Under the pieces are notes generated by a model, which was not told the DNA's origin, ran no database searches, and saw nothing but the letters and a program-made list of their open reading frames with translations. Shown in pieces: positions 1-64,000 of a DNA stretch of 64,000 bases. The first letter of the stretch is position 1. Every line of letters starts with the position of its first letter. The DNA is from Candidatus Latescibacterota bacterium. Lineage in GTDB: Bacteria; Latescibacterota; UBA2968. A program made the translations under genes and the position numbers. The DNA is taken from positions 1,472,001-1,536,000 of the forward strand of contig OZ240241.1 in assembly GCA_965198115.1 (NCBI GenBank). The letters are read 5' to 3'.

Positions 1-727
1 CTTCACAGAGGCTCTCAGTCCCTACCAGAGATCCAAGATCGAGTGGGCCTGCTGCGACATGAGCGAAGCTTACATCGGAGCCATCCAGGAACACTGTCCG
101 AATGCCAAGCTGGTCCTCGATCGCTTTCACATCGTCAAGGCTCTCAATGCCGCCGTTGACGAGGTCCGTAAGGACCAGTGGCGTAAAGCTGCCCCGGATG
201 AGCGCAAAGCCATGAAGGGCCTCCGATGGCTCCTCTACCGGCACTCAGCGACACGCTCCAGAGGGGATACTCGGACACTCAAAGCACTGGAGAAGGCGAA
301 CTACCGAATCTATAGAGCCTGGAGACTCAAGGACGAGTTCGAGCAGTTCTGGGAATACAAAGCGCCCTGGGCTGCCGAACGCTTCCTGAAATGCTGGACG
401 ACGTCCGCACTCAGAAGTCGACTTGAACCCCTGCGAAAGTTCGTCAGGACCCTGCGACAGCACTTCTTCGGCGTCCTCGCATTCGTGAACACGCGTCTTA
501 CCAACGCCATCGCCGAAGGCCTCAACCGAATCGTCCAAATCGTCAAGAACCGAGCCAGCGGATTCCGCACACTCGACGCATTCAACGATATGATCTTCCT
601 TACCGTCGGAGACATAAACATCCCTGAGCAGATTCCGAAGAGGTTCCGCACACTCTAACCGCGCCCCCATGCCAGGAACCACGGCACCTTCACCCACTTC
701 ATCTCGTTGAGAGATCCGGATATAGCC
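1..727 (+). mobile_element. ISL3-family IS copy A (cut by window edge), nested in the left end of an IS1380
   Basis: Transposase C-terminus to 658 matches the other copies. Right IR ends GATCCGGATATAGCC at 727, followed by ATAAAAAA of the IS1380 left end. Confidence 0.95.
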
Positions 728-2345
728 ATAAAAAAGGTAGTCTCCTTGTACAAGTGTTTGTTTTTCCCTACATTAGGGCTGACACATCAAAACAACACTT
801 GGAAGGAACTACCGTGATAGAACCTAGTCAGATCCGGTTACCATTCGCAAGCATTTCGGGCAAGGTAGTTGAGGCTGATTTTGCCGGTGGCGCCGTCAGG
901 AGTGACGGTGGAGTTCTGTTGCTTCGCGCCCTTGAGTCTCAGATGGGATTGATCGCCAGAATGGTAGATGCTTTGCGAGATCGTCGTCACCCAAGCTATA
1001 TCGATCACACGCTTTTGGATCTTGTGAAGCAGCGTGTTTTTCAGATCGCTTGCGGCTATGAAGATGCCGTCGATTGTGATGATTTGCGCCACGATCCGGG
1101 CGTCAAGGCTGCCTGCGATCGGCTTCCTCTTTCCGGTCCTGATCTCGGGAGCCAATCAACGATGACACGACTTGAGAATGATGTGCGACGCTCGGATTTG
1201 TATCGGCTCGCACGGGCTTTTGTAGACGGGTTCATCGCATCGTATGACCAGGCACCCCCAAGCATCATTCTCGATATCGACGACACGGATGACCCAACGC
1301 ACGGTGCGCAACAATTTTCACTCTTCAACGCGTATTACAATGAACACTGCTATATGCCGCTACATATCTATGAAGGCCAAAGCGGCAAGCTCATTACGAC
1401 GATCTTGAGACCCGGGCATCCGACGAACGGTAAACAGGTCGTTTCTATTCTCAAGCGCTTGGTGGAACACCTACGCGGATCTTGGCCAAACGTGGAGATC
1501 ATCGTTCGCGCAGACTCAAAGTTCAGCTCACCAGAGATGCACGATTTCTGCGAAGACAACGGTATCTACTACGTTCTGGGCCAGGGCGCCAACTCCAGGC
1601 TCAAAGCGGCTGGACAAAACCTGATGGACCAAGCGCTACGTCTGAGCGAGCATAAGGAGACGATTCGCTTGTTCTCATCCTTCTCATATCAGGCTGGCAC
1701 CTACCGGCAGCCTCGCCGGATCATTCACAAGGCTGAAGTCACAAACGGCGAAGCAAATCCAAGATACCGCGTGACCAATTTACAGAGTAATCGAGACGGC
1801 TTTATCTATGATCGTATCTACTGCGCAAGGGGACGCACGGAAGGCTTCATCAAGGACCACAAAACATTCCTTCACTCCGATCGAACATCGTGCCACAAGT
1901 TTGAAGCCAACCAGTTCCGACTCTTTCTACACAGTGCTGCATACGCCTTGCTTCACGCACTCCGATCACAGGGACTCAAGGGCACCGCGTGGACCAAACC
2001 TCAGGTCAACACGATACAGAACCGTTTCCTCAAAATCGGCGCGAGAGTCATTGAAAGCGCACGAAGAATCCGATTCCATTTTCCAACATCGTATCCACTC
2101 AAAAACGTCTTGGTGTCAATCATCACCAGGCTCGAAACGAACACGCAGTAACAACGCCGATCTATACCGGGGACAGCTATGTACACGTCGCAAAACAACA
2201 CCTGTTCCGGACGAAAATCGTGACTCTTGCGACTCGTAGAGACCGCTTACGGGACCTTGGACATCCGAAGAAGCCGAGAACAAATCCTGTGCGTGATCAC
2301 ATCACTCCAAAACAACCTAAACTCAAATTCATGCATGATTCAGGC
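728..2345 (+). mobile_element. IS1380-family IS copy 1 (left tip displaced by ISL3)
   Basis: Near-identical to 61525-63155; right IR ATGCATGATTCAGGC ends at 2345, followed by TA. Confidence 0.93.
814..2151 (+). CDS. IS1380-family DDE transposase
   Basis: Motifs SDGGVLLL, GYEDAVD, ILDIDDTDDPTHGAQQ, RADS, YCARGRTE; GTG start after AAGGA. Confidence 0.92.
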   Translation: MIEPSQIRLPFASISGKVVEADFAGGAVRSDGGVLLLRALESQMGLIARMVDALRDRRHPSYIDHTLLDLVKQRVFQIACGYEDAVDCDDLRHDPGVKAACDRLPLSGPDLGSQSTMTRLENDVRRSDLYRLARAFVDGFIASYDQAPPSIILDIDDTDDPTHGAQQFSLFNAYYNEHCYMPLHIYEGQSGKLITTILRPGHPTNGKQVVSILKRLVEHLRGSWPNVEIIVRADSKFSSPEMHDFCEDNGIYYVLGQGANSRLKAAGQNLMDQALRLSEHKETIRLFSSFSYQAGTYRQPRRIIHKAEVTNGEANPRYRVTNLQSNRDGFIYDRIYCARGRTEGFIKDHKTFLHSDRTSCHKFEANQFRLFLHSAAYALLHALRSQGLKGTAWTKPQVNTIQNRFLKIGARVIESARRIRFHFPTSYPLKNVLVSIITRLETNTQ

Positions 2346-3691
2346 TAATGCTACCACCACACCTAGAATGCGGCCTTCCTCGTTCTTCAGTGAGGAGATA
2401 CGGGCATCCAGAACGATGCCTCGATCAAAGACGCGCTCGCCCTCGACCTGTCGGCTTTCTCCATCCTTCAGCGAAGCCAGAACAGCTCTCGCCGTATCGA
2501 CGCAACCCTGATCTTTCAAAAACGCCGAGCACGAACGGGCATTCAAGTTCAGACCATCACCGAAAATGCGTTCGACCGCGGGGTTATACTGAATGACTCT
2601 GCCTCGGAGGTCGGTCGACAGCACACCGCTGCCCACGCTGCTCAGGATGTTCTCGTTCTGTACCTTCACGGCAAGCATGTCCTGGTAGAGCTGCGCGTTG
2701 ACAAGGGCCGAACCCGCTTGCTGACCCATCAGCTCCAGCAGCTGCGCTTCCGAATCCGAGAACGACTCCACTCCCGATCGCGTTTCCTTGTCGACAACGC
2801 CAATACATCCCACGGTCCCGAGCGGTGCGATCAGGGCCCCCGCTTCGGCCATGCCCTTCGGCAGCTGAGCTGGAGTCAGACGAACGGGTGCTTCTTCGCG
2901 CGTGACCTTGTTCATTCTCCGCTTGAGCGAGAGATCGTCGAACAGGGGCTCGCGACCTGCATAGCCGATTTCATTCACGAGACGCAGGCGTCCTCCGGCT
3001 CTCTCCTTCAGAAACAGAAATCCCGCCCGAGCGTCGACCACGCCGACCGCCAGGGCCAACACCTCCTCGATCACGTTCGAGGCTTCCAGCGAGGACCCCA
3101 GACTCAGACCGGCCTGATAGAGCGTCTCGAGTTCCACAACCTTCCGATTCAGCTGAAAGTTGGATGCACCTACCTCGTCCACGAGACGCTGGCTGTAGAT
3201 CGTCACTGCGAGATGCCGACCGAGGGCGTCGATCAGGGCCAGGTCGTCGTCCGTGTAGGCTTCGACGAGGAACCGCGCGCCAAGTAGAAGAACACCCACC
3301 AGACATCCCCCCGTGGCCAGCGGCATGGCGACCCGTGCCCCCCTCTTCGCCACGAGCTGCCGAATCGGCCCACGTCGCTCACCGCCCGAGTCGAGAGCTG
3401 CAATGGTCCTGAGTGCCCAATCAGCGCCGTGCTGACGACGTCCGGCACGACGCGACTCGCTGGGACGGACAGCCCGACGCACGACGCACGCAGCACCCGG
3501 CTCGTCTCGGTCTCGTACAGCAAAAGGGCTCCCCCCGATACGGCGAGAGCCCCCATCGCGCCACGCAACGCGGCCGACAACGCCTGTTCCCGTCCCACAT
3601 CGCTCGCGAGAAGATCGCCCATCTCCCCGAGCGCACTCAGACCGAACATCAGACGTTCGGCGTAGTCGCTCGATGCGGAGGGTTCGTTCAC
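2346..3691 (-). pseudogene. GAF-GAF-PAS sensor protein, frameshifted near 3370 and truncated by IS1380
   Basis: N-terminal half is in ORF 3233..3691 and continues in the frame of 2340..3482 (GAF-like repeats, PAS-like ENILSSVGSGVLSTDLRGRV). It ends at the IS1380 IR. Confidence 0.8.
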
Positions 3692-4511
3692 GCGGCGGCG
3701 TCCTTTTCGATGAACTTCGTCAGCATCACGACGTTTCCCGTGTCATTGTAGAGCACCTCGTCCATAAGGCTGCGGATCAGATGGACACCCAGCCCCCGGG
3801 GCGCTTTCCGGCGGACTCCCGTTCGGCCATGTGCTTGCCCAGATCATCCGTCGGATCCTTCAGCGTTTCTGCGCTGAAGCCACCCCCCTCGTCCTCGACC
3901 TTCAGCACAACGCGGTCCGGCGCACAGTAATAGCTGACGAGGACTCGACGACGCTCGTCATACCGATTCCCCCACTCCATCGCGTTGTGGACAAGCTCAT
4001 CGATCGCCAGCATCAACTCATCCCGCGTGTCCTGATCGAGTTTGCTCTTTTCCAGCATCTCGACCAGTTCTTGCACCCGCGACACATATTCTTCTCTGCT
4101 GGGTACTGTGATCTCCACCCAATTCTCTCGCTCGACGCGGAAGGACCAATCGCCCGCGCTCCGCGATCGACGTCGCGAGGTTTTAAGACCGTGCAGGACT
4201 CGGAGCCCATCGTCGGTCGGATCGATGAAAGCCATCACACCCAGAAGCTCCAGGCGCTTTCGCTCCGACTCTTCCACTTCACCGACCACACCCAACGTCA
4301 GGTCCGGATGAGCTCGATGCAGGAACGCCGCGAGTCCTTCCTGCTCGTCAATATCGATTCGCGCGTCCATCGCCAGAGCATTCACTTCGCTCGCACGATC
4401 GCGCACGAGTTTGGCCGCACCTTCGGCCGAGGCGCTGCAGACGACCGTGTTGAACCCGGCTTTCGCTGCCGCTGCACGGACGACGTCCGCATCCGGTCCG
4501 ACATAGATCAA
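3688..4511 (-). pseudogene. Anti-sigma factor / RsbW-like HATPase with N-terminal receiver-like region, 1-nt deletion near 3790
   Basis: ELVHNAMEWGN and VEDEGGGF boxes. GKRPGG continues as LGVHLIRSLMDEVLYNDTGNVVMLTKF in another frame to a stop at 3688. Confidence 0.8.
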
Positions 4512-4530
4512 TCCGATGTTCGTGTCCCCC

Positions 4531-4869
4531 TCACGTTAGGTCCGCCAGTTCTCGCACGGACGGCACGAGGACAGCCTTGCCCAAGAGCCCCATGATCTTG
4601 AACGTCTTGACCAGGATGGGACGCGTCGTACAGAATGCGACCCGCCCTCCCCGCTCGTCATAGGCTTCGATCACTTCGATCAGCCTGGCTATCCCCACGC
4701 TGTTCACGACCTGCGTCGACGTCATGTCAAAAGCAGCATAAAACGCGCCCGCTTTGCCCAGCCGTTCGGCCACGTCGAGCAACGTCTGTCCGCCCTTGCC
4801 GTCCACGTAGTCTGGCGACGCAATCACGATCCACTGATTTCCCGCCCGATCTTTGATTTGTGTTGCCAT
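4531..4869 (-). CDS. STAS-domain anti-sigma factor antagonist
   Basis: 112 aa, VVNSVGIARL phospho-Ser loop, next to the RsbW-like gene. Confidence 0.8.
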   Translation of the reverse strand: MATQIKDRAGNQWIVIASPDYVDGKGGQTLLDVAERLGKAGAFYAAFDMTSTQVVNSVGIARLIEVIEAYDERGGRVAFCTTRPILVKTFKIMGLLGKAVLVPSVRELADLT

Positions 4870-4878
4870 CCTGACCTC

Positions 4879-5919
4879 TTAAGCGGCAACGGCTCTTCCT
4901 CGACGCACCGATTCAACTTCCTTAAAACATAGCCGAAGCGCCGACGCAGCCTTTTCTCCACAGAGCTCGGGGGAAGCCCGTCCCGTTCGAACGACGTCGA
5001 CTGCGGCCTGGATCTCCTTCTTGAAAGCGTCGCCCGATCCCAGGCGGGGTCTTCTCACCCTGCCGTCCTCCGTAATCACACAGAGCGGCGTGGTTTCGTG
5101 TGCCTTTCCCTCGAGGGTAGAGGCTTCATACGTGATCGTTGCTCGTTCGGTGTAGACTTCGAACCCGTGCGTGAAGGGACGTCCCTTCTTCGAAATCGCA
5201 CCGGATGCGCAGGTCACGGTCAAATCCGGACGACGATCGTAGCGGTAGGTGGTCGATGCGTACTCGACGTACGTGTCACGAATCAGTCGACCCGAGGACA
5301 CGACCCTGTCGGGCTGACCGCAAAGCAGCTGGATGAAGTGGACATCGTGGACGTGAAGGTCGACACCGGGCCCCCCGCTTCGTTTCAGATTAGAGACGCC
5401 TCGGGACCAATCGGGGCGCGAAATGATCCTTTTGAAGTGGGCGCCCAGAAGCTTCCCATACGTTCCCTCTGCGATAGCGGCCGACAACCACGCATACTGC
5501 GGAAAGAAGGGCAAGACGTGAGCGACCATCAGGTGGCGGTCGACCTTCTTCGCTTCGCGGACCATGCGTACGGCATCCTTGCTCGTCAACGCAATCGGCT
5601 TCTCCACCAGCACGTGCTTCCCCGCTCGCAGTGCCTCGATCGCTCGATCGGCGTGTTGATCGGAGGGGTAGCAAATGTCGATGAGGTCGATCTTCGGATC
5701 GTGAATCAACCGCTCGAACTCGGAATGGACGTCGACACCCGTCAGGTCGACCCGTCCTCCCGCTGCCCCGAAGTTTCCACCGATGCCACGCCAATCGCCC
5801 GTACGCTTTTGGGGGGATCGCGAACAGATCGCAGCCACCTTGCCCCCTCGAAGTCGGCCGCACGACCTGAAATGCGTCATTCCCATGAAGCCGATACCGG
5901 CGATGCCGATGCGAACCAT
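4879..5919 (-). CDS. Gfo/Idh/MocA oxidoreductase
   Basis: GIAGIGFMG Rossmann motif, KHVLVEKP, DLHVHD. Confidence 0.9.
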   Translation of the reverse strand: MVRIGIAGIGFMGMTHFRSCGRLRGGKVAAICSRSPQKRTGDWRGIGGNFGAAGGRVDLTGVDVHSEFERLIHDPKIDLIDICYPSDQHADRAIEALRAGKHVLVEKPIALTSKDAVRMVREAKKVDRHLMVAHVLPFFPQYAWLSAAIAEGTYGKLLGAHFKRIISRPDWSRGVSNLKRSGGPGVDLHVHDVHFIQLLCGQPDRVVSSGRLIRDTYVEYASTTYRYDRRPDLTVTCASGAISKKGRPFTHGFEVYTERATITYEASTLEGKAHETTPLCVITEDGRVRRPRLGSGDAFKKEIQAAVDVVRTGRASPELCGEKAASALRLCFKEVESVRRGRAVAA

Positions 5920-6028
5920 TTTCCCGCCCTGCTGAAGGTGAACAATCGACCGGCAGAATATAGTACCTGAACTTGGCGCATTCAAGCAACGGCGTGTCGG
6001 CCGCCCGCGTTCTGCTTACATTAGACCC

Positions 6029-7462
6029 ATGCTCGAAGACTCACTTTGTCTCCGTGTCGAGGGCTACGCACGGACCCACAAGCTGTTGCCGCCCGGGGGC
6101 TCGGTCGTCGTCGCCGTCTCGGGGGGGGCAGATTCCGTCGTGCTCCTCGACGTGCTCGATGGTCTGGCCGATCGCCGGGGTCTCGTGCTGCACGTGGCGC
6201 ACCTCGACCACGGGCTTCGTGCCGACGCCCAACAAGACGTCGAATTCGTAGAAACACTCTCGCGCGCCAGACGTCTAACATGCCACACGGCAAGGGCCGA
6301 AGTCTCCAAACGAGCGCGGTGCCGTGGTGAGTCTGTCGAAGAAGCCGGAAGGGAAGAGCGACGCGCGTTCCTGGATCGGGTGGCGCAGGCTGTCGGAGCA
6401 AACAGGATCGCCTTGGGCCACAACCTGGACGATCAGGCCGAAACGGTCCTGATGAGACTCACGCGGGGTGCGGGTTTGTCCGGACTCGCCGGAATCAGAC
6501 CCATCCGCCAAAACCGCTGGATCCGCCCACTCCTCTGTGTCTCCCGGGCCGAGATCGAAGCCTATGCCGCGCGTCACGACCTGCGCTACGTGACCGACTC
6601 GACCAACAGCGACAGACGTTATCTCAGGAACCGGGTCCGGCACGGACTCATTCCGCGTCTGAAAGACGACGTTTCAGCCGCCGTGCCTGCGGTGATTGCT
6701 CGATCGGCCGACTTGCTCCGAGCCGACGATGAATTCCTGGAGCAAACGGCGGTAGACGCCTTAAAAAACGTGACTTGCGTCCATACAGCTCGGAAGATTG
6801 CGCTTGATGGTCCGAAGTGTTTCGGTTATCATATATCGGTTCAGCGTCGTCTCTTCCGAATGGCCGCAATCAGGCTGGGAATCGACCTAAAAAGGCTGAC
6901 GGCGACGCGACTGATCGACGCTTTGGAGCGGCTGGCCCAAGGTTCCGCTCGCGTCGACCTCACGCAGGATCTCACCGCCTGTTTCGACGGGCGGCTCGTT
7001 GTTTTAGGGCGGGTTGTCGAGCCCTTCGAATGGGACCTTCACGATTCGGGTGTGACAGTGGCACCCGAAATCGGGGCCAGAGTAGTCGCTTCGTCCGATT
7101 GCGCGCTTCCCAGAAACCTGAAGAAGATCGATCCGTTCACCGCCTGGTTCGACCGATCCCGACTCGGAGCACTCAGCCTCCGATCGATCAGGAACGGAGA
7201 TCGCCTCGAGCCGTATGGCCTCTCGGGAACGGTCAAGGTCCACAAGCTCCTGATCGACCAAAAGATCCCCCGGATTCTGAGGGACGAGATTCCGGTCGTC
7301 GTCAGTGGCAATGAGCCAATCTGGGTCGTGGGGTTGCGCACTTCTGCACGCGCACCCGTCGGGCCACGAGCAGACGCGATACGGTTGGAGTTCACGGGGG
7401 ACTGGCGCCAGTTAGCGAACGCATTCAAACTTCCGTCTTCGAAAGTTCTCGCCCATGGCTGA
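6029..7462 (+). CDS. tilS: tRNA(Ile)-lysidine synthetase
   Basis: [10 protein letters not shown]-loop, [20 protein letters not shown]; synteny with ftsH. Confidence 0.96.
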
Positions 7463-9587
7463 ACCCGATCCAAAAAAGACTGATCGCAACGAGGAACCCG
7501 TGCGACAGCCAAAGCAGCAACGCCCCGACGATTCTCGCCAACCCGACGGGAAGCGTCCGTGGCGACGGATTTCCAAAACCCTCGCGTTTTGGGTAATCTT
7601 CCTCCTCGTCGCGATTTTCGCCTCCAAGTTCCTGGGTAGCAACACGTCCAACGACGAAGTCGTCTTGAGCTACAAGGAATACAAGCAGCTGCTGGAGGCG
7701 GGCAAGATCGAGAGCGCCGTCATCATCGAAACGGAATTCCATGGTTCGCTGCTAGAACCCGAATTCACGAGCGGGCAACGGGGGCCACAAAGGAGCTACG
7801 ACGCGTTCGTCGTCAATCTCGGCGTCATCGACGCGGAAACGCGCTCCGAATGGGAAGAGCACGGCGTCAACTTCCGGTTCCAGAACAAGCCATTCAATTG
7901 GCTCAGCGTCTTTTTCAATTTCCTGCCCTGGCTTTTGTTCGTCGGTCTGTGGCTCTTCATCCTGCGGCAGATGCAGGGGGGGCCAAAGGGCGCGTTCAGC
8001 TTTGGAAAGAGCCGCGCCAAGCTCGTCTCCGAAGACCGGCCGAAGATTACGTTCAAAGACGTGGCCGGTGCCGACGAGGCCAAAGAGGAATTGCAGGAAA
8101 TCATCGAGTTCCTCAAAGATCCGCGTAAATTCCAGCGTCTGGGTGGCCGCATCCCGAAGGGCGTTCTGCTCGTCGGTCCCCCGGGAACCGGTAAGACCTA
8201 CATGGCCAAAGCCGTCGCCGGCGAAGCGGCAGTTCCGTTCTTCAGCATGAGCGGATCCGACTTTGTGGAAATGTTCGTGGGTGTGGGAGCTTCCCGGGTG
8301 CGCGACCTGTTCGAGCAGGGCAAGAACCACGCGCCGTGTATCATCTTTATCGACGAAATGGACGCGGTCGGACGTCACCGGGGTGCGGGTATCGGTGGCG
8401 GTCACGACGAGCGGGAGCAGACCCTTAACCAGCTCCTCGTCGAGATGGACGGTTTTGAATCAAAAGAAGGCGTCATCCTCATCGCCGCCACGAACCGACC
8501 CGATGTCCTCGACCCCGCTTTGATGCGCCCAGGCCGATTCGATCGTCAGGTCGTCGTCGATCTCCCCGATGTCAAGGGGCGTGAAGGTATCATCCGTGTC
8601 CACACACGGAACGTTCCCCTCGCGAAGGATGTGGAAATCAAAGTCATCGCGCGTGGCACCCCGGGGCTCTCTGGCGCAGACCTCGAGAACCTCGTCAACG
8701 AGGCGGCGCTATTGGCCTCCCGCCAGGATCGTTCCCGAGTGATGATGCAGGATTTCGAAGACGCCAAAGACAAGGTGATGATGGGCGTCGAGCGTCGAAG
8801 TATGGTCATTTCCGACGACGAGAAGCGACTCACGTCCTATCACGAAATCGGCCACGCCCTCATCGCCAAGCTGATACCCGAGAGCGACCCGGTCCACAAG
8901 GTCACGATCATACCGAGGGGGCGTGGACTCGGACTCACGACCTACCTCCCCGTCGACGAGCGTCACACCCTACGCGAGAGCTATTGCCGGGCCAGAATGG
9001 CTTACACCCTGGGCGGCCGCGTCGCCGAAGAGATCGTCTTTGGCGAGGTCACCACGGGCGCCTCCAACGACTACGCCCAGGCCACCGAACTGGCGCGACG
9101 CATGGTCTGCGATTGGGGCATGAGCGAACGTCTCGGCCCCATGTCCTACGGCCAGAAGCAAGACGAAATCTTCCTCGGCCGCGACATGGTACACCGCAGG
9201 GACTACAGCGACAACACGGCCGAAATCATCGATGAGGAAATCAAGGTCCTCATCACCGAAGCAGCCGACAGGGCACGCCGGCTGCTCCAGGACAACACAC
9301 CGCTCCTGCACGCCATGGCCGAAGCGCTGCTCGAGCACGAGGTCCTCGACGACGCCCAGCTCGACAGACTGATGCGGGGTGAAAAGCTCGAGCCACCCTC
9401 ACGCAACGGCCGGAACCAGGAGCTCACCGAAGCGCCGGAGTCGGCGACCGATGGCAAGTCGGCGACTGAAGACAAGTCGGCGACCGAGGGCGAAGAAGAC
9501 ACCGAGAAGATAGACCTAATCGACGAAAGCGAAGACCCGATCAGCGACGAACCCGAACCAGAAGAGACGAAACCGTCCGAAGACTGA
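7455..9587 (+). CDS. ftsH: ATP-dependent zinc metalloprotease FtsH
   Basis: Two TM segments, [22 protein letters not shown]. Confidence 0.98.
9438..9491 (+). repeat. Three imperfect 18-bp tandem repeats in the acidic FtsH tail
   Basis: (G/A)AGTCGGCGAC units encoding [18 protein letters not shown]. Confidence 0.7.
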
Positions 9588-9648
9588 CGAGCCTCCCGAT
9601 GGGATCTCGTGCGTGGCAGGGCCCAAGGGCCACTGCCACGTTTCTGTT

Positions 9649-10530
9649 ATGACCCAGCCCGCTCCCACACCTACCCTCCACGAACACACGTGGCGAGTCG
9701 GCCCACTCCAGGTCGATCTCTCGCGGCCTCGCGTCATGGGGATCCTGAACGTGACACCCGATTCGTTCTACGACGGCGGCCGGTTCAACACCATCGATGG
9801 TGCGATTGCTCGTGCGGAAGCGATGATCTCTCAAGGTGCCGACATCATCGACGTCGGCGGCGAGTCGTCCAGACCGGCTGGCCCCTACGGGAACGGCGCA
9901 GTGACCGTTCCCATCGAGGAAGAAATCGCACGTACCGCCCCCGTCATCGAAGGAATCGCAAAAAGATTCGACCGACCGATCTCCATCGACACGACCAAGT
10001 CGTCGGTGGCGCGTGCCGCCCTCGAATCGGGCGCAACCATCGTGAACGACATCACGGCAACGAACGCCGACCCGGATGTTCTGGACATCGTGGCAGGCAC
10101 CGGTGCGGGCATCGTTCTGATGCACATGAAAGGGACGCCCCGAACGATGCAGCGGGCGCCATCCTACACCGATCTGATCGGCGAAATCACGACCTATCTG
10201 GACCGCGCGGCAACGAAGTGTCTTGCGGCGGGGGTCACAACTGACCGCATCGTCATCGACCCGGGGTTCGGCTTCGGCAAGACACGGGCCCACAATCTCC
10301 AGCTCCTCCGCCGTTTACGTGATCTGCTGGATCTCGGATTTCCTGTGCTCGTGGGGCCCTCCAGGAAGACTTTTGTCGATCCTGAGGTTCCCCCGGAGAA
10401 TAGACTTGCCGGGAGCCTGGCCGCCGCCACGTTGGCCGTCGCGCACGGAGCGCGCATCGTCCGCACACACGACGTGGCGCCCACCGTCAAAGCCGTTGCG
10501 ATCGTGACTGCCTGCTTGCTCGACAATTGA
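9649..10530 (+). CDS. folP: Dihydropteroate synthase
   Basis: MGILNVTPDSFYDGG, DVGGESSRP, IDPGFGFGK, SRK, RTHDV. Confidence 0.96.
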   Translation: MTQPAPTPTLHEHTWRVGPLQVDLSRPRVMGILNVTPDSFYDGGRFNTIDGAIARAEAMISQGADIIDVGGESSRPAGPYGNGAVTVPIEEEIARTAPVIEGIAKRFDRPISIDTTKSSVARAALESGATIVNDITATNADPDVLDIVAGTGAGIVLMHMKGTPRTMQRAPSYTDLIGEITTYLDRAATKCLAAGVTTDRIVIDPGFGFGKTRAHNLQLLRRLRDLLDLGFPVLVGPSRKTFVDPEVPPENRLAGSLAAATLAVAHGARIVRTHDVAPTVKAVAIVTACLLDN

Positions 10531-10612
10531 CACATCCTTCATATTTACAGTATGTTATATTTACTTCTCAGTCTAATTACGGCTTGACAAAGTGTGCGCC
10601 ACCGAATAGATT
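10527..10612 (+). promoter_or_regulatory. Tandem sigma70-like promoters
   Basis: TTGACA-N18-TATGTT (10527-10556) and TTGACA-N17-TAGATT (10584-10612) in an AT-rich gap. Confidence 0.65.
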
Positions 10613-10654
10613 CTTCTGCCTCACGTTACAAACCGATTTGGAGTACGAAGTCGA

Positions 10655-10867
10655 ATGAATTCGTCGCTCGCCCGCTTTAAAGACGCGCAGATCATCCTAG
10701 ACGGGGATGACCAGTTCCTGCTCGTCGAGTTTAACGATGGCAAGATCCGCCAGTTTACGGCCAAAGAGATCTACGAGGCCACCGGCTACCTTGGCCATCC
10801 ACCGCCCGCCGACAAAATGACCGGCGCCGAACGCCGAGCATCAGAAATCATGAGACGCAAACGCTGA
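10655..10867 (+). CDS. Small hypothetical protein (70 aa)
   Basis: GGAG upstream, typical codon usage, 4 nt before the next gene. Confidence 0.7.
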   Translation: MNSSLARFKDAQIILDGDDQFLLVEFNDGKIRQFTAKEIYEATGYLGHPPPADKMTGAERRASEIMRRKR

Positions 10868-10871
10868 TCCC

Positions 10872-12539
10872 ATGCTCGAACCTTATTCACAACAGCTTTG
10901 CCGCGTCTATACCATCGCCTGCCCAGCTTGCGGATCCGAGAACGCTTTCCCCCGCTATAAACGCGACGTCGTCCGCATGAAGTCCTCCGGCCCCGACGGA
11001 CATCCCATCGAATACGGGTGGCGTGAAGAGGGCGAGTATCCGGTCTGGATCACGCCAATCACCTTCTTCTGGGGTAGCTGTTCAAACTGTCATTTTTCAG
11101 GCCAGGTCGACGACGGTGATTTCCGACAGTGGAAGACGAAGAACACCAACAAGTATCTGGGTGCTTTCCACGAGGGCAGTCTCGACAAGCTCAAAGCAGA
11201 ATCCCCTACCGGAATCGGCCCGCTCGCAACGATCTCCAAGGGCATCGTCGACAACGATCCGTTTTCGACGATTCTGTGCCAATTCTTTGCCGGCATCTAC
11301 ACCGAAACACTCAAAGCCCTGCCGTCGGCCTCCGTCCTCGCGCGGTCCTACCTGCGTGTCGCCTGGATCTACAGGGACGAGGAGCGAATCTACGGGGAGT
11401 TCAGTGGTACATCCAACGTCAACGCACTGATCGACGGTCTGCGAGACAGCTGGAACGAGGCCATCATCCCCAACAGTGGGTATCCCGTCCTGCCAGGACT
11501 GGCCACGAGCGAGGTGGAAGCCCTGCGATACACGCTCTCCTTCTTCGAATGGAACTTCTCGACCCTCTCGTCTGCTGCCGGAATCGAAGACGAGATGCGC
11601 CTCATGACCCTGATCGCGCAGATTGGGTATCGACTCTTCGAGTTGACGGCCGAAGAAGAAGACTTTACGAAGGCCCAGGGCTACTTCAGCGGGTCGATGC
11701 AAAAGTGTCTGAGCGTGATCAACGACAAGTCGATCGTCGGCGGCATCGTCAACCGTGCCAAAGACACCCTAGAAAAGGCGGGCGATCGAGGACGCGAACT
11801 CCGTGCGCTTAAAGAGGAATACGATAAGAACGGCGGACCCGAGAGCGCACCCGTCCCACCACCGCCAACGCCTCAGCAAGCCCCACAGGCCGAAGCGGCC
11901 GAGGATACCCCGGAAGCGGAGCAGCCCGTCGCCATCGCCGCCGCTCCCGCGCCTGCCGCACCCGCGAACGGTGCCGCGCAAAAGAAACTGGAGCAGCTCG
12001 ATCAGGAAGCCAAGCGCTGGATGCGTCTCGCTGGCATTTCTGAACTCACCGGTCTACCCAATCGTGTCATGCTCTCTCGCGTGTTGCTCCCGGGGATTTT
12101 TCGACAGACGGCTGCCAAGCGTCAGCCCCTCGGGTGCATCTTTCTCTCTCCCGAAGGCTTGGGGCAGATCAACGGCAAACTGGGCCGCACACTGGGCGAC
12201 GAACTGCTCAAAGAGTTTACCAAGTGTCTTCAAGAGCAGGTCCGAAACGGCGAGCGTCTCGCCCACCTCGAAGGTGTGAACTTCGCCATCCTGATTCCGG
12301 GTGTCGCGGTGCACCAGCTCAAGAAGAGAGCTGAAGTCATCCACAAAGAGCTCACCTCACGCCGTTTCGACGTAAACGGCAACGCCCTTTCCCTCACCGT
12401 CAGCGTCGGCATCTCCGGCATCCAAACCTACGCCGGCACACCAAAGACGCTGCAGGAAGAGTTCTACCAGCGATCCATCCAGGCACTCGACAACGCCAAG
12501 CTCAAGGGCAACCAGGTCGAGGTCATCCAGGAAAGCTGA
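10872..12539 (+). CDS. DUF2225-like Zn-ribbon/helical protein fused to a degenerate GGDEF domain
   Basis: CPAC...CSNC, YLRVAWIYR, Pro/Ala linker, ELTGLPNR, HLEGVNF in place of GGDEF, TVSVGIS. Confidence 0.75.
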   Translation: MLEPYSQQLCRVYTIACPACGSENAFPRYKRDVVRMKSSGPDGHPIEYGWREEGEYPVWITPITFFWGSCSNCHFSGQVDDGDFRQWKTKNTNKYLGAFHEGSLDKLKAESPTGIGPLATISKGIVDNDPFSTILCQFFAGIYTETLKALPSASVLARSYLRVAWIYRDEERIYGEFSGTSNVNALIDGLRDSWNEAIIPNSGYPVLPGLATSEVEALRYTLSFFEWNFSTLSSAAGIEDEMRLMTLIAQIGYRLFELTAEEEDFTKAQGYFSGSMQKCLSVINDKSIVGGIVNRAKDTLEKAGDRGRELRALKEEYDKNGGPESAPVPPPPTPQQAPQAEAAEDTPEAEQPVAIAAAPAPAAPANGAAQKKLEQLDQEAKRWMRLAGISELTGLPNRVMLSRVLLPGIFRQTAAKRQPLGCIFLSPEGLGQINGKLGRTLGDELLKEFTKCLQEQVRNGERLAHLEGVNFAILIPGVAVHQLKKRAEVIHKELTSRRFDVNGNALSLTVSVGISGIQTYAGTPKTLQEEFYQRSIQALDNAKLKGNQVEVIQES

Positions 12540-12575
12540 TAATCCCCGCACACGCATCGCATTCCCGGAGTCACT

Positions 12576-13619
12576 GTGGCTGAGCAGAGTGCCTACGCTT
12601 GGGCAGGGGTCGACATCCAGGGCGCGAACAGGACCAAGCGCCGCATCGGAGACCTCGTCAAGGAGACATTCGGCTCCGAGGTACTCACAGACATCGGCGG
12701 TTTCGGCGGTCTCTTTGCCGCCCCCTGGCGCGACTACGACGATCCCATTCTCGTTGCCAGCACCGATGGCGTCGGAACGAAACTAAAAATTGCGTTCCTG
12801 ACGGGAGTCCACGACACCGTAGGGGCCGACCTCGTCTGCCACTGCGCCAACGACATTCTGGTCCAGGGTGCCCGCCCGCTCTTCTTCATGGACTACCTGG
12901 CCATGAGCAAGCACGAGGGCGATGTGGCCGAAGCCGTGATCGGTGGCGTAGCCAGTGGCTGCAAGACCTGCGGGTGTGCGCTTCTGGGCGGCGAGATGGC
13001 CGAAATGCCCGACTTCTACGCACCGGGCGAATACGATCTGGCAGGGACGATCGTCGGCATCGTCGATCGCGATCGGATCGTTACCGGGGAGCGTGTGCGT
13101 CCCGGCCACGTCCTCGTCGCACTGGGCGCCGATGGCCTCCACACCAACGGGTATGCACTCGCCCGTAAACTCCTGTTCGAAACAGCCGGATACACGATCG
13201 ACAGTCACATCGACGATATCGGCGACACGGTGGGGAACGCCCTACTCTTGCCACATCGGCCCTACGTTAAACCGATCCTCGACCTGCTCCCTTCGATCGA
13301 GGTCTCAGGCATGGCCCACATCACGGGCGGGGGGTTGATCGACAACATTCCCAGATCGCTTCCCGACGATGTCGCGGTGAACGTTCGGCGCGGGAGCTGG
13401 AACGTCCCTCCTCTGTTTCATCTGCTTCAACGTATCGGAGAAATACGCGAGGCCGAAATGTTCCACGACTTCAACATGGGCATCGGCTTCGTCCTGATCG
13501 TTCCGCAGACCGATGTCGATGCCGCTGTTCGGTCCCTCACTCAGGCCGGAGAGCGTGCGTTTATCCTCGGCGAAGCCGTGTCTCGCTCCGACGACCCGCA
13601 AGTTCGGATCGAAGACTGA
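12576..13619 (+). CDS. purM: Phosphoribosylformylglycinamidine cyclo-ligase
   Basis: TDGVGTKLK, GGEMAEMP, GLHTNGY, AHITGGG, FNMGIG. Confidence 0.97.
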   Translation: MAEQSAYAWAGVDIQGANRTKRRIGDLVKETFGSEVLTDIGGFGGLFAAPWRDYDDPILVASTDGVGTKLKIAFLTGVHDTVGADLVCHCANDILVQGARPLFFMDYLAMSKHEGDVAEAVIGGVASGCKTCGCALLGGEMAEMPDFYAPGEYDLAGTIVGIVDRDRIVTGERVRPGHVLVALGADGLHTNGYALARKLLFETAGYTIDSHIDDIGDTVGNALLLPHRPYVKPILDLLPSIEVSGMAHITGGGLIDNIPRSLPDDVAVNVRRGSWNVPPLFHLLQRIGEIREAEMFHDFNMGIGFVLIVPQTDVDAAVRSLTQAGERAFILGEAVSRSDDPQVRIED

Positions 13620-13792
13620 TGCTTTTTAGAGCCTTCCTGATCGGTCTGGGGAGCGTCTTGCTCATCAATTCGATCCGGCGGTTCCTCACGACGTCCACGC
13701 GCAAACCAGGTCACCCGAACGAGCCGGATCAACCACCCGATATCGACCCCGATCGGGTGCGAGACGCTGACTTCCGCGATCTTCACTCCTGA
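13619..13792 (+). CDS. Small membrane protein (57 aa), absent from the ORF track
   Basis: ATG overlaps the purM stop (TGATG); MLFRAFLIGLGSVLLINSIRR...VRDADFRDLHS fills the gap. Confidence 0.65.
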   Translation: MLFRAFLIGLGSVLLINSIRRFLTTSTRKPGHPNEPDQPPDIDPDRVRDADFRDLHS

Positions 13793-13806
13793 GGGGTGGG
13801 AGCGTG

Positions 13807-14523
13807 ATGGAACTCCAGTTCTTGGGTGTCGGCAGTTTCTTCTCCAAAACCGATTACCACAACAATCTGTGCATCAACGAGAGTATCCTGATCGACTGTG
13901 GTTTCACCGCCGCTCGAAGCCTGCACGACCAGGGTCGCACCTTCGGCGCCATCGATCACCTGTTCATCACGCACACGCACGCGGATCACATCGGCGGACT
14001 CGAGGAGTGCGCGTTCTTCAACCGTTATGTGAACGGTGGGCGCAAGCCACGACTCTACCTTCCCGCCGCCCTGGAAACCGACCTTTGGTCCCAATCTCTC
14101 AGAGGTGGGCTTCAAGACGCCGTATCGGGCGCAAGTGACCTCTCCGACTATTTCGACATCACCATCGTCGAGGACGCATTTGAAATCGAGGGAGTTCATT
14201 TCCAGATTGTGCCCACACACCACGTGACCGACAAATTCTGTTGCGGGCTGGTCATCGATGGCCGCATCTACTTCTCCGGGGACACGCGGTTCGACAAGGA
14301 CATGGTGATCGAACGCGGCTCGAAGGCCGAAGCGATCTTCCACGAGGTACAATTCTTCGAGGGCGGGATTCACACCGCACTGACCGAACTCGAAACGCTT
14401 CCCGATGACATCAGACACAAGACAGCCTTGATGCACTACGGCGATGAATGGACCCTCCACCAGGATGCCGCCAAAAGGGCAGGCTTTTCGTGGGCTGAAC
14501 GCCACAAGAACTACAGCTACTGA
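13807..14523 (+). CDS. MBL-fold metallo-hydrolase (RNase Z-like)
   Basis: ILIDCG, THTHADHIGG, FSGDT, MHYGD. Confidence 0.88.
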   Translation: MELQFLGVGSFFSKTDYHNNLCINESILIDCGFTAARSLHDQGRTFGAIDHLFITHTHADHIGGLEECAFFNRYVNGGRKPRLYLPAALETDLWSQSLRGGLQDAVSGASDLSDYFDITIVEDAFEIEGVHFQIVPTHHVTDKFCCGLVIDGRIYFSGDTRFDKDMVIERGSKAEAIFHEVQFFEGGIHTALTELETLPDDIRHKTALMHYGDEWTLHQDAAKRAGFSWAERHKNYSY

Positions 14524-14586
14524 CCCCTCCCCCGGCGCAAAGCCAGGCACATCTTCCCGCATCATTACGCGAACACAGAGACCAGC

Positions 14587-15627
14587 ATGGCCAAACGAGG
14601 GTCCACTCGGCGCTCCGCGCAGCGTTCAAAGAAGGATGCGAATTGGTTGCGGACGCAGATCGACGCGGACGAAATCGCGCCAATTTATCTGCTGCACGGT
14701 CCCGACGACTACGAGAGGGACCAAATCGTCGACCAGATCGTCGGAGCCATCCTGAACGATGCGACGCGAGCCTTCAACCTCGACGTCCTCGTCGGCGCCG
14801 ACCTCGATGTGGGAGACGCCGTAAACCGCGTCACCGCCTTTCCGATGATGGCCGAACGACGCGTCGTCATCGTCAGACGAATCGAAGAGGTGGTAGAGTC
14901 TGCGGCACGGGGTTTCCTTCAGGTGATCACGAAGCCGGTCGAGTCGACGGTCCTCGTGTTCACGGCCGACAAGATCGATGGCCGACGAAAATTCTTCCAG
15001 GAACTCAAAAAGGCGGCGATCGACGTCGAGTTCCGGCTCCCATACGACAATGAGCTACCGGGCTGGATCGAGCGAAGGGCCCAGAAGATCTGCAAGCATC
15101 TCACGCCGGAGGCCGTCCACCTCCTGGCCGTGTCGATAGGCCCAAAGCCCAGAGAACTCGCGAACGAACTCGAAAAGCTCAGTCTTCACACCGTAGATCG
15201 CCAGTCGATCACGGCCGACGACGTGGCCTGGATCGTCGGAGCGACCAGGGACGCCTCGATTTTCGATTTCGTCGACGCGGTAGGCCTGCGCGAGCGTGGT
15301 CGCGCTTTGAGGATTCTACAACAGCTTTTCGAGCAGGGCGATCACCCCGCTGCGGCTCTGGCCGTGCTCGTTCGGCACGTGGGGCTGCTGCGAAAAACCA
15401 AGTGGCTGATGGACAGCGGGCTTCCTCGCGGCCAGTATGCGTCCAAGCTCAAGGTTCCACCGTTCGCGGTCGAAAAGTATCTCCGACAGGCCGAGCGGTT
15501 TCCAGACGCCCTCTTGTGGAAGGCCTACGACACGCTCCTGCGTACCGATGACCGAGTAAAGTCCCGTTCCCGGGCCTCGCACGTGACGCTATCCAGGGCC
15601 ATTCTCGAGTTGTGCGAATCTTCCTGA
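14587..15627 (+). CDS. holA: DNA polymerase III delta subunit
   Basis: IYLLHG, FPMMAERRVVIV, NELEKL, IFDFVDA. Confidence 0.9.
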   Translation: MAKRGSTRRSAQRSKKDANWLRTQIDADEIAPIYLLHGPDDYERDQIVDQIVGAILNDATRAFNLDVLVGADLDVGDAVNRVTAFPMMAERRVVIVRRIEEVVESAARGFLQVITKPVESTVLVFTADKIDGRRKFFQELKKAAIDVEFRLPYDNELPGWIERRAQKICKHLTPEAVHLLAVSIGPKPRELANELEKLSLHTVDRQSITADDVAWIVGATRDASIFDFVDAVGLRERGRALRILQQLFEQGDHPAAALAVLVRHVGLLRKTKWLMDSGLPRGQYASKLKVPPFAVEKYLRQAERFPDALLWKAYDTLLRTDDRVKSRSRASHVTLSRAILELCESS

Positions 15628-15642
15628 TTTCAGGGGGTCACC

Positions 15643-15671
15643 TTGACACGACGCGGAGCGACGGGTAGATT
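15643..15671 (+). promoter_or_regulatory. sigma70-like promoter of trxA
   Basis: TTGACA-N17-TAGATT. Confidence 0.65.
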
Positions 15672-15739
15672 GAAACCTTCTCCCATCCAGGCGTCATAAA
15701 CGAGCAAACGAAACATTCGAATCGAAAGGTGGTGACCCC

Positions 15740-16078
15740 ATGTCAGCCACATTGGAGCTAACCAAGGAAAATTTCCAGAGCGAAGTCATCGACGCGAGCG
15801 TTCCCGCGCTGGTCGATTTTTGGGCGACGTGGTGTGGCCCGTGCCGGGCGATCGCACCGCTCGTGGAGGAGCTCGCAGAGCAGTACGACGGCAAACTCAA
15901 GGTCGGCAAGGTGGACGTCGACGCTCAGCAGCAGCTCGCTGCCGAGTTCGGAATCCGCAGCATTCCGACCCTCTTGCTGTTCAAGGACGGCAAAATGGCT
16001 GAGCAAATCGTCGGAGCCGTTCCCAAAAGGCAACTCGAGGACAAAGTTCAGGAAATCCTGGAACCCGCCGCGGCGTAG
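15740..16078 (+). CDS. trxA: Thioredoxin
   Basis: WCGPC, SIPTL. Confidence 0.97.
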   Translation: MSATLELTKENFQSEVIDASVPALVDFWATWCGPCRAIAPLVEELAEQYDGKLKVGKVDVDAQQQLAAEFGIRSIPTLLLFKDGKMAEQIVGAVPKRQLEDKVQEILEPAAA

Positions 16079-16101
16079 GTTTAGTCGATGGTGGCTCAAA
16101 C

Positions 16102-16147
16102 GAAACGGGCAGGCCCTTTCAACAAGGACCTGCCCGTTTCATTTTTT
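16102..16147. terminator. Intrinsic terminator, likely bidirectional
   Basis: GAAACGGGCAGG...CCTGCCCGTTTC stem followed by a T run, between convergent genes. Confidence 0.8.
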
Positions 16148-16160
16148 GATGGATCGGCAG

Positions 16161-16706
16161 CTATTGCAGAATGAATCGCTCGAAGTAAATCTGGATCACT
16201 TCACCCGTCTCGATCAGCGACGACGCGTTGACCTCGTCCCTGAGCCGCTCCTTCAGCGCCGCTCGTTCTTCGGCCTCATCCATATCCGAAAACTCCGTTT
16301 GAGACAGCTTTGAAAGGATCAGATCTTGGACTTGTGTGGCCAAAAGGCCTTCCTCCAGTTCGGCAATCGCTTCCTCCGTGTCCAGTTCAAGCGTGACCGC
16401 GGCGCTGAGGAACCGGATGCCTTCGTCGTCGGGAGGGTTGAGAATCATCTCCTGCAACGGGAACAGAAGGGGCTGGTCGATCTCGAAGATCGGTCGCTCC
16501 TTCGGATTTTCAGTCATCTCCTCTTCTTCGACGTCGCCCGACAGCCCCGGATAGTAGACTTTGGTAATCAGGACGTAGCCTGCCGCGGCCTGCCCAAGTA
16601 GAATGACGACGATCAACACGATAAACTGGGGTAGACGAGACGGCCCGCTATCCTCTGGAGGGAGGTCTCCTTCCTGGTCTTCGGCTGCTTCTGCTTCTTC
16701 GGCCAA
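16161..16706 (-). CDS. fliL: Flagellar basal body-associated FliL-family protein
   Basis: Single TM, MILNP..RFLSAAVTLE, C-terminal IYFERFILQ. Confidence 0.75.
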   Translation of the reverse strand: MAEEAEAAEDQEGDLPPEDSGPSRLPQFIVLIVVILLGQAAAGYVLITKVYYPGLSGDVEEEEMTENPKERPIFEIDQPLLFPLQEMILNPPDDEGIRFLSAAVTLELDTEEAIAELEEGLLATQVQDLILSKLSQTEFSDMDEAEERAALKERLRDEVNASSLIETGEVIQIYFERFILQ

Positions 16707-16873
16707 AACCGGACTCCGCGTTGGAATTTGACCTTGCCTTGGCAGAGGGCCGACCCTATCATTTTACGGCCCCTAAGTCCTTTACAGGATAAGACTTACG
16801 CCGTCCGCTGTCAAGCCGTCGCCTCCACCTTCTCCTGGCAGCGAGGATTTACGTCACTCTCGAGGAACGTCCA

Positions 16874-17776
16874 ATGAACATACAGAAGGTCGTTATACCC
16901 GTCGCCGGGCTGGGCACACGGCTCCTCCCGGCAACCAAGTCACAGCCCAAAGAGATGCTGCCCGTCGGCCGAAAACCCGTCGTCCAGTATGTCGTCGAAG
17001 AGATGATCGACCAGGGGCTGGAAAAAATCATGTTCATCACGGGGCGCGACAAGCGTTCGATCGAAGATCACTTCGATCGCGATCCCGAGCTGCTTTCTCA
17101 ACTCGCGCAAATCGGTGACGATCGCTTGTTCGACGGCTCGGGCTACGATGAACACGCGCGGTTCTTCTACACCCGTCAGATTATACCGAAAGGGCGCCAG
17201 ACGCCAGGTGGGTTGGGCGATGCCATTGCCATGGCACACGACTTCGTCTCCGAGGAACCCTTCGTCGTGGCACTGGGCGATACGATCATTCGATCCGGCA
17301 ACCACGCCGGACTCGTTCGGCGAATGATCAGATCGCACGAAAGCAAGGGTGCAGCGTGTACGATTGCAGTCGTCGAGGTCGAGCCCGACGAAGTGAATCA
17401 GTACGGCATCGTCCACCCGGTCGGCCGCGGTCGAACCGATTTCGAAATCGACGACATCGTCGAAAAACCGTCACCCGAAGACGCACCGAGCCGACTCGCC
17501 GTGGCGGGAAGATACATCTTCGGTCCCGAGATCTTTTCGGCCATCGAACGTACCTCGCCGGGCTTTCAGGGCGAACTCGAGCTCACCGATGCCATCAAAA
17601 TCCTGATCAGAATGGGCCGGACGGTCCGATGCATTCGTCTCAAAAAGGACGAACACCGCTACGACATCGGAAATCCCGAAAGTTATTACCGCGCATTCAT
17701 CGACTTCGCCATCTCCGACCAGCAATACGGCTACCGCATCAGACAGTACTTCCAAAAACGACTCCGCACCTTCTGA
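16874..17776 (+). CDS. galU: UTP--sugar-1-phosphate uridylyltransferase (GalU family)
   Basis: VIPVAGLGTRLLPATKSQPKEMLP, IVEKP, LTDAI, YDIG. Confidence 0.88.
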   Translation: MNIQKVVIPVAGLGTRLLPATKSQPKEMLPVGRKPVVQYVVEEMIDQGLEKIMFITGRDKRSIEDHFDRDPELLSQLAQIGDDRLFDGSGYDEHARFFYTRQIIPKGRQTPGGLGDAIAMAHDFVSEEPFVVALGDTIIRSGNHAGLVRRMIRSHESKGAACTIAVVEVEPDEVNQYGIVHPVGRGRTDFEIDDIVEKPSPEDAPSRLAVAGRYIFGPEIFSAIERTSPGFQGELELTDAIKILIRMGRTVRCIRLKKDEHRYDIGNPESYYRAFIDFAISDQQYGYRIRQYFQKRLRTF

Positions 17777-17781
17777 TCTTC

Positions 17782-18837
17782 ATGTCTGGAGCCTTTTTCT
17801 CCACCGCGCCCGGACGCGCCGGCATCATCGGCAACCCAACCGACATGTATGGGGGGAGTGTCATCTCCTGCTCGACGCAGGAACGGGCCGCTGTCCTGAT
17901 CGAGCCTTCGGAGCGGTTGAGCTTTCACGTCGCCGGCGAAACCTTCATCGTCCGGGATGAAAGCGATCTCGAACTCGACGGTGGATTTCTCGACGTCGCC
18001 AAAGCCGTCTGTGATTTTCTCCAACTCGCCGAGGCGCGATTCAGCCTCAGGTGGGCGTGCGATGTGCCCTTCGGTGCCGGGCTGTCCAGCTCGTCGGCTA
18101 TGATCGTCTCCATCCTGAGCGCTGTGCTCGCCTTCCTCGGGCGCGATCACCACCTCTACTACCGGGCGGAAATGGCCCGGCACATCGAACTGCACTACCT
18201 CGTACTTTGTGGGTATCAGGATCCGTATATGTGTACGTTCGGTGGCATCAACTACATGGATTTTAGGGATAAGCAGTTCTACCGGTCCTTCGGTGACGAA
18301 CCCTATTCCACGATGGAATCGCTGACCCCTTTCCTGTCATCGTTTCCATTCGTGCTGGCCAATACGGGTGTGCAACGCAGCTCGGCCAGCGTGCACAAAC
18401 CGATTCGAGAACGGTGGCTCGAGGGCGACCGCGAAGTGGTCCGCAATTACAACCGAATCGGTCATCTGGCTCGGATGGGCAAGCGTGCAATGCTGGCGGG
18501 TGATTGGGTCGAACTCGGGGGGCTGATGGTGGAGAACCATCAGATCCAGCGAGACATGGGGGGCTCGGGGCCCCAAAACGACCGCCTGATCGATGCCGCT
18601 CTCGCCGGCGGCGCGCTCGGCGCCAAGCTCTCGGGGGCGGGCGGAGGAGGAACCATCATCGCACTCACAGAGAATCCGGGCCCCGTCGTCGCCGCGACGA
18701 GGGAGGCCGGAGCCACGCGAATCCTCTATCCCGTTCCGTGTCAGGGTGTCAGTGTGACTCCTGTAAAGAACAAGAAAGACCATGAAACCGCCGAAGAAGA
18801 GCTTCTGAAACGGGCATCACGAGAAGACTTTCACTGA
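17782..18837 (+). CDS. GHMP-family sugar kinase, glucuronokinase-like
   Basis: GRAGIIGNPTD, PFGAGLSSSSA, GYQD, GAKLSGAGGGG. Confidence 0.85.
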   Translation: MSGAFFSTAPGRAGIIGNPTDMYGGSVISCSTQERAAVLIEPSERLSFHVAGETFIVRDESDLELDGGFLDVAKAVCDFLQLAEARFSLRWACDVPFGAGLSSSSAMIVSILSAVLAFLGRDHHLYYRAEMARHIELHYLVLCGYQDPYMCTFGGINYMDFRDKQFYRSFGDEPYSTMESLTPFLSSFPFVLANTGVQRSSASVHKPIRERWLEGDREVVRNYNRIGHLARMGKRAMLAGDWVELGGLMVENHQIQRDMGGSGPQNDRLIDAALAGGALGAKLSGAGGGGTIIALTENPGPVVAATREAGATRILYPVPCQGVSVTPVKNKKDHETAEEELLKRASREDFH

Positions 18838-18838
18838 G

Positions 18839-19999
18839 TCATTCGGGTCCGTCGACAATCGATGGAAGACCCGTCTCGACGTCGAGTTTGAGGGAGCGCT
18901 CACCCCGCAACACACAAAGAAGCTCGTCGCCCACGAACAGACGACGCCATCCCACCAGGACCCCCGCCCCGGATCCGTTCTCCTGCACGACCTCCCGAAC
19001 CTCGTTTCGCGAACCCACGAGCGCTGGATCGATGCCTTTGCGTAGCGCCTTGCCCCTCACGTAGGCGAGGGCGAATTCGGTTCTGACCTCCTCCTCTGGC
19101 GTTGCGGGACGAATGCGTGGCTTCTTCGAAACGGGCGTCCGATCCCCTTCCTTCAAGACATCGATCACAGATGCTCCGTAACGATCGACAAAGCCGTGCG
19201 GGAGCCCGCGGATCGACGATATAGCCTTGCGATGTCTGGGCCTCAGACGCGCCAACCTCACGAGAGTCTCGTCCTGCACGACGTGGCGACGAGGAACATC
19301 CGTTCGGCGAGCCTCTTCCTCGCGCCACGCTGTTACCGCCTGCAGCGCACCCAGATCCCTCGAAGACACGCGCCCCATCCCCTTGACCCGCAGATACTGA
19401 TCATCCGGGTGACGCTCTTCGTAGAGATGCGCCTGATCGAGGAGGGACATTTCCTCGGCAAGCCAACCGTCACGACCGAGGTGAGCGGTCTTTTCGAGAA
19501 GCCGTTCTCGCAACTCCGGCAGGTGCCGCACATCGTCGATCGCGTACTCGATCTGACGCTTCGACAGCGGCCGTTTCACCCAGTCCGTGCGTGTTTCAGA
19601 CTTCTCCAGCTTCACATCCATCAGCTCCTTCACCAGCTCCTGCAGCGACAGCGATGCGCGGAATCCACAAAATCCCGCCGCGACACGCGTGTCGAAGACG
19701 TTAACCGGTGTGGCACCCGTCGATCGCTTTAAAATCGTCAGATCCTGCGGCGCATCGTGCAGCACCTTCACGACCTGCCGATCGGAGAGCAATCTTCCGA
19801 GCGGCTCAAGCGACCGGATTGCTACTGTATCGATCAGGTAGGAGCGCCCGGCCGATGTCGAGAGCTGGATCAACCCCAGCCGGGGGTAGTAGGTGCGTTC
19901 CCAAACAAACTCGGTATCGAGACCGATGACACCGCCGCGTCTACCTTCTTCCACAGCGTCGTTCATGCGCTCCGGCGATGTGATCAGCAGATCCTGCAA
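18839..19999 (-). CDS. rnd: Ribonuclease D
   Basis: GLDTEF..RTYYPRLGLIQ, FDT, YAIDDV, HRDC domain; TTG start after GGAGG. Confidence 0.92.
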   Translation of the reverse strand: MQDLLITSPERMNDAVEEGRRGGVIGLDTEFVWERTYYPRLGLIQLSTSAGRSYLIDTVAIRSLEPLGRLLSDRQVVKVLHDAPQDLTILKRSTGATPVNVFDTRVAAGFCGFRASLSLQELVKELMDVKLEKSETRTDWVKRPLSKRQIEYAIDDVRHLPELRERLLEKTAHLGRDGWLAEEMSLLDQAHLYEERHPDDQYLRVKGMGRVSSRDLGALQAVTAWREEEARRTDVPRRHVVQDETLVRLARLRPRHRKAISSIRGLPHGFVDRYGASVIDVLKEGDRTPVSKKPRIRPATPEEEVRTEFALAYVRGKALRKGIDPALVGSRNEVREVVQENGSGAGVLVGWRRLFVGDELLCVLRGERSLKLDVETGLPSIVDGPE

Positions 20000-20077
20000 G
20001 TTTTCCTCCTGGTGAATGACAAGGGGATCGAATATAACACGAGGCCGCACACCGGGCTACCGTCTCTCCCCACTCGC

Positions 20078-20106
20078 TTGACACCCCACGGTGACCGCTG
20101 CATCAT
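20078..20106 (+). promoter_or_regulatory. sigma70-like promoter of the catabolic operon
   Basis: TTGACA-N17-CATCAT. Confidence 0.5.
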
Positions 20107-20153
20107 AGCCGTCCGACACAGTTCTCTATTCACCTATCCAAGTGGATCATCCG

Positions 20154-21761
20154 ATGACCGGCGGCGAAATTCTTGTCGAATGCCTTAAGGCTCAGGGTGT
20201 CCGTGACATCGCGGGGATGCCCGGAAACCAGAATATCTGGATTTACGATGCTATTCTGCAACGGGGTGGGATCGCCCATCGGTTGATCCGCAACGAGCAG
20301 GGGGCGACCCTCATCGCAAACGGATACGCAAGAGCGTCCGGCGAGGTCGGCGTCGCACTGACCGTGCCCGGACCCGGGTCGACCAACGCGTCCACCGGAG
20401 TGGTCGATGCATACACCGACTCGGTCCCGGTCCTGCTCGTCACGGGAGGGACCGAGGTGGCGTTCGACGGTCGCGACCGGAGCAAGTGCTTTCACGGACT
20501 CGACCAGGAGGCCTTCTTCGCACCGATCACACGGGCCTTCGAGCGTCCCGCATCGATCGATGAGATCCCCGGCGCGGTCGAGCGCGTTTTCAAGGCCCTT
20601 CGCGCCTGCCGGCCAGGGCCTGCCGTTCTCGAACTGCCCGTAGACGTCGCCTCGGCCACGGGCAACGCTGACATCCCTTCATTCATCGAACCCGAGCACC
20701 CGACGGTCGACGAAACTGCCCTCCGAAGAGCCGCGGAAGCGATCGCCGGGTTCGAACGGCCGGTCATTCTCGCGGGCAAGAACGTCAGCGATGCCGAAGC
20801 GACGGACACCTTGCGGACCGTGGCCGAAACACTCGGGGCCCCCGTCGCATTGACCCGGCTCGGAAAGGGCGCTCTTTCCGATCGGCACGACCTGAACGTC
20901 GGTCACTGCAGCGCCAAAGCGGCTCGAGCTGTCTACGCCGAAGCCGACGGTCTGATCGCCATCGGCTGTCGCTTTACCCAGATCGATACGCGCGGATGGT
21001 CCCTGCCTCTTCCCGAGCGCTGCGTGCAGTTCGACCCGGACCCCAAAGAACTCGGGCGTGAACATCCGATCGAATGCGGTGTCGAAGGTCATCTGCGAGA
21101 CTCCCTTGCGGCGCTGGCGCCGCTCCTCGAAGTCCATAACGGCACGTGGTCGGATCGCTGCCGCAGCATCCGCAAAGAGATTGTCGAATCACGTCCTCCC
21201 CTCGAGCTCGTCGACCACGTCAGAAATCACGTCGACGACGACGCCATCTTCTCCGTCGATGTCACGTCCGTCGGCTACCGCACTTTCGACGAGCTCCCGA
21301 TCTACGGTCCGCGTGACTTCCTGTATCCCAGCCACTCCGTGACCCTCGGGTTCGCCCTCCCTGCCGCCATCGGCGCAAAGATTGCCTGCCCGGACCGCCA
21401 GGTTATAGCCGTCTGCGGCGACGGCGGCTACATGATGACCGCATTCGAGCTCGCCACAGCTGTCGAACACAGTCTGGACCTCACCGTCATCGTGTCGAAC
21501 GACGGGAGTCTCAGCGCAATTCGCGGCGCTCAGGCCAATGCGTTCGACGGTCGCGTCATCGACACGGACATGCACGTGCCACGGATCGCCGACGGCGCCA
21601 CCGCTACAGGAGCACGCGGTATTCGTGTCGACGACCCGGCGCGTTTCGGAGCGGTCTTCGACGACACGTTCGGTCTCGAAGGACCGACCGTCATTGAAGT
21701 CATGCTCCAGGAACAGCGGGACGCCATCATCAAACGCGTCCCGTGGCTGTTTCCGGATTGA
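20154..21761 (+). CDS. Thiamine pyrophosphate-dependent enzyme (acetolactate synthase/decarboxylase-like)
   Basis: IRNEQGA, VPGPGSTN, GDGG...SND TPP motif. Confidence 0.9.
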   Translation: MTGGEILVECLKAQGVRDIAGMPGNQNIWIYDAILQRGGIAHRLIRNEQGATLIANGYARASGEVGVALTVPGPGSTNASTGVVDAYTDSVPVLLVTGGTEVAFDGRDRSKCFHGLDQEAFFAPITRAFERPASIDEIPGAVERVFKALRACRPGPAVLELPVDVASATGNADIPSFIEPEHPTVDETALRRAAEAIAGFERPVILAGKNVSDAEATDTLRTVAETLGAPVALTRLGKGALSDRHDLNVGHCSAKAARAVYAEADGLIAIGCRFTQIDTRGWSLPLPERCVQFDPDPKELGREHPIECGVEGHLRDSLAALAPLLEVHNGTWSDRCRSIRKEIVESRPPLELVDHVRNHVDDDAIFSVDVTSVGYRTFDELPIYGPRDFLYPSHSVTLGFALPAAIGAKIACPDRQVIAVCGDGGYMMTAFELATAVEHSLDLTVIVSNDGSLSAIRGAQANAFDGRVIDTDMHVPRIADGATATGARGIRVDDPARFGAVFDDTFGLEGPTVIEVMLQEQRDAIIKRVPWLFPD

Positions 21762-21777
21762 CCTGGAAGGAAATCGC

Positions 21778-22803
21778 GTGGCCAAAAAGACGATGCTGAT
21801 GTTGGGCGGAAGCGGAATGGCTGGGGGGTGGCTCAAACGTTGGACGACCAACTTCTCCGACCGCGTCGACGTCATCGGACTCGTCGATGTCCTCCCCGAA
21901 GTGCTCGAGGAACAGGGAGAGGCGCTCGGAATCCCGACCAATCGGAGATTCACGTCGACCAAAGACGCGATCGCAACGTGCAAGGCCGACTTCGTAGGAG
22001 TGGCCACACCACCCCAATTCCACGAAGAGGGCGTCGTTGCCGCCCTCGACGGTGGCATGCCCGTCATCACAGAGAAACCCATCTCGAACACGCTGGAATC
22101 CGCCAAACGGATGGTCGCTGCCTCCGATCGAACGGGTTTACCGTGCGCCGTCATCCAGAACTATCGCTACGAACCGAACAAGCAGGAACTCGTCCGCATC
22201 AGGAACGAAGGACGTCTTGGGCGCCTTCAACACATCCTGGGTCGTTATGCGTGCGATTATCGAAGACGCGGATCGTGGGGAAAGGAATGGCGTCACACCA
22301 TGGACTTCGGCCTCCTCTTCGAAGGCTCCGTCCACCACTTTGATATGTTGCGTTTTCTGTCAGGGGGAGATTGTGAGACCCTGGTCGGTTTCGGATGGAA
22401 TCCGGATTGGTCGAGTTTCGAGCACTTCTCGAGCGGCATGTATCTCATGAAAATGACCAACGGCGTCCACAGCTTCTACGAGGGCAACAGCTCGGCTGCG
22501 GGGATCGTCAACTGTTGGCACAACGAGTACTATCGCGCCGAATTCGAAGAAGGAAGCGTCGAGGTCGTCGATACCGACAAGGTTACGGTCACGCGCGTCG
22601 GCCAAGCACCCGAGGCCTACAACGCGCCGCCTCTCAAATGGGAGAATCACGACCATCTCTTCGAGGAATTCCTGGAATGGCTCGACGGCGGGCCACCCTC
22701 GGAGACACGTATCCAGGACAATATTCAAAGCTTCGCCATGGTCATCGCCGCCATGGAAACCACACTCGACGGCAAGCCCAAGCTCATCGCTGACTTTGTG
22801 TAA
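21778..22803 (+). CDS. Gfo/Idh/MocA oxidoreductase
   Basis: GGSGMA, TEKP, QNYRY, SVHHFD. Confidence 0.88.
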   Translation: MAKKTMLMLGGSGMAGGWLKRWTTNFSDRVDVIGLVDVLPEVLEEQGEALGIPTNRRFTSTKDAIATCKADFVGVATPPQFHEEGVVAALDGGMPVITEKPISNTLESAKRMVAASDRTGLPCAVIQNYRYEPNKQELVRIRNEGRLGRLQHILGRYACDYRRRGSWGKEWRHTMDFGLLFEGSVHHFDMLRFLSGGDCETLVGFGWNPDWSSFEHFSSGMYLMKMTNGVHSFYEGNSSAAGIVNCWHNEYYRAEFEEGSVEVVDTDKVTVTRVGQAPEAYNAPPLKWENHDHLFEEFLEWLDGGPPSETRIQDNIQSFAMVIAAMETTLDGKPKLIADFV

Positions 22804-24114
22804 ATGAACATCGTCTTCGTCTTCTCCGACCAGCACAGGGCTTGCACGTCCAGTCTCGAAGGCGCCGCCGTTCGCACTCCCAACCTTGAGCGCACAGCGG
22901 CCGAAGGGATCGTCTTCCGCAACTGCATCTCGAACATCCCCGTCTGCACGCCCTGGCGCGCGGCATTCCTCACAGGTCAGTACCCCTTGACGAATGGCGT
23001 ATTCCTGAATGACGTGCGACTCTCCACCGACTACCCCACACTCGGAACCTGCCTGCGCGATGCTGGCTACCGCACCGGCTACATCGGCAAGTGGCATCTC
23101 GACGGCAATGAGCGATCGGCTTTCACGCCTCCGGGGCCCAGACGGCAGGGCTGGGACTATTGGGCATCGCTCAACTGCACCCACCGTTACACCGACTCAC
23201 GCTACTTCCTCAACGATGATCCCACTCCTCGGGCGTGGGGCGACTACGACGCGATCGGGCAGACCGACCTCGCGATCGAATTCATCGAGGAGAGCGCTCG
23301 GGGCTCCGCGCCGTTCGCCCTCGTCCTTTCCTGGGGACCTCCGCACAATCCCTACCGCGACCTGCCACAGCGCTACCTCGACGCCTACCCACCCAACGAA
23401 GTGGAAGTCCGCCCCAACTGTCCCGATCCGAATCGGGAGGATCTGGCGGGTTACTACGCGCACGTAACCGCACTCGACGAACAACTGGGGCGTATCCAGG
23501 ACGTCCTCGAGGAGACGGGCCTCATGGACGACACCGTGTTCGTCTATACCTCCGACCACGGGGACATGGTCGGCTCCCAGGGCGAGCAGCGGAAACAGAA
23601 GCCGTGGGATGAGTCGATTCGCGTTCCGTTCGTGATACGCTGTCCCGTACAAACCGGCAAAGGAATCACGTTACACAAGCCGATCAACGTAGTCGACCTC
23701 ATGCCCACCCTGCTCGGGCTGGCCGGGATCGAGATCCCCGACGCGGTAGAAGGCCGCGATCTCGGACCCCTCATGCGTGGAGACGAGCCGGACGGTGACG
23801 CTGCAGCCCTGACGATGTGCATCACTCCCTTTGCCGAGTACACCGGGCCGCCGTGGCGAGGGGTGCAGACCAGCCGATACACCTACACGCGTCGCCTCGA
23901 CGGCCCCTGGTTGCTCTACGACAACGTGTCGGATCCTTACCAACTCACGAACCTGATCGACGACCAAGATCACGCGGCGATCCGCGAAGACTTCGATGGT
24001 CGGTTGCAGCGGATGCTCGACGAGCGGGGTGACCCGTTTGAACCGGCCGCCTACTACATCGAGAAGTGGGGGTTCGACGTCGACGATCGGGGGGCGGTCC
24101 CCTACCACAGCTGA
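22804..24114 (+). CDS. Formylglycine-dependent sulfatase
   Basis: FSDQH, CTPWRA (CxPxR), GKWHL, TSDHG. Confidence 0.93.
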   Translation: MNIVFVFSDQHRACTSSLEGAAVRTPNLERTAAEGIVFRNCISNIPVCTPWRAAFLTGQYPLTNGVFLNDVRLSTDYPTLGTCLRDAGYRTGYIGKWHLDGNERSAFTPPGPRRQGWDYWASLNCTHRYTDSRYFLNDDPTPRAWGDYDAIGQTDLAIEFIEESARGSAPFALVLSWGPPHNPYRDLPQRYLDAYPPNEVEVRPNCPDPNREDLAGYYAHVTALDEQLGRIQDVLEETGLMDDTVFVYTSDHGDMVGSQGEQRKQKPWDESIRVPFVIRCPVQTGKGITLHKPINVVDLMPTLLGLAGIEIPDAVEGRDLGPLMRGDEPDGDAAALTMCITPFAEYTGPPWRGVQTSRYTYTRRLDGPWLLYDNVSDPYQLTNLIDDQDHAAIREDFDGRLQRMLDERGDPFEPAAYYIEKWGFDVDDRGAVPYHS

Positions 24115-24126
24115 ACGAGGAAAACC

Positions 24127-25230
24127 ATGAAAATCACGGACGTGAAATGTTTCCCGTGCTTTCACGGAAGTCGGAACTATTTGTTCGTGAAGGTCGAAAC
24201 GGACGAGGGCATCTACGGAGTCGGCGAATTCGGAATCACGTGGAAGGAACAGGCGGGAATCGGTGCGGTCGAGCACATGAAAACCGACCTCATCGGACAA
24301 GATCCGTTGAACACCGAGTATTTGTGGCAACTCCTGCTGAGGGGCGACTTTTTCCCCGGCGGGCGGATCAACATGGCTGCCCAGAGTGCAATCGATCTCG
24401 CCCTTTGGGACACCAAAGGCAAGGCGCTCGGGCAACCCGTCTACATGCTCCTGGGCGGCAGAATGCGGGATCGAGTCGTCTGCTACAAGGGCATCGGAGG
24501 AAAAACACCGGAAGCAACTGCTGCGGCTGCGAAGGAACGGGTGGCCGAAGGATGGAAATATCTGCGGCTGGGTGTGATGGATCGCGACGGCATCCTCGAA
24601 CCGCCCGTGGCCGTCCGCGAAGCCGTCGGTCCCGACATCGAAATCTGCATCGACGTCCACACGCGTCTCGACACACCCGACACGATTCGGTTGGGGCGGA
24701 AGTTGGAAGCCTACGACCCCTTCTTCATCGAAGATCCACTGAGATGCGAGAATCCGCAAAGCTACCGGCTCGTTAGACAGCAGGTCCCCGTCCCCCTGGC
24801 CATCGGCGAGCACTTTGCCACCAAATGGGAATTCCGTCAGTTGATCGAAGAAGAGCTGCTCGACTACGCCCGGATCGACCTCTGCATAGTGGGAGGGTTG
24901 ACGGAAGGACGTAAGATCGCCAACTGGTGCGAGACGCATTACATCAAAATAGTCCCGCATAACCCCCTCGGACCCGTATCCGCCGCCGCGTGTCTTCACC
25001 TCGACATCGCCACAGACAACTTCGCCGTGCAGGAAGCAGGCCTCGTCGGCAACACCGTGATGACCGATCTCTTTCCCGTGCAGGTCCCCTACGAGTCGGG
25101 TTACCTCCTCGCCCCGACCGGACCCGGTCTTGGCGTAGAGTTCAACGAGGAGGCCACCGCCAAGTATCCCTTCAAACCCCTCCACGGCCCACGGCTACAA
25201 CGAGAGGATGGATCATTCACTAACTGGTAG
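24127..25230 (+). CDS. Mandelate racemase/galactonate dehydratase-like enolase-superfamily enzyme
   Basis: SAIDLALWD, IDVH, FIEDP, IGE, PHNPLGP. Confidence 0.9.
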   Translation: MKITDVKCFPCFHGSRNYLFVKVETDEGIYGVGEFGITWKEQAGIGAVEHMKTDLIGQDPLNTEYLWQLLLRGDFFPGGRINMAAQSAIDLALWDTKGKALGQPVYMLLGGRMRDRVVCYKGIGGKTPEATAAAAKERVAEGWKYLRLGVMDRDGILEPPVAVREAVGPDIEICIDVHTRLDTPDTIRLGRKLEAYDPFFIEDPLRCENPQSYRLVRQQVPVPLAIGEHFATKWEFRQLIEEELLDYARIDLCIVGGLTEGRKIANWCETHYIKIVPHNPLGPVSAAACLHLDIATDNFAVQEAGLVGNTVMTDLFPVQVPYESGYLLAPTGPGLGVEFNEEATAKYPFKPLHGPRLQREDGSFTNW

Positions 25231-25235
25231 ACTGC

Positions 25236-25254
25236 GCCACTGAGGACACTGAGA
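25236..25254 (+). repeat. Inverted repeat downstream of the GxxExxY gene
   Basis: GCCACTGAGGACACTGAGA, 17/19 match to the reverse complement of 26912-26930. Confidence 0.75.
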
Positions 25255-25258
25255 TTCA

Positions 25259-25640
25259 CTACCCGCTCCTCAACGATCAGGTCGGCTGAGTAGTCCCCCA
25301 CCACGTGCCCCTTATACCAAACCTTGAGAAGGGCTTGAGAATGGATATCCAAGCCGGCCTCCTGTAGTTCGATACAGAGTGCTCTTTCGTACACAAAACC
25401 ATGCGCTTAATTCCCAAGCGTGGACGGCCGAAGTTGAGGAGCAGGCCTGTGTTGAGTCGCGTAGCCCTCAAATAGTTGAGAAGCTGAGCCTGGTGCACTC
25501 TCCCGATGTGGTCGATCGACTTCAACTCGAGCAGAGACCCTTTCCAAGAAACCGGACCCCAATGTCCGGTTGACGGTGATAGCGCACCCGATGATCTTCT
25601 CAGTCAGCTCGTCGTTCTTGATTTCAGCCAAACGCGCCAT
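25259..25640 (-). pseudogene. GxxExxY (PD-(D/E)XK) protein gene with internal blocks in swapped order
   Basis: Blocks read A (MARL..GFLERV), C (LLELKS..GLLLNFG..KRMVL), B (YERAL..ADLIVEERV); the family order is A-B-C. Confidence 0.88.
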
Positions 25641-25645
25641 CCTTA

Positions 25646-26907
25646 GTACTCCTGTTCTCAAATACGGTGACGTATTCTAAGCAGACTTTGCCAAGGGCGT
25701 ATCGTAGAACCTGAGTTTGTCGATCATCTCCGCGAGATCTGTTCGTGTGAACTTCCATTTGAAGGGTGTGGCGATACGTCCGTAGCGTTCCTGAAAACCG
25801 AGGATTCTTGCCTCAAGCTCTTCGAGCGATGCAAATTCGATAGGTGTCAGAGCCTTGCGTTTGAGGATCGAGAAGTAGATCTCGATCTGATTGAGCCAGC
25901 TTGCGTGGATCGGAAGGTGAACGGGGTGGATGTTTGGCCACTTCCCCTGGATACGGTCGATGCATGTTTGCCCTCGGTGCGAGGAGCCATTATCCACGAT
26001 GAGGTAGACTTTCTTTGCCGAGCAATAGGGTTTCCGGCTCATGATCAGGCTCAGGAGCCGGTTGAAGGGCTCGATACCCGAAGAAGACTCACAGAGACCG
26101 AAGATTCGACCATTGTGCACGTCGAGAGCAGCCAGATAGGCCAGGGCTCCTTTCCGCTCGTATTCGTGTTTCAACGCGTGCCGCTCTGTTCGAGGCTGGC
26201 GGTAGGGTAACGTGCTTGCGAGCTCGTGCTTGAATACTGGTCTTTTCGTCGGCAGAAAGTACATATTCCCTCGGCCCTAAAGGCTTTCCTTGCCATTGGC
26301 GGTGATACAGATCAAGGACTCTACCTGCTTTGGTTTGGAAGTCCGGGTCCCGTGGGAAAATCCAGGAGCGATGATACCAAGGACGAATCGCGTCCTCGTT
26401 CAACCAGCGCCAGACAGTGGCGCCGCTGATCTTGGCAACGAAGCCCCTTTGCACTGCCTCGGCGGCAATCTCGGAACAGCTGGACCGCGAGAGCGGTATC
26501 CCGCTCTCGCTCGGTAGTTCACACGCCAGCGCCTTGATCTGAACGACCACCTGAGGGGGGAAAACCGGGCGGGCGCCCGGGACGAGATCTATCTTCGAGT
26601 CCCGAAAGACGCTCTTCGAAAAAGCGCTTACGCCATTTGCTTACGATCGGACGCGGGACATCCAACCGTTGGGCGATAATCTTGTTGGATAATCCCTCGG
26701 CGGCGAGAAGCACGATTTTCGATCGGATCACTTGATAATACGGTAACGTATATTGTCCAGCCATTCGCTCGAGGTCGACCCGTTCCTTCTCAGACAGTAG
26801 CACCACATAAGGCGAACGTCTTGGCATTGTTCTCCTCCTTTTGAAGGAGAACATAAGCTACAAATAATGTTCAAGACATACGTAATAATGTTTATGAAAC
26901 CATGCAC
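25646..26907 (-). mobile_element. IS630-family IS, transposase with one extra frameshift
   Basis: HTH orfA from 26827 with slippery TTTTCCCCCC site, DDE motifs SADEK / IVDN / WLNQIE, extra base near 26170, TA on both sides, weak IRs. Confidence 0.88.
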
Positions 26908-26911
26908 TAAG

Positions 26912-26930
26912 TCTCAGTGATCTCAGTGGC
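26912..26930 (-). repeat. Inverted repeat upstream of the GxxExxY gene (separated from it by IS630)
   Basis: GCCACTGAGATCACTGAGA on the minus strand. Confidence 0.75.
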
Positions 26931-26968
26931 TGTCTTTGTCTTTCTATCATAGTCAGAGAGGTGTCCTG

Positions 26969-28138
26969 ATGCAAAGTGTGAGCGTTCCTTGGGCGTGTTG
27001 GTATGGTGAAGAGAAGTTCGAGATGACGTTCCCCGATGAATGGTCCCTCGAAGTGTGCGAAATGAAGGGCGGTCCAGACATCGGGGACGAGGGAATCCGT
27101 GAGGCATTCGCCAACCCGATCGGATCGCCGACCCTCTCCGAGGTCGCGAAGGGCAAGACTTCGGCGGCCATTCTTGTAGACGACCTGACGCGACCCACAC
27201 CGGCGGGGCGACTGATTCCCTACGTCCTCGAGGAGCTCGAAAAGGGCGGGATTCACGAAGACCAGGTGCGCATCATCGGGGCTGTCGCCGCCCACCGTGC
27301 GATGATTCGGGAAGACTTCGTCAAAAAGCTCGGGCAAGACATTGTCGATCGAATGCAGGTCCTCTGTCACAACGCAGACGACAACCTCGACTTTCTCGGC
27401 CACACGAGTCGGGGCATTCCGCTCTGGGTCAATCGCGACCTGATGGCCTGCGAAGTGCGCATCGCCCTCGGCATGATCACACCGCGGGGCGGTATCTTCG
27501 GCGGCGGGTCGAAACTTCTGCTACCGGGCGCGTGCGGCCGTGTGACGATCGCAGCAAACCATCGCTACATTCACGACGGATTCCGTGAGCACCTCGACGA
27601 AGTCGGTCGCATGGCCGGTTTGAGCTTCCTCGTAAATCCCTGTCTTAACCCTGAACGGGAGATCAATGCCGTCGTCACAGGCGACCCGGTCGACGCCTTC
27701 TGGCACGGGGTCGAGATCGGGAAAGAGGTCTACGCCTCACCTTTCCCCGACCGGCCCGACGTGGCAATCTTCAACGCCTGGCCTAAGGACGCCGAATTCA
27801 CCCAGGCGGGCATGGCCATGGTCCCCATACGAGGAGACAACCCACAAAAATTGAAGGACGACACGACCGTCGTCATCGCGACCGCTTCCCCCGAAGGCAT
27901 GGGATTCCATTCCGTTTTCGGACCCGGAGCCGAGCTGCGAGGAAAGCCCACACCCCAACGTTGGCGCACGATCATCTTCTCACCCAACCTCAACAAGTGG
28001 GACGTCCTCCTGTTGTATGGAGAACACGCCGCGTTTTGCAGGACCTGGGACGAGGTCATCGAGGAATTGGAAAAACACCACGGAAAAGACCTAAAAGCCG
28101 CTGTGTTCCCGTATGGGGCAATGCAGTATTGTGAGTGA
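26969..28138 (+). CDS. LarA-family (nickel-pincer racemase/epimerase) homolog
   Basis: ANPIGSPTL, DDLTRPTP, AHRAM, GGGSKLLLPG, ANH. Confidence 0.85.
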   Translation: MQSVSVPWACWYGEEKFEMTFPDEWSLEVCEMKGGPDIGDEGIREAFANPIGSPTLSEVAKGKTSAAILVDDLTRPTPAGRLIPYVLEELEKGGIHEDQVRIIGAVAAHRAMIREDFVKKLGQDIVDRMQVLCHNADDNLDFLGHTSRGIPLWVNRDLMACEVRIALGMITPRGGIFGGGSKLLLPGACGRVTIAANHRYIHDGFREHLDEVGRMAGLSFLVNPCLNPEREINAVVTGDPVDAFWHGVEIGKEVYASPFPDRPDVAIFNAWPKDAEFTQAGMAMVPIRGDNPQKLKDDTTVVIATASPEGMGFHSVFGPGAELRGKPTPQRWRTIIFSPNLNKWDVLLLYGEHAAFCRTWDEVIEELEKHHGKDLKAAVFPYGAMQYCE

Positions 28139-28245
28139 CACGCAGGAGAAGAGGGTCGACCCGGGCATACGGTCTGCGGAACCTGACCCCACCTCGAACG
28201 AGAGGAGTGCTTTTCACGTCGTCACCGAGGACTTAAACTGAGGCT

Positions 28246-28992
28246 ATGTCGACAGGTCTTCTGCTTTGGGTTGCCTTCTTCGCTCTGTGGCTCTTCGCAC
28301 TCTACAGAGCGACCCATCGGGCGTTTCCCGTCGTGGAAATCGGGGGGATTCGCAGCTCGGGCATCTCGTTCTCTCCCGGCCCGGTCTTCGCCCCCGCCAT
28401 CGTCTTCCACCTGGGTCTTGCGACCGTCCTGTGCGTGACGCTTCTGAGTATCGCCTTTCAGAATTTCCAAATGATGTGGTTCTGCCTACCGGGCGCGTGT
28501 GCTCCCACATTTCAGGGCGCCTACCTCGAGTATGAACGCCTGTCCGACGATGGTGCGAGGCAGATTCGGCGTGTCCCTTCATACTGGTTGAAGGAGCAGT
28601 GGCCGTTCGTCCTGCTCGGTGTCAGCATCGGGTTGGCGGGTGCCATCTGGGCGTGGCTCACGGGAAACCTGTTCCCACTCCTACTTCTCGGATTCAGCGC
28701 CTTCTTTCTGTTCGAATTCTGGTTTTTCTTTTCTCACTACAACGGAGTGGTCATCACACCCACCCGCCTCCGTTACGAGAGGAGCTTTCCGCGATGGCGC
28801 ACCTACACCTATGACAGAAGGCGCACCAAAGATCTGAACATCATCATGGAACGTCGGGGTCGGCGCGTTTACGACGTTCGCATCGAGGAACCCCACGAGA
28901 CCCCGATTGAACTGACGGCGAAGCTCTCTCCCTCGCAACGACTGCAGCTCGAACTCGAAGAGTACGAGCTTCGAAACGACCCTTCGGAATAG
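28246..28992 (+). CDS. Hypothetical membrane protein
   Basis: About 4 hydrophobic segments, GAGG RBS. Confidence 0.7.
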   Translation: MSTGLLLWVAFFALWLFALYRATHRAFPVVEIGGIRSSGISFSPGPVFAPAIVFHLGLATVLCVTLLSIAFQNFQMMWFCLPGACAPTFQGAYLEYERLSDDGARQIRRVPSYWLKEQWPFVLLGVSIGLAGAIWAWLTGNLFPLLLLGFSAFFLFEFWFFFSHYNGVVITPTRLRYERSFPRWRTYTYDRRRTKDLNIIMERRGRRVYDVRIEEPHETPIELTAKLSPSQRLQLELEEYELRNDPSE

Positions 28993-29009
28993 CCCGTGAG
29001 TAATCGATC

Positions 29010-29354
29010 GTGAGCAAGAACCTTAGAACGGTCTACACCACCGAGCACGGCCGAATTCAGCCAGAGTCTGAAACCTCGTCCAAGGGAAAACCCAACGTTC
29101 CAGCGATACCCAAGGATGGCATCGTTCGCGTGGGGCGAGAGACGAAAGGCAGAAAAGGTGCGGGCGTATCGGTCATTACGGGACTACCCCTTCCTCCCGA
29201 TGAACTCAAGAATCTGGCGCGTGAGCTGAAGAGCCGGTGTGGAAGCGGCGGTACGGTTCGAGGACGGACGATCGAGATCCAGGGAGATCATCGGGACAGG
29301 CTCGTCGAGCTGCTGACAGCAAAGGGATGGACCATCAAGCGGGCCGGCGGGTAA
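29010..29354 (+). CDS. yciH: SUI1-family translation initiation factor
   Basis: ETKGRKGAGVSVITGL, CGSGGT, IEIQGDHR. Confidence 0.93.
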   Translation: MSKNLRTVYTTEHGRIQPESETSSKGKPNVPAIPKDGIVRVGRETKGRKGAGVSVITGLPLPPDELKNLARELKSRCGSGGTVRGRTIEIQGDHRDRLVELLTAKGWTIKRAGG

Positions 29355-29378
29355 CACGCTCGATGATCACTAAAAGAA

Positions 29379-30799
29379 GGCTATATTCGGATCTCTCAAC
29401 GAGATGAAGTGGGTGAAGGTGCCGTGGTTCCTGGCATGGGGGCGCGGTTAGAGTGTGCGGAACCTCTTCGGAATCTGCTCAGGGATGTTTATGTCTCCGA
29501 CGGTAAGGAAGATCATATCGTTGAATGCGTCGAGTGTGCGGAATCCGCTGGCTCGGTTCTTGACGATTTGGACGATTCGGTTGAGGCCTTCGGCGATGGC
29601 GTTGGTAAGACGCGTGTTCACGAATGCGAGGACGCCGAAGAAGTGCTGTCGCAGGGTCCTGACGAACTTTCGCAGGGGTTCAAGTCGACTTCTGAGTGCG
29701 GACGTCGTCCAGCATTTCAGGAAGCGTTCGGCAGCCCAGGGCGCTTTGTATTCCCAGAACTGCTCGAACTCGTCCTTGAGTCTCCAGGCTCTATAGATTC
29801 GGTAGTTCGCCTTCTCCAGTGCTTTGAGTGTCCGAGTATCCCCTCTGGAGCGTGTCGCTGAGTGCCGGTAGAGGAGCCATCGGAGGCCCTTCATGGCTTT
29901 GCGCTCATCCGGGGCAGCTTTACGCCACTGGTCCTTACGGACCTCGTCAACGGCGGCATTGAGAGCCTTGACGATGTGAAAGCGATCGAGGACCAGCTTG
30001 GCATTCGGACAGTGTTCCTGGATGGCTCCGATGTAAGCTTCGCTCATGTCGCAGCAGGCCCCACTCGATCTTGGATCTCCGGTAGGGACTGAGAGCCTCT
30101 GTGAAGAACCGATCGATCGTTTTACGCGCCCTGCCGCGGCCAACCCACACCACGCAGGAGCGGTCCAGATCGTAAACGAGCGTGGCGTACCTGTGACGCT
30201 TGGCGTAGGAGATCTCGTCGATCCCGATGGTTTTGAGCCCTCGGATACGATGACCTTCACGAAGCCGCGTGATGGATCGGTGAAGGAGATCCGACAGCGT
30301 CGAGGCAGAGATGCGCAGCAACTCGGACGCCGCCTTCTGCGTCATGGTCTGGCAGTAGCGCAGCATGGCATACTCGAAGCGATACGTCACCCGAGAGAAC
30401 CGCTCCGCCCACGGAATCTCCTCGACCACACGACCGTGGGTAGGACACCGAATCTCCCGAGGATGGTAGAGAAGCCAGACCCTCCACCCGCACACCGGAA
30501 TGTCACGCCACCGACGCGGATGGGGCATTGTGCGGACGATTTTACCTCGACGGCCGCATTCCGGACAACAACAACCATTCTTATGGGGCTTTACGGCGAT
30601 GACGAAACAGCTTCTCCCCTCAAACCACCAGCTGACAACACGGAACCCCTTGAATCTCAGCAGTTTCGATAGTAATCTGCTCCCGGTCATAGGTCGCACC
30701 CCCTTCGCTTTGATTGTCCTACACACACAACCAAGCGTAGGGAACGATCTATGACCTTGTCATTCTATAGTTTCACCGTTGAGAAACCCGGATAGAGCC
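29379..30799 (-). mobile_element. ISL3 copy B, +1 frameshift near 30061
   Basis: 1421 bp, IRs GGCT(A/C)TAT..CTCAACG, TSD TAAAAGAA (29371-78 / 30800-07). Confidence 0.96.
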
Positions 30800-30800
30800 T

Positions 30801-30836
30801 AAAAGAAGCCCCGCGGCACAAGCCACGGGGCTTTTC
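30801..30836. terminator. Bidirectional terminator; its A-tract was the ISL3 target
   Basis: AAAAGAAGCCCCGCGGC ACAA GCCACGGGGCTTTTC. Confidence 0.75.
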
Positions 30837-31002
30837 CTGTTCACGATCGCTCAGGTTGTTATGCGTAGTCGATTGCGGGAAACCAGTCTTCTCCACGTCC
30901 ATCCGGCGTCATGTCGAACAGGGCCCACAGGGGCCACACTAGGTCAACGTGGCGTGGATGCTCCTTTTCAAACGGCACGAAGAACAGCTCCGACGCATAG
31001 TA

Positions 31003-33654
31003 GCCTGAATCATGCATGAATTTGAGTTTAGGTTGTTTTGGAGTGATGTGATCACGCACAGGATTTGTTCTCGGCTTCTTCGGATGTCCAAGGTCCCGTA
31101 AGCGGTCTCTACGAGTCGCAAGAGTCACGATTTTCGTCCGGAACAGGTGTTGTTTTGCGACGTGTACATAGCTGTCCCCGGTATAGATCGGCGTTGTTAC
31201 TGCGTGTTCGTTTCGAGCCTGGTGATGATTGACACCAAGACGTTTTTGAGTGGATACGATGTTGGAAAATGGAATCGGATTCTTCGTGCGCTTTCAATGA
31301 CTCTCGCGCCGATTTTGAGGAAACGGTTCTGTATCGTGTTGACCTGAGGTTTGGTCCACGCGGTGCCCTTGAGTCCCTGTGATCGGAGTGCGTGAAGCAA
31401 GGCGTATGCAGCACTGTGTAGAAAGAGTCGGAACTGGTTGGCTTCAAACTTGTGGCACGATGTTCGATCGGAGTGAAGGAATGTTTTGTGGTCCTTGATG
31501 AAGCCTTCCGTGCGTCCCCTTGCGCAGTAGATACGATCATAGATAAAGCCGTCTCGATTACTCTGTAAATTGGTCACGCGGTATCTTGGATTTGCTTCGC
31601 CGTTTGTGACTTCAGCCTTGTGAATGATCCGGCGAGGCTGCCGGTAGGTGCCAGCCTGATATGAGAAGGATGAGAACAAGCGAATCGTCTCCTTATGCTC
31701 GCTCAGACGTAGCGCTTGGTCCATCAGGTTTTGTCCAGCCGCTTTGAGCCTGGAGTTGGCGCCCTGGCCCAGAACGTAGTAGATACCGTTGTCTTCGCAG
31801 AAATCGTGCATCTCTGGTGAGCTGAACTTTGAGTCTGCGCGAACGATGATCTCCACGTTTGGCATCGACGGCATCTTCATAGCCGCAAGCGATCTGAAAA
31901 ACACGCTGCTTCACAAGATCCAAAAGCGTGTGATCGATATAGCTTGGGTGACGACGATCTCGCAAAGCATCTACCATTCTGGCGATCAATCCCATCTGAG
32001 ACTCAAGGGCGCGAAGCAACAGAACTCCACCGTCACTCCTGACGGCGCCACCGGCAAAATCAGCCTCAACTACCTTGCCCGAAATGCTTGCGAATGGTAA
32101 CCGGATCTGACTAGGTTCTATCACGGTAGTTCCTTCCAAGTGTTGTTTTGATGTGTCAGCCCTAAATGTAGGGAAAAACAAACACTTGTACAAGGGGACT
32201 ACCTTTTTTATGGCTATATCCGGATCTCTCAACGAGATGAAGTGGGTGAAGGTGCCGTGGTTCCTGGCATGGGGGCGCGGTTAGAGTGTGCGGAACCTCT
32301 TCGGAATCTGCTCAGGGATGTTTATGTCTCCGACGGTAAGGAAGATCATATCGTTGAATGCGTCGAGTGTGCGGAATCCGCTGGCTCGGTTCTTGACGAT
32401 TTGGACGATTCGGTTGAGGCCTTCGGCGATGGCGTTGGTAAGACGCGTGTTCACGAATGCGAGGACGCCGAAGAAGTGCTGTCGCAGGGTCCTGACGAAC
32501 TTTCGCAGGGGTTCAAGTCGACTTCTGAGTGCGGACGTCGTCCAGCATTTCAGGAAGCGTTCGGCAGCCCAGGGCGCTTTGTATTCCCAGAACTGCTCGA
32601 ACTCGTCCTTGAGTCTCCAGGCTCTATAGATTCGGTAGTTCGCCTTCTCCAGTGCTTTGAGTGTCCGAGTATCCCCTCTGGAGCGTGTCGCTGAGTGCCG
32701 GTAGAGGAGCCATCGGAGGCCCTTCATGGCTTTGCGCTCATCCGGGGCAGCTTTACGCCACTGGTCCTTACGGACCTCGTCAACGGCGGCATTGAGAGCC
32801 TTGACGATGTGAAAGCGATCGAGGACCAGCTTGGCATTCGGACAGTGTTCCTGGATGGCTCCGATGTAAGCTTCGCTCATGTCGCAGCAGGCCCACTCGA
32901 TCTTGGATCTCTGGTAGGGACTGAGAGCCTCTGTGAAGAACCGATCGATCGTTTTACGCGCCCTGCCGCGGCCAACCCACACCACGCAGGAGCGGTCCAG
33001 ATCGTAAACGAGCGTGGCGTACCTGTGACGCTTGGCGTAGGAGATCTCGTCGATCCCGATGGTTTTGAGCCCTCGGATACGATGACCTTCACGAAGCCGC
33101 GTGATGGATCGGTGAAGGAGATCCGACAGCGTCGAGGCAGAGATGCGCAGCAACTCGGACGCCGCCTTCTGCGTCATGGTCTGGCAGTAGCGCAGCATGG
33201 CATACTCGAAGCGATACGTCACCCGAGAGAACCGCTCCGCCCACGGAATCTCCTCGACCACACGACCGTGGGTAGGACACCGAATCTCCCGAGGATGGTA
33301 GAGAAGCCAGACCCTCCACCCGCACACCGGAATGTCACGCCACCGACGCGGATGGGGCATTGTGCGGACGATTTTACCTCGACGGCCGCACTCCGGACAA
33401 CAACACAACCATTCTTATGTGGCTTTACGGCGATGACGAAACAGCTTCTCCCCTCAAACCACCAGCTGACAACACGGAACCCCTTGAATCTCAGCAGTTT
33501 CGATAGTAATCTGCTCCCGGTCATAGGTCGCACCCCCTTCGCTTTGATTGTCCTACACACACAACCAAGCGTAGGGAACGATCTATGACCTTGTCATTCT
33601 ATAGTTTCACCGTTGAGAAACCCGGATAGAGCCTTTTTTATGCATAATTCAGGC
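31003..33654 (-). mobile_element. IS1380 copy 2 with a 410-bp internal deletion, carrying ISL3 copy C
   Basis: IRs GCCTGAAT(C/T)ATGCAT at both ends, TA flanks; the junction near 31862 skips the equivalent of 1075-1484. Confidence 0.93.
32212..33633 (-). mobile_element. ISL3 copy C, +2 frameshift near 33405
   Basis: 1422 bp, TSD TTTTTTAT (32204-11 / 33634-41). Confidence 0.96.
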
Positions 33655-34270
33655 TAGTGGTGAACCGCGTCCCCACGACGGACAAAAGTGTGACACGCCG
33701 GATCCTGCTCGTCGTCTGGCTCTTCGGTGTGGTAGTCGGCATTGTAGCTGCACCGGGCTGAAGACAACATTCTGAGACTCACCCACCCACGTTCATCGGC
33801 ATAGGCCTGAACGCGGTCGATCGGCGCCTTGGCAACGACACCCAGGTTGATCCGTTGCGTCACGTGGCCGGCGCTTCCGTTCAGGCTGTCCAGAAAAGCC
33901 GTACACATCGGACACGGCTTCTCCCAGGTTGGACCGAACATGAAGCTGTAGAGAATCAGGGAGTCCTTGCCGTCTGCGAAGAGCTTCGAGATCGGTACCC
34001 GCTGCACCTCTCCGTGCACAATTTCATCGAACGCATAGTCTTCGCGAACCTCTCCACCCAGCGGAAGCGATCGCCGGACGTCGGCGACACGCTCGATCTG
34101 CGCGCGAAGTTCGATTTCCATATCCAGCAAGTCGTCGCGTGCTGCCCGATACGGGGAGGATTCGTTGGGATATCGAACGTCGTGAACCGACACGGCTGCC
34201 TCCTTGGCGCAGGTTTGTCGACATGAACCTCTCAAGAGTAAGACGATCCGACGCGCCCTTTCTGGACACG

Positions 34271-35068
34271 CTACACAGCAGCCTGGATGCCCCGCACGAA
34301 ACCGAGTGTGAACGCAAGATCACGGTCGACATCGTCGGGTTCTTTCGAGCCGACACACTCCACATACATCGGCCCGCTAAATCCACCCGCTCGCAAGTGC
34401 CCGATCACGAAAGGGAAGTCGACCCATCCTTCCCCGGGCGTAATCATGACATCGGGCTTCCCATCTTTCACGTGGCAGTCCTTGATGATCAGGGTCGATG
34501 TCATTGCAGCGACGGCGTCCACTTCCTGTTCGGGTCGAACCTCACCCACCGTGTAGTGAATGATGTTTCCCGGGTCGTAGGAAATGCTGAAGGCGGGGTG
34601 ATCCACCTGCCCGTGTAGGTCGGCCAACTCCTGGGCGGTTAGGCTGATCCCTCCGTGAGGCTTAAGAGAGATGCCCACGTTCGCTTCGGCCGCGTGAGGA
34701 GCGACACGCCTCATCACCTCGGGATAATCCTCGTAATACTCCTCCTGACTCGTTCCCAACTCCAGGAGCCACGAGGCCCCGAGGGCGGCGGCGTTGTCGA
34801 TCAGACGCCTGTAGTCATCGACCGTACCGTCGAGCCCGAGATCTAGATGGGTCCTGCCCAGCAGCATAGACGGCTTGAGGCCCGCGTTGGCTGCCGCCGA
34901 ACGCGCTGCGTCGACCTGTTCCCCCGTCGATGAAGAATCTACGGGCATCGTTCGATCGTGCGCGAAAACGGCGACATCGGTGTAGCCAGCCTTGGCGATT
35001 CGCTCGCAGGCTTCGGCGAAGGAGCATCCGCTATAGGGTCTCGTGGTGCTGCCAACTACTTCGTTCAT
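34271..35068 (-). CDS. Sugar phosphate isomerase/epimerase (xylose isomerase-like TIM barrel)
   Basis: LKPHGG, YDPGN, IKD, PGEGWVDF, GFSGPMYVE. Confidence 0.85.
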   Translation of the reverse strand: MNEVVGSTTRPYSGCSFAEACERIAKAGYTDVAVFAHDRTMPVDSSSTGEQVDAARSAAANAGLKPSMLLGRTHLDLGLDGTVDDYRRLIDNAAALGASWLLELGTSQEEYYEDYPEVMRRVAPHAAEANVGISLKPHGGISLTAQELADLHGQVDHPAFSISYDPGNIIHYTVGEVRPEQEVDAVAAMTSTLIIKDCHVKDGKPDVMITPGEGWVDFPFVIGHLRAGGFSGPMYVECVGSKEPDDVDRDLAFTLGFVRGIQAAV

Positions 35069-35195
35069 GGGATTTATCCTCGTCGCCTTCCAAAGGGTTC
35101 GTAGCGTTTCCGCGCTCTGTGATCCGTGAGTACATTGGCCGGTCGTCCGAATATACATCCTCGCAGCTTTCCAACCATCATCACCCGAGGCCATT

Positions 35196-36875
35196 GTGGC
35201 CGACGTGCATTGGGGAGCCAGGGCCGCCATCGGGCTCTTTCTCGCGACTTTCCTCTGTGTTGTGCTCCCCGTCCAGGGCGACACATCAGGGTGGAGTCTG
35301 TTTCCCCCACTGTGTGCGATCTTCATCGGCGTACTCAGCGGACGCCTCGTCATCGGGTTGAGCGTGGCCGTTCTGGGCGCCGCCGTCATCGCGTCTACCG
35401 AGACCGGCTCTCTCGCCATCATCCAGGATGCCGTCCGTACCGCGTGTCTCGACTACCTCTGGGGCCAGGTCACGGGCGAGTTCTCGCTCTACATCCTGGG
35501 CTTCACGATCGCTCTCATCGGCATGGTCCGTGTGACCTCGCTTGCCGGCGGCAATGCAGGGATAGCCGATCTGCTCGCCCGCGGCGCCGGAGGCGCCCAT
35601 TCCGCCCGCAAAGCCACGGTGCTGCTCGGACTGGCCATCTTCTTCGACGATTATGCCAACACGATCGTGGCAGGTTCGACCATGCGTCCCATCACGGATC
35701 GCTTTCACGTGTCTCGCGAGAAACTGGCCTATCTCGTCGATTCGACGGCGGCTCCGATCGCCGGCCTCGCTCTCATCAGCACCTGGATCGGCTATGAAGT
35801 CGGGCTGTTCGAGGGTCTCATGGTTGACCTGGGCACGGGTCATTCCGGGTATGCCCTCTTCTTCATGGCCTTGCCGGCCAGGTTCTACTGCATACTCGCC
35901 CTCGTCTTCGTCGCCGTATCGACCTGGTCGGGGAGGGACTTCGGTCCCATGCTGACGGCTGAAAGACGGGCACAGGAAACCGGCAAGGTCCTGCGGGATG
36001 GCGCAAAACCCCTGACCGGCCGTGAGACAGGGGTCGCCATTGCACGGGACATCGAGCCGGCCTGGTGGGTCGCAGCGCTCCCCGTCATCGCGGTCGTGCT
36101 CGCCGTCGTCGCAGGGGTCGCTCTGGATGCGGCGGATAGCGACGCCGTCCTGGCCGCACGATCCGAGCACGGCGCACTGAGCTCACACTACTGGGCCGCG
36201 GCCTTTTCGAACGCGAATTCTGGACGCGTCCTGTTTGACGCCGCCCTCGTCGGTTCGGCACTCGCACTCGTGCTCGCGCTCTCGAGACGCGATTCAGGGC
36301 GTAAACGACCCATCACCCTCGCAGCAGCGTTGACGACCTACGCTCGGGGCGTGATCGGCATCCAGTACGCAATTGCGATCCTGGTTCTAGCGTGGGCCAT
36401 CAAAGAAGCCTGTACAGCCGTCGGAACGGCCGACTACCTGACAGCCATTCTCAGCCCCCTCATCTCACCCACGATCCTCCCGCTCCTGATTTTCCTCCTC
36501 GCAGCCACGGTGGCGTTCAGCATCGGCACATCGTGGGCGACCATGGCGATCCTCGTCCCCACGGTCGTTCCCCTTGCCCACAACCTCGGTGGCCTGCCAC
36601 TCACGATTCTGGCGGCCGCCGCCGTGTTGGATGGCGCCATCTTCGGCGACCACTGCTCGCCCATCAGCGACACCACGGTCATGTCGAGCATCGCTTCATC
36701 CAGCGACCACCTCGACCACGTGCGCACGCAGATTCCCTATGCCGTCGTGACGATGCTCTGCGCAGCCCTGTTCGGATACCTCGGAGCGGCCACGCTCTAT
36801 CCCGCCTGGTTTGGCGCAATCCTGGGGGCAGCGGCCATCACCGCCATTATCTTCTCTTTTGGAAAGCGGATCTGA
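35196..36875 (+). CDS. Na+/H+ antiporter NhaC-family transporter
   Basis: IFFDDYAN, SREKLAYLVDSTAAP, GTSWAT, GDHCSPISDTT. Confidence 0.9.
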   Translation: MADVHWGARAAIGLFLATFLCVVLPVQGDTSGWSLFPPLCAIFIGVLSGRLVIGLSVAVLGAAVIASTETGSLAIIQDAVRTACLDYLWGQVTGEFSLYILGFTIALIGMVRVTSLAGGNAGIADLLARGAGGAHSARKATVLLGLAIFFDDYANTIVAGSTMRPITDRFHVSREKLAYLVDSTAAPIAGLALISTWIGYEVGLFEGLMVDLGTGHSGYALFFMALPARFYCILALVFVAVSTWSGRDFGPMLTAERRAQETGKVLRDGAKPLTGRETGVAIARDIEPAWWVAALPVIAVVLAVVAGVALDAADSDAVLAARSEHGALSSHYWAAAFSNANSGRVLFDAALVGSALALVLALSRRDSGRKRPITLAAALTTYARGVIGIQYAIAILVLAWAIKEACTAVGTADYLTAILSPLISPTILPLLIFLLAATVAFSIGTSWATMAILVPTVVPLAHNLGGLPLTILAAAAVLDGAIFGDHCSPISDTTVMSSIASSSDHLDHVRTQIPYAVVTMLCAALFGYLGAATLYPAWFGAILGAAAITAIIFSFGKRI

Positions 36876-37022
36876 AGCCAGTGTCACTCGTCTGGACACT
36901 GACATTATGGCAGTAACGCCCTTCGTCCCCATCCCTGATGTATCCGATTTAGTATCAATCCTTTACATAAATTTCTCTTACGGCACGGCGGTTGCACCTC
37001 CAAGGGGGAAAGGAGGTTCACC

Positions 37023-37900
37023 GTGTATCGACTCCAATCCGTGCTCATCCTCACAGCCCTCATCGGACTTTTGCCTGGCTGGGCTTTGTGGTTCTCGGGC
37101 TCACCGGTGCGGTCTTCGTCCTGGGTGCCGGTCTGGTCCTCAATCTCGCGACTGCTCGATCGGCCGTTCGAATGATTCTTCGCTTCCACCGGGCGCGGCT
37201 GATGCAGCCGGGTGAGGCACCGGGTCTCGTGGCCTCGATCCAGGACCTGGCGTCGCGAGCCGGGATATCCGCACCCCATTTGGCATTCTACCCCTCTGAT
37301 GTTCCGAATGCGTTCGCCCTCGCCACACGAGGTGGGCCCGGGGTCGTGGCCATCAGCACGGCCCTGCCCCGTATCCTCGACGGCGGTGAGCTGAGGGGCG
37401 TACTGGCACACGAAATCGCACATCTGCGCAATCGGGACAGTCTCCTCAGTCTTTCCGGAGGGCTGTTCGTCCAATCCATCACGACCGTGTCGAACCTGTT
37501 CGGGCTGTTTTTGTTCCTCCTCGTTCTGGCCGGCTACGCACCACCGCAAGGCGCACTCCTCCTGGCGTTCCTCGTCATCGCCGCGCCCTATGCCGCGCGT
37601 GCGCTTCACGCAGGTCTGATGCGAACACGCGAGCGACTCGCCGACCAGGATGCGGCCCTCATGACGGGCGAACCGAAGGGATTGGCGTCGGCTCTCGTCA
37701 AACTCGAGCGCTACAACCGCTACCTGGCCGGACTCCTTCGGCGATTTCGATTCATCTACACGACCCAGCTCGAAGAGGGCCCACCGTGGCTCCGTACGCA
37801 CCCCTCCACATCCGACCGGGTGTCAGCCCTGCTCGACCTCAACAGCCGGGTTCGGTTTCTTCCCACATCGACCCGCACCCGGCAAATCCAGATCGGGTAA
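37023..37900 (+). pseudogene. HtpX-like M48 zinc protease with a probable N-terminal 1-nt deletion near 37073
   Basis: PNAFA, AHEIAH, RERLAD, THP. AAAGGAGG-GTG start reads MYRLQSVLILTALIGLL, out of frame with AWLGFVVLG. Confidence 0.72.
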
Positions 37901-37958
37901 AAAAAGAAGCCGCCACCAGCGGTTGCTGGAGACGGCCACACACGCAATAGACCTCTGA

Positions 37959-39272
37959 TCAACCTGCCATGGCGGCAAGGAACGAGTCGGCCCCTTCGAG
38001 TTCCTCTTCTACTGCCTCGACCAGCAGCTGCAAACCCCGCTCTTGCATCGAAAACTGGTCGAGGGCGGCCGCCTCAACATCGGGCACCGTACTGTCTCCA
38101 CCCGACCCGAACTCGAGCTGGCGCGTGATCACATCCGCGAGGTGGACGAGGCATACCAACCGCTTGTATCGTGCGGAATCCTGCGGCTTGTGGTGGTAGA
38201 TGATCGTGTTCGTGTAATTGTTCGCAAATTTCCATTCTCCTGCAAGCACGCCACCTATTTCCGCGTGCGTCACGCCCATAATCTCTTGCTCTGCCGCGTA
38301 GATGGACGTGGAGCCGTCACCGACCATTCCGATGACTTCGCCATAGTACTCGCCGAAGTAGCGGTCGAGTACGATCTTCCCAACGTCGTGCAGCATGCCC
38401 GCTAGAAACGCAGACTCGCCCTCCTGCAGCACCTTCTTCGAAATGGCTCGAGAGGCGAAACCGACACCGACCGCGTGACGCCAGAACTCCTTACAGTCGA
38501 GTCCGGAACCGTCGTCATAATTCCCGAGCTTGTCGTAGACCTGCGCCGCCATCACGATGTTGGCGAGCTCCTCGAGTCCCAACAGAGTCACGGCCAGTTG
38601 CAAAGAGTCGACCTTCTTTCGGAACCCGTAGCCAGCCGAGTTCACGATCTTGAACACGGTCGCTAGCAGACCCGAATCGAGCTGCAGCTTATCTGCAACA
38701 TCTTCGCTCGACGAATCTTCGCTGTTGGCGAGCTTCAAAATCTCCGCGTGTGTAGCTGGAAACGAGGGCAATCCCTCGATCGACTTGACGCGATTCGTGA
38801 TGTCGCTAGAAAGTCCGGACTCGTCCTCCTCCTCGCCCGGCTTTGGTGCCTCGGCCGCTCCGTCAGCGTCGCCGTCACCCTCGGCGACTGGATCCGCCGC
38901 ACGAACCGTCGCGAGGCTGTCCAGACGTCCTTTCAGGTCACTCGGCTTAAACGGCTTGGCAAGAAAGGAGTCGGCCCCCGCGTTCTTGGCGCGGATGATC
39001 ATGTCGGGAGAGGGGTTGGCGGCGGTCAGAATGATCGGGACACTGCTGTATTTCGGGTTGATGCCCACAAGCTCCGTCAGCTTGATCCCGTTGCCCGGTA
39101 TGTCCACTTCGACAATGATGGCCTCGGGGAGTAATTCTCGAAGCTTTTGGACGGCCCCCAGCCCATCGTGGGCGACATCCGTCGAATAGTCGCTGCCGAT
39201 CATCTTGGCGATCAATCCCGACAGCTTTTCTCCATCCACGATCAGAACGGGTTTGGTTTCTTCTTCAGCCAT
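37959..39272 (-). CDS. Response regulator with HDOD domain
   Basis: Receiver (LIVDGE, FLAKPF), LPSFP, VNSA, GMLHDVGK, THAEIGG. Confidence 0.9.
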   Translation of the reverse strand: MAEEETKPVLIVDGEKLSGLIAKMIGSDYSTDVAHDGLGAVQKLRELLPEAIIVEVDIPGNGIKLTELVGINPKYSSVPIILTAANPSPDMIIRAKNAGADSFLAKPFKPSDLKGRLDSLATVRAADPVAEGDGDADGAAEAPKPGEEEDESGLSSDITNRVKSIEGLPSFPATHAEILKLANSEDSSSEDVADKLQLDSGLLATVFKIVNSAGYGFRKKVDSLQLAVTLLGLEELANIVMAAQVYDKLGNYDDGSGLDCKEFWRHAVGVGFASRAISKKVLQEGESAFLAGMLHDVGKIVLDRYFGEYYGEVIGMVGDGSTSIYAAEQEIMGVTHAEIGGVLAGEWKFANNYTNTIIYHHKPQDSARYKRLVCLVHLADVITRQLEFGSGGDSTVPDVEAAALDQFSMQERGLQLLVEAVEEELEGADSFLAAMAG

Positions 39273-39329
39273 GGCCTTACTGCGCACCTCGTTGCAAGTC
39301 GCATCCTGGGGGAATCAAAACGGCCATAA

Positions 39330-39972
39330 GTCATGACCTCCGGCAAAGCCGGAGGCTTGAAAACTTGTGAACCGCTCAAAGCGGTTGGAAACCAAGCGCC
39401 ACCTAAAGGTGGCGATTACCTGAAAATGTTGAGCTGGTCGAGACTCAGGTCCTCCCGCTCCTGGTTCTGGATATACTCCCGAACCGTCTGTTCATCCTTG
39501 CCAACGGTGGAGACCCAGTAGCCTCTTGCCCAGAAATGCTGCCCGGTGAAGTTCGACCTAACCTACGTCCCAGATAGTTCCGAGCAATGTGAATCGCACT
39601 CTTTCCTTTGATGAACCCTACCGTCTGAGCTACTGAGTGCTTCGGCGGGATCGAAATCAACGTGTGCACATGGTCGGATCGCAGGTGACCCTCTTCCACA
39701 CGGCATTCCTTCTGTGCGGCCAGATCCCGAATCACCTCGCCCAGATAGCGACGAATTTCACCATACAACACTTTTCTACGATACTTCCGAACCCAAACAA
39801 CGTCATACTTGCACTCCCATACCGTGTGACGTAGACTCCTTACGTTGTTCATTAGAGAGCCTTCCTTCCGTGTGCTTTGAGCGGTCCACGGCAAGGGAGG
39901 CCTCTTACATATTTCTGGAACTGTCAAACTCTGGGAGTCTCCCCGGCAGAGCCGGGGGCTTACCAAGGTTTA
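39330..39972 (-). mobile_element. tnpA: IS200-type element copy 1, tnpA frameshifted by a 5-bp duplication
   Basis: Subterminal hairpins CCTCCGGCAAAGCCGGAGG and CCCCGGCAGAGCCGGGG; ACCTA-ACCTA near 39556-39565. Confidence 0.92.
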
Positions 39973-40016
39973 GTTAACAGATCAGTAGGAAATCTACAAA
40001 AAATGGGGCCGCTCTG

Positions 40017-41711
40017 TCAAAGGTAGGCTTCGGTGACGTATCGACGCATCATTCGGTGGGTATTGAAGTAGTAGGCATTCTTGCCAATAGCGCTCTTCAT
40101 GACCTGTATCCACCCTGCCCTGTCATCGTAGTAGGTTGGAATAATCACCTTCTCCAGCTTGCGATACAGCCCCTCCAGATCCTCCGCGTCGTCTCGCTCT
40201 CCAACGGAAACTTCGGTAGCCTCGGGGCCGATCGCCCAGCCCGTCACACCCTCGATATGCCCTTCTATCCACCAGCCGTCGAGCACGCTGAAATTCGGCA
40301 CACCGTTGTGGGCAGCCTTCATTCCGCTCGTTCCGGAGGCCTCCTGGGGGCGGATCGGGTTGTTGAGCCAGACGTCGACCCCCGGAATCAGGGTGTAGGC
40401 CAGATCCATATCATAGCCCGGTACAAAAACCCCTCGAATGTCGTCCCCGAGGGATTGTAGACCCGCAACCACACGCTGAATCAGCTCCTTCCCCATCGTA
40501 TCGGCCGGATGCGCCTTCCCCGCGAAAACGATCTGCAGCTTGCCTTTGCCGATACGACGAAGACGATCCAGGTCGGAGAAGATCAGGTCTGCCCGTTTGT
40601 AGGTCGCCGCGCGCCTGGCGAACCCCAGGGTCAGGACGTCCGGGTCCAGTTCCGTAGCCGTCCTCTCCCGCACGAGATCGACCAGACGCGATTTGGCCGT
40701 CTGATGCGCGGTCCAGATCGCTTCATCAGGAATGTGATCAACCCGGACGAACAACTCCGGCTCGTTCGCCCACCCGGGGATGTAACGATCGAACAGATCG
40801 CGAAACGGAGGAGACGTCCACGTGTAGGAGTGAATCCCGTTCGTGATCGCGTGAATCGCATATCCGTGGAACATGTTCTGGGACACTTCGCCGTGTTTTT
40901 TTGCGACCCCGTTCACATACTGGCTCAGGTTGAGAGCCAGAACGGTCATATTCAAGGCGTCTTGACCACCCAGTTCGCGAAGCAGATCGTAGTCGACCGT
41001 ATCACCCAGTACGCGAGACACTTCATCGTAGCTGAACCTGTCGTGACCGGCCTCGACGGGAGTGTGGGTCGTAAACACGCAGCGTGACCTCACTGCCTCA
41101 TCGTCCCACTGAAGACGCTCGTCCCAGACCTGCTGCAGGGGCCGCTTGCCCTGCCTCAGGAGCTCAACCGTGAGGAGGGCGGCGTGTCCTTCGTTCATGT
41201 GATACTTCTTGACCTCGATGCCCAGTTCGTCCAGCATCTGGACGCCCCCGATGCCCAGTACGACCTCCTGCTTCAGCCGATGGAGATGATCTCCTCCGTA
41301 GAGCTGGTCAGTCAACCGCCGATCGTTGTCGTCGTTGCCCTCCACATCGGTATCGAGAAAATAGACGGGGATGATCCCACCAGTTGGGCTCACGACATCG
41401 TATTTCCACGCCCGCACCTGGACGGTCCGCCCCTCGATCGTGATGCCAATCGTCGCATCTTTCAAAGACATCAGAGCAGCCGGATCCCAGGCTACCTCGC
41501 CTTCTTCCTGCCAGCCGTCCTCCCGCAGGGTCTGATCGAAGTATCCCTTACGGTGCAGCAATGTGACTACGACCATCGGCAGTCTCAGATCGGCCGCGGA
41601 CTTGATCGTATCACCAGCCAGCACGCCCAGTCCACCGCTGTAGGTCGGCAACTCGGGTGTCAGCCCGATTTCCATCGAAAAGTAGGCGATCCTCGGTTCG
41701 TCGATGTTCAC
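40017..41711 (-). CDS. glgP: Alpha-glucan phosphorylase
   Basis: AYFSMEIG, YSGGLGVLAGD, HMNEGH, EASGTSGMKA. Confidence 0.95.
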   Translation of the reverse strand: MNIDEPRIAYFSMEIGLTPELPTYSGGLGVLAGDTIKSAADLRLPMVVVTLLHRKGYFDQTLREDGWQEEGEVAWDPAALMSLKDATIGITIEGRTVQVRAWKYDVVSPTGGIIPVYFLDTDVEGNDDNDRRLTDQLYGGDHLHRLKQEVVLGIGGVQMLDELGIEVKKYHMNEGHAALLTVELLRQGKRPLQQVWDERLQWDDEAVRSRCVFTTHTPVEAGHDRFSYDEVSRVLGDTVDYDLLRELGGQDALNMTVLALNLSQYVNGVAKKHGEVSQNMFHGYAIHAITNGIHSYTWTSPPFRDLFDRYIPGWANEPELFVRVDHIPDEAIWTAHQTAKSRLVDLVRERTATELDPDVLTLGFARRAATYKRADLIFSDLDRLRRIGKGKLQIVFAGKAHPADTMGKELIQRVVAGLQSLGDDIRGVFVPGYDMDLAYTLIPGVDVWLNNPIRPQEASGTSGMKAAHNGVPNFSVLDGWWIEGHIEGVTGWAIGPEATEVSVGERDDAEDLEGLYRKLEKVIIPTYYDDRAGWIQVMKSAIGKNAYYFNTHRMMRRYVTEAYL

Positions 41712-41724
41712 CTGCCCTCACCCC

Positions 41725-42546
41725 CTAAAGACGGTCGATCACCCGTCGCAGTTGCCGAACCCCTTTGAGCATGAGTTCGGGCCCACCCCAGTGTTCGATG
41801 CTCGCAGCACCCCTGTATCCATCGTCTAAGAGCTGCCGCAAGAAGACATCGTAGGGCATGTCGCTCCCGGTGATCGGCTCGATCTCCTTGTCGGGATTGG
41901 GCTTCACGTGAAGGTGGGTAATCCTGCCCTTTATCTGCTCGTAGCCGTCGGGCATGTGCCGCTCCTCGCAACGAATCCCGTTGTTGACATCCCAGCAGAA
42001 ACTGAAGCCCTCGGTCCCGCCGCTCGACGCCTCCAGCGCATCGGCGACCTCACGCGCCTCTCGACACGATCCGACCATCGTCGAGTTCTCGTTCTCCAGG
42101 GAGAGCGTAACGCCGGCATCCCGTGCGCGCTCGACAATAGGCGTAAGGAAAGGCACGATCGTATCGAGGTTGCGCTGGATGCCGGGTCGTGTTCGGTGCT
42201 CTTCCCTACGATGCGGATTCCACAGAGCGAATCCTCGAATGATCGTCGTTTCGAACGCGTGCGCGAGCTCGATCATCCGATCGAACGTGCGTTGATGCTC
42301 AGCCTTCTCCCCATCATCATCGTGCACGCACTTGCCAACGGGTGAGCCAATGCACAGAATCTTCACATCGTGGTGCGCCACGATGTCCTGAACCCGTTTC
42401 ACCGTATCGTCATCGATCTCCTGAACACGCTGTCCCCAGATCCCGCCTCTGAGTTCGATGCCCGTCGCGCCCGCCTCGACACCCAGTCGTACGGCTTTGT
42501 CGAAATCCTCTTTCGATACTTCGTCCGCGAAAAACGCCAGTTCCAT
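41725..42546 (-). CDS. Sugar phosphate isomerase/epimerase
   Basis: FADEV, IELRG, LENE, WDVNN, HLHVK. Confidence 0.85.
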   Translation of the reverse strand: MELAFFADEVSKEDFDKAVRLGVEAGATGIELRGGIWGQRVQEIDDDTVKRVQDIVAHHDVKILCIGSPVGKCVHDDDGEKAEHQRTFDRMIELAHAFETTIIRGFALWNPHRREEHRTRPGIQRNLDTIVPFLTPIVERARDAGVTLSLENENSTMVGSCREAREVADALEASSGGTEGFSFCWDVNNGIRCEERHMPDGYEQIKGRITHLHVKPNPDKEIEPITGSDMPYDVFLRQLLDDGYRGAASIEHWGGPELMLKGVRQLRRVIDRL

Positions 42547-42596
42547 CCACACTCCCTTGCTCGAACTTACAGCTGGCCCCGAATCGGAAGTAACAA

Positions 42597-42676
42597 GGTA
42601 TCGGGTCACCGCGACCTGTCAAGAAGTTAGGCTTGAATCACGGCCGCCTTGACAGGTCAGTCACCCGTTCTATACT
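42597..42676. promoter_or_regulatory. Back-to-back divergent promoters sharing an 11-bp inverted repeat
   Basis: GACCTGTCAAG-N24-CTTGACAGGTC; plus strand TTGACA-N16-TATACT. Confidence 0.55.
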
Positions 42677-42733
42677 GAGGCGATCGATGAGTCTCGTCCG
42701 AACGATCCTGTTGATCGAATCGAAAGGAACCTC

Positions 42734-43931
42734 ATGCCTCGAACGATCGATCTGGCCATCATCGGGTGCGGTGGCATCGCAGGCGCTCACCTTCGACGGT
42801 ATCGCGAACTGCGGGCAGCAGGAGAAACTCGATTCAGGATCGTCGCCACCGTCGACGAGGCCCTGCCTCGTGCACGTGCGTTCGCCGACGACATCGCGAC
42901 GGAAACAGGCTGGGAGGTCCGCGCCTACAGGTCAGTAGCAGATCTCCTCGATGCCGGACGCACGATCGATGGAGTCGACATCTGCGGTCCGCACGGTCTG
43001 CATCACGTCCTCGCGTGCGAACTCCTGAACGGCGGCGTCAACATCCTCTGCGAAAAGCCGATCGGTATTACCGTCAAAGCAACCAAGAAGATCATCGCGA
43101 CGGCAAGGAGGAAAGGACTGATCGCCGCCAACGCCGAGCAGTGCAGACGCAGCATCGGCCAGCGGACTATTCACTGGGCCTTCAATCGAAGCGGCCTTCT
43201 CGGTGAACCCAGACTCTGGCTCGCCGCCCGATATGGGTGGCAAGATCCCGCGGACATTCCAGCGTGGCATTGGCGGATTGATCGAAAGCTCGGCGGGTGC
43301 GGGATGGCCATGGACAGTGGGGCTCACTGGGTCGACACCATGCGCTACTGGTTCGGCGACGTCGAGTCGGTTTACGCTCGCGTCGAGCAGTTCGAGAAGC
43401 GGCCGCATCGCAAGGGAGCCCGCCTCGTGGCCGATTCGCGCGAGGCTCTGGACGAGCATCTTCAATTTCAAAAACGGCGTCATCGGCACGTGGTCGTGGA
43501 CGATCAGCGCATCAGGGCGCGCGTTCACGCAGCTTTCATTAACCGGTACGAAAGGCTCGATCGTTGCCGAAGACATCTTCCACCCTGCCGCCTCTGGACC
43601 CCGAGGAGAGGCCAATTTGATCGATGGCACTTCCTACAGCATCGAGAAGCTACAGCAGATGTTCATCGAGGATATCAGCGCCCGCGAACGAAACCGGCTG
43701 TTCCCCCACGGTCTCACCAATGGCATGGCCATCGAACTCTGGGACTTCGTCGACGCGCTCGCGAAGGGGCGAAACGTCGAGATCGACGCCGAGGAGGGGC
43801 TCAAAAGCAAAGCGATCAGCGAGGCCATCTACGAATCGGGCAAGTCCGGGAAAGTCGTAAAAGTCGCGGACGTGATCCGGGGTAAAGTGGACGCCTACCA
43901 GCGGGACGTGGATCGGTACTGGAAGCTGTAG
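42734..43931 (+). pseudogene. Gfo/Idh/MocA oxidoreductase, frameshift near 43443
   Basis: IIGCGGIA, CEKP, DSGAHWVD; C-terminus continues in the frame of 43203..43931. Confidence 0.82.
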
Positions 43932-43975
43932 ATCGCACATATCACGAGACTTCGCCTTCTGAAACGAACACAGAA

Positions 43976-44005
43976 AGCCCCGACTGTCCGTGGACAATCG
44001 GGGCT
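43976..44005. terminator. Hairpin between convergent genes
   Basis: AGCCCCGACTGTCC GT GGACAATCGGGGCT. Confidence 0.7.
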
Positions 44006-44022
44006 CTTCCAATGGCGTCTCG

Positions 44023-45864
44023 TCAGGATCCGGGGTGGAGCAGCGGTTCGCCCGTGTGGGCAACCAGGATGCGTTCGATCTCCGACTGAAACTCTTCCAG
44101 GGATTCGGTGATCTGGTGACGGAACTCGTCCCGCACGGCGTCGCAGTACTCGTGCGCGGCGCGCACCAGGACATCCGCGTTCTGATGAATGGCCTTCTTT
44201 TTATCGGCCAGGTTCACGAACCGATGATTCACCGCGCCCATCAGTCTGCTCGCGTATCCTTCGACGTTACGAAGGGTTTCCCGCGAACCTCCAGCAAACC
44301 GTTCGAGCTCTGCGACGGCGACTTCGAAAAATGTCTTTACCTCGTCGACGTGAAGCGCCTGCTGAGTGGTCACGATCAAGTGATGGCCTTGAACGGCCAG
44401 CCGCACGGCATCGGGCATCCGTTCCGGGCGAGTCAGGAGCGTACGCGCCAGAAACTTCCAATATTGGCCCCGGTATGAGCCAACCACACCCTGTCGCCAG
44501 ATCGAAATGAACAGAGCCCTGAATTCGGTCCAGCTCAGCGGATTCTTCGACACGGCCTTTCGCTGCATGTGGTCGAACAGTGTGGAGCAACGCTCGAAGA
44601 AGATCTCCGGACTGTTGAGCGTCTCGACCGCCTTCCGATGCTGGCTGATCAGCACGTCGGGATCCATTTTGGGTACAAAACTCAGCTGACGACTGAAGAC
44701 CCCGGAATCGCCCGTGTATTTCGCCCCTTCCACCAACCTTCCCGCCCGGGAGAATCGCTTGTAGTCCGGCGTATCTCTCAAAACGCCGAGAATCCCCACC
44801 ATCGCAACCGGAATACCGGCTGCCTGGATGAACGCGATCATTCGATCGCCAATATCCTCGGGGTCGGTGTCCAATCCCATGATGAATCCGGCCTGGACTT
44901 CGAACCCGAAGGTCTGCAGCTTCACAACCTTGTCGAGCAGGGGCGTGTCGCCCTGAAGGTTTTTTCTGGCTCCCATGAACTTCAGACTCTCCTCGACCGG
45001 TGACTCGATACCGGCGAAGACCTTGTCGAAGCCCGCGGACCACATGGCCTCGAGCAGAGGTTCATCATCGCTCAGGCGAATGCTCGCTTGCGTGTGGAAC
45101 TGGAAGGGGTAGTCGCGTGCCCTCTGCCACGGACCTACTTCTTCTTCCAACGCAACGCGGATCGCATCGGCGTTGCCGACAAAATTATCGTCGACCGCCA
45201 TGACCGAACCTCGCCAACCCGAATCGTAAAGCGCTTCGAGCTCCTCTACCATCCGACTCTTCGCCTTAATGCGCGTCGTCTTACCGTAGAGCGAGGGGAT
45301 GTTGCAGAACGTACAGCTTTCGGGACAACCGCGCGTGATCTGCACGACCATCGCACTGTAGTCCTTATAGTCGATCAGATCCCATCGTGGAATCGGTGTC
45401 GTGGAGAGGTCCTGGAACTGACCGCGGCGGTCGATCGTCCCTCGTTCGACGGCTTCTGGATGTGCGACCATCCGATCGACGATGTCGACGAACCCGTTCT
45501 CCGCCTCTCCGAGGTAGAAAACGGCCTCGCCCTCGATCTCGTCGTAATACTGCGTGGGTAACGGACCTCCGTTCAGCACCGGCACACTCCGGGCGTTGCA
45601 TCGAGCGATGACCTCTTCCAGAGACGGCCAATGGATGATCATCGACGAGGTGATCACAACATCCGACCACGCCAGGTCTTCATCGGTCAAAGGGGTAACG
45701 TTCATGTCGAGCACACGCAGGTCATACCGGTCGGGCATCATCCCGGCAATCGTAAGCAGCCCGAGTGGTGGAAACGCGTTCTTCTTTCCGATCATCTTCA
45801 GCGCTTCATCGAAGCTCCAGAAGGTGATCGGATTCTTCGGGCTGACCAGCAATGCGTTCGGCAT
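44023..45864 (-). CDS. B12-binding radical SAM protein (DUF4070 type)
   Basis: PPLGLLT, RGCPESCTFC, VDDNF, GIESP, GFIMGLD. Confidence 0.9.
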   Translation of the reverse strand: MPNALLVSPKNPITFWSFDEALKMIGKKNAFPPLGLLTIAGMMPDRYDLRVLDMNVTPLTDEDLAWSDVVITSSMIIHWPSLEEVIARCNARSVPVLNGGPLPTQYYDEIEGEAVFYLGEAENGFVDIVDRMVAHPEAVERGTIDRRGQFQDLSTTPIPRWDLIDYKDYSAMVVQITRGCPESCTFCNIPSLYGKTTRIKAKSRMVEELEALYDSGWRGSVMAVDDNFVGNADAIRVALEEEVGPWQRARDYPFQFHTQASIRLSDDEPLLEAMWSAGFDKVFAGIESPVEESLKFMGARKNLQGDTPLLDKVVKLQTFGFEVQAGFIMGLDTDPEDIGDRMIAFIQAAGIPVAMVGILGVLRDTPDYKRFSRAGRLVEGAKYTGDSGVFSRQLSFVPKMDPDVLISQHRKAVETLNSPEIFFERCSTLFDHMQRKAVSKNPLSWTEFRALFISIWRQGVVGSYRGQYWKFLARTLLTRPERMPDAVRLAVQGHHLIVTTQQALHVDEVKTFFEVAVAELERFAGGSRETLRNVEGYASRLMGAVNHRFVNLADKKKAIHQNADVLVRAAHEYCDAVRDEFRHQITESLEEFQSEIERILVAHTGEPLLHPGS

Positions 45865-45884
45865 GGCTTCCTCTTCGCCCTTCC

Positions 45885-46169
45885 CTATGCTCCGTAAACC
45901 TGGTGTCGGGGAGGACCGGCTAAAACCTGCTCCTTGCCCCAATTAGTTACCCGAGCAAACTGCTCGGACCCGATGAATGCATTGAACGCGGTCACGTCAT
46001 TCCATTCCGACACGATCAGATACGATCGGGTCTGGTTGACGTCTTCGTAAAGATGGGACACGAGATGCCCCTCGATATCCATCATAACTTCCAAAACGCT
46101 CTTGAACGCCCGTTCGAAAACCTCGCCCTTACCCTCCAAAACCTCATAATTCATGCCAATCGTCACCAT
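45885..46169 (-). CDS. Antibiotic biosynthesis monooxygenase (ABM) domain protein
   Basis: 94 aa, YLIVSEW, AFNAFIGS. Confidence 0.8.
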   Translation of the reverse strand: MVTIGMNYEVLEGKGEVFERAFKSVLEVMMDIEGHLVSHLYEDVNQTRSYLIVSEWNDVTAFNAFIGSEQFARVTNWGKEQVLAGPPRHQVYGA

Positions 46170-46325
46170 CTGGTATCTGACCCCGGTCTGTCGTGCGCAA
46201 AGATTGAGGAATATAAGTGGATTATTCGTTCCGTTAAAGCGAATTGTTCGCTCAGAATCCCTTGACTTTGGATAGAGGAGGCGGCATCATCGCACCACTG
46301 TAAAGCCACCGTCAAAGGAAGCCTC

Positions 46326-48574
46326 GTGCAGTCAATCATGTTCACAAACACCTCGAAGGCCGAGACCCCGGCGGCATCATCGACGCGCTTAAATCGGTCG
46401 GTGTGGAGGGCGCCGATCTATGCGTCCGGGACGGATACCCCGTGAACCCGGCGAATATCGCGATCGCACTCCCCGATGCGGCCCGTCGTTTTGCCGATGA
46501 GGGCCTCTCCATTCCACTCGTGACCGCCCCCGGTGACTTCAACCGTCCCGACATCGACTATGCCGAAGCCTACTTCGCAGCGTGCGGGGAGGCGGGCGTG
46601 GGACACATCAAGCTCGGCTACTGGCACTGGTCCGCCGACAAACACTACTGGACCCACCTGGATGAAATCCGCGGCTTCGTCGAGGGATTCCAAAAGCTGT
46701 CTGCCGCAACAGGCGTCAAGACCGTCGTCCACAACCACTCCGGCAAGTTCATGGGGCTTCACTCCTGCGCGGCCATGAACGTCGTCAAGGATTTCGACCC
46801 GGTTCACGTGGGTGTCTTCGCCGACACCGGGCACCTGTCAGTGTGTGGAGAGCCGATCGAAATGGCACTCGATATCGTGCGGGACTACCTGAGCGTCATG
46901 GCATTCAAGGACCTCATCAGGCAGCGTCCACTCGGACGAAACGTGCAGGGCAATCCGTCGGGAGGGGTGATGCGACTCGGGCAGGGGTTCGTCGACTGGC
47001 CAGCGGCCATTCAAGCCATTCGGACGATCGGGTTCGACGGACCCGTCAGCTTCCACAGCGAATACTCTGGCGAAACGGTTGAAACAGTAATCGACCTCGC
47101 CCGCGCCGACGTGCGTTTTTATGGCTATATCCGGATCTCTCAACGAGATGAAGTGGGTGAAGGTGCCGTGGTTCCTGGCATGGGGGCGCGGTTAGCGTGT
47201 GCGGAACCTCTTCGGAATCTGCTCAGGGATGTTTATGTCTCCGACGGTAAGGAAGATCATATCGTTGAATGCGTCGAGTGTGCGGAATCCGCTGGCTCGG
47301 TTCTTGACGATTTGGACGATTCGGTTGAGGCCTTCGGCGATGGCGTTGGTAAGACGCGTGTTCACGAATGCGAGGACGCCGAAGAAGTGCTGTCGCAGGG
47401 TCCTGACGAACTTTCGCAGGGGTTCACGTCGACTTCTGAGTGCGGACGTCGTCCAGCATTTCAGGAAGCGTTCGGCAGCCCAGGGCGCTTTGTATTCCCA
47501 GAACTGCTCGAACTCGTCCTTGAGTCTCCAGGCTCTATAGATTCGGTAGTTCGCCTTCTCCAGTGCTTTGAGTGTCCGAGTATCCCCTCTGGAGCGTGTC
47601 GCTGAGTGCCGGTAGAGGAGCCATCGGAGGCCCTTCATGGCTTTGCGCTCATCCGGGGCAGCTTTACGCCACTGGTCCTTACGGACCTCGTCAACGGCGG
47701 CATTGAGAGCCTTGACGATGTGAAAGCGATCGAGGACCAGCTTGGCATTCGGACAGTGTTCCTGGATGGCTCCGATGTAAGCTTCGCTCATGTCGCAGCA
47801 GGCCCACTCGATCTTGGATCTCTGGTAGGGACTGAGAGCCTCTGTGAAGAACCGATCGATCGTTTTACGCGCCCTGCCGCGGCCAACCCACACCACGCAG
47901 GAGCGGTCCAGATCGTAAACGAGCGTGGCGTACCTGTGACGCTTGGCGTAGGAGATCTCGTCGATCCCGATGGTTTTGAGCCCTCGGATACGATGACCTT
48001 CACGAAGCCGCGTGATGGATCGGTGAAGGAGATCCGACAGCGTCGAGGCAGAGATGCGCAGTAACTCGGACGCCGCCTTCTGCGTCATGGTCTGGCAGTA
48101 GCGCAACATGGCATACTCGAAGCGATACGTCACCCGAGAGAACCGCTCCGCCCACGGAATCTCCTCGACCACACGACCGTGGGTAGGACACCGAATCTCC
48201 CGAGGATGGTAGAGAAGCCAGACCCTCCACCCGCACACCGGAATGTCACGCCACCGACGCGGATGGGGCATTGTGCGGACGATTTTACCTCGACGGCCGC
48301 ACTCCGGACAACAACAACCATTCTTATGTGGCTTTACGGCGATGACGAAACAGCTTCTCCCCTCAAACCACCAGCTGACAACACGGAACCCCTTGAATCT
48401 CAGCAGTTTCGATAGTAATCTGCTCCCGGTCATAGGTCGCACCCCCTTCGCTTTGATTGTCCTACACACACAACCAAGCGTAGGGAACGATCTATGACCT
48501 TGTCATTCTATAGTTTCACCGTTGAGAAACCCGGATAGAGCCGTTTTTTTACCGACCTCTGGAACGAAATCTGA
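46326..48574 (+). pseudogene. Sugar phosphate isomerase/epimerase with an N-terminal frameshift and ISL3 in its last codons
   Basis: MQSIMFT|KHLEG frameshift near 46346; HNHSG, DTGH; VRF|FTDLWNEI resumes after the IS. Confidence 0.82.
47123..48542 (-). mobile_element. ISL3 copy D, intact transposase 47192-48433
   Basis: 1420 bp, imperfect TSD GTTTTTAT / GTTTTTTT. Confidence 0.96.
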
Positions 48575-48587
48575 CCACGGAGGAACC

Positions 48588-49619
48588 ATGGCCAAAGCGA
48601 AAAAAGCCAAGAAGACCAAGAAGGCCAAGAAGACCGCACCTGCCCCTGTCAGGAAACTACGCGTCGCCTTCATCGGGGCCGGTAACCGAGCTTTGAGCGC
48701 GCACTATCCGTCGATTCGCGAAATGCGAGACGCCGAGATCTGCGCCGTCGCCGAGCTCAACGAGGAACGGCTCGAACGCGTCACGAAGCAATATCGCATC
48801 AAGGGCGCCTACACCAATTACATCAGGATGATCGAACAGGAGCGCCCTGACGTCGTCTATGCGATCATGCCTGCCCATCATCTCTACGACACGGCTGCCA
48901 CAGCGATGGACATGGGATGTAATCTCATCGTCGAGAAGCCGCCATCGGTTACGGCAGAGCAGACGCGACAGATGGCCATCATCGCCCGCAGGCGCAAGGT
49001 CGTCACGGGCGTGACCACACAGCGTCGATTCGCGCCAGTCATTCGCACCGGCAAGGAAGCGTGTGAGGCCGTAGGACCCGTGCACACCGCCGAAGCGGCT
49101 TTCGTCAAGTACACGCCTCCAGGCGCCGGCGGGACCTATCGAGGAGCCGTCGACCTCCTCACTGTGGACGGCATCCACGCCGTCGACACGCTGCGCTACC
49201 TCTGCGGAGGCGAAGTCGTCAGTGTGGCCAGCGACGTCCGCCGTGTCGGGGCCGAGCACCAGACCCTCTTCCTCGCGTTGGTGCGTTTCAGCTCGGGTGC
49301 GACGGGGTTCCTCAAATTCGGCTACAAGATGGGACGCCGGATCTTCTCCGTCGAAGCGCACAGCGAAGGCATCTCCTTCTACGGGGATCCGGAAGAAGGG
49401 GGAAGATTGTTCACCGAAGGCAAAGTCGAACCGTCAAAACTCCTGGACGCCCACAAACTCAGCCGGAGCCAGAAATCGCATCGCGCCTACGGTGCTTTCG
49501 CGATGAACCGTCACTTCCTCGAGTGTGTCCGCGAGGGGCGACAGCCTGAAACCAGTTTCGAAGACGCGCTCAAGACGATGGAACTCGTCGAGGCCATTCT
49601 CCACCACGCGCAGATCTAG
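48588..49619 (+). CDS. Gfo/Idh/MocA oxidoreductase with Lys-rich N-terminus
   Basis: FIGAGN, VEKPP, DGIHAVD; GGAGG RBS. Confidence 0.88.
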   Translation: MAKAKKAKKTKKAKKTAPAPVRKLRVAFIGAGNRALSAHYPSIREMRDAEICAVAELNEERLERVTKQYRIKGAYTNYIRMIEQERPDVVYAIMPAHHLYDTAATAMDMGCNLIVEKPPSVTAEQTRQMAIIARRRKVVTGVTTQRRFAPVIRTGKEACEAVGPVHTAEAAFVKYTPPGAGGTYRGAVDLLTVDGIHAVDTLRYLCGGEVVSVASDVRRVGAEHQTLFLALVRFSSGATGFLKFGYKMGRRIFSVEAHSEGISFYGDPEEGGRLFTEGKVEPSKLLDAHKLSRSQKSHRAYGAFAMNRHFLECVREGRQPETSFEDALKTMELVEAILHHAQI

Positions 49620-49622
49620 CCA

Positions 49623-49783
49623 GGGTAGGTGCGGCCGAGTCTGTACCAAGCGGAATCGCGGTGGAGCGGTCTCCCGACCGCGAACTGGGAGCAGGCGAGC
49701 AGACGTGGCTTTGGCATGCGGCCATCTTCTTAGGGTAGGAGCGGCCGGATCCTGTCCCGAGCGGAGTCGAGGGAGGCCGCGAA
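49623..49783 (+). repeat. Two GTAG-type REP-like palindromes
   Basis: GGGTAGG(T/A)GCGGCCG...CCGCGAA units starting near 49623 and 49733. Confidence 0.55.
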
Positions 49784-49813
49784 AAAGGCACTTATCGTCA
49801 ACGGATAGAGCAA

Positions 49814-50677
49814 ATGCTAAGTTCTGACCTACGGGACGCGTTTCTCAACGACGGTTACTTGATCATCGACGAGGCGTTCCCGCCAGAGGACCTCAACGGC
49901 CTGATCGCGGAGTTCGACGCGACGGTCGAGACAAACGCACGGGACGCGGTAGCGGCTGGTCTGATCGAGGAGACATTCCCGGACAAAGCCTTCCCGACCC
50001 GGCTGGCGCGCATTGTCGAGGCGGCATCGGACCGAACGGCGGCAGACGAGATCGACGGTGTCCTCTTCCGCGCTTTGAGGGGCAAGCTCCGCTCCCCCGC
50101 TATGTTCGGCGTCCTCACCCACCCCGTACTGCTCGACATCGTCGAATCCATCATCGGTAGCGAGATTCTCGCCCATCCCCAATTCAACGTGCGCGCGAAG
50201 CTCCCTGCACAGGACAGGACCGTCGTCCCGTGGCACCAGGATCTGGGCTATCTGCAGGAGGACGCGGCCGACACGATGATGGTCAACATCTGGCTTCCGC
50301 TCGTCGACGCCACGCAAGAAAACGGCTGCCTCGAGGTCATCTCGGGCAGCCATCTTCAGCTGATCGACCATACACACGGTCTCGGCCCGGCCGGCAATTT
50401 CAAGGGCCTCACGGAAGAGGACCTCCCATCGGGCGAGCGAGTACCTTGCCCCGTGCCAAAAGGCGGCGTATTGCTCGTCCAGCATCGCACCATTCACCGC
50501 TCTCTCAACAACGTGTCCGACCACATCCGTTGGAGCCTCGACATCCGCTACAGCGATCCGGACATGCCCACGGGTCGCCACGGCGTGCCCGGGTTCATCG
50601 CCCGCAGCGCCAAGAATCCCGACCGGGTCGCCCGATCGCTCGCCGACTGGAACGCCCTGTTCGAAAAGGTCGGATAG
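49814..50677 (+). CDS. Phytanoyl-CoA dioxygenase (PhyH) family
   Basis: PWHQD, IWLPLVDA, NGCLEVISGSH, IHRS. Confidence 0.92.
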   Translation: MLSSDLRDAFLNDGYLIIDEAFPPEDLNGLIAEFDATVETNARDAVAAGLIEETFPDKAFPTRLARIVEAASDRTAADEIDGVLFRALRGKLRSPAMFGVLTHPVLLDIVESIIGSEILAHPQFNVRAKLPAQDRTVVPWHQDLGYLQEDAADTMMVNIWLPLVDATQENGCLEVISGSHLQLIDHTHGLGPAGNFKGLTEEDLPSGERVPCPVPKGGVLLVQHRTIHRSLNNVSDHIRWSLDIRYSDPDMPTGRHGVPGFIARSAKNPDRVARSLADWNALFEKVG

Positions 50678-50682
50678 CCAGC

Positions 50683-50780
50683 AGCGCCCCCGGGCTGAGC
50701 GCAGGGGCGAGCGAGCGCGTTTAACATTCCTATTAAAGATTATGTGTTGCGCTCGCCCCTGTGTTTAGCACAGGGACGCT
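50683..50780. repeat. REPIN/MITE-like inverted repeat pair
   Basis: 31-bp arms (25/31 match), each self-complementary, around an AT-rich spacer. Confidence 0.65.
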
Positions 50781-51779
50781 TTAGCTCCCCGACATCTCCC
50801 TCGCCAGCTCAAAGAACCCCTTCTTCGTCTTCGTATTCAGTCTCCACTCTACGGGCACGGACTGGTAGCCGTCTCGATAATTGTTCTCTCCCGGATCGAA
50901 GAACCCCCACGAAGCGTAGCGTGAGACTGCGGCCACGAAGTTGTTCCACGGACGATCGAAGTTGAAGTGATCGTCCTCGTTGAACATGATGGGCTTCGGT
51001 GTGTAGCCGGCCACGTGACGAGTCTTCTCCACCATTTCCAAAATGAAGTCCGGGTCCTTGACGCCGTTCCCGTGCAAGAGCAGGAAATCTCCCGATCGGA
51101 CGACGTTCTCCAACGGAATGAATCGCCCGCCGTAACTCGTCGACACCAACGACGTCCGCCGTGGGTCATGGCTTTCGCCCGATCGATCAACTCGTGCACG
51201 CGATCGGGCTTCAGGATCTCGTGATCGAACTTTTTCACGTTGCATTCGTTGTTCACTTCCAACATTACGTGACCCTAGCCCTGTCGAACACCCACCCCAC
51301 GGTATTCTCGACCGCCTTGATCTTCATCCTCTAGCCGTTCATCCTGGCCGAAGTAAAAGCACCCCAGGATGGCCACCATCCTCAGTTCGTCCATCCGGTC
51401 CAGGACTCGCTTCATCCGATCCGCGTAGCCGGTTTGATCTCCCCCTTCGGTGTGCAACCGCTGTTTTCCCACGGCTGCTCCTTGCTGTAGCCTTCGGGGC
51501 TTCCTCCCTGGAAGTTCATCGTCAGTCCCAACACGCCGTGATCCCGATAGGTCGGCAATGCCGCAATGAACTCACTCACATTTCGCTCGGCATCCCATTC
51601 GCCCGTGTCGGGATAGGCCCACCGATGGACAGTCTCGGGGTTGGTGTCGTCGAACGTGGCCTGGATCATCCGGCTGTTCAGGAGCAGCCCTCGATCGGGT
51701 GGTCCCGCCAGACCCGGCCTTTATAGGTCACCTCTCCGTCGATATAAACCTTGTCGTCCTGGATTGCGACTGTCGTCAC
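50781..51779 (-). pseudogene. Heavily frameshifted hypothetical protein (possible TIM-barrel glycoside hydrolase-like)
   Basis: Consecutive in-register fragments across all three frames (LLLNSRMIQA, NFQGGSP, YFGQDERL, EVNNE, FNEDDH); about 5 indels. Confidence 0.78.
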
Positions 51780-53893
51780 GTGTCTGCTCCTGTCATCGCG
51801 GCCTTCACCCGGTCCGGCGTAAACGGAATCTCCCTCAGCCTCACTCCGACGGCATCGTAGACGGCGTTGGCGATCGCTGCCGGCGTCGGTCCCTGCGTCG
51901 CCTCGCCGCAGCCCAGACTCGCCTCTCCCGGCCGGTCGATCAACACCGTCTCGACTTCGGGTGCCTCCACGAACGAAAGCACAGGATACGTTTCCCAGTC
52001 CACGCTCGACACGCCCTCGCGACCGAATTCGACAGACTCCTTTAGCGTCCAGCTCGTTGCCTGAACCACACCCCCCTCGAGCTGATTGGCCAATCCGTCA
52101 GGATTGATGATCTGTCCGGCGTCACCCGCAATCGTCACGCGCTCGACGGTGATCACCCCTTCCGTGTCGACCTCCACATCGGCCACGACAGCGACATACG
52201 CCTTCTCATTCTTGTATCGCGCGAACGCGATGCCTCGCCCGCGACGACCTGGACGTGCGGAATCCCACCCGGATCGCTCGACGGCAGCCCGAATGACAGC
52301 GTGGCCCCGCTCGTCATCGAGATGGTCCAGCCTGAACGCCACGGGGTCCTTTCCCGCAGCTACCGACAACTCGTCCATGAACGATTCGATGGCGAACACA
52401 TTCGCGAAAGACCCGAGCCCTCTCAGGGCAGACACACGCATCGGACTGTCCTTCACGAAATGCTTCACGATCCGCTTCCTCGCGAAGGCGTAGTAGGGAT
52501 CGGCATTCCGATGGATACCTCCGTGGGAACCGCCGCCGGGTCTTGGATCCGGAGGCAATATCGGGTTCGGCAGGTGACGAGCGGCAAGCAGCGTGGAGTA
52601 GCCGGGCAAGCGCCGGGGCCGGCCGCTGTGCGTGTAGCTGTAGACATCGTGGTTCCAGTCGATGATGCGTCCATCCCCGTCCAGGCTACCCCGATTCTGG
52701 ACGACGGCGCAGGATCCATACGGCTCCCAACGATGCTCGTCTTCGCGCATCCACTTCACCATCACCGGACGACCCTGAGTGACACGGGCCAGGAGTGCGG
52801 CATCGAGCGCAACATCGTCTGCCCCGTTGTGACCGTAGCACCCCGATCCTTCGACGTGTGTGACCCGCACACGATCCTCCGACATCTCCAGCACGTCGGC
52901 CAACGCTCCTCTCAACGACCACGGCCCCTGACTGTGTGACCAGACACGCAGCCCGTCCTTATCCAGACACGCCACGGCTGCCGACGGCCCGAGAGACCCG
53001 TGCATCTGGTAGGGCCGGGTGTAGGTGGCCGTCAGCGTCGACTCGGCTTCCTCGGGATCCTCGACGAGAGGAACCGGATCATCCGTCGGCGTGCCGTCCA
53101 GGATCAGCAGGTCTGTCGAGGGTTGCTTGAGGAGGTGGTCGTAGATGTCCCGACTATCGAGCCTCGTCTCCCTCGTCCGCCACCGAACCTCGCTCCGTAG
53201 CACGTCGATTGCGGCGACCGCGTGCTCCTCGCGCTCGGCTACGAGGCCGATGAAACCGCCCTCCACCACGACGGACAGCACCCCGGGTAACCCGGCAGCC
53301 GCACCCCGATCGATGCCCTCGAGCGTCGCATCGCGGGTCGGTGGCCGCAGCACCCTGCCGTGAACCATATCCGGCAAGGACAAATCATGGACGAACGACG
53401 GCAAGCCGAAGACCTTGTCTCTGATGTCCCGGCGCCCGACCGGCTGACCGATCAACGAGTAGCGGTCGGTTGGTTTCGTCGCAACGCGATCCGGAATCTC
53501 ACCCTCCAGTGCCGCTTCGCCAGCCAGATCGCCATTCGCCAGCTCCTTTCGGCCCCGGTGGTCCCGAATGACGCCATCGACCACCTCCAGATCCGCAGGC
53601 ACCAGATTCCAGCGCTCCGCCGCCGCTTTCACCACGAGACGCCGCGACTCTGCCGCGGCCCTTCGCACCGTGTCCCCGAGACCCTGGATCGAATTGCTAC
53701 CCGCCGTCGTCGACCCGCTTCGTGTGCGGGCAGTATCAGCGGCCAGTACGTCGATGCTCTCTAACGGTACATCCAGCTCCTCAGCCGCGATCTGAGCGAT
53801 GGCCGTCGTCACGCCCTGGCCGATTTCTACCTTGCTCATGTAGAGATCGACACGTCCATCGTCCCTCAGTCTGATGACGGATTTCAACTTCAC
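51776..53893 (-). CDS. Xanthine oxidase-family molybdopterin-binding subunit (isoquinoline/nicotinate dehydrogenase-like)
   Basis: KVEIGQG, AAEELD, GSGCYGHNG, ESFMDE, QLEGG, GCGE. Confidence 0.9.
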   Translation of the reverse strand: MKLKSVIRLRDDGRVDLYMSKVEIGQGVTTAIAQIAAEELDVPLESIDVLAADTARTRSGSTTAGSNSIQGLGDTVRRAAAESRRLVVKAAAERWNLVPADLEVVDGVIRDHRGRKELANGDLAGEAALEGEIPDRVATKPTDRYSLIGQPVGRRDIRDKVFGLPSFVHDLSLPDMVHGRVLRPPTRDATLEGIDRGAAAGLPGVLSVVVEGGFIGLVAEREEHAVAAIDVLRSEVRWRTRETRLDSRDIYDHLLKQPSTDLLILDGTPTDDPVPLVEDPEEAESTLTATYTRPYQMHGSLGPSAAVACLDKDGLRVWSHSQGPWSLRGALADVLEMSEDRVRVTHVEGSGCYGHNGADDVALDAALLARVTQGRPVMVKWMREDEHRWEPYGSCAVVQNRGSLDGDGRIIDWNHDVYSYTHSGRPRRLPGYSTLLAARHLPNPILPPDPRPGGGSHGGIHRNADPYYAFARKRIVKHFVKDSPMRVSALRGLGSFANVFAIESFMDELSVAAGKDPVAFRLDHLDDERGHAVIRAAVERSGWDSARPGRRGRGIAFARYKNEKAYVAVVADVEVDTEGVITVERVTIAGDAGQIINPDGLANQLEGGVVQATSWTLKESVEFGREGVSSVDWETYPVLSFVEAPEVETVLIDRPGEASLGCGEATQGPTPAAIANAVYDAVGVRLREIPFTPDRVKAAMTGADT

Positions 53894-54351
53894 GACGCGA
53901 GCTCCGCTGCTGCCCGACGAATCGCCCTGATAATCCGCCAATGGGCCCCGCACCGACAGACGTGCACCTCGAGCGCACGCCGGATCTGTGCATCGGTCGG
54001 ATCGGGTGTCGTGTCGAGCAGAGCCTTGGCCGCCACGATCAGGCCTGACGAACAGAAGCCACACTGGGCCGCCTGTTCTTCGATAAAAGCGGTCTGTAAC
54101 GGATGAGGGCTGTCAGGCTGACCGATACCTTCGATCGTGGTCACGTCGCGATCCCCGATTTCTCCGATCGTCAACCGGCACGATGGTACGTCCTCGCCAT
54201 CGATCAGAACCTTACAGGCGCCGCACTGCTCGAGGCCGCACCCGAAACGCGTACCGACAAGATCCAGATCATTCCGAAGTACATAGAGCAGCGGCGTATC
54301 GGGTGCCGCATCGACGCGCCGGACTTCACCGTTGATCCTCAATCCAACCAA
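53890..54351 (-). CDS. (2Fe-2S)-binding small subunit
   Basis: FGCGLEQCGAC, QCGFC, CRCG. Confidence 0.93.
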   Translation of the reverse strand: MVGLRINGEVRRVDAAPDTPLLYVLRNDLDLVGTRFGCGLEQCGACKVLIDGEDVPSCRLTIGEIGDRDVTTIEGIGQPDSPHPLQTAFIEEQAAQCGFCSSGLIVAAKALLDTTPDPTDAQIRRALEVHVCRCGAHWRIIRAIRRAAAELAS

Positions 54352-55393
54352 GTTTCTGAATCCTCCATCCTGTTCAGCAAAATCCTTCTACAAACGGCGC
54401 GGACGCTACATATTCCTGACGAAATGGGCCACGAACCAGAACCCGAACCAAGAAATCCGCCAACAGCGAACGCATCGCCGCCTGAAGGAGGCACGGATGA
54501 TCGGATACGATCCCGACAGTCATTTCCCGCGCATCGGGGACACGACCCAGGTATTCCTGAACGATGATATGATCACGTGGGTGCAGAACGTCAAGCGGAC
54601 GTTTCACAAAGCAAGGCCCCACGAATCCAACCCAGTGATAGTCAAGGATCGACCGTGGGAAGAGATGCTCTACTTCACGACCTGCTATTCGATCATCAAG
54701 GACGACGATGGGTCTTTCAAGCTCTGGTATTCCGACTTTGTCGTGTCTCCACCCTGCGATCGACCTCTCCCGATCTACAGCCCGCCGGCGTGGTCGTCGC
54801 CCATGTGCTATGCCGTGTCCGAAGACGGTCTGCATTTCGACAAGACACCCCTCGGCCAGGTCACGATCGGCGGCGAAGACACCAACGTCATCGAATGGAA
54901 AGAGGACGTGGATGTCGGTGTGGCTTATTCGGTCATCAGGGACCCCACCGAAACCGACCCGGCTCGCCGTCTGAAGATGACGTACCTGCCCGTCAAGCTG
55001 AACGGGAACGATCGACCGTGGCCAACGCGGACGAGGTGGGACTGTCTCTGGCCCATTCCGGTGACGGAGTCAACTGGACGAGCCATTCCGACAACCCGGT
55101 CGAGCTCGTATGGGGCAGCGACGTCCAGATGCTGTCCTACAATCCGAAGGCCGAACGCTACGTCATCTACGGCCACAGCCACTACACCGCCGAGAGTGGC
55201 AACCCGAGAGTCGATCAGTGGTTTTCGCGATACTATCCAGATCAGCCTTACGGATGGGTCCCGAAGAGGGTCGTTTATCGCATCGAGAGCGAGGATCTCG
55301 TCCACTGGTCCGAGGCAAAGCGGGTTCTCGCCCCCGGGACGTTCCACAACCTCGACGATCAGTTCTACGGTCTACCCACGTTCGAGATGGGAA

Positions 55394-56030
55394 GTCATGA
55401 CCTCCGGCAAAGCCGGAGGCTTGAAAACTTGTGAACCGCTCAAAGCGGTTGGAAACCAAGCGCCACCTAAAGGTGGCGATTACCTGAAAATGTTGAGCTG
55501 GTCGAGACGCCGGTCCTCCCGCTCCTGGTTCTGGATATACTCCCGAACCGTCTGTTCATCCTTGCCAACGGTGGAGACCCAGTAGCCTCTTGCCCAGAAA
55601 TGCTGCCCGGTGAAGTTCGACCTGCGTCCCAGATAGTTCCGAGCAATGTGAATCGCACTCTTTCCTTTGATGAACCCTACCGTCTGAGCTACTGAGTGCT
55701 TCGGCGGGATCGAAATCAACGTGTGCACATGGTCGGATCGCAGGTGACCCTCTTCCACACGGCATTCCTTCTGTGCGGCCAGATCCCGAATCACCTCGCC
55801 CAGATAGCGACGAATTTCACCATACAACACTTTTCTACGATACTTCCGAACCCAAACAACGTCATACTTGCACTCCCATACCGTGTGACGTAGACTCCTT
55901 ACGTTGTTCATTAGAGAGCCTTCCTTCCGTGTGCTTTGAGCGGTCCACGGCAAGGGAGGCTCTTACATATTTCTGGAACTGTCAAACTCTGGGAGTCTCC
56001 CCGGCAGAGCCGGGGGCTTACCAAGGTTTA
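55394..56030 (-). mobile_element. tnpA: IS200-type element copy 2, intact tnpA 55480-55911
   Basis: HUH motif DHVH, YIQNQ, terminal hairpins, inserted 3' of TAAC, no TSD. Confidence 0.94.
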
Positions 56031-56421
56031 GTTACACGTGTGGTCTGCTGCCGGTCCTGCACGGTGTCGACAACACAGTCGACTCCGAGCTCATCTACGG
56101 CAAGGACGGTGTGGAATGGAACCATTTCCCTCTGGCGGGTCCCCTGATCGAGCGAGGCAGCGAAGGCAGTTGGGACGAACACATGATCACGACCGCCGCG
56201 CCGCCGATTCGCGTCGGTGATGAGCTCTACATTTACTACAGCGGCTCGGCGTCCCATCACGACTGGTGGGCGTTCGGAAAGCAGGAACTCGACACACCGG
56301 AAGCCGAACCAGACTATCGAGCCCGCCACGGGCTGGGGTTGGCCACGATCCGAGCCGATGGATTCGTCTCGCTCGATGCCGGCATTCGGGAGGGCGCCAT
56401 CTGCACGAAGCCCTTCTTTTC

Positions 56422-57841
56422 GGCTATATCCGGATCTCTCAACGAGATGAAGTGGGTGAAGGTGCCGTGGTTCCTGGCATGGGGGCGCGGTTAGAGTGTG
56501 CGGAACCTCTTCGGAATCTGCTCAGGGATGTTTATGTCTCCGACGGTAAGGAAGATCATATCGTTGAATGCGTCGAGTGTGCGGAATCCGCTGGCTCGGT
56601 TCTTGACGATTTGGACGATTCGGTTGAGGCCTTCGGCGATGGCGTTGGTAAGACGCGTGTTCACGAATGCGAGGACGCCGAAGAAGTGCTGTCGCAGGGT
56701 CCTGACGAACTTTCGCAGGGGTTCAAGTCGACTTCTGAGTGCGGACGTCGTCCAGCATTTCAGGAAGCGTTCGGCAGCCCAGGGCGCTTTGTATTCCCAG
56801 AACTGCTCGAACTCGTCCTTGAGTCTCCAGGCTCTATAGATTCGGTAGTTCGCCTTCTCCAGTGCTTTGAGTGTCCGAGTATCCCCTCTGGAGCGTGTCG
56901 CTGAGTGCCGGTAGAGGAGCCATCGGAGGCCCTTCATGGCTTTGCGCTCATCCGGGGCAGCTTTACGCCACTGGTCCTTACGGACCTCGTCAACGGCGAC
57001 ATTGAGAGCCTTGACGATGTGAAAGCGATCGAGGACCAGCTTGGCATTCGGACAGTGTTCCTGGATGGCTCCGATGTAAGCTTCGCTCATGTCGCAGCAG
57101 GCCCACTCGATCTTGGATCTCCGGTAGGGACTGAGAGCCTCTGTGAAGAACCGATCGATCGTTTTACGCGCCCTGCCGCGGCCAACCCACACCACGCAGG
57201 AGCGGTCCAGATCGTAAACGAGCGTGGCGTACCTGTGACGCTTGGCGTAGGAGATCTCGTCGATCCCGATGGTTTTGAGCCCTCGGATACGATGACCTTC
57301 ACGAAGCCGCGTGATGGATCGGTGAAGGAGATCCGACAGCGTCGAGGCAGAGATGCGCAGTAACTCGGACGCCGCCTTCTGCGTCATGGTCTGGCAGTAG
57401 CGCAGCATGGCATACTCGAAGCGATACGTCACCCGAGAGAACCGCTCCGCCCACGGAATCTCCTCGACCACACGACCGTGGGTAGGACACCGAATCTCCC
57501 GAGGATGGTAGAGAAGCCAGACCCTCCACCCGCACACCGGAATGTCACGCCACCGACGCGGATGGGGCATTGTGCGGACGATTTTACCTCGACGGCCGCA
57601 CTCCGGACAACAACAACCATTCTTATGTGGCTTTACGGCGATGACGAAGCAGCTTCTCCCCTCAAACCACCAGCTGACAACACGGAACCCCTTGAATCTC
57701 AGCAGTTTCGATAGTAATCTGCTCCCGGTCATAGGTCGCACCCCCTTCGCTTTGATTGTCCTACACACACAACCAAGCGTAGGGAACGATCTATGACCTT
57801 GTCATTCTATAGTTTCACCGTTGAGAAACCCGGATAGAGCC
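56422..57841 (-). mobile_element. ISL3 copy E, intact transposase 56491-57732
   Basis: 1420 bp, TSD TTCTTTTC. Confidence 0.96.
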
Positions 57842-58110
57842 TTCTTTTCACGTGGAGCGAAACTTCATATCAACGGCAGGTGCGATAAGAACGGGTACAT
57901 CCTGGCAGAGATCAGGGACATCTTCGATGAGCCCTGGGAGGGATTCGGCAGAGAAGATTGCGTCGCATTCGAGGGGGACGCCGTCGACCACGCGTTCGAG
58001 TGGCGAGGCAGCAACGACATCAACATGGTTCCCGGCTACACACGCATCTGCTTCCACCTGAAGAACGCCCAGCTGTTTTCGTTTCGCATTTCCGACGATT
58101 AAGCCCTCGT

Positions 58111-58899
58111 CTACCGACCATCGTAGGGTTCGAATCCCAACTCGCAAAGCCTGGAAACCATGTTCCGGAGTCTGGGTCGGTCGCTGTCGATGTAGGTCGG
58201 GGGCGGCATGAACGCCCGGTTGGTGGGCCGGTCGTAGAGACCTCTTACGAAAGACACCTGCTCGTCCGAAACGGGGTTGGCGGCGAAGTTGATGGCCAGC
58301 TGAGCACGCCCCGACCCGCCGTGAAAAGCAGCGTGGAAAATTTCCTCGGGGAAGACCACCACATCCCCCGGCCTCGACTCGATCACGTGACCGTAGAGCT
58401 CGGGACCCGTCAACCCGAACGGGCGATAACTTTGATCGAAATACTGTTTCTTGAGGGGTTTGAGCGTATCGACGAAGGGCGAGACGTGAGATCCCGGAAT
58501 GATCCGCAGACAACCGCTGTCCGCCGCCAGAGGTTCGAGATACAACGCGATTTTGATGTTCCGCAGAATACAGAACCGATCGTCTCCCCCGTGCCACTGC
58601 GTATCTTCCGCGAATAGGTGGCCCTCGGTGCCGTCGAGGATGTAGTCTTCTCCCAACAGGTCGGAGGCGATCCCGTGAATGCGGTCATCGTCCACCACAC
58701 TGTCCAGGAACGGTCGCCTCAGGAACAGATGCGTGACTGTCTGACGTTCGAGCCCCGTGAAGGGGCGGCCCTCCCTGTCTTCCAAGAAAACGTCATAGGC
58801 CTCCTGCTTCATCCGGCACATTTCCTCGTCATCGAAGAGTCGACGAAGAACGAGGAATCCGAAAACTTCGAAATGGCGCTTCTGTTCAGGACTCAGCAT
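58111..58899 (-). CDS. Phytanoyl-CoA dioxygenase (PhyH) family
   Basis: FEVFGFLVLR, GCLRIIPGSH, PGDVVVF, IFHA. Confidence 0.85.
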   Translation of the reverse strand: MLSPEQKRHFEVFGFLVLRRLFDDEEMCRMKQEAYDVFLEDREGRPFTGLERQTVTHLFLRRPFLDSVVDDDRIHGIASDLLGEDYILDGTEGHLFAEDTQWHGGDDRFCILRNIKIALYLEPLAADSGCLRIIPGSHVSPFVDTLKPLKKQYFDQSYRPFGLTGPELYGHVIESRPGDVVVFPEEIFHAAFHGGSGRAQLAINFAANPVSDEQVSFVRGLYDRPTNRAFMPPPTYIDSDRPRLRNMVSRLCELGFEPYDGR

Positions 58900-58915
58900 C
58901 CGCCCACCCTTCGCG

Positions 58916-61342
58916 TCAGGAGACCTCCACGGGCTGTCCCGACCGCGCCGATTCGTAAATCTTCTCGAGCAGGGCAACCGTCCGCCGACCTTCGTGACCG
59001 TCGACAGCGAGTGGTGTTCCTTCCGTCAGGGCACTCACCACGTCCTCGATGATACTGGCACGGGGAGTATCGAACCCGGCCAGCTTGGCTTCGATCCCTT
59101 CTCCGAACACGCGCATCTTCCCGTTCAGCACATCGTCGATCAGGACGCCGCCCGACGTACCGTGGACCTCCGCGCTGAAGTAGACGCTCTCGCTAAAGGT
59201 CGTCGTGCCCAGCACAGTGCCCTTCGCGCCGCCCTCGAAGTTCACGATGGCCAGACCGATGTCCTCGGTCTCGATGTCGTGGGCCACGATCGCGGCTTCT
59301 CCGTAGACCCGTACCGGATCGCCCATGAACCAGCTCAGGACGTCCAGCAGGTGGGCTCCCTGATTGGCCAAAGATCCTCCACCGTCCATGGCCCATGTTC
59401 CCCGCCACCCCGTGCCGTGCTCGAAATAGGATTGCGGTCGGTGCCATTTGAACCGAACCTCACCCAGTATCGGCTGGCCGAATACACCGGCCTTCAGGCC
59501 CTCGGCCACCTTCACGTTGGCGTCGACATACCGGCTCTGGTAGTCAACCGCGCACATTACGCCGGCGTCCTCACACGCTCTAATCAGGCTCTATCCGGGT
59601 TTCTCAACGGTGAAACTATAGAATGATAAGGTCATAGATCGTTCCCTACGCTTGGTTGTGTGTGTAGGACAATCAAAGCGAAGGGGGTGCGACCTATGAC
59701 CGGGAGCAGATTACTATCGAAACTGCTGAGATTCAAGGGGTTCCGTGTTGTCAGCTGGTGGTTTGAGGGGAGAAGCTGTTTCGTCATCGCCGTAAAGCCA
59801 CATAAGAATGGTTGTTGTTGTCCGGAGTGCGGCCGTCGAGGTAAAATCGTCCGCACAATGCCCCATCCGCGTCGGTGGCGTGACATTCCGGTGTGCGGGT
59901 GGAGGGTCTGGCTTCTCTACCATCCTCGGGAGATTCGGTGTCCTACCCACGGTCGTGTGGTCGAGGAGATTCCGTGGGCGGAGCGGTTCTCTCGGGTGAC
60001 GTATCGCTTCGAGTATGCCATGCTGCGCTACTGCCAGACCATGACGCAGAAGGCGGCGTCCGAGTTACTGCGCATCTCTGCCTCGACGCTGTCGGATCTC
60101 CTTCACCGATCCATCACGCGGCTTCGTGAAGGTCATCGTATCCGAGGGCTCAAAACCATCGGGATCGACGAGATCTCCTACGCCAAGCGTCACAGGTACG
60201 CCACGCTCGTTTACGATCTGGACCGCTTCTGCGTGGTGTGGGTTGGCCGCGGCAGGGCGCGTAAAACGATCGATCGGTTCTTCACAGAGGCTCTCAGTCC
60301 CTACCGGAGATCCAAGATCGAGTGGGCCTGCTGCGACATGAGCGAAGCTTACATCGGAGCCATCCAGGAACACTGTCCGAATGCCAAGCTGGTCCTCGAT
60401 CGCTTTCACATCGTCAAGGCTCTCAATGCCGCCGTTGACGAGGTCCGTAAGGACCAGTGGCGTAAAGCTGCCCCGGATGAGCGCAAAGCCATGAAGGGCC
60501 TCCGATGGCTCCTCTACCGGCACTCAGCGACACGCTCCAGAGGGGATACTCGGACACTCAAAGCACTGGAGAAGGCGAACTACCGAATCTATAGAGCCTG
60601 GAGACTCAAGGACGAGTTCGAGCAGTTCTGGGAATACAAAGCGCCCTGGGCTGCCGAACGCTTCCTGAAATGCTGGACGACGTCCGCACTCAGAAGTCGA
60701 CGTGAACCCCTGCGAAAGTTCGTCAGGACCCTGCGACAGCACTTCTTCGGCGTCCTCGCATTCGTGAACACGCGTCTTACCAACGCCATCGCCGAAGGCC
60801 TCAACCGAATCGTCCAAATCGTCAAGAACCGAGCCAGCGGATTCCGCACACTCGACGCATTCAACGATATGATCTTCCTTACCGTCGGAGACCTAAACAT
60901 CCCTGAGCAGATTCCGAAGAGGTTCCGCACACTCTAACCGCGCCCCCATGCCAGGAACCACGGCACCTTCACCCACTTCATCTCGTTGAGAGATCCGGAT
61001 ATAGCCTCTAATCAGGCGATCGCACGCCTCGGTTGATACATCCATCGGTTTCGTCGTGACGACGTGCTTGCCCGCGGCGGCCACGCGACATCCCACGTCG
61101 GCGTGCGAACCACTCGGTGTCATCACCATGATCACATCGACGTCGTCGCGGGCGAGTACGTGGTCGATGTTCGTGAGCCACTCCGTTTCCATCTCCGTCC
61201 CGACCGATTCCGCCAGCGATGCGTCCAGATCCACGACGGCGCGAAGCTCCGCACCCTCCGTGTCGATGATCGTACGGGCTCGGTTCTTTCCCATGCCCAG
61301 CCCGACGACTGCGAATCCTATCACTCTATCCTCCTTGGCCAT
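58916..61342 (-). pseudogene. Gfo/Idh/MocA oxidoreductase split by ISL3
   Basis: VVGLGMG..CDRLIR rejoins ACEDAGVMCAVDYQSR; GGGSLANQGAH. Confidence 0.88.
59587..61006 (+). mobile_element. ISL3 copy F, intact transposase 59696-60937
   Basis: 1420 bp, TSD TCTAATCA; CPECG, IGIDE, CDMS, LDRFH, TNAIAEGLN. Confidence 0.97.
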
Positions 61343-61354
61343 TTCGGGAACCGC

Positions 61355-61524
61355 CTATGAAGCCGGCACGGCCTCTGCGAGACGTTCCGCGTCGCCCTGT
61401 TCTCGTTTCAACATCCCTTCGGGGTCGACCCACTGGCTGACGACCAGCGAGACGACGGCGAGCGCCGCCCCCGCGAAGAAGATGACCTGATATCCAAAGA
61501 AGTGCCACGCGTAGCCTCCGATTA
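61355..61524 (-). pseudogene. C-terminal remnant of an MFS-like transporter cut by IS1380
   Basis: LIGGYAWHFFGYQVIFFAGAALAVVSLVVSQWV..stop; no N-terminus on the other side of the IS. Confidence 0.65.
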
Positions 61525-63155
61525 GCCTGAATTATGCATAAAAAAGGTAGTCTCCTTGTACAAGTGTTTGTTTTTCCCTACATTAGGGCTGACACATCAA
61601 AACAACACTTGGAAGGAACTACCGTGATAGAACCTAGTCAGATCCGGTTACCATTCGCAAGCATTTCGGGCAAGGTAGTTGAGGCTGATTTTGCCGGTGG
61701 CGCCGTCAGGAGTGACGGTGGAGTTCTGTTGCTTCGCGCCCTTGAGTCTCAGATGGGATTGATCGCCAGAATGGTAGATGCTTTGCGAGATCGTCGTCAC
61801 CCAAGCTATATCGATCACACGCTTTTGGATCTTGTGAAGCAGCGTGTTTTTCAGATCGCTTGCGGCTATGAAGATGCCGTCGATTGTGATGATTTGCGCC
61901 ACGATCCGGGCGTCAAGGCTGCCTGCGATCGGCTTCCTCTTTCCGGTCCTGATCTCGGGAGCCAATCAACGATGACACGACTTGAGAATGATGTGCGACG
62001 CTCGGATTTGTATCGGCTCGCACGGGCTTTTGTAGACGGGTTCATCGCATCGTATGACCAGGCACCCCCAAGCATCATTCTCGATATCGACGACACGGAT
62101 GACCCAACGCACGGTGCGCAACAATTTTCACTCTTCAACGCGTATTACAATGAACACTGCTATATGCCGCTACATATCTATGAAGGCCAAAGCGGCAAGC
62201 TCATTACGACGATCTTGAGACCCGGGCATCCGACGAACGGTAAACAGGTCGTTTCTATTCTCAAGCGCTTGGTGGAACACCTACGCGGATCTTGGCCAAA
62301 CGTGGAGATCATCGTTCGCGCAGACTCAAAGTTCAGCTCACCAGAGATGCACGATTTCTGCGAAGACAACGGTATCTACTACGTTCTGGGCCAGGGCGCC
62401 AACTCCAAGCTCAAAGCGGCTGGACAAAACCTGATGGACCAAGCGCTACGTCTGAGCGAGCATAAGGAGACGATTCGCTTGTTCTCATCCTTCTCATATC
62501 AGGCTGGCACCTACCGGCAGCCTCGCCGGATCATTCACAAGGCTGAAGTCACAAACGGCGAAGCAAATCCAAGATACCGCGTGACCAATTTACAGAGTAA
62601 TCGAGACGGCTTTATCTATGATCGTATCTACTGCGCAAGGGGACGCACGGAAGGCTTCATCAAGGACCACAAAACATTCCTTCACTCCGATCGAACATCG
62701 TGCCACAAGTTTGAAGCCAACCAGTTCCGACTCTTTCTACACAGTGCTGCATACGCCTTGCTTCACGCACTCCGATCACAGGGACTCAAGGGCACCGCGT
62801 GGACCAAACCTCAGGTCAACACGATACAGAACCGTTTCCTCAAAATCGGCGCGAGAGTCATTGAAAGCGCACGAAGAATCCGATTCCATTTTCCAACATC
62901 GTATCCACTCAAAAACGTCTTGGTGTCAATCATCACCAGGCTCGAAACGAACACGCAGTAACAACGCCGATCTATACCGGGGACAGCTATGTACACGTCG
63001 CAAAACAACACCTGTTCCGGACGAAAATCGTGACTCTTGCGACTCGTAGAGACCGCTTACGGGACCTTGGACATCCGAAGAAGCCGAGAACAAATCCTGT
63101 GCGTGATCACATCACTCCAAAACAACCTAAACTCAAATTCATGCATGATTCAGGC
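61525..63155 (+). mobile_element. IS1380 copy 3, complete (1631 bp), transposase 61624-62961
   Basis: IRs GCCTGAATTATGCAT / ATGCATGATTCAGGC, TA flanks. Confidence 0.95.
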
Positions 63156-63163
63156 TAAGACGA

Positions 63164-63197
63164 TTAACACGGATTTAACTTGGATTTAACTTGTAAC
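63164..63197. promoter_or_regulatory. Tandem TTAAC boxes with 11-bp period (OmpR/PhoB-type operator candidate)
   Basis: TTAAC at 63164, 63175, 63186; GGATTTAACTT twice. Confidence 0.5.
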
Positions 63198-63251
63198 ATC
63201 TAATACGAGCGGCCTATTTTCTGGCCCAATCAGAAGTCACACGGGATGTAA

Positions 63252-63626
<375 letters not shown>

Positions 63627-63659
63627 CCCACACGCATACCGACAGAGAAAGGATTTGCC

Positions 63660-64000
63660 ATGAAGTCCCTGTTCTCCCGGCTCGCTGTAATCAGCCTGAT
63701 CTTTCTACCGACCCGCGCTTTCGCCGACGAGCTGAACTCGGGCGATACAGCGTGGATGCTCACATCGACCGCGCTCGTCCTGTTCATGACTATTCCTGGA
63801 CTGGCCCTCTTCTATGGCGGCCTCGTCCGCGTAAAGAACGTCCTGTCCGTGCTGATGCAATGCTTCGCACTCACGGCTCTGATGACGATTGTATGGATCG
63901 TCGTCGGCTACAGCATCGCCTTCGATACGACAGGAATGGAAGCGGGTGTCATGAACTTCGCTTCATTCGCCGGAAGTTTGAACACAGCTTTTCTGTCCGG
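63660..64000 (+). CDS. amtB: Ammonium transporter, 5' part
   Basis: GDTAWMLTSTALVLFMTIPGLALFYGGLVRVKNVLS. Confidence 0.95.
   Translation, partial: MKSLFSRLAVISLIFLPTRAFADELNSGDTAWMLTSTALVLFMTIPGLALFYGGLVRVKNVLSVLMQCFALTALMTIVWIVVGYSIAFDTTGMEAGVMNFASFAGSLNTAFLS

What the first reader, a model, noticed from the sequence alone, without database searches (positions are those of the whole stretch)
25259..25640. Scrambled GxxExxY nuclease gene: blocks in order A-C-B, all junctions at GT
Seen on the minus strand: A (25640-25537, ends AGGGT), C (25536-25393, 144 bp, ends TTTTGT), B (25392-25261, 132 bp, ends CGGGT), then AGTGA. Reordering to A-B-C restores the signature GFLERVY across the A/B junction and a TTG TAG TGA end. 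It gives a 126-aa GxxExxY protein once one extra base at the start of C is removed. Nothing is visibly lost or duplicated. Inference: B was excised between the GGGT microhomologies and reinserted at the stop codon, or a circular intermediate was re-integrated. A clean block swap is not ordinary pseudogene decay and could reflect the nuclease's own mobility mechanism.
Basis: partly seen in the sequence, partly recalled or inferred. Interest (0 to 1): 0.8.

Follow-up and report, generated by a model that had tools for sequence, protein, structure and literature searches.

The report
One-off block swap in nuclease pseudogene
A small predicted nuclease gene in this bacterium has two of its three pieces swapped with almost nothing lost or gained, which breaks it; the swap is real DNA, turned up in no other copy examined, and likely comes from a single replication slip rather than from a programmed mechanism.

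Summary
Confirmed. The minus strand holds a GxxExxY (PDDEXK_3) gene in order A-C-B (profile positions 2-24, 73-117, 27-69). Read-derived contigs span all three junctions without a difference, and reads of a second sample span two, so it is not an assembly error. The same site in two related genomes holds the gene in normal order; reordered, it scores like an intact copy. No frame gives a permuted protein: it is a pseudogene. The junctions share 2-4 bases (1.2% of random triples) and two lie at predicted stem edges (about 4%). No second permuted copy appeared in 278 genomes or about 240 fetched loci. Best reading: a single skip-and-return template switch inside the repeat-armed cassette (0.5); cutting and religation (0.2) is the main rival. 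The scan noted this kind of cassette before on other DNA, but no scrambled copy. A rare, clean accident of modest interest.

The parts
25537..25640 (-). Block A: N-terminal 34 codons with the first part of the GxxExxY signature
   Evidence: Pfam positions 2-24, TIGR04256 1-23
25393..25536 (-). Block C: C-terminal third (ExK motif to last codon), out of frame with A; carries 1 or 4 extra bases at its start depending on the rebuild
   Evidence: 73-117
25261..25392 (-). Block B: middle third (signature Tyr to the PD-equivalent Asp strand), displaced behind C
   Evidence: 27-69
25255..25260 (-). Remainder of the original stop region, now behind B
   Evidence: sequence; rebuilds
25236..25254 (-). 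Downstream arm of the cassette (19 bp, two 9-base units); one of 94 clusters of this word in the genome
26912..26930 (-). Upstream arm, 17 of 19 bases complementary to the downstream arm, now separated from the gene by IS630
25642..26911 (-). IS630-family element with its 5-base target copies (25642-25646, 26907-26911), inserted between the upstream arm and the ATG; 66 near-full copies in the genome
25265..25274 (-). First arm of a perfect 10-bp internal inverted repeat, ending 4 bases before the end of B
25433..25442 (-). Second arm of that inverted repeat, inside C
24127..25230 (+). Flanking mandelate-racemase/enolase-family dehydratase gene (marks the orthologous site)
26936..28138 (+). Flanking lactate-racemase-N-domain gene (other side of the site)

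Best explanation
This is a broken GxxExxY nuclease gene whose middle and last blocks are swapped, most likely by a single replication accident in which the polymerase would have skipped block B, copied C, gone back to copy B and then moved on. Shown: the A-C-B order, the A-B-C order at the same site in relatives, the 2-4 shared bases at each joint, the loss of any full reading frame. Inferred: on a single-stranded template the growing strand slipped forward across the GGGT (or GTG) repeat at the ends of A and B, looping B out and gaining 1-4 bases; it stalled at the end of C, 7 bases from the downstream arm, which can pair with the upstream arm; its GT end re-annealed at the start of the still uncopied B; it copied B until it met the duplex at the start of C, and switched again to the only template left. 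The product has the template's length, and all three boundaries are used twice by geometry alone, without any cut or special enzyme. The swap probably was the event that inactivated the gene, or came soon after the IS630 insertion.
For: Same orientation, no loss, no duplication. Microhomology 4/2/2 or 3/3/3 bases, 1.2% and 0.1% by chance. In the rebuilt cassette the two best stems are the arm pair (inner end 7 bases from the third breakpoint) and a 10-bp internal repeat (end 4 bases from the second); two breakpoints lie this close in 4.0% of random triples. The rebuilt protein scores 167.6 bits against a median of 166.4 for the 110 intact copies the profile was built from, so there is no long decay. 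The genome has a low background of short-range template-switch-like events: 2 of 1041 repeat copies of at least 300 bp carry an inversion. No Ku in this genome. E. coli shows repeated template switches with microhomology of a few bases and near-reciprocal joints at predicted stems (PMC3161906, passages). No recurrence in the family sample.
Against: One case, so the mechanism is read from three joints only. The stem statistics were chosen after seeing the fold, rest on a rebuilt sequence, and are weak: an internal stem this good occurs in 21 of 300 codon shuffles and in 10 of 110 natural copies, and the first breakpoint is 13 bases from the nearest stem. The strand as it stands folds no better than shuffles (z -1.1). 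The two background events are inversions, none a same-strand swap. The microhomologies are partly inferred, since the parent sequence is not observed. The near-reciprocal events in PMC3161906 are inversions with indels of tens of bases, not clean swaps.
Confidence: 0.5

Rival explanations
1. Cut and religation: a nuclease (the cassette's own product or a host enzyme) cut the gene three times, leaving the same short non-palindromic overhang, and ordinary ligase rejoined the two freed pieces head to tail in the wrong order.
For: Explains reuse of all boundaries and the kept orientation. All three breakpoints can be placed at GTG, 3 of 7 such sites in the gene, and the arm units contain GTG. Ku-independent end joining in E. 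coli uses ligase A, microhomology mostly under 3 bases at endonuclease breaks, and can add untemplated bases (PMC11297215, passages).
Against: No shared word beyond 2-3 bases around the three sites, and 4 other GTG sites are unused. PDDEXK_3 activity is listed as unknown (PMC3424549, passage). Fragments of 130-145 bp would have to survive exonucleases (general knowledge). Self-cutting should recur, and no second case was found.
Confidence: 0.2
2. IS630-triggered: repair of the gap or break made when IS630 inserted next to the ATG set off the switches or the rejoining (compatible with either mechanism above).
For: The element lies 1 base from the ATG; 66 near-full copies against 1946 genomic copies of the target word means about 3% occupancy per site, and this is the only copy of 66 near an arm. 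The 40 copies printed are 99.4-100% identical, so both events look recent.
Against: Block A (104 bp) lies intact between the element and the first joint. The order of the two events is unknown. The flanks of the other IS630 copies could not be screened with enough sensitivity.
Confidence: 0.1
3. One reading: B left as a 132-bp circle by recombination between the GGGT repeats and re-entered at the stop codon, through the nuclease's own mobility reaction.
For: The longest microhomology (4 bases) is between the ends of A and B.
Against: The circle must reopen exactly at its own joint; no recombinase or site is evident; no back-joint is listed; no recurrence; the breakpoints are not at the cassette ends.
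Confidence: 0.08
4. Tandem duplication of B-C followed by two separate deletions (first B, second C).
For: Each step is a known short-repeat event (general knowledge); tandem duplications of part of a GxxExxY cassette exist (L252).
Against: Both deletions must hit the duplication's ends and the same internal point with no selection for it; collapse to one copy is far likelier.
Confidence: 0.07
5. Assembly artefact.
For: Single-contig genome; runs X1 and X2 may be the source sample.
Against: Read-derived contigs of X1 and X2 span all three joints, and pieces of X3 (another sample) span two with 56-95 bases on each side, all with 0 differences.
Confidence: 0.02

Closest known systems
Microhomology-mediated repeated template switching in E. 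coli (PMC3161906; passages seen)
   Same: Several new joints from one event, microhomology of a few bases, joints at predicted stems, near-reciprocal exchange within one fork.
   Different: Those events are kilobase inversions, duplications and deletions with indels of tens of bases; this is a same-strand swap of two adjacent blocks of 132 and 144 bp with 1-4 extra bases.
Alternative end joining (A-EJ) of E. coli (PMC11297215; passages seen)
   Same: Ku-independent, 2-4 base microhomology, occasional added bases; this genome has no Ku match.
   Different: Reported products are translocations and deletions; no lossless reordering of two neighbouring fragments in the passages read.
'Cut and paste' model of sequence permutation in DNA methyltransferase genes (named in PMC3320104, passage; the original, Bujnicki 2002, was not held; its content is recalled)
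   Same: Non-circular reordering of gene pieces without duplication.
   Different: Proposed from diverged functional proteins; here the DNA joints are still readable and the product is out of frame.
GxxExxY / PDDEXK_3 family (TIGR04256, PF13366)
   Same: All three blocks match the profiles; the rebuilt gene scores as an intact member.
   Different: Block order A-C-B; no full protein is encoded. Function listed as unknown (PMC3424549, passage).
Programmed unscrambling (ciliate scrambled genes) and shufflons (recalled, not tested against a source)
   Same: Gene pieces out of order with short shared words at the joints.
   Different: No restored form in the read contigs, no recurrence, no recombinase nearby, no inversion.

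Membership tests
GxxExxY / PDDEXK_3 family | Profile match over the curated cut-off | tested here: met
   B 40.3 and C 52.7 bits against 35 (TIGR04256); A 22.5 is under it alone but reaches the Pfam cut-off, 22.2 against 22
GxxExxY / PDDEXK_3 family | One open frame of about 125 aa with the signature followed by the PD-(D/E)XK residues | tested here: not met
   The A frame stops inside C after 77 codons; removing a base puts C in frame but B out of frame. Pseudogene.
GxxExxY / PDDEXK_3 family | Nuclease activity | not testable with these tools
   Listed as unknown in PMC3424549
Repeat-armed GxxExxY cassette (noted by earlier AI reports, not found in print) | Inverted arms of short repeated units around the gene, with many further arm copies in the genome | tested here: met
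   17 of 19 bases complementary; 110 matches in 94 clusters at up to 2 mismatches; present at this site in G002 and G010, absent in same-genus G001
Microhomology-mediated template-switch rearrangement | Several joints with microhomology of a few bases | tested here: met
Microhomology-mediated template-switch rearrangement | Joints at secondary structures | tested here: inconclusive
   p about 0.03-0.04, thresholds set afterwards
Microhomology-mediated template-switch rearrangement | Dependence on replication functions | not testable with these tools
   needs genetics
Programmed or site-specific rearrangement (shufflon, circle excision, gene unscrambling) | Recurrence at the same sites in other copies | tested here: not met
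   No other permuted copy in 278 genomes (tables) or in fetched loci; a sample, not the whole family
Programmed or site-specific rearrangement (shufflon, circle excision, gene unscrambling) | Alternative or restored form in the population | tested here: inconclusive
   None listed, but contigs only, depth about 6
Functional non-circular permutant | Permuted order kept in one frame and shared by relatives | tested here: not met
   no relatives with this order

The most novel reading that the evidence does not exclude
The GxxExxY nuclease cuts DNA leaving a short non-palindromic GT(G) overhang, cut its own gene three times, and the pieces were religated in a new order: a natural Golden-Gate-like scramble that records the cut chemistry of an unstudied, very widespread mobile nuclease family and shows the cut-and-paste route to protein permutation caught in the act.
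Probability: 0.12. Interest if true: 0.7.

Novelty: new variant of a known kind. Interest (0 to 1): 0.3.

Why it matters
Clean swaps of adjacent blocks are the raw step needed for non-circular permutation of proteins, which is usually inferred from old, diverged sequences. Here all three DNA joints are still readable, so it is a small natural example that bacteria can make such a swap with 2-4 bases of homology and almost no loss. But it is one dead gene in one lineage, with no sign of function or recurrence. It would matter more only if the joints proved to be cut sites of the cassette's nuclease.

Tried and rejected
Protein-level screens of the genome for other swapped genes (blastx of 3371 chunks; of 2799 open regions) missed the window's own locus (only block C hit), so their blanks mean nothing; the hits checked were internal repeats or tandem genes. 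A 'patchwork' locus at G000 1.432 Mb first looked like a second swap but is a deletion-inversion-deletion that had been compared with an already inverted copy. A first DNA self-comparison gave 344 private joints, mostly nested IS in the part printed. Of 14 flagged rows, 8 came from a dimeric reference and 2 from a copy read as an element end after a deletion; these were dropped. IS630 targeting of the arms: 1 of 66, not supported. Folding of the strand as it stands: z -1.1. Classical end joining: no Ku. Expression: no RNA holder listed, no evidence either way. Viral contigs: 2 short matches only. A collection-wide scan for the C-to-B joint was not run, and no second read layout on the gene alone was obtained, so recurrence at low frequency and rare A-B-C molecules remain open. 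The two rebuilds could not be told apart: Leu and Val are about equally common at the position in question (12 and 14 of 110) and no close relative was found (best matches 63-70% identity). Three papers asked for were not held; no supplements were read.

Full report
1. Observation. The minus strand from 25640 to 25261 reads A (104 bp), C (144 bp), B (132 bp), each ending in GT. The blocks match Pfam PDDEXK_3 at positions 2-24, 73-117 and 27-69 and TIGR04256 at 1-23, 72-116 and 26-68, so only A-B-C is collinear and nothing is missing or doubled. A and B share a frame, C lies in another; the A frame stops inside C after 77 codons, and taking out one base puts C in frame but B out. No permuted protein is encoded.

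2. Is it real? Three public runs hold the stretch. Contigs of X1 and X2, one sample and possibly the source, cover 24900-25667 with no difference. Two 151-nt pieces of X3, another sample of the same study, span the B/end and C/B joints with no difference; X3 does not cover the A/C joint. No A-B-C or circle joint is listed, but these are contigs at depth about 6 and the piece table was cut.

3. Surroundings. The gene lies between a dehydratase gene (24127-25230) and a lactate-racemase-domain gene (26936-28138). It is bracketed by 19-bp inverted arms, 26930-26912 and 25254-25236, 17 of 19 complementary; the arm word recurs in 94 clusters genome-wide. An IS630 element (66 near-full copies) separates the upstream arm from the ATG. 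The genome has two intact GxxExxY genes and two C-terminal remnants with other arm words. At the same gene junction G002 and G010 hold a GxxExxY cassette in A-B-C order, G007 a decayed collinear one, and same-genus G001 none. So A-B-C is the ancestral order at this site. I did not determine the organism.

4. The joints. Random triples reach at least 2 shared bases at all joints in 1.2% and at least 3 in 0.1% of 200,000 draws; the homologies are partly inferred because the parent is not seen. The first rebuild scores 167.6 bits, against a median of 166.4 for the 110 intact copies used to build the profile: no decay besides the swap. In the rebuilt cassette the best stems are the arm pair, ending 7 bases from the third breakpoint, and a 10-bp internal repeat ending 4 bases from the second; 4.0% of random triples do as well, with thresholds set afterwards. 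Such an internal stem is not rare (21 of 300 shuffles, 10 of 110 natural copies), and the first breakpoint is 13 bases from a stem.

5. Recurrence. Family searches covered 278 distinct genomes: 150 of 156 rows shown for 168 genomes of the phylum, and 27, 100, 23 and 68 rows for four further sets that overlap by three genomes. The window's own case shows up as three out-of-order rows, so the test can see it. The 17 other split pairs, read by eye, are all collinear. A profile of my own over fetched DNA flagged 4 of 156 strand-loci, all four being the window locus, 0 of 80 and 0 of 7; these loci are not de-duplicated, and most were picked as best matches, which favours intact genes. Remnants elsewhere are deletions, frameshifts or a tandem copy of arm plus C half. 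This is a sample of a very large family; a rare recurrence is not excluded.

6. Background in this genome. Among 1041 repeat-element copies of at least 300 bp, two are truly rearranged: a clean 336-bp internal inversion at 43.4 kb and a deletion-inversion-deletion at 1.432 Mb, both in one element family; none is a same-strand swap. Protein-level screens failed their positive control. There is no Ku match.

7. Mechanism. The key constraint is that each of three boundaries is used twice. Independent steps (duplication plus two deletions; a circle reopening at its own joint) need coincidences. Two models give reuse for free. In skip-and-return template switching, the uncopied loop B and the template beyond C are the only single-stranded targets near the stalled end; this needs no enzyme of unknown activity, fits the microhomology, the added bases and, weakly, the stems (0.5). 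In cut-and-religate, equal non-palindromic overhangs force head-to-tail joining (0.2), but no longer shared site exists, 4 of 7 GTG sites are unused, and nothing recurs. The IS630 next door may have been the trigger (about 3% occupancy per target site; 0.1). All mechanistic steps are inference.

8. Known. GxxExxY appears in 3 held papers (2 listed), the one read naming it only in passing (passage); PF13366 is listed with unknown function (PMC3424549, passage; search). Repeated template switches with short microhomology and near-reciprocal joints at stems are described in E. coli (PMC3161906, passages), as is Ku-independent end joining (PMC11297215, passages). A cut-and-paste route to permutation is named in PMC3320104 (passage); the original could not be read. 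Searches (listings and abstract starts only; PMC4888836 passages, added nothing used) showed no report of a lossless adjacent block swap in a bacterial gene; the library lacks most subscription papers. Earlier notes of this scan describe the arm-bracketed cassette in hundreds of genomes but no scrambled copy.

9. Verdict. A real, clean and rare rearrangement that killed one copy of a probably mobile nuclease gene; a new variant of microhomology-mediated rearrangement, with no evidence of a programmed process. Interest 0.3.

Noticed in passing
window 25642-26911 and genome-wide (G000): The IS630 inserts at a 5-base target whose middle base often differs between the two flanking copies: 11 of 34 scored copies have CTTAG on one side and CTAAG on the other, including this one.
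   Followed up: partly
G000:C1:43432-43767: Clean 336-bp internal inversion in a copy of a 1.39-kb IS; the two breakpoints fall in the palindromic 4-mers AGCT and TCGA with at most 2 bases doubled.
   Followed up: partly
G000:C1:1431689-1432218: Deletion-inversion-deletion in another copy of the same IS family: positions 1-353 forward, 618-486 inverted, 749-795 forward.
   Followed up: partly
G000 genome-wide: 94 clusters of this cassette's arm word, nearly all outside called genes, some as close inverted pairs without a nuclease gene; the scrambled gene is the only one of five GxxExxY loci with this exact arm word, so the repeat family may have lost its own enzyme.
   Followed up: partly
G000 genome-wide: About 13% of the genome is masked by some 20 repeat families, mostly IS at 99% identity and often nested: a recent IS expansion.
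   Followed up: no
L252:440-1060 (G171): Tandem duplication of a hairpin plus the C-terminal half of a GxxExxY gene.
   Followed up: no
window 29448-33408: Two adjacent, nearly identical transposase copies (one split) with a further broken transposase between them; families not checked.
   Followed up: no
L010, L012, L170, L023: The cassette at this gene junction is decaying independently in three relatives (frameshifts, substituted motifs) and is absent in the closest one.
   Followed up: partly
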